Below are positions 1-19,627 of a DNA stretch of 19,627 nt, piece by piece; the stretch's first letter is position 1; each line of letters opens with the position of its first letter. The translations under genes and the position numbers were made by a program. The notes below the pieces were generated by a model. It did not search any database and was not told the origin of the DNA. It was given only the letters and a program-made list of their open reading frames with translations. Source of the stretch: a virus. The stretch lies in the IMG/VR virus record IMGVR_UViG_3300045988_014604, positions 1-19,627 of that record; one strand, written 5' to 3'.

Positions 1-109
1 GGGAGGGGTGTGGACTTGTGTGAAGATTTTCCCTTGTGGTTTTTTTTATTTGTGTATTATTTTTTTTTGTTCTGTGACCTCGTTGTTACTTTGTTTTGTT
101 TAAGCCTCT

Positions 110-138
110 ATTATATTTTTTTTGCGCTTGCCTGTCAA
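110..138 (-). promoter_or_regulatory. Consensus sigma70/sigmaA-type promoter facing the left genome terminus
   Basis: On the minus strand: TTGACA (138..133), a 17-nt spacer, then TATAAT (115..110). This matches the -35/-10 consensus and optimal spacing exactly. The predicted start is near 103 and transcription runs toward position 1. A mirror copy lies at 19490..19518 (+). Confidence 0.5.
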
Positions 139-152
139 GTTTTTTTTATTTA

Positions 153-164
153 GGGCGTGTCGTT
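153..164 (+). promoter_or_regulatory. 12-nt motif GGGCGTGTCGTT, copy 1 (candidate operator)
   Basis: An exact 12-mer also occurs at 292..303, with mirror copies at 19464..19475 and 19325..19336. This copy sits between the -35 boxes of the divergent ITR promoters and is flanked by T-tracts. Confidence 0.35.
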
Positions 165-171
165 TTTTTTA

Positions 172-198
172 TTGACACTGTGTCAATGGTTGTATATA
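172..198 (+). promoter_or_regulatory. Inward-facing ITR promoter
   Basis: TTGACA at 172..177, a 15-nt spacer, then TATATA at 193..198 (or a 17-nt spacer to TATACA). A T8 tract lies upstream. The -35 box is one arm of the inverted repeat TTGACA-ctg-TGTCAA, and the -10 box lies in the palindrome TTGTATATACAA. Confidence 0.35.
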
Positions 199-239
199 CA
201 ACAATCTGTGTTTGACTAAGTTACGGTAACGTAACCGTA

Positions 240-275
240 GCTATCGGCCGGTCGGTAGCTGTCTTTTATTTTTTT
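240..275 (+). terminator. Hairpin plus T-run inside the ITR (intrinsic terminator-like)
   Basis: GCTATCGG-ccgg-TCGGTAGC forms an 8-bp stem with two G-U pairs at 240..259. It is followed by tgtcTTTTaTTTTTTT. An 18-bp near-palindrome TACGGTAACGTAACCGTA lies just upstream at 222..239. Confidence 0.4.
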
Positions 276-291
276 GCTTTGTTTTGTTTTC

Positions 292-303
292 GGGCGTGTC
301 GTT
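292..303 (+). promoter_or_regulatory. 12-nt motif GGGCGTGTCGTT, copy 2
   Basis: Exact repeat of 153..164. It occupies the -35 region of the extended -10 promoter at 314..322. Confidence 0.35.
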
Positions 304-313
304 GTTTTGTTTG

Positions 314-322
314 TGTTATGAT
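314..322 (+). promoter_or_regulatory. Extended -10 promoter (TGtTATGAT) for the left terminal gene
   Basis: TGTTATGAT lies about 34 nt upstream of the ATG at 356. The RBS GGAAAGGAAA (341..350) follows. All of this is inside the ITR. Confidence 0.45.
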
Positions 323-355
323 GTAGTTATCAAGTTCAAGGGAAAGGAAAATAAA

Positions 356-616
356 ATGATTAATTTTACTGCATATGTTACCGAGTTCGAGAAGGATAAT
401 CGATACGAGGTGACTATTGAGGGAGTTTGGAGTGGTTTTACTTCCATCGATGGGCTGGAAGATAATTCTACTCTTTCGTTCCAGCGGGCGCTTGCGGGTA
501 TCGTAGAGGTTTTCTTAAGCAACGACTACGATATTAACATGGTCTCTGCTAAAAGCCGTTCTAGGGAAGGGCGCCCGTGCCGTAAGTACGTTATCTCGAT
601 TAATGACGGAGACTGA
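356..616 (+). CDS. Small hypothetical protein, 86 aa; possible HicB/UPF0150-like alpha/beta fold
   Basis: ATG at 356 is preceded by GGAAAGGAAA. The longer track ORF from 284 starts at a TTG and is ITR read-through. The beta-beta-alpha pattern FTAYVTEFE..RYEVTIEGV..STLSFQRALAGIVEVFL resembles HicB-like antitoxin N-domains, but the match is weak. This is the only plus-strand gene. Confidence 0.6.
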   Translation: MINFTAYVTEFEKDNRYEVTIEGVWSGFTSIDGLEDNSTLSFQRALAGIVEVFLSNDYDINMVSAKSRSREGRPCRKYVISINDGD

Positions 617-625
617 CGTATAAAA

Positions 626-660
626 GTAAAGCCCCTAGGCCAACAGTCTAGGGGCTTTAC
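626..660. terminator. Bidirectional intrinsic terminator between convergent genes
   Basis: A perfect 13-bp stem, GTAAAGCCCCTAG (626..638) with CTAGGGGCTTTAC (648..660), encloses a 9-nt loop. The flank is T-rich on the minus strand (ACTTTTATA). It ends both the long minus-strand late operon and the plus-strand gene. Confidence 0.8.
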
Positions 661-665
661 TTATG

Positions 666-1313
666 TCATACAAGGTATTGTGTCGTACCGTTTACGGCTT
701 TTAGCGCGACATATCGTGTCTTGCCTGACCCGCCGACATAGTGTGCCCAAATATATCCGTCTGCGATCGTGGTGCCACTCATGAGGTTGACAGTCTGTCC
801 TTTGCGGTATTGTGCCACGATCTGACTGTGGATGCTTGGCGCTGAACGTACGTTGAGCACGTCAACGTTGACTCGATAGGCGCGTGCGGTAGTGGTGGTG
901 TTGTTGCCGCTGTTGCGTGGATAAAAGTAGCCTATGATACCTCTTTTACCGATATTGACGTATCCGGCCTTGTTGGGGTTTTGTGACATGGTGGTGATTG
1001 TGCCATTGCCGTTGTCTTTAATTACGATGGCGACATGGTTCATGCCACTGCGTTTCCAAAACGCCACGTCACCGTAGGTTGGCGTATAGTTGGCTGACTC
1101 TTTGGTGAAAGCGTTTTGCAATGCGCGACTGCGTTCGTACCGCGCCGTGTATACGCTTGCCGCGTATCCGTCTACGGTGTTCGTATCGGCGGCTGGGATG
1201 CCGTACACGTGACGCGCGTAGGAACTCCATAAGTCCCAGCATTGTCCGCCATATGCGCCGTCCATGTCGATGGTTTTGCCGTTGACTGAGTTAATCCACT
1301 CTTGGATGTTCAT
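666..1313 (-). CDS. Endolysin: N-terminal CHAP amidase/peptidase plus C-terminal SH3b cell-wall-binding domain (215 aa)
   Basis: The CHAP signature is DMDGAYGGQCWDLW (catalytic Cys) and GDVAFW..NHVAIV (His). The C-terminus YRVNVDVLNVRSAPS..GYIWAHY is SH3b-like. I moved the start to MNIQEW (ATG 1313..1311) because AAGGAG lies 6 nt upstream. The track start at 1364 is a GTG with no RBS. Confidence 0.9.
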   Translation of the reverse strand: MNIQEWINSVNGKTIDMDGAYGGQCWDLWSSYARHVYGIPAADTNTVDGYAASVYTARYERSRALQNAFTKESANYTPTYGDVAFWKRSGMNHVAIVIKDNGNGTITTMSQNPNKAGYVNIGKRGIIGYFYPRNSGNNTTTTARAYRVNVDVLNVRSAPSIHSQIVAQYRKGQTVNLMSGTTIADGYIWAHYVGGSGKTRYVALKAVNGTTQYLV

Positions 1314-1324
1314 TTTTTGCTCCT

Positions 1325-1501
1325 TTACACGGTTTGTGTTAGATATAGTATTGCTGTGAGCCACGGTATTATGGTTGCTAGCATAAGCTGGACGGCTCCT
1401 TTACGATACCGCTGTCCAGTCTTAAGGCGCGATAGGCAGTATGCCGTCCATCCTACGATTGCTAAAATGCTGAGCACGTAGAATGCTAATATTCGGTTCA
1501 T
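1325..1501 (-). CDS. Small two-TM membrane protein, 58 aa (second holin, antiholin or lysis accessory candidate); absent from the ORF track
   Basis: Hand translation gives MNRILAFYVLSILAIVGWTAYCLSRLKTGQRYRKGAVQLMLATIIPWLTAILYLTQTV: two hydrophobic helices joined by a basic loop. Its ATG overlaps the holin stop as ATGA (1498..1501). Its TAA lies beside the endolysin RBS. Confidence 0.65.
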   Translation of the reverse strand: MNRILAFYVLSILAIVGWTAYCLSRLKTGQRYRKGAVQLMLATIIPWLTAILYLTQTV

Positions 1502-1863
1502 TTGTTGCCGTGCCTTGGCTTGGTGTTGTTCTGTGCGAAGATCTGCATGAATGGCGCGTCTGCTAATTCGGGATTGATTACGGTTATATTCTCCAAAATC
1601 GACGTGAGTTCAATTAAGCAGATACCGCCAACCGTGCAGACGAATACGGACACCGGTAGCCCTAAATCGACATGCAAGTTAACCTCGTCGATAAACCATG
1701 CTGTCAGTACGAGAATGAAGTAGGCGAACTTGTGGCCTAGCCCCTCCCGCATTTTTTTTGAACTCAAATTATCTTGCATGATGGCTTTCGCCACGCCGGT
1801 TACGTAATCGGTGGTGATGAAGAACGTGACTGCGATGGTACACCATACGTCCGCTGTTGTCAT
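1498..1863 (-). CDS. Holin (phage_holin_4 / TcdE-like family), 121 aa
   Basis: Multiple TM segments are present, along with the family-like motif SSKKMREGLGHKFAYFILVLTAWFID. It lies directly upstream of the endolysin. The RBS AGGAAGGA is 9 nt from the ATG. Confidence 0.8.
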   Translation of the reverse strand: MTTADVWCTIAVTFFITTDYVTGVAKAIMQDNLSSKKMREGLGHKFAYFILVLTAWFIDEVNLHVDLGLPVSVFVCTVGGICLIELTSILENITVINPELADAPFMQIFAQNNTKPRHGNK

Positions 1864-1878
1864 TGTTGCTGTTCCTTC

Positions 1879-2946
1879 CTATTTTCCTAGCAGTTCTCCG
1901 ATTATCAAACCAAAATCTGCTTTGACTTGTGAGTCGTCGAATCTTATTTTACCTAGTCGATAGCCGGTTGTGAGTCGGCGTATTATATCATCTGATTTTT
2001 TGACGTACCATGTTCTTTCGTCAACGTGGTTCGGGTCGAGTGTGTAGACGGGGCGAGTGCTGTCTTTAGGAATACGCCGTGAAACATATTGTGAAACACG
2101 TCCGTCTCGTTCAGACACGGATATCCATATGCCGAAACGCGCGTAATCGGTGGTGTCTAGAACGTAGGACAGCTCGCCGTCGCTAGGAATCGGAGCTATC
2201 AACGTATCCGACTCGTCGCGGAACTTGTTACGTATTGCATAATCGGCATAGTCGCCATCGTACTTTTCGAGAAACCGTCCGAACTTTGACTTGGCGACTT
2301 TGGCCGAAAAACCACCATAGTCCGCTAGTTCGAGACAGATAAAACCACCGCAATACAATCTATATTGTTGCCGGTTGGCCTGCTGTGCGCCAATATCCAA
2401 ACGGTATTTTGCGAAATAGGGGTTAGCCTTTTGAACCGCGTTCGACAGGAATAGTACTTTTGTCCTATCCTGCCACCTATCGACGGTGTTGTAAAACTCG
2501 CTGAACGAGTTTACTTCATTACTTAAGAATCTGAGATTGTCTGGAAAGATCTCGTCGAAGATAATGAGATGCACGTTTGGATAAGCGACTGATTTCAGTC
2601 CGCCCGCCTGAGATAGTGCGACGAAATAACAGCATGTACGCCAGTCCTTTTCATCCCATGAAACCTTATGAATCTGCCCTTTTTCGCCGTTGACGCGAAA
2701 CTCGTAGGACGGGAAGAATTCTTGAATATCCTTGAAAAAGGTCTCTTTCCTATGCTGTTCGACGTCTGTACGGCGTAGATAAATGAACTCATGGCCGTGC
2801 TTGAGATATTCCTTGATGCCATACCGTTTCGCGGCGAACGTCTTGCCTAAACCGCGCGCGCCGATCACGAAATTCCACGGCGCGTTCCGCGTCAACAGAT
2901 TGTGTAGGTTGTAATAATCGCTCTCGTCAAGCGTCTGTAATGTCAT
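1879..2946 (-). CDS. DNA encapsidation ATPase (phi29 gp16-like), 355 aa
   Basis: Walker A is GARGLGKT and Walker B is HLIIFDEIF. Size and context fit Podovirus_Gp16-type packaging ATPases. The RBS AGGAAGGG is 8 nt from the ATG. Confidence 0.9.
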   Translation of the reverse strand: MTLQTLDESDYYNLHNLLTRNAPWNFVIGARGLGKTFAAKRYGIKEYLKHGHEFIYLRRTDVEQHRKETFFKDIQEFFPSYEFRVNGEKGQIHKVSWDEKDWRTCCYFVALSQAGGLKSVAYPNVHLIIFDEIFPDNLRFLSNEVNSFSEFYNTVDRWQDRTKVLFLSNAVQKANPYFAKYRLDIGAQQANRQQYRLYCGGFICLELADYGGFSAKVAKSKFGRFLEKYDGDYADYAIRNKFRDESDTLIAPIPSDGELSYVLDTTDYARFGIWISVSERDGRVSQYVSRRIPKDSTRPVYTLDPNHVDERTWYVKKSDDIIRRLTTGYRLGKIRFDDSQVKADFGLIIGELLGK

Positions 2947-2972
2947 GCTTGCAACCCTTCCTAAAAGCTAGT

Positions 2973-3004
2973 GGAGGGCGTGCGCCATGACTCGCACGCC
3001 CTCC
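2973..3004 (-). other. GC-rich 12-bp RNA hairpin in the 135-nt untranslated gap upstream of the ATPase gene
   Basis: GGAGGGCGTGCG (2973..2984) pairs perfectly with CGCACGCCCTCC (2993..3004) around an 8-nt loop. On the minus strand only a short run follows (ACTAGCTTTTAGG). Confidence 0.6.
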
Positions 3005-3081
3005 GCCAACCTATCATCGGCGGCCATTCAAGTGGGAAAGGTCATCACATAACCACCGCCGTTACTAAGTATACCACACTT

Positions 3082-4305
3082 TTAGAACGCTGGCGGATTA
3101 GACTTGCCATCCCAAACACTTAAAAGTGAATATGCTTGATTATATCGTGTTGTGTATGGGCCGAACGGAAACGTGCTTAGAATGTTGTTTTTAAGCTGTG
3201 CGAGGTTCAATGCTTTCGGCACCTTTAGGGCGTTAGCGGGCGACTGGTGATATGCCGTTATCCAAAGAATTTGCATTTTCGCATCATTATACTCTTTGGG
3301 ATAGCCCGCGTAGTCTTCCGCAAACTGCTTGCGTTGACCATCACGCGACTCACTGCGTGCCGCCCACGTGCGGAACGCGGCCGCTTCCGCTGAAGTGAGC
3401 GAACGCTTAAACGTACCACCCGACTCCATAAGCGCGGCGATCTCAGGTGCGGCGGTTCTGAACGCATTATATCCGGTTGGGTCGGCGGCTTTCATGGCGT
3501 TCAGCACTTGCAGGCGTCGCTCGAAACTCCATTGCGCAATGCCAATACCCTGCAAGTTGGCCGCTTCTACTGCATCCCACCGCAATCCAGCTTCCACAGC
3601 GCCAATAACATAGAGAGCATAAGAGTTCTCCGCCGACAAAGACACGGATGGATGCGCCTGCCCGTTGTCGCTGGACGGCTGCGATTGCGACGCCTTTTCC
3701 AAAAAATTATTAGCCGTCGTGCGGTAGAAAATGCGAGTCCGCGTTCCAGCGTTATCGCTTTCGTGCAAATAAAGATCGTCGCCTTGCCAGTGTATCCACG
3801 CGCCACCGCGCGCGGAGTCGGCGGAACCGTGGCTATTATCCCCCGTGGGGTTCTTTTCGGTGGACGTCGTGCCGCCACCTTCGCCTAGTGCCTTGGGGTG
3901 AAGGTAGCCTAGGAATGCGGTTAGGTCGAACGTCATGCGCTGTGCGGGGTTCGGGTTTTGAGACAACACGGTGATACGCCCGTTGTGCACGCCATTCTCC
4001 ATTACGATGGAGACATGTGAGCCGGTATGTTGGCTTGAAAAATTCCAAAACGCCACATCCCCCTTCACCGGTACATAATCGGCTGGTTTCTTTTCAAAAA
4101 TAGCAGCCATCTTAGAGTTAGTCGGAAACCTTGTGTAGTTTCCTTCGGCGTAGCCGGTTGGCGTGATGCAATCGGACACAGAAGCGCCGTACAAGTCCAT
4201 GCAGTATTTAGCCCACAAGTCCCAGCACTGGGCACCGTACGCCCCGTCCATGTCCCAGTAGCGGCCTTGTGTCTGCTTAATCCAATCGTCAAAAGTAATA
4301 GCCAT
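3082..4305 (-). CDS. Tail-associated peptidoglycan hydrolase: N-terminal CHAP plus a C-terminal lysozyme/transglycosylase-like domain (407 aa); phi29 gp13 position
   Basis: The N-terminus DMDGAYGAQCWDLW..GDVAFW..SHVSIV..SQNPN is paralogous to the endolysin CHAP. The C-terminal half contains VEAG..VEAANLQGIGIAQWSF, reminiscent of GH23-like E...G(L/I)xQ motifs; that call is weak. The gene sits between the fibre genes and the ATPase. Confidence 0.75.
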   Translation of the reverse strand: MAITFDDWIKQTQGRYWDMDGAYGAQCWDLWAKYCMDLYGASVSDCITPTGYAEGNYTRFPTNSKMAAIFEKKPADYVPVKGDVAFWNFSSQHTGSHVSIVMENGVHNGRITVLSQNPNPAQRMTFDLTAFLGYLHPKALGEGGGTTSTEKNPTGDNSHGSADSARGGAWIHWQGDDLYLHESDNAGTRTRIFYRTTANNFLEKASQSQPSSDNGQAHPSVSLSAENSYALYVIGAVEAGLRWDAVEAANLQGIGIAQWSFERRLQVLNAMKAADPTGYNAFRTAAPEIAALMESGGTFKRSLTSAEAAAFRTWAARSESRDGQRKQFAEDYAGYPKEYNDAKMQILWITAYHQSPANALKVPKALNLAQLKNNILSTFPFGPYTTRYNQAYSLLSVWDGKSNPPAF

Positions 4306-4327
4306 GCCACCATTATAGTGGCATGGC
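4301..4327 (-). promoter_or_regulatory. Perfect 10-bp inverted repeat enclosing the tail-lysin start codon, with TATAAT in the loop
   Basis: GCCATGCCAC (4301..4310) and GTGGCATGGC (4318..4327) flank a 7-nt loop. On the minus strand the loop reads TATAATG. The start ATG (4305..4303) lies in the 3' arm, and its A is the 7th nt after the TATAAT. Confidence 0.5.
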
Positions 4328-4346
4328 TATCGCTTAAAATAGTCTG

Positions 4347-6281
4347 TCAGCTCTCATAGAGAAATCCATCGGTTGGGCGTACCCTGATTTTCCAAGCGCT
4401 TTTGAAATTGCGGTTGACGCGTAGGTAGAGCCGGTATTTTTCGTCCGGCAGCGTGACGTTTTTGTTGTTGCCGGTGGTTATGTCGCCATTCTGCCCATTA
4501 GAGTAGGCCCAAATGATGCGTGCATGGTCTTTGTCGAGGACGAAGGACGCATGCACGGCGATACTATCACCATTGCCGACAGCGGGCGTCTTGGTATCGG
4601 TCGAGTCAAACGGCACCGTGTCTCTATTGTCTTGATAGAAACCGCCGAAGGTGGCACCATTACGTCGTACGCCCGCGATAATGCCAACTTGCCCAGCCTT
4701 CTTATTATCCTCCCACGGCTCGATATCGGTAGCTTCCTTGACTGCCACGACTGCGATATTGCGTGTATCCCCAGCCGTACCGGTCTGCACGCGTGACATA
4801 AAACCTTCGAGGTCGATCGACACCGGCAAAGTCACCTGTCCAACCTCAACAAGCTCAACCGCCATCTGTCCGTCAGCGTCACCGAGCTGGAACAGTCCGT
4901 CCGGCGCAAGATACGTGCTTTTAGCCCTGTCCGCGTCCGAAACGTCAACATACGCTTGCTGCCCATACGCTTGGAACCGTGTCGGACGAATAAAAGTATT
5001 TTCGCCGGTGCTGAACGGCGTGAAGTTGCGACACATCTGCTTTGTCGCATAATCCGGCCAATTGGACGTGATACCATCAACGCCGAGCGCGGTAACACGC
5101 TCATACGCAACGGGGTCATTAATAAGCCACGGATTAATTTTGACGCCAGCCGTGTGCGCGGCGTTGACCATTGTCGACGTCAGTTTGTCTTCTCGCGGAT
5201 TGCCGCAGAAAATGCCTGCATTTTTCATGTCAGTCCAAGAGTGCGGCATGGCGTCCACATCCCAAGTGTACGACACGTATTTCACACCCCCTTGTACGGC
5301 GCGGACGCATTGTTCCCAGCTGAACGAAGTCAATTCATGAATTGCGGTTGCGTTATACTTGCGCAATAATTCCAGCATTGCGTCGGTGGTGGCGTCGTTC
5401 AACGACTTGATTTCAAAATCGACGGGACTATCCCCCACGGCCTGTAACACCTGTTCCATGCTCACCGGCTTGCCGGTGTCGCCACCATGCACTTTCGCCT
5501 TAACCTCGCGACTCATAAAGTCCTTGTAGGTGATGGAGGATACGTTAGCGGCCGTTCCCGTCATGGTGCGGGCGGTAGAGGTGTCGTGCAGGATTACGGG
5601 CACGCCGTCAGACGTGAGTTGCACGTCGATTTCAGGGATATACCCATGCCGCACTGCCCACATAATACCATCCATCGTGTTTTCGGGAAAACGGTAGGAA
5701 CCGCGGTGCGCGTGGATAATAAAGTGGGAGTCAAGCTTACTGTCCACACGTGCGTTCGCAAGTTCGTCCACTTTGGTGGCGGTGTTGTCCAGTTTGGTTT
5801 TTTGCGCCATGGCATTAACGGTTGAGCCTGCTCCAAGTGCGGTGAGAATTGTCTTATTGTTGTCGGCCTTGCCTATGGCGGTCATTGCGTCCGCTCCCGC
5901 CTTATTCCATTTGGTCTTCGAGGCGGTGGCGTTCGCCGTGTTGTCGGCTCCCAACGCGGCGAGAATCGCCGTGTTGGAATCGGCTTTATTTGCCGCTGCT
6001 GTTGCGGCGGCGGTTGCGGCAGCGGCGTCAGAGATTGATTTATTCCACTTGGTCTTCGAGGCGGTGGCGCTATCGACAGTATTATCGCCAATCAGCGCCT
6101 TCATCACTTCCTCGTCATGCGCTTCACGCGACTCAACACCTTCGATTCGGGTAAGGTGCTTTTCGAGCGCATTATCAATAGTGTGCATGGAGCCGTTGTA
6201 GCCGTCCCTTAAATCGGCCGGGTCATTGTCGCCATACAGATTAAGTCCGTAATTGTCGGTTTTGCTGTATACGGTAGCCAT
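4347..6281 (-). CDS. Tail fibre/appendage protein with a glycerophosphodiester phosphodiesterase (GDPD) domain, 644 aa
   Basis: The N-terminus carries the fibre anchor motif NYGLNLYGDNDPADLRDGYNGSMHTID. Next come three Ala-rich repeats of about 46 aa. The GDPD signatures are HAHRGSYRFPENT and EIDVQLTSDGVPVILHD (about nt 4991..5714). A C-terminal domain of about 200 aa follows, probably the receptor-binding head. Confidence 0.8.
   Translation of the reverse strand: MATVYSKTDNYGLNLYGDNDPADLRDGYNGSMHTIDNALEKHLTRIEGVESREAHDEEVMKALIGDNTVDSATASKTKWNKSISDAAAATAAATAAANKADSNTAILAALGADNTANATASKTKWNKAGADAMTAIGKADNNKTILTALGAGSTVNAMAQKTKLDNTATKVDELANARVDSKLDSHFIIHAHRGSYRFPENTMDGIMWAVRHGYIPEIDVQLTSDGVPVILHDTSTARTMTGTAANVSSITYKDFMSREVKAKVHGGDTGKPVSMEQVLQAVGDSPVDFEIKSLNDATTDAMLELLRKYNATAIHELTSFSWEQCVRAVQGGVKYVSYTWDVDAMPHSWTDMKNAGIFCGNPREDKLTSTMVNAAHTAGVKINPWLINDPVAYERVTALGVDGITSNWPDYATKQMCRNFTPFSTGENTFIRPTRFQAYGQQAYVDVSDADRAKSTYLAPDGLFQLGDADGQMAVELVEVGQVTLPVSIDLEGFMSRVQTGTAGDTRNIAVVAVKEATDIEPWEDNKKAGQVGIIAGVRRNGATFGGFYQDNRDTVPFDSTDTKTPAVGNGDSIAVHASFVLDKDHARIIWAYSNGQNGDITTGNNKNVTLPDEKYRLYLRVNRNFKSAWKIRVRPTDGFLYES
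5756..6075 (-). repeat. In-frame tandem coding repeats (about 46-aa unit, three copies) in the fibre stalk
   Basis: TTCCA(T/C)TTGGTCTTCGAGGCGGTGGC occurs at 5905..5930 and 6043..6068, which is 138 nt or 46 codons apart. The protein repeats read TASKTKWNK..KAD(S/N)N..IL(A/T)ALGA. Confidence 0.8.
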
Positions 6282-6284
6282 TGT

Positions 6285-6476
6285 CTAGTCCTTTTTTTCT
6301 CGAATTTGAGTATTGAGCTGGTTTAGAATCTGGTCTATCATGCGCATGGCTCTGTTGAACCCGTCGCGCATGTCCATCGGTGTCGCGTCATTGTAAAGCG
6401 GTAGTCCAAAATGTCCCGTCACACCGTATGCGGCGGAGTCCACCGGCGTGGTCTGCTGTCTGTCCGCCATGTCCAT
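6285..6476 (-). CDS. 63-aa protein made almost only of the fibre N-terminal anchor motif
   Basis: HFGLPLYNDATPMDMRDGFNRAMRMIDQIL aligns with the N-termini of the two neighbouring fibre genes. The start is ambiguous: GTG at 6479, ATG at 6476 or ATG at 6470. It overlaps the upstream stop (TGATG). Confidence 0.55.
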   Translation of the reverse strand: MDMADRQQTTPVDSAAYGVTGHFGLPLYNDATPMDMRDGFNRAMRMIDQILNQLNTQIREKKD

Positions 6477-6829
6477 CACTCTCCCGAAGCAGTGGTGGAA
6501 ACGAACGGCAAACCTTCCGCGGTGACCTTCGTATCATTAAGGTTTTTGACGGTGAACTGGCCGCCACCGGTTGCTGGAACACGATTGAGAAAATGATTAA
6601 GCGCGGTGCCGAGCGCATTGGCGTTCGCGGCGCTCAGTCCAAGAGCGGTGGCGAACGCCGTCAAACCCTCGGGAAGGCTTTCCGGTGTCGGGATTGCGTC
6701 AATCCTGTCCGACTGCGTTTTCAACGTCGTATCAAGAATGTCCATTGAGCGATTGTATTGCCCCTCAAGGTTAGGCGCGTCCGTCGCGTCATACTTTTCA
6801 AGATTATAATTGGGGGTTTTGCTGGTCAT
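6476..6829 (-). CDS. 117-aa fibre-related protein with the same N-terminal anchor motif
   Basis: The N-terminus is NYNLEKYDATDAPNLEGQYNRSMDILDTTL. The RBS AGGAAGGA is 9 nt upstream of the ATG at 6829. Confidence 0.7.
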   Translation of the reverse strand: MTSKTPNYNLEKYDATDAPNLEGQYNRSMDILDTTLKTQSDRIDAIPTPESLPEGLTAFATALGLSAANANALGTALNHFLNRVPATGGGQFTVKNLNDTKVTAEGLPFVSTTASGE

Positions 6830-6847
6830 TTGCCGTAATCCTTCCTA

Positions 6848-7447
6848 TTATTTTGCGGTTTTCATAAAATTGTTGACCACTACACCGTTGGCAAGGTTCT
6901 CAACCGATAGCGGGCTGACGAGTTCACCGTCATCCACGTGTATGTCGCGCGGCGTAATACGCGGCTCGTTGTTGTGAAAAATGGTTTTGTTGCCAAGCAC
7001 CGCGAACTCCAAGCACGTGTGCGCGGCGGCCATTGGCGTGGATAGTTGTGCCATTTGATTTACGCGCGCGCCGAAAACAGCAAGCTCACGGTACATGTCG
7101 CGGTTAGTGTTTTTCGAGTCCTCGTGCTTACCACGTGTCGGGTTATAGGTAAGAGCACTGTCCTCGTATTGCCCGACTTGCTTTTCCAAATCATCCAAGG
7201 TTTTATCGATGCGCTCGAACTGTTCGTTAAAACCGGCTATCAGCTGTTTGATGGCTTCGACGTCCGCGTTTTCATCTTTGGCGAGATTGTCGAGCTGTTC
7301 GCGCAATTCGTCCACATGTTCGGCCACCTCCTGCACGTAACCGAGCACGGTCAACGTGTCGCGGTACGAAAAAGGCTGAACCGTTGTGAAATAGCGCTGC
7401 CGCGGGTCAATGTCAAGCGGCGCGGCGCATAGGTTTACTCCGTTCAT
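6848..7447 (-). CDS. Coiled-coil structural protein (tail/appendage-associated), 199 aa
   Basis: A long heptad-like acidic segment is present (VDELREQLDNLAKDENADVEAIKQLIAGFNEQFERIDKTLDDLEKQV). It lies between the lower collar and fibre genes. I set the start to the ATG at 7447, which follows GGAGG. The track start at 7471 is a TTG without an RBS. Confidence 0.6.
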   Translation of the reverse strand: MNGVNLCAAPLDIDPRQRYFTTVQPFSYRDTLTVLGYVQEVAEHVDELREQLDNLAKDENADVEAIKQLIAGFNEQFERIDKTLDDLEKQVGQYEDSALTYNPTRGKHEDSKNTNRDMYRELAVFGARVNQMAQLSTPMAAAHTCLEFAVLGNKTIFHNNEPRITPRDIHVDDGELVSPLSVENLANGVVVNNFMKTAK

Positions 7448-7478
7448 AATCCTCCAATCTGTCAATGTCAAGTATACT

Positions 7479-8291
7479 CTAATGGCCGAGGTTATAAGCG
7501 AGACTCGTACTGTAAAGCTGCGGGACGTTGGTCATGTTGTCGCCACTGCCCCACATTCCTAAAAAGAGGTTTTCGAGTGAGTTGACCACCATCATGTCGA
7601 CGTTAAGCATGGTATTACGCCAATCCTGCAATAATTGAGATTGCGAACCGCTGGTGCCGATCGTATGCGACATACTGTTGCCTTTGTCGGACGAATGCGA
7701 AAAATCGGTGTTGCTAGTACTGGACGCGGTGGTGCTACTGTCCTGCTGAGTGGCGGTATGCGTGTTGCCGGTAGAGTCCGTTTGGCTTGCGCTGGTGGCA
7801 AATTGTTTGAAGTCATCGATACGCGTTTGCGGAAATTCGGAATTAAACGTCATGCTGGAATTGTCGGCGGTGGTGTCGGACGTGCTGTTCGCCGTTGACT
7901 TATTGGATTGAGTGCCGGAAGACTTGCCACTGGACTCGTTGACGCTCGTAGAGTCCATTTCCTGCCGAATGTCCGAGGTAATAAACGGGTCAAACTTGCG
8001 TTGTGCAGACAAATAGAGTTGGTTGAAATAGTCCATTTGTTCGCGCATTGTCCTGCCTAGATAAAAAATGAACATTTGTGGCGTTTCGCTGCCGATTTCA
8101 CGTAATGCGTAGTGTGCCACGATTTTTTCGTTCAATTTCTCTCTATATTTTTCGTCAAAAATCGGGTAATATCGCGCACTTAAATGCAGTTTTTCGTCAG
8201 TGTCGAAACCGCGTGCAATCAGATTGCCAAGCGTCAACGTATAATCCGCCATACTGTCTTTGACGGCGTACATGCTCAAATCCTGCGCCAT
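7479..8291 (-). CDS. Lower collar protein (phi29 gp11 position), 270 aa
   Basis: It lies immediately downstream of the portal gene (TAATG overlap) with an AAGGAGG RBS. The N-terminal domain YYPIFDEKYREKLNEKIVAHYALREIGSETP is followed by a long Ser/Thr-rich segment. The assignment rests mainly on phi29 synteny. Confidence 0.6.
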   Translation of the reverse strand: MAQDLSMYAVKDSMADYTLTLGNLIARGFDTDEKLHLSARYYPIFDEKYREKLNEKIVAHYALREIGSETPQMFIFYLGRTMREQMDYFNQLYLSAQRKFDPFITSDIRQEMDSTSVNESSGKSSGTQSNKSTANSTSDTTADNSSMTFNSEFPQTRIDDFKQFATSASQTDSTGNTHTATQQDSSTTASSTSNTDFSHSSDKGNSMSHTIGTSGSQSQLLQDWRNTMLNVDMMVVNSLENLFLGMWGSGDNMTNVPQLYSTSLAYNLGH

Positions 8292-9229
8292 TATTCTTCC
8301 TCCTTGTTTCCGTCAACGTCCAAGAGTCCGCCACTTGTGGTGTCGTTCCATTCAATTCCGACAGGATGCCCCGAGTCAGCCATTTGCGGCCACAGCCGGT
8401 TAATCGTATCGCATGCTTGCTGTCGAGCCTTGAGATAACTCAGACGAAAAACGTTGGTACGCGAGTTGCCTGCCGTCACTTCCGACTCAAGCAGACGTTC
8501 CTTCTTTTCCGTCGTGCTGTTATCGATACCGAGGTAATTAACAAGCTCGTTCCAAATCTGCGTTTTTGTGGTAATGATTTTATCCGCTAAGAAGGGGGAC
8601 ATGTTAGGGAACGTCTGAAACATTCCGGTAATGTCGGCGGTATCGTAGACGTAGATGTATGGATCTCCGTCTTCCCTCGCTTTCACGAGGTTTTGGGCGG
8701 TGAGCTTGTTGGTTTCGGACGTGGCGATAATCAACGGCACTGAAATGTTGTCAAGGTTGACGTCCAGCGCGCGGTCGGCAATCGCCAATCGCGTCGCGTA
8801 ATTCCACATGACATCAATCATGGTGCAACGCAATTGATTGTCCCAGATCGGAACACACTGCTTCGAGCCAATCTGAGGATGGCTGTAATTCGTGGCGACG
8901 GGCTGGAATAACGTCGGATTGTTATAGTTGTTGACTCCGCCGATGTTGCCGGACGTGACCATAAAACGATGGACTCCCCTACGTTTGTCTGGGAAAAAGA
9001 GGGCCAAACCGTTTTCAAACAGAGTCAGTTCCAAATATCGCTCGTCAATATAGGAAGGCAAATTAATCCACTTGAAACGTGACACCGCCAGCATTTCAAT
9101 CAATTTCATGTACTGGCTAATCCGCAAGCTTTGGCGCATTTCAGGCAGATTCAGATTGCCCCACATCGAGCCAAGCACGCTCTGGTTATCCCAATGCGCG
9201 GCTTTACGCGCGTTATTGCGTTTACCCAT
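8291..9229 (-). CDS. Portal / upper collar connector (phi29 gp10-like), 312 aa
   Basis: RFKWINLP..YLELTLFENGLALFF and IWNELVNYLGIDNSTTEKKERLLESEV..LKARQQACDTINRLW match my recollection of phi29 gp10 (FEWENLP..; [42 protein letters not shown]). The start is set to the ATG at 9229; the track start is a GTG at 9235. Confidence 0.9.
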   Translation of the reverse strand: MGKRNNARKAAHWDNQSVLGSMWGNLNLPEMRQSLRISQYMKLIEMLAVSRFKWINLPSYIDERYLELTLFENGLALFFPDKRRGVHRFMVTSGNIGGVNNYNNPTLFQPVATNYSHPQIGSKQCVPIWDNQLRCTMIDVMWNYATRLAIADRALDVNLDNISVPLIIATSETNKLTAQNLVKAREDGDPYIYVYDTADITGMFQTFPNMSPFLADKIITTKTQIWNELVNYLGIDNSTTEKKERLLESEVTAGNSRTNVFRLSYLKARQQACDTINRLWPQMADSGHPVGIEWNDTTSGGLLDVDGNKEEE

Positions 9230-9240
9230 AATCACCGTCC

Positions 9241-9281
9241 TAAAAAATAATGGAGAAAGCTTAATATGCCTTCTCCATTAT
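9241..9281 (-). terminator. Intrinsic terminator/attenuator after the tail knob gene
   Basis: On the minus strand, an 11-bp perfect stem (9271..9281 with 9247..9257) and a 13-nt loop are followed by T6 (ATTATTTTTTAGG). The stem is AT-rich, so termination is probably partial. Confidence 0.5.
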
Positions 9282-9286
9282 ATATG

Positions 9287-11515
9287 TCAGTACGCGATAC
9301 CACTGAGCGGCACGTTGTCCGCATAATCAGTGACACCGATTTTGTCTGGGTCAGTCCATACTGTCACGCCCGACTCAAAAATACCCTTAACAGTCAGTCG
9401 GTATTCTTCCGGACATGTCGAGCTGCGAACGTACAGTTCATGGAGTTTCCAATATGTAAAATTGGACATTGCCATGAGATTTTCCGGCAGCTTCATAAAC
9501 CTTTGCACGTAATAGCCGTATCGTAGCCACACTTCGCCAATGGAGCGCATGGCGGCCGGTGGTATCTGCCGGAAGCGTACCATGACACCAATAAGCCCGT
9601 TCGCAAGGTTAAAAGCGTCTCCGCCCAAAGCGCCCGACGTGGTAGGGGGTACTGTTTGCGTCTGTTGCACTTGGGCGTTGATGCCAGCAATGGTGTTTTC
9701 GTAATCGCCTTGCGCCGTCGCTTGCGCTAACTGCTTGTTCATGTCCGCGAACTGCATAGTCTGCTGGTTGGACAGATTGGTTTGTGCGAGACTGTAAGCG
9801 TTGGCCTGTGAGGTGCTTGCGTTGTTGGTGGTTTGCGTGTTCGCAAGTTGCTGATTTGCCGTCGAAACGTTGTTATCATAGGTCATTTGGTTTGTCCATG
9901 CGCCGATTGCGGTGCCTGCGATGGCTCCGGCCACGCCGCCGATATTGCCCGCGACGGCTGAGCCAACGGCGTTCGCCACGCCCGAGCCGATAGTGTTCAA
10001 CTGTGACATTTGGTTGCTGAAGCCGAGGTTTTTCAGCGTTAAATCGGTGCTCATCTGTGCAGACTGGTTGCTGATAGCATTCATGGCGTTACGGTTCGAC
10101 GTGCCGAGCCGGTTTTGTGCACTCGCGTACTGTGTGCCGAGTTGCGCTTGCGCGTAGGCGTTGTTGATGCCCATTTGCGTTTTCTGCTGTGACCAATCGG
10201 CCGACTGTTGCGCATACGCCCTCGTGTAGGCGCTGTTAGCCAAGGCCAAGGCACTACCATTGTTTACTGTCATGAAGGTGGGGAAATTGGTGATGCCGAA
10301 ACTTGCGTTGAGCATTTCGCCGGAGTCAATCGGCAATCCGGAGTCGTTCGGCAACGGCGACTGTTCGCTGACATTACCTGCGTCGTATCCGCGCGGATAA
10401 AAATTAAGTCGCGGAGAAGGTGGAGCATAGTCCCACGACTCCCGGATAGTCAAGTCAGCACTCGGAATCTGCTCAGGATTGTAGGTAATCACAGTGCCGT
10501 TAAGACAAGAACACTCCAGTATCGCATATGGTGCAGTGCGGAATTTTTGGAGATACTTGTACCGTTCCGGTAGCCTGAAATTATCACGAAAATTTGCAAT
10601 GTGGATGATGTCGGCGTAGCGACTTCTGGCGTCATTATGCCGTATCTCAAGCCGGTAGCAGTCACCGCGCCAGTCAATCATATGATTGAAAAACACGCCC
10701 GGCTTGCTTTGGTTTTTCAACAACGCTTCCGGAAGCTGAGGAATGGCATAGATACCACAAATGCCCTGCGTTACCCAAGGATACTCAGCACCCGCCCCCA
10801 TAACAGCGAGGAAGTCCAAGGCGTCCGAAAAATAGTATAAAGCAGTGCCGTTCGTATGGTTTTCAAAAGCGCTGCCGTCCGCGCACGTGGTTTTCGGTGC
10901 GATCGCCGTGCCGGGGTCAGTGTCCAGCTTTGTGGTTGACGCCACCAACACACCAAAAGTGGTGTAGCCGTTTGTCTCGCCAATCAGACTTTTATACTGC
11001 TGTCCGGTAACCACCATGGCCTTGCCGGTATCGAGTCCTTCAGGCAAGTCCAGATAGGTGCGTCCGTAATCTTTCCAAGCGTTCTCGTTCGCAACTCCGA
11101 TATGCCCGCGTTCCACATACGCGTTACCGAGCTGGATATCATGCTGGAAACTCTGCCACACGTCAAGCTGGATGTTCAGCTGTGTGGTGTTGGCGTTGAT
11201 ATAGTCGCACGTCTGGACGAAATAATACCAACTGCGAGGGGTGTCAAAATCGTAGTCGTTCGTCGCAACAAGGTAGTTGTATTTCGACGCTTGCGCGAAC
11301 GGCACCGGCAGCCGTACCGGAAGGCCATATTTCGCCATCGTGCAGTTCGTGAACTCGATGCCGTCCAAACCGTCGAAATACTCTTTCTGGGCTCGCCTAT
11401 CCCATTTCACAATGTCTCTGTACCCCATATCCCACGGCACGTTACACAATTTAAAACGTGTGTTCGGCGTCCATTTTGCGTACGAAAAATTAATAGGCAA
11501 ATCGTTTGCGCTCAT
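9287..11515 (-). CDS. Tail knob protein (phi29 gp9-like), 742 aa
   Basis: The position between capsid and portal genes matches phi29. The N-terminal region SWYYFVQTCDYINANTTQLNIQLDVWQSF..YVERGH parallels phi29 gp9 KWFYAFVTELEF..FEIDVLQTW..IVREH. The start is set to MSANDL (ATG 11515), preceded by AGGAGG. A central Q/N/A-rich region holds a Gly/Ala hydrophobic segment. Confidence 0.8.
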   Translation of the reverse strand: MSANDLPINFSYAKWTPNTRFKLCNVPWDMGYRDIVKWDRRAQKEYFDGLDGIEFTNCTMAKYGLPVRLPVPFAQASKYNYLVATNDYDFDTPRSWYYFVQTCDYINANTTQLNIQLDVWQSFQHDIQLGNAYVERGHIGVANENAWKDYGRTYLDLPEGLDTGKAMVVTGQQYKSLIGETNGYTTFGVLVASTTKLDTDPGTAIAPKTTCADGSAFENHTNGTALYYFSDALDFLAVMGAGAEYPWVTQGICGIYAIPQLPEALLKNQSKPGVFFNHMIDWRGDCYRLEIRHNDARSRYADIIHIANFRDNFRLPERYKYLQKFRTAPYAILECSCLNGTVITYNPEQIPSADLTIRESWDYAPPSPRLNFYPRGYDAGNVSEQSPLPNDSGLPIDSGEMLNASFGITNFPTFMTVNNGSALALANSAYTRAYAQQSADWSQQKTQMGINNAYAQAQLGTQYASAQNRLGTSNRNAMNAISNQSAQMSTDLTLKNLGFSNQMSQLNTIGSGVANAVGSAVAGNIGGVAGAIAGTAIGAWTNQMTYDNNVSTANQQLANTQTTNNASTSQANAYSLAQTNLSNQQTMQFADMNKQLAQATAQGDYENTIAGINAQVQQTQTVPPTTSGALGGDAFNLANGLIGVMVRFRQIPPAAMRSIGEVWLRYGYYVQRFMKLPENLMAMSNFTYWKLHELYVRSSTCPEEYRLTVKGIFESGVTVWTDPDKIGVTDYADNVPLSGIAY

Positions 11516-11520
11516 AAATC

Positions 11521-11570
11521 CTCCTAAAAATAAAATAGGCGTGGATAAAAGTCTATCCACACCTATTTTA
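11521..11570 (-). terminator. Intrinsic terminator after the major capsid gene
   Basis: On the minus strand a 14-17-bp stem (11554..11570 with 11531..11547, one G-U pair) and a 6-nt loop are followed by TTTTATTTTTAGGAGG. Confidence 0.7.
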
Positions 11571-11587
11571 CCGGTTAGCCGTCATCA

Positions 11588-13303
11588 CTATGCGGTGACG
11601 GTGACTTGTGCCGTTCCGGCGGCCTCCGCGAACTTCGCAGTGACGTTGGCGGTGCCAGCTGTAGTTCCGGTCAACACTCCGTTAGGGGTGATGGCTGCGT
11701 TCTTGTCCACAGTCCACAGTGCGAGGTTGGTCACGTCCGCGGTGTTGCCGTCCGTCTTGGTGGCAATCGCCTTAAGCGCTACATGCCCATTGACCTTGAC
11801 CGACTTTTCACCCTGGATCTCAATAGACTCGATGGCTCCGGCTTTCCAACCGCCCATCCATGCGCCAACCACCGGCACGGACAGTGCGGCGGAAACCGTC
11901 TGGTCGATTTCAGGACGCGCGGGGTCGATATATGTTGCCTGAGCCGTGACTTCCAGCACTTCGGCGGTTTCGTCAAGACCACAACGCAAAATCCCGTCAT
12001 TGTCAATCGAGGTGAACTGTGAAGTGGCGCCCTCAAGCGTGTACTTGATGCCAACCGGCTGGAACGACGCCTCAGCCTTGTTTGCGCTGGAAATGACGGA
12101 CTCAACCTGCACCAAGTCACCACGCGACACGTTTTGGGGGGTGATGGCGGACTGTCCATACTTGCGCACGCGCAAGGTAAACTCGGGCTTCGAGGTGGTG
12201 AGCGTGTCCGGCAGAGTCACGGACTCGTTGGAACCTTCGCCCGTCCAGAACAAAATTGCGTTGGCAAAAGGATTAGGAGTAATGGAACCACGATGCTTAT
12301 AGAAAATGTTGCGCGTCCCATCAATCGGATTAACTGGGCTGTTCGTCGTCTCCAGCATTTCGTCCCAGCAGAAGAAGAAGTCTTCCGTGGTCAGAACTGC
12401 TTGCACCTTTCCAGCCGCACCGCCGATACCGAACATATCCTCAGGAATCGGAATGATACGATACGGCACGTTGACCTTATCGATATTGAACGCTGCGGCG
12501 AGGGCTTCGACGTTAAGCGCGGCGATAACCTGCGGAGTGGCAAAGAGAATGGCTTCCGAATCACGCCACGGAGTCACCCACGACATCGCATTATATCGCG
12601 GCATGGCGCTCATTGGCGACGCCTTCAATTCGTTCGCCACCTGCTGGATAAGACGCAGTAGTCCCTTCGCGTCCGCTTCCGTCGAGTCGGCCTTACCAAC
12701 GTCGGGGGTATGCACGCGGTAGAAGCCACCCTTACGCGCGTACTCCGCGAACGTCTGCGTCTTCATGAGGTACATATCGTTTCTATCCGAGAGGATAGGG
12801 GCGTTCATAATTTCGCTGATATAATCCGACATGCCGCTTTCTCCGTCGAAAGCCGTCAGCAAGGCGTCTTCCGGAATGGTCACGGGGTAATAGTGGTCGA
12901 AAGTCAGGGGGTGGAACACCGAAGCAGTCGGAAGCGAGTAACGGCCGTAAACGTCGTCGCCAAGGTACTCTTTGTTGAAGTTGCGGGTGCGTGCCTTGAC
13001 CAAGCCGACCGCAGCCTGCTCGTAGGTGGAGCCGTAGCGCTTGAGAGTGCGCGGCGAACCAATGAGCTTAAGCGGGTCATCCCAGTCCGCATGTTGGATG
13101 TAAAGGCCGATAAGTCGCTGAATGAGCACCCCCGTGAACTCGTCGCGCAGGTAAGGAAAGTTGCGCATGGTATCCACGGCGTTGCGGATATTACCCTGCG
13201 TCGCGCTCGGGATGCGGGTCTGGAACTGCGGTGAGGTGGCATTGCGAACGGCGTTGAAGATCTCAACGTCACCTTTACCGGCCAGTGGTCGAATATTAGA
13301 CAT
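11588..13303 (-). CDS. Major capsid protein (phi29 gp8-like) with C-terminal Ig-like (BIG2) domains, 571 aa
   Basis: The N-terminus EIFNAVRNATSPQFQTRIPSAT parallels phi29 gp8 [22 protein letters not shown]. The C-terminal 200 aa contains Big_2-like repeats (TVDKNAAITPNGVLTGTTAGTANVTAKF..AQVTVTA). It follows the scaffold gene. The RBS is AGGAG. Confidence 0.9.
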   Translation of the reverse strand: MSNIRPLAGKGDVEIFNAVRNATSPQFQTRIPSATQGNIRNAVDTMRNFPYLRDEFTGVLIQRLIGLYIQHADWDDPLKLIGSPRTLKRYGSTYEQAAVGLVKARTRNFNKEYLGDDVYGRYSLPTASVFHPLTFDHYYPVTIPEDALLTAFDGESGMSDYISEIMNAPILSDRNDMYLMKTQTFAEYARKGGFYRVHTPDVGKADSTEADAKGLLRLIQQVANELKASPMSAMPRYNAMSWVTPWRDSEAILFATPQVIAALNVEALAAAFNIDKVNVPYRIIPIPEDMFGIGGAAGKVQAVLTTEDFFFCWDEMLETTNSPVNPIDGTRNIFYKHRGSITPNPFANAILFWTGEGSNESVTLPDTLTTSKPEFTLRVRKYGQSAITPQNVSRGDLVQVESVISSANKAEASFQPVGIKYTLEGATSQFTSIDNDGILRCGLDETAEVLEVTAQATYIDPARPEIDQTVSAALSVPVVGAWMGGWKAGAIESIEIQGEKSVKVNGHVALKAIATKTDGNTADVTNLALWTVDKNAAITPNGVLTGTTAGTANVTAKFAEAAGTAQVTVTA

Positions 13304-13323
13304 TATGTTATCTCCTAACTATT

Positions 13324-13608
13324 TTAGTCAAACAAGTCTTCGATGGACTCTTCTTTATCATCGCCGTCACCGTCGTTATCAGACGGTGCTGGGTCATTGT
13401 AGCCGAGCGTGTCCATCATGGCCTTCAATGCAGCCAATTCCTTTTCAATCGCGTCAAGTCGTGCGGAAACGTCCGGCTCCTGCTTCGGTTCCGGTTCCGG
13501 TTCCGGTTCTTTCGGCTTAACCTCGTCATCCACGGTTTCCGTCTGCCGTTCCTCTTCGGTCGGCGGCGGAGTAGTGGTTTCCTCTCCGTCGGTATTTGTG
13601 TCTGCCAT
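13324..13608 (-). CDS. Scaffolding protein candidate (phi29 gp7 position), 94 aa, highly acidic
   Basis: This is the first gene of the late operon, directly upstream of the capsid gene. It has an AAGGAG RBS, an EP/acidic low-complexity region and a helical segment LDAIEKELAALKAMMDTL. The assignment rests on size and synteny. Confidence 0.55.
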   Translation of the reverse strand: MADTNTDGEETTTPPPTEEERQTETVDDEVKPKEPEPEPEPKQEPDVSARLDAIEKELAALKAMMDTLGYNDPAPSDNDGDGDDKEESIEDLFD

Positions 13609-13644
13609 GCAAAACTCCTTACGATTGGCAATGTTTCCATTAAA

Positions 13645-13653
13645 ATTATATCA
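13645..13653 (-). promoter_or_regulatory. Late-operon promoter, extended -10 (TGATATAAT)
   Basis: The minus strand reads TGATATAAT, a perfect TGnTATAAT. It lies about 37 nt upstream of the scaffold ATG and directly downstream of the terminator at 13661..13694. Confidence 0.6.
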
Positions 13654-13660
13654 TGCCGCA

Positions 13661-13694
13661 AGAAAATAAAATGGCCCCGCAATCACGCGGGGCC
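13661..13694 (-). terminator. Intrinsic terminator ending the early/replication transcripts and the candidate ncRNA
   Basis: GGCCCCGC (13673..13680) pairs with GCGGGGCC (13687..13694) around a 6-nt loop. On the minus strand it is followed by ATTTTATTTTCT. Confidence 0.8.
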
Positions 13695-13831
13695 TAACTG
13701 TCCTATGCGAGCATCAAGTCGAAAATCGTAGGGCACTACCGCCACAGTAGCGACTCCATAGTCGGCGGCATTCTCAGCCGTAGCGGCCCGACTCATGTTG
13801 CTCCCAGTCGAAAATCAATGCTCAAGAAGAC
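13664..13831 (-). ncRNA. Candidate structured RNA of about 170 nt (pRNA-like); alternatively carries a 37-aa ORF
   Basis: The unit is bounded by its own extended -10 promoter and a strong terminator. The 5' segment (13833..13815) can pair with the 3' segment (13717..13698). Several CGACU/AGUCG and GCCGCC/GGCGGU helices are possible internally. An 11-nt direct repeat GATTTTCGACT occurs at 13806..13816 and 13717..13727. The ends are estimates. Confidence 0.4.
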
Positions 13832-13837
13832 AGGGAT

Positions 13838-13846
13838 ATTATAACA
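13838..13846 (-). promoter_or_regulatory. Extended -10 promoter (TGTTATAAT) overlapping the DNA polymerase stop codon
   Basis: The minus strand reads TGTTATAAT, a perfect TGnTATAAT. The polymerase TAA (13841..13839) lies inside the -10 hexamer. Confidence 0.5.
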
Positions 13847-15290
13847 CAACCATTGTGCCGTAATCATCCATGACTTGCGTTCCATGCCTAAACTCCTCAT
13901 AGGGGATAGGCTGGGAAAACATGTTTCCAGCCATGCACACATCCACTTCACCGTCATCTCGCCATCCTTGATACCTGTTCATGCCGAGAATGGTCAGCCG
14001 GTCGTATTTCGCGGCGATCTTCCACTTGCCCAATTCGGTGGGATGGATGTCACATGATTCCACCGGCTCCCAGCCACTCAAAATACAACCGTCCGTATTC
14101 GCGTACAACAGTCTGTCGGCGTTCGCACGGCAGACGTCCATAAGCTTTCGGCGGGCATAAGCGTTGACCCAAACAGGGATGGGAAGATAGTCGGTTTTCA
14201 GATTCGACTCTTCACGTTGCGCGACATCCCAGTCCAAGGTAACACCGTCTTTAGAGGTTGGCAGCATGACGGCGCCTTTTGGCAGACTCGCCATTTTACC
14301 TACGAGCGCGTTCATAATCAGTTTCGCCATCTGCCGTTCCTCGCCAGTCGCCCGCTGTTTCAAGTCTCCCCATTCGTCGATAAACGAACGGAAAAAGCCC
14401 TTGGAGCGGCGGAATTTCCACCCCCTAACATACTTGTAGACGCTCACGTCATAATTCTCACAAAGCAGTTCTTGGTCAATATCAGTGAGCACGCGCGTGA
14501 TGTATCCACGAGTTGAGGTGAGACGGTTCAAACCGTACACGCTGCGGTTGTCCAACAAAAAGGGGTATCCGTTTGGCTTGAGTTCCGCGCGAAACGTGAT
14601 TTCATCACAATGCAAAGGCATGTCATCATCCTGCCCATATTTTCCGTCGTATGGTTCCGGTTCACTCCACGGCAACCACTCGTCCCGCAATATGGACGGA
14701 TACATGGAATTACAGTCAACGTCGATGGCCTTGCCATAAGTTCCCTCTTTGTCCAACATGAATCCGCCGATATAGGCATCATGCAATGACTTTTTAGTTT
14801 CGGATTCCAATTGTGGGAATTTGTCGTAATACCATTTCCACTCGCCGGACGCGAACGCCTCCATACTCGCACCGCCCGCCGTGATCTTGCACAGGCCACG
14901 ATTATCATACTCACGCAAAATATTGAGTAGCTGGGCGTCGGTCATGGTAAGACGACAGTTTTCGCGCAAGAGATTGGAAATGTCAAAGAAGCGTGCCGAG
15001 TTTTCACGGTCGATACGCACCGTGAAGCTGAAGAACTTGCCTTTTTTCGACACTATCGCATCCCAGCTCAAGTCAGCATTATGCTCGTTGTGCGGGAGAG
15101 AGTGCACGACGTGCGCAATAAACGGGTCTAAAACGTCTGGATTAGCCACATAAATTGTGAGTTTGCCACTCGACATGATGGACGCCAACAGGCGGTTAGG
15201 GGCGATAATGTCACGTAGCACGGTGCCGTCCGTGAATCGTATGGCGTTATCCGCGCACCATAATCCAACTCTTTTATCTTGCGCAGTCAT
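13839..15290 (-). CDS. Family-B protein-primed DNA polymerase (phi29 gp2-like), 483 aa
   Basis: It is collinear with phi29 DNAP: KITAGGASMEAF / RMTAGSDSLKGF; AYIGGF (YxGG); DVDCNSMYP (motif A, DxxSLYP); AKLIMNALVGK (motif B); ADRLLYANTDGCILSG (motif C region, phi29 YDRIIYCDTDSIHLTG); LGMNRY (KxY region). Confidence 0.92.
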   Translation of the reverse strand: MTAQDKRVGLWCADNAIRFTDGTVLRDIIAPNRLLASIMSSGKLTIYVANPDVLDPFIAHVVHSLPHNEHNADLSWDAIVSKKGKFFSFTVRIDRENSARFFDISNLLRENCRLTMTDAQLLNILREYDNRGLCKITAGGASMEAFASGEWKWYYDKFPQLESETKKSLHDAYIGGFMLDKEGTYGKAIDVDCNSMYPSILRDEWLPWSEPEPYDGKYGQDDDMPLHCDEITFRAELKPNGYPFLLDNRSVYGLNRLTSTRGYITRVLTDIDQELLCENYDVSVYKYVRGWKFRRSKGFFRSFIDEWGDLKQRATGEERQMAKLIMNALVGKMASLPKGAVMLPTSKDGVTLDWDVAQREESNLKTDYLPIPVWVNAYARRKLMDVCRANADRLLYANTDGCILSGWEPVESCDIHPTELGKWKIAAKYDRLTILGMNRYQGWRDDGEVDVCMAGNMFSQPIPYEEFRHGTQVMDDYGTMVVL

Positions 15291-15317
15291 GGTACAACTT
15301 TCCTCGGTTGCTATCCG

Positions 15318-16280
15318 CTACTTTTCCAACGCGCCCGCTTCCGCCATCCACCTGTCAAACTGCTTGCGGGAACGCTGATAACCCTTGCTGTTATCACGGA
15401 ATATCGACGTAAAACCGTGACGAACGGGGTCATATATCGTCCAGTCGAACACGATACGGGGGGCGTCCGTCATTTCGATGAACGCACGCTTTTGCGCGGC
15501 GGATAGGCTACGGAATCGTTTCAATCGTTTCGAGCCGAGCGTGGTAGCCAAAATTTTCTCGAACACCTCATAACGGCCACGACTCATGTATGATGGCCAT
15601 TCATGCTCGCTGTACAAGTCTTTATTCTGCTTGCCCGTTTTCCGCTTTTTGGACGGCTTGCGTTTCTGCTCGGTGCGCAACCCCAATATTTCGGCGGCGT
15701 CGTGCATCTGCTCACGCAATTCATTACGGTGCCCGCTCTCCAATTGTGAGCGCACGAACGCTTCGTCACTCAGCACGTTCGTCATTTGTAGAAAATCGGT
15801 GAGTTTCGAGGGGATAATCTGGTTACGTCCGAAACCTTCGCCGGTGGTGCCGGTGATCTCAGCCACACGCTGATCGTACACGCTACGCTGTGGCATTGCC
15901 TGCGTCTTGTTCCATTCGTTGATTTTCCGTCGTGCCGCATTGATTTTCCGTTGCTGCTGCCTGAGCAGTTTACGTCGTTTCGCCACCGGTTCCGCCTGAA
16001 TTTGCGCGTCCGAGATTGGCGTGCGGTTGGCGAACATGATGTCTTTTTTCGTCGGTTTCTCGACGGCGGTGGCATGGTATGGGGTTGCTTTCGCTTCCGC
16101 GATGGCCTGTTTCTTCTGCCGCTCCCATTCCTTACCCAGCGTTTTTGCAATGTTGACTAACTGTTGGTCTGCGGTTTTGGCGAGGTTTGAATGGGAGTAG
16201 GAACCGAGCTGTTTAATGTTACGTGCGGCGCGGGCTTGCGCGGCCTGACGTGCCTTGACATGCTTTTGCTTCCGAGACAT
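15318..16280 (-). CDS. Putative terminal protein (phi29 gp3 position), 320 aa, very basic
   Basis: It lies immediately upstream of the protein-primed DNAP, as in phi29. The N-terminus is Lys/Arg-rich, and the genome has ITRs. I cannot see specific sequence similarity by eye, so this is a synteny call. Confidence 0.55.
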   Translation of the reverse strand: MSRKQKHVKARQAAQARAARNIKQLGSYSHSNLAKTADQQLVNIAKTLGKEWERQKKQAIAEAKATPYHATAVEKPTKKDIMFANRTPISDAQIQAEPVAKRRKLLRQQQRKINAARRKINEWNKTQAMPQRSVYDQRVAEITGTTGEGFGRNQIIPSKLTDFLQMTNVLSDEAFVRSQLESGHRNELREQMHDAAEILGLRTEQKRKPSKKRKTGKQNKDLYSEHEWPSYMSRGRYEVFEKILATTLGSKRLKRFRSLSAAQKRAFIEMTDAPRIVFDWTIYDPVRHGFTSIFRDNSKGYQRSRKQFDRWMAEAGALEK

Positions 16281-16302
16281 ATGGCACAGTCCTTAAGATG
16301 GC

Positions 16303-16329
16303 GAGAGCACCCAAGGGCTGGGTGCTCTC
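16303..16329. promoter_or_regulatory. Perfect 11-bp inverted repeat (candidate operator or RNA hairpin) in the terminal protein leader
   Basis: GAGAGCACCCA (16303..16313) and TGGGTGCTCTC (16319..16329) are separated by 5 nt. There is no U-run on either strand. The element lies about 25-50 nt downstream of the promoter at 16352..16360. Confidence 0.5.
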
Positions 16330-16351
16330 AATGAACGAACGCTACCTAACG

Positions 16352-16360
16352 ATTATAGCA
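16352..16360 (-). promoter_or_regulatory. Extended -10 promoter (TGCTATAAT) upstream of the terminal protein/DNAP genes
   Basis: The minus strand reads TGCTATAAT in the 86-nt gap between the SSB-like gene and the terminal protein gene. Confidence 0.45.
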
Positions 16361-16366
16361 AGCTGC

Positions 16367-16804
16367 TCACTTGGCTTCCTCATCCACCGGCTCAATGCTG
16401 AAAAACTTGAAACCACGACGGGAACGACGTTCCACCACCTTGATGCACAGCGGCTCCGTCCAAGTATTCGGCGTGCCGAAGATACCGAACATGGTATTGA
16501 GTCCCGCGGCGAGAGTCGGTGAGGTTGCCGCGTACGCCTTGTTATCGTCGGTCACGATAATGACGCGCACGGTATTGGAGATCTCTCCCGTCTGGTCGTC
16601 CGTCACTTGCACGGCCTGAGCGACTGCGTTCGTCATATTCAGCGGCTCGTTGAGATGTTCATCTAGCTTTTCGGCGTTCTGCAATGCGCTATACAGCTTG
16701 ATCTTGCCTTCGCGCGTCGAAGTGTCGATGAAGTGCTGGACGGTGCCGAGTTCGGTGTTTTCGGTGTTGAATGCAACGAGTGCGGTGTTGTTGTTGTTTT
16801 CCAT
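16367..16804 (-). CDS. ssDNA-binding protein candidate (phi29 p5-like), 145 aa
   Basis: It resembles my recollection of phi29 p5: MEN..; EGKIKLYSA / EGQIKIFNA; NAVAQAVQVTDD..TVRVIIVTDDNKAYAATS / NAIAQYKQVSD..TVTTIFAADGSLYSAIS; CIKVVERRSRRGFKFFSIE / FKVKVVQGTSSKGNVFFSLQ. The comparison was not verified computationally. Confidence 0.5.
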   Translation of the reverse strand: MENNNNTALVAFNTENTELGTVQHFIDTSTREGKIKLYSALQNAEKLDEHLNEPLNMTNAVAQAVQVTDDQTGEISNTVRVIIVTDDNKAYAATSPTLAAGLNTMFGIFGTPNTWTEPLCIKVVERRSRRGFKFFSIEPVDEEAK

Positions 16805-16860
16805 TGTTTAACCTTTCCTAGATTGTTTTTGTTTTATTTTCAGGCTTATGCCTAAAATCT

Positions 16861-16869
16861 TTTATATCA
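16861..16869 (-). promoter_or_regulatory. Possible extended -10 promoter (TGATATAAA) upstream of the SSB-like gene
   Basis: The minus strand reads GGGCGTGTGATATAAA. The TGnTATAAA overlaps the stop of the upstream gene and abuts a GGGCGTGT match to the ITR motif. Confidence 0.3.
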
Positions 16870-17181
16870 CACGCCCTCGTTATTTTCAACTTCGGCGTGT
16901 CGTTTTGTATGTTCTTCCGGCTTCCATTCTTGAGGTTCCTCAAAAGTGGCATACTTGTAAAAAGTTTCTTCATTCATTGAGACTTTTTGCGAAAAAATGT
17001 TGATGGAACGCGGGATGAAGTTCGGAAACAGTCTCTTCGCACGAATCGAATACGCGCGTGCATCCTTCAAGCGTCCATCGATAACGTGTTCGGCTTCCAT
17101 GAAATCGCCATCCACCAATTCCATGCCCTTGAGCACGGCATAAACGCGCGTGCGGAAAATATCGGTTTTAGTTCTAGCCAT
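16867..17181 (-). CDS. dsDNA-binding protein candidate (phi29 p6-like), 104 aa with an acidic C-terminus
   Basis: It has the same length as phi29 p6 (104 aa) and the same position upstream of the SSB. The loose match is MARTKTDIFRTRVYAVLKGMELVDGDF / MAKMMQREITKTTVNVAKMVMVDGEV, with acidic tails in both. The start is set to the ATG at 17181, preceded by AAGGAG. Confidence 0.4.
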   Translation of the reverse strand: MARTKTDIFRTRVYAVLKGMELVDGDFMEAEHVIDGRLKDARAYSIRAKRLFPNFIPRSINIFSQKVSMNEETFYKYATFEEPQEWKPEEHTKRHAEVENNEGV

Positions 17182-17185
17182 ATGT

Positions 17186-17701
17186 TCACTCTCCTTGTAA
17201 GATTTTTTGCAACTCACTGTCATTATATCGTTTTGTGTCCAGTCTGTCAAAATTTTTAAATACGGCGATAATCAGGTTTTGCGCTTGTGGAGTATCGAAA
17301 ATCGTACAGCAATCGTACGACGTGCCGCCCTTGACGGCGCAGACGGCGCACCATGCAATCAGGTTAGGCGGATTGACGGAGCCGTCCAAATATTCCACGT
17401 CGAACGTGCGGGATAGGGCGGCGGCGAGTCCGTCCCACATGGTCAGACTGCCGCATATATAAGATACGGCAATCACCGCTTGCGTAAACCACTCACTAGG
17501 CGCTTCACGCCACAGCTCGCACAGCATATTGACGGCACGACAGCACGTCTCATAGTCGCCATATCCAACGTCATACCGTTTTAGATTGAGTTCGCGAGTA
17601 TGTCCACGCGTGGCTTTGATAATGCGAGGTGACTCCATAATAGCATCATCAAACTGGCGCATGCGATAGACAGGCGTTCTATCATTGCCACGGTTAAACA
17701 T
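17186..17701 (-). CDS. Early protein of unknown function, 171 aa (Cys/Trp-rich)
   Basis: The ORF is long and in operon context. The start is set to the ATG at 17701 (GAGGAA 7 nt upstream), which overlaps the end of the upstream 58-aa ORF. The track start at 17743 has no RBS. Confidence 0.6.
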   Translation of the reverse strand: MFNRGNDRTPVYRMRQFDDAIMESPRIIKATRGHTRELNLKRYDVGYGDYETCCRAVNMLCELWREAPSEWFTQAVIAVSYICGSLTMWDGLAAALSRTFDVEYLDGSVNPPNLIAWCAVCAVKGGTSYDCCTIFDTPQAQNLIIAVFKNFDRLDTKRYNDSELQKILQGE

Positions 17702-17870
17702 AACACCGTTCCTCAACCTTAAAATAGCTGATATTTTCCACATGAGAGCGGATAGCCGCCCAGCGTTTAATTAAGTCTGCCGCATCCTTATATGAGGGCG
17801 CGTAACCGACTTCGATAGGAGGTTTGTGCGCATCCCTCAAGTATGCGAGAGCGACAAAAGTGCTATACAT
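17694..17870 (-). CDS. Early small protein, 58 aa; absent from the ORF track
   Basis: Hand translation gives MYSTFVALAYLRDAHKPPIEVGYAPSYKDAADLIKRWAAIRSHVENISYFKVEERCYV. The ATG lies 3 nt after the upstream stop, with TTGGAG 9 nt upstream. The 3' end overlaps the next start by 8 nt. Confidence 0.5.
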   Translation of the reverse strand: MYSTFVALAYLRDAHKPPIEVGYAPSYKDAADLIKRWAAIRSHVENISYFKVEERCYV

Positions 17871-17873
17871 GTC

Positions 17874-18077
17874 TCAAAACTCCAATTCATCAACAGAATC
17901 ACTATCACCATACAGCCACATGTTCAGCCACACGTCAGGACGGGGGCACCGTTTCGGCGGATTGGTGGCGCTCCGCTTATGCTGACGGCCAGCCCAAAAC
18001 GCACGCAAACGCCAATAACTATCAGCGTCCGGACACGTACCGCACACCCATGAGTGTACCCAACCGCGAAAATACAT
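17874..18077 (-). CDS. Early small protein, 67 aa (Trp-rich), unknown function
   Basis: It starts at an ATG with GAGAGGGA upstream and is tightly packed in the early operon. Confidence 0.5.
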   Translation of the reverse strand: MYFRGWVHSWVCGTCPDADSYWRLRAFWAGRQHKRSATNPPKRCPRPDVWLNMWLYGDSDSVDELEF

Positions 18078-18079
18078 GG

Positions 18080-18325
18080 CTAATCCCTCTCCAATAAAGG
18101 CGTGCGGGCGATATCGATTGCGTCCAGCACGAGGGCCGCAACCTGAGTATTATCGGCCGCACTATACGACGCCACTGCGATGGCCGAACAAAGTCCGTTC
18201 GGCGAGTAAAACGCCACCCTATACCTCAGTTCATATGACGAAGAATGCGGACAATACCACAATCCAACCTCACCACCATGATACCGAGAAGAGAACGTGG
18301 CAACCTTCGTATCGCAATAAGCCAT
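18080..18325 (-). CDS. Early small protein, 81 aa, unknown function
   Basis: The ATG at 18325 lies 1 nt after the upstream TGA, with AAAGGGG upstream. Confidence 0.5.
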   Translation of the reverse strand: MAYCDTKVATFSSRYHGGEVGLWYCPHSSSYELRYRVAFYSPNGLCSAIAVASYSAADNTQVAALVLDAIDIARTPLLERD

Positions 18326-18326
18326 T

Positions 18327-18485
18327 TCAAAGCCCCTTTACAACAAAAACCAATACAACAATCACGCAAAACGCGAGCATAGCCAAAAAACAAAAGACGT
18401 CACGCATATCACGCGGCGCCTCGCAAAACACCGTAGCGGCCATCGTGAGAAACAGCACGGAAAGAATGCAGACGGCAACAATCAT
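18327..18485 (-). CDS. Cys-rich two-TM mini-protein, about 52 aa
   Basis: The sequence is MIVAVCILSVLFLTMAATVFCEAPRDMRDVFCFLAMLAFCVIVVLVFVVKGL. I trimmed the ORF to the first start after the upstream stop (ATG 18485, or GTG 18491). A GGTGGTGAT SD-like element lies upstream. Confidence 0.45.
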   Translation of the reverse strand: MIVAVCILSVLFLTMAATVFCEAPRDMRDVFCFLAMLAFCVIVVLVFVVKGL

Positions 18486-18511
18486 GCACACTATTATAAC
18501 ATCACCACCTA

Positions 18512-18712
18512 TCAGGCTGTAACCGGTACCGCGCTCAAGCCCACAAACAAAGCAGCACACAAACACAACACAATTACAAAAAGAACAAGAAGCGAAATCT
18601 TCCAAATATCACACGGCCAAAGCTCCTCAGCCGTGAATACCATAAGGACAATAGCGGACAAACAACCGACGAAACCTGCCAAGCAAAGAAGAAACTGTAT
18701 TACGCAAAACAT
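18512..18712 (-). CDS. Cys-rich two-TM mini-protein, 66 aa
   Basis: The sequence is MFCVIQFLLCLAGFVGCLSAIVLMVFTAEELWPCDIWKISLLVLFVIVLCLCAALFVGLSAVPVTA. AGGAG lies 5 nt upstream of the ATG at 18712. The longer track version has no RBS. Confidence 0.5.
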   Translation of the reverse strand: MFCVIQFLLCLAGFVGCLSAIVLMVFTAEELWPCDIWKISLLVLFVIVLCLCAALFVGLSAVPVTA

Positions 18713-18790
18713 AAGATCTCCTATATCATACCAAAAACGACGACAACACCAAAAACGCATACGCAGATAATGAGGACAGAAGCGAACATA

Positions 18791-19045
18791 TCAATTCTCC
18801 TTTTCAACACGCTTGGCAAGCAAAAACGTAACCGGAGGTGTGTCCTTCACGAGCTTCATACGAGAGAGTGTGACATCATACTTGCCGGATACTTCTTTGC
18901 GAACGTGAGACTTAACACCTCGAAGAGTTCTGTTCTTCCCAATGTCCAGCATGTAAAAATCATCAATATCCGTGAAGAAAACAACAGCTGTCCTAGCCCA
19001 CCAACTGATAACTATCACGGTATTCATTTTATTTGCCATCATCAT
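18791..19045 (-). CDS. Early small protein, 84 aa; paralog of the ITR-adjacent gene
   Basis: AGGAGGGGAGA precedes an ATGATGATG start, which overlaps the upstream stop as ATGA. From Met7 the protein aligns without gaps to the product of 19042..19272 (MNTV..WW..F.D..G..T..G.K..R.E). Confidence 0.6.
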   Translation of the reverse strand: MMMANKMNTVIVISWWARTAVVFFTDIDDFYMLDIGKNRTLRGVKSHVRKEVSGKYDVTLSRMKLVKDTPPVTFLLAKRVEKEN

Positions 19046-19272
19046 TCTCCCCTCCTGTTGGCCTGATAGTAGTCAACGGAACCGTCCGTCCGCCAATACT
19101 TCAGGTTGGACAATTCCACGCCCGTCTCCCTACGCAATTCACGGCGCATGCGCTCCTTTGCGCCCTTGACGGTAACGACGTTACCCAACGAGAAATAGTG
19201 CGCGGTATTGTAGTCAATGAATGCCACTGTGATGGACTTGTTCCACCAATCAAACGAAACAACGGTGTTCAT
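19042..19272 (-). CDS. First early gene, 76 aa; promoter, RBS and ATG lie inside the right ITR
   Basis: The ATG at 19272..19270 is the mirror of the left-end ATG at 356..358 and has the same RBS. The 24-aa N-terminal extension in the track ORF is ITR read-through from a TTG. Confidence 0.6.
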   Translation of the reverse strand: MNTVVSFDWWNKSITVAFIDYNTAHYFSLGNVVTVKGAKERMRRELRRETGVELSNLKYWRTDGSVDYYQANRRGE

Positions 19273-19305
19273 TTTATTTTCCTTTCCCTTGAACTTGATA
19301 ACTAC

Positions 19306-19314
19306 ATCATAACA
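19306..19314 (-). promoter_or_regulatory. Early-operon promoter, extended -10 TGtTATGAT (mirror of 314..322)
   Basis: This is the ITR mirror copy. It lies about 34 nt upstream of the ATG at 19272. Confidence 0.45.
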
Positions 19315-19489
19315 CAAACAAAACAACGACACGCCCGAAAACAAAACAAAGCAAAAAAATAAAAGACAGCTACCGACCGGCCGATAGCTACGGTTACGTT
19401 ACCGTAACTTAGTCAAACACAGATTGTTGTATATACAACCATTGACACAGTGTCAATAAAAAAAACGACACGCCCTAAATAAAAAAAAC

Positions 19490-19518
19490 TTGACAGGCAA
19501 GCGCAAAAAAAATATAAT
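19490..19518 (+). promoter_or_regulatory. Consensus promoter facing the right genome terminus (mirror of 110..138)
   Basis: The plus strand reads TTGACAggcaagcgcaaaaaaaaTATAAT. About 100 nt remain before the genome end. Confidence 0.5.
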
Positions 19519-19627
19519 AGAGGCTTAAACAAAACAAAGTAACAACGAGGTCACAGAACAAAAAAAAATAATACACAAATAAAAAAAACCACAAGGGAAA
19601 ATCTTCACACAAGTCCACACCCCTCCC

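Follow-up and report, generated by a model that had tools for sequence, protein, structure and literature searches.

Each terminal repeat of a phi29-like Bifidobacterium phage carries a full-consensus promoter that points out of the genome towards the nearest DNA end. On the evidence of sequence comparison we conclude that this promoter is under purifying selection, that it is present in two copies and that these face true DNA ends. By all sequence criteria available it is a strong promoter of the housekeeping sigma-A type, and the site is very likely to function as such.

The outward promoter and the ends of the genome

The analysed stretch of DNA (the window, 19,627 bp) is the complete linear genome of a phi29-like Bifidobacterium podophage, whose closest isolate is Bifidobacterium phage BP1 with ~79% identity across the core, followed by the BD811P phages. 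Its gene order is that of BP1, and it encodes a phi29-type protein-primed family B DNA polymerase (phrog_1907, 2.6e-42) as well as a packaging ATPase of the phi29 gp16 type (phrog_2150, 1.2e-61). The minus strand carries nearly all genes, which extend from an ATG at 19272 in the right ITR to position 666, and one small plus-strand ORF (356-616) begins inside the left ITR. The left ITR (1..359) is 359 nt long and 100% complementary to the right ITR (19269..19627), its perfect mirror, and each ITR stops just past the start codon of the first gene at its end. Pfam and PHROGs searches of ten small early ORFs returned nothing significant and no regulator.

On the minus strand at 138..110, TTGACA, the spacer GGCAAGCGCAAAAAAAA and TATAAT (6, 17 and 6 bases) match the consensus in 12 of 12 positions. 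Because the site lies inside the 359-bp ITR, an outward promoter is found at both genome ends, the mirror copy being located on the plus strand at 19490..19518, and in both ITRs it faces the nearest DNA end; sequence, position and orientation are thus as given in a preliminary description of this DNA. The exact arrangement TTGACA-N17-TATAAT occurs three times in the window compared to 0 times in 200 dinucleotide-preserving shuffles. Mapped starts of Bifidobacterium breve have yielded TATAAT/TTGACA as the vegetative consensus, with 17 bp as the optimum spacer length (PMC5746004), and both the boxes and the spacing of the outward promoter of the window are identical to this consensus and optimum. 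Within the left copy (all coordinates on the minus strand), the -10 box TATAAT (110..115, column conservation 0.97) is followed by an A8 tract, which makes up the -10-proximal half of the spacer (116..123, 0.98), by the variable half of the 17-bp spacer (124..132) and by the -35 box TTGACA (133..138, 0.98). Directly upstream of the -35 box lies an A/T-rich tract, which reads AAATAAAAAAAAC on the promoter strand (139..151, 0.95) and resembles a proximal UP element.

The site had also been called the best promoter of the whole window. Its match is indeed perfect, but it is tied for best rather than unique, since a third 12/12 copy of TTGACA-17-TATAAT is located internally on the minus strand at 17250..17222. 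This internal promoter sits in the last codons of the preceding ORF (17186-17743); an RBS (AAGGAG) and the ATG at 17181 follow ~40 nt downstream. About 70 distinct relatives retain it, with the synonymous positions of the overlapping ORF invariant within the boxes, and it probably drives the replication module, i.e. SSB, a 320-aa candidate terminal protein and the polymerase. Its location upstream of a gene shows that the phage uses exactly this promoter type for genes.

The termini of the window are true physical ends. In the GenBank record of BP1, Illumina adapter (…GCTCTTCCGATCT) directly abuts GTGGGAGG…, which corresponds to base 1 of the window to within 2 nt, and more than 20 independent IMG/VR contigs end at most a few bases from the window terminus. 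The first eight bases of the window (1-8) read GGGAGGGG. In several related contigs and in BP1, 2-5 extra bases (GT or GAGGT) precede GGGAGGGG, so that the true physical end may lie a few bases past base 1 and the window may be short of 2-5 terminal bases. The reiterated terminal G runs would be compatible with protein-primed replication that starts by sliding back or jumping back, and the terminal block (1..79), which is G/T-rich on its 5'-ended strand, is the presumed origin; its mean column conservation is 0.94-0.96 (n=27 distinct ITRs). A similar G/T-rich terminus is also found in relatives without the outward promoter. Five T8-T9 tracts are present on the plus strand of the ITR (40-47, 60-68, 116-123, 140-147 and 163-170), of which the last three are 23-24 bp apart, and these tracts could represent phased bending sites for an origin DNA-binding protein.

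The comparison of termini also flags end errors in two GenBank phage records. In the BP1 record (PQ571273.1), the first 293 bases are foreign and end in the Illumina adapter, so that the true left end is at 294, and about 87 terminal ITR bases are missing from the right end. At 4-226, the record of Klebsiella phage KA1-2 (PQ571295.1) carries, in reverse orientation, a Bifidobacterium phage ITR of the BP1 type with 86.7% identity to the window ITR; the start of this record has almost certainly arisen by chimeric assembly within the same study.

Conservation of the outward promoter among relatives

About 90 related contigs were retrieved from IMG/VR by searching with the polymerase and the terminal 19-mer, and conservation was assessed over the 27 distinct ITR sequences that reach the promoter (IMG/VR relatives and BP1). 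The records of BD811P1 and BD811P2 are trimmed and lack ITRs, which makes them uninformative for this comparison. Conservation of the box positions in relatives, which had been named as a check on the promoter, was confirmed: all 27 ITRs carry it at the same offset from the end and with a 17-bp spacer. The match is 12/12 in 20 of the 27 and 10-11/12 in the remaining seven, whose deviating boxes read TACAAT, TATAAC, TTAACA or, in one lineage (contig 076702), TCTAAC, a degraded -10 box.

The boxes stand out against their immediate surroundings. The majority base falls below 90% in only 1 of the 12 hexamer columns, compared to all nine columns of the adjacent spacer half and 15 of the 30 columns at positions 80-109, and mean column conservation is 0.67 at the nine variable spacer positions and 0.75 at the six bases past the -10 box (27 ITRs). 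Between the window and BP1, each hexamer is identical in six of six positions, whereas the variable spacer half agrees in four of nine. However, the whole ITR is strongly conserved: among 146 placements of a promoter-shaped pair of column blocks along the ITR, the actual site comes only 25th, and it is 9th among the 71 placements that avoid the terminal block. Since most of the ITR is conserved, hexamer conservation alone is therefore unexceptional, and a promoter is argued for by the combination of a fixed spacing, boxes identical to the host consensus and the sharp local difference between the boxes and the spacer.

As judged from these comparisons, the outward promoter is restricted to one clade of Bifidobacterium phages. 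Two relatives with polymerases 79% and 76% identical to that of the window (L075 and L076, respectively) have similar G/T-rich ends and no outward promoter, and none is present in BadAztec1 (ITR about 303 bp), although its end is similar, or in Curtobacterium phage Fairywren. The outward promoter is thus dispensable for origin function, because L075, L076 and BadAztec1 do without it. Positions 1-300 of L076 consist of approximately three tandem copies of a 110-nt unit, which is nearly all G+T on the 5' strand.

Within the terminal 100 nt, variability peaks at 76-92. Here, a plus-strand hairpin of 5-6 bp with G.T pairs, followed by TTTGTTTTGTTT, is possible in about half of the relatives and absent in the others. 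Its mean stability is -3.0 kcal/mol on the plus strand compared to -1.6 kcal/mol on the minus strand, the gain on the plus strand being due to the G.T pairs. As a conserved feature of the outward RNA this hairpin was ruled out, given its absence from about half of the relatives and its greater strength on the plus strand.

The predicted run-off RNA and its counterparts in other phages

Transcription from the outward promoter is predicted to start at ~100-105, i.e. 5-10 nt past the -10 box, and to give run-off transcripts of identical sequence at both ends by virtue of the ITR symmetry (1..103 on the minus strand and 19525..19627 on the plus strand), with no terminator predicted on the outward strand before the end. 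The preliminary description had anticipated an A/C-rich, unstructured RNA of about 100 nt without an ORF, and the predicted RNA has these properties. It is C-rich and G-poor, and its minimum free energy of -3.7 kcal/mol (z = +0.69 for the ~103-nt RNA) means that it folds no better than shuffled sequences. A small ORF was rejected, because the RNA (103->1) contains no AUG and no other plausible start. The A/C-rich composition is a property of the DNA end and not of the RNA, since relatives without the promoter share it. An Rfam scan of the whole window (E<=10) returned five weak and irrelevant matches, none of them in the outward RNA and none to pRNA; with no Rfam match and no structure in folding, the identity of the outward RNA as a pRNA was rejected. 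At its 3' end (CACACCCCUCCC), the predicted RNA looks like an anti-Shine-Dalgarno sequence, probably by coincidence.

As a precedent for outward transcription, promoter A1 of phi29 had been put forward. A1 is indeed a 12/12 early consensus promoter, annotated on the minus strand at 356..328 (NC_011048), which fires toward the left end and thus in the same direction as in the window, and phi29 likewise has a protein-primed polymerase and a gp16-type packaging ATPase. In contrast to the window promoter, which lies inside the ITR at both ends, A1 is single-copy and located outside the 6-bp ITR. The phi29 pRNA at 147-320 is 174 nt long, highly structured and needed for packaging (PMC11476376). The A1-pRNA unit yields a structured RNA of the pRNA family (120-174 nt), whereas the RNA of the window is ~103 nt long and unstructured. 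Closer precedents, which had been missed, are provided by the ITRs of Cp-1/Cp-7 and asccphi28.

Like the phage studied here, Cp-1 is a phi29-like protein-primed podophage with a long ITR (236 bp), and its record annotates outward-strand -35 and -10 boxes inside both ITR copies. According to our promoter scan, its outward promoter at 177..150 reads TTGACA-16-TATAAT with an extended -10 TG, compared to the 17-bp spacer of the window, and it lies back-to-back with an inward 12/12 promoter at 222..250, a layout similar to that of the window. There is no terminator before the end, so that the run-off product would be ~143 nt long (~100 nt in the window). Among Cp-1, Cp-5 and Cp-7 the hexamers are invariant, whereas the spacer and the downstream bases change, the ITR of Cp-7 being only 83% identical. 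The Cp-1 record annotates mapped starts only for the inward promoters and not for the outward one. Further differences concern the 5' terminal strand, which is C/A-rich in Cp-1 and G/T-rich in the window, and the host, which is a Firmicute for Cp-1 and Bifidobacterium for the window phage. A pRNA has been reported for Cp-1, as cited in PMC6266182.

An outward promoter inside the ITR is also found in the phi29-like Lactococcus phage asccphi28, whose record lists a 'putative promoter P1' (12/12) directed outward at 401..373 within a 577-bp ITR. The outward unit of asccphi28 (20-401, minus strand) is ~340 nt long, compared to ~100 nt in the window, and it ends at a strong 17-bp hairpin annotated as 'terminator T1' ~25 nt before the DNA end, whereas no terminator is predicted for the outward unit of the window. 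It also folds better than shuffled sequences (z = -2.7), unlike the window RNA, and it contains a 54-codon ORF with an ATG ~3 nt past the predicted start, which would be leaderless. For asccphi28, published work reports no evidence for a pRNA (PMC7823558).

Near the ends of Av-1, Mycoplasma P1, P68, C1 and PRD1, no outward site matching at least 10 of 12 positions was found. A blastn search with the window ITR returned ITRs of Bifidobacterium phages only, and the ITRs of Cp-1 and asccphi28 match only those of their own groups. Given these unrelated ITR sequences, the likeness between the window, Cp-1 and asccphi28 is one of layout and not of common descent. Based on the sequences compared, the recurring element is a host promoter of full strength facing the terminus, which is present in at least three unrelated ITR sequences, and the outward RNAs of the four phage groups share no length, sequence or fold. 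As a kind, outward ITR promoters are not new, since they were already annotated in Cp-1, Cp-7 and asccphi28. Our literature search found no paper that treats them as a class and no discussion of the ITR promoters of Cp-1 and Cp-7.

One explanation for the outward promoter would be that its product matters, i.e. that an abundant, short, unstructured and A/C-rich terminal RNA acts in trans. Such an RNA might serve as a sponge or decoy for an RNA-binding factor, as an antisense RNA to G/U-rich leaders or to displaced ITR single strands, or as a packaging cofactor that replaces pRNA. With two perfect promoters per genome, a high output is implied, and block 1-79, which would be transcribed, shows high conservation. 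The phage encodes the phi29-type packaging ATPase (phrog_2150), and the outward promoter A1 of phi29 does give a functional RNA; the outward unit of asccphi28, being structured and terminator-ended, is gene-like as well. In addition, the 13-mer CTTTGTTTTGTTT at 90-102 recurs at 277-289, which means that the outward RNA has a perfect 13-nt antisense complement in any inward read-through transcript. However, we consider a role in trans rather unlikely. Besides the lack of structure, of an Rfam match and of a pRNA-like fold, the conservation and composition of 1-79 are equally explained by origin function, as both are also found in promoter-less relatives. Moreover, the first 25 transcribed nucleotides vary freely among relatives, no inverted repeat pairs 1-103 with any internal mRNA region, and nothing in length, sequence or fold unites the outward RNAs across the four phage groups.

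Neighbouring signals and possible roles of end-directed transcription

The preliminary description had paired the outward promoter with an inward promoter at 172..198 as a divergent unit, a pairing that is less secure than stated there. The putative inward site reads TTGACA-15-TATATA or TTGACA-17-TATACA, fails the rules of our promoter scan and has a -10 box that varies among relatives. Between the outward promoter and the inward signals lies the motif GGGCGTGTCGTT (153..164, plus strand), of which a second copy at 292-303 precedes an extended -10. In the form GGCGTGTCG(TT), the motif (153-164, 292-303 and their mirrors) is located at each end upstream of an inward, often extended, -10 box before the first gene. 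It is kept upstream of inward -10 boxes in L076 (371-400), in L082 (120-170), in BP1 and in BadAztec1 (L128, about 175-230), the last of which retains it although its polymerase is only 30% identical, and the distance between motif and -10 box differs between phages. The motif could be bound by a conserved regulator, or it could serve as an unusual -35 region.

The putative inward site belongs to an optional ITR insert (172..290 on the plus strand, mirror 19338-19456), which is found in most relatives and is missing from BP1-type ITRs. The insert contains a perfect palindrome, TTGACActgTGTCAA, as well as TTGTATATACAA and a near-perfect 22-bp palindrome, GTTACGGT(A/T)ACGTAACCGTA(A/G)C. At 237-262 it contains a hairpin followed by a T-run, the arms of which covary among relatives through compensatory changes. 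The insert could represent an operator-controlled small inward transcription unit or leader.

This arrangement bears on a further explanation, according to which occupancy rather than elongation is what counts. RNA polymerase parked ~100 bp from each end could act as a barrier that delays or times replication from that end, or the outward promoter could be a divergent partner that supports or limits the inward early promoters, coupled to them via the A/T tract and the GGGCGTGTCG site or via local negative supercoiling on a linear end that is otherwise unconstrained. The outward promoter and the inward signals are arranged back-to-back: 15-24 bp separate the -35 box of the former from the conserved GGGCGTGTCG motif, and an inward TTGACA is 33 bp away. 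Cp-1 shows the same back-to-back layout (outward 177..150, inward 222..250), and in the lineage whose -10 box is degraded the neighbouring copy of the motif is missing as well. Promoters that combine a full consensus with an upstream A-tract hold polymerase very tightly, and its escape from them tends to be slow, which would also fit a parked enzyme. However, the inward partner at 172-198 is weak, BP1-type ITRs keep the outward promoter without it, and a short untranslated transcript hinders rotation of the polymerase little, so that coupling by supercoiling would be weak. We therefore give occupancy about the same low weight as an RNA acting in trans.

It is improbable that the site is not a working promoter at all and that its hexamers are kept as binding sites for an origin protein or as TTGACA/TGTCAA operator half-sites, with a coincidental likeness to the consensus. 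The high conservation of the whole ITR would allow for this, and TGTCAA also forms one half of the nearby TTGACActgTGTCAA palindrome, but 12/12 matches are expected about 0 times by chance, and the variable spacer sequence stands against the retention of the two boxes, their exact 17-bp distance and the A/T-rich sequence around them. BP1-type ITRs, moreover, retain the site without the palindrome, and the same arrangement is found in the unrelated ITRs of Cp-1 and asccphi28. Reading into neighbouring DNA of a circular, concatemeric or integrated form of the genome, a role that had been suggested initially, is merely allowed by the orientation, with nothing else found in its favour, and it is hardly credible in view of the adapter joined directly to the BP1 terminus, the more than 20 contig ends at the same place, the seven loci with an internal terminal 19-mer, all of them chance matches in unrelated phages, the failure to find a junction contig, and the phi29-type protein-primed polymerase, which is typical of strictly linear replication.

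The likeliest role of the outward promoter, which we favour only tentatively, would be to direct RNA polymerase traffic that opens the protein-primed origin. Host RNA polymerase with sigma-A would initiate at a distance of ~100-105 bp from the terminus and transcribe to the very end, and because only this host enzyme is needed, the promoter would be expected to fire early. The run-off would yield the A/C-rich, unstructured and non-coding RNA of ~100 nt as a product. What selection retains comprises both boxes, their 17-bp distance, the A-tract and the A/T tract further upstream but no RNA fold, which suggests that the useful act is most likely the loading and passage of polymerase. At the left end, the RNA corresponds in sequence to the minus strand; it would be copied from the plus strand, which has its 5' end at the terminus, and the minus strand, whose 3' end lies there, would be displaced. 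The template of transcription would accordingly be the strand with the 5'-linked terminal protein, and the displaced 3'-ended strand would be the one that is copied first by the complex of terminal protein and DNA polymerase. Given this geometry, outward transcription would transiently open the end and expose the replication template, so that strand displacement at the origin would follow from geometry alone, and the outcome would be transcriptional activation or timing of the protein-primed origin.

Several points speak against a role at the origin. A polymerase moving outward would meet the fork coming from that end head-on and could inhibit replication instead of helping it, and a C-rich, G-poor RNA disfavours stable R-loops. 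Since L075, L076 and BadAztec1 manage without an outward promoter, such transcription could not be essential. In asccphi28, moreover, the outward unit is terminated ~25 nt short of the end, which speaks against a general mechanism of simple opening by run-off. We know of no protein-primed phage origin that depends on transcription, and the end of phi29 is opened by the phage protein p6. Elsewhere, transcriptional activation of a replication origin is found at ori of phage lambda, and end-directed transcription of linear replicons is represented by the bidirectional transcription of the adenovirus ITR and by the eukaryotic telomeric TERRA. In these systems, too, a promoter lets RNA polymerase cross or open an origin or an end, whereas their replication chemistries and hosts differ from those of the window phage.

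To our knowledge, the opening and timing of protein-primed genome ends are known in detail only for phi29, with its protein p6 and 6-bp ITRs. It is conceivable, although we would not regard it as likely, that end-directed transcription is a recurrent module of protein-primed phages with long ITRs, comprising the Bifidobacterium clade, the Cp-1 group and asccphi28, of which phi29 A1 and its pRNA might be a specialised derivative. Such a module would correspond, in phages, to the transcription of telomeres, with host RNA polymerase instead of a p6-like phage protein opening or timing the terminal origins. For practical use, the element offers a ready-made Bifidobacterium promoter that is predicted to be very strong. 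For the biology of these phages, the outward promoter represents an easily mutated handle on the question of whether host transcription takes part in the replication of the ends or whether a terminal small RNA is made.
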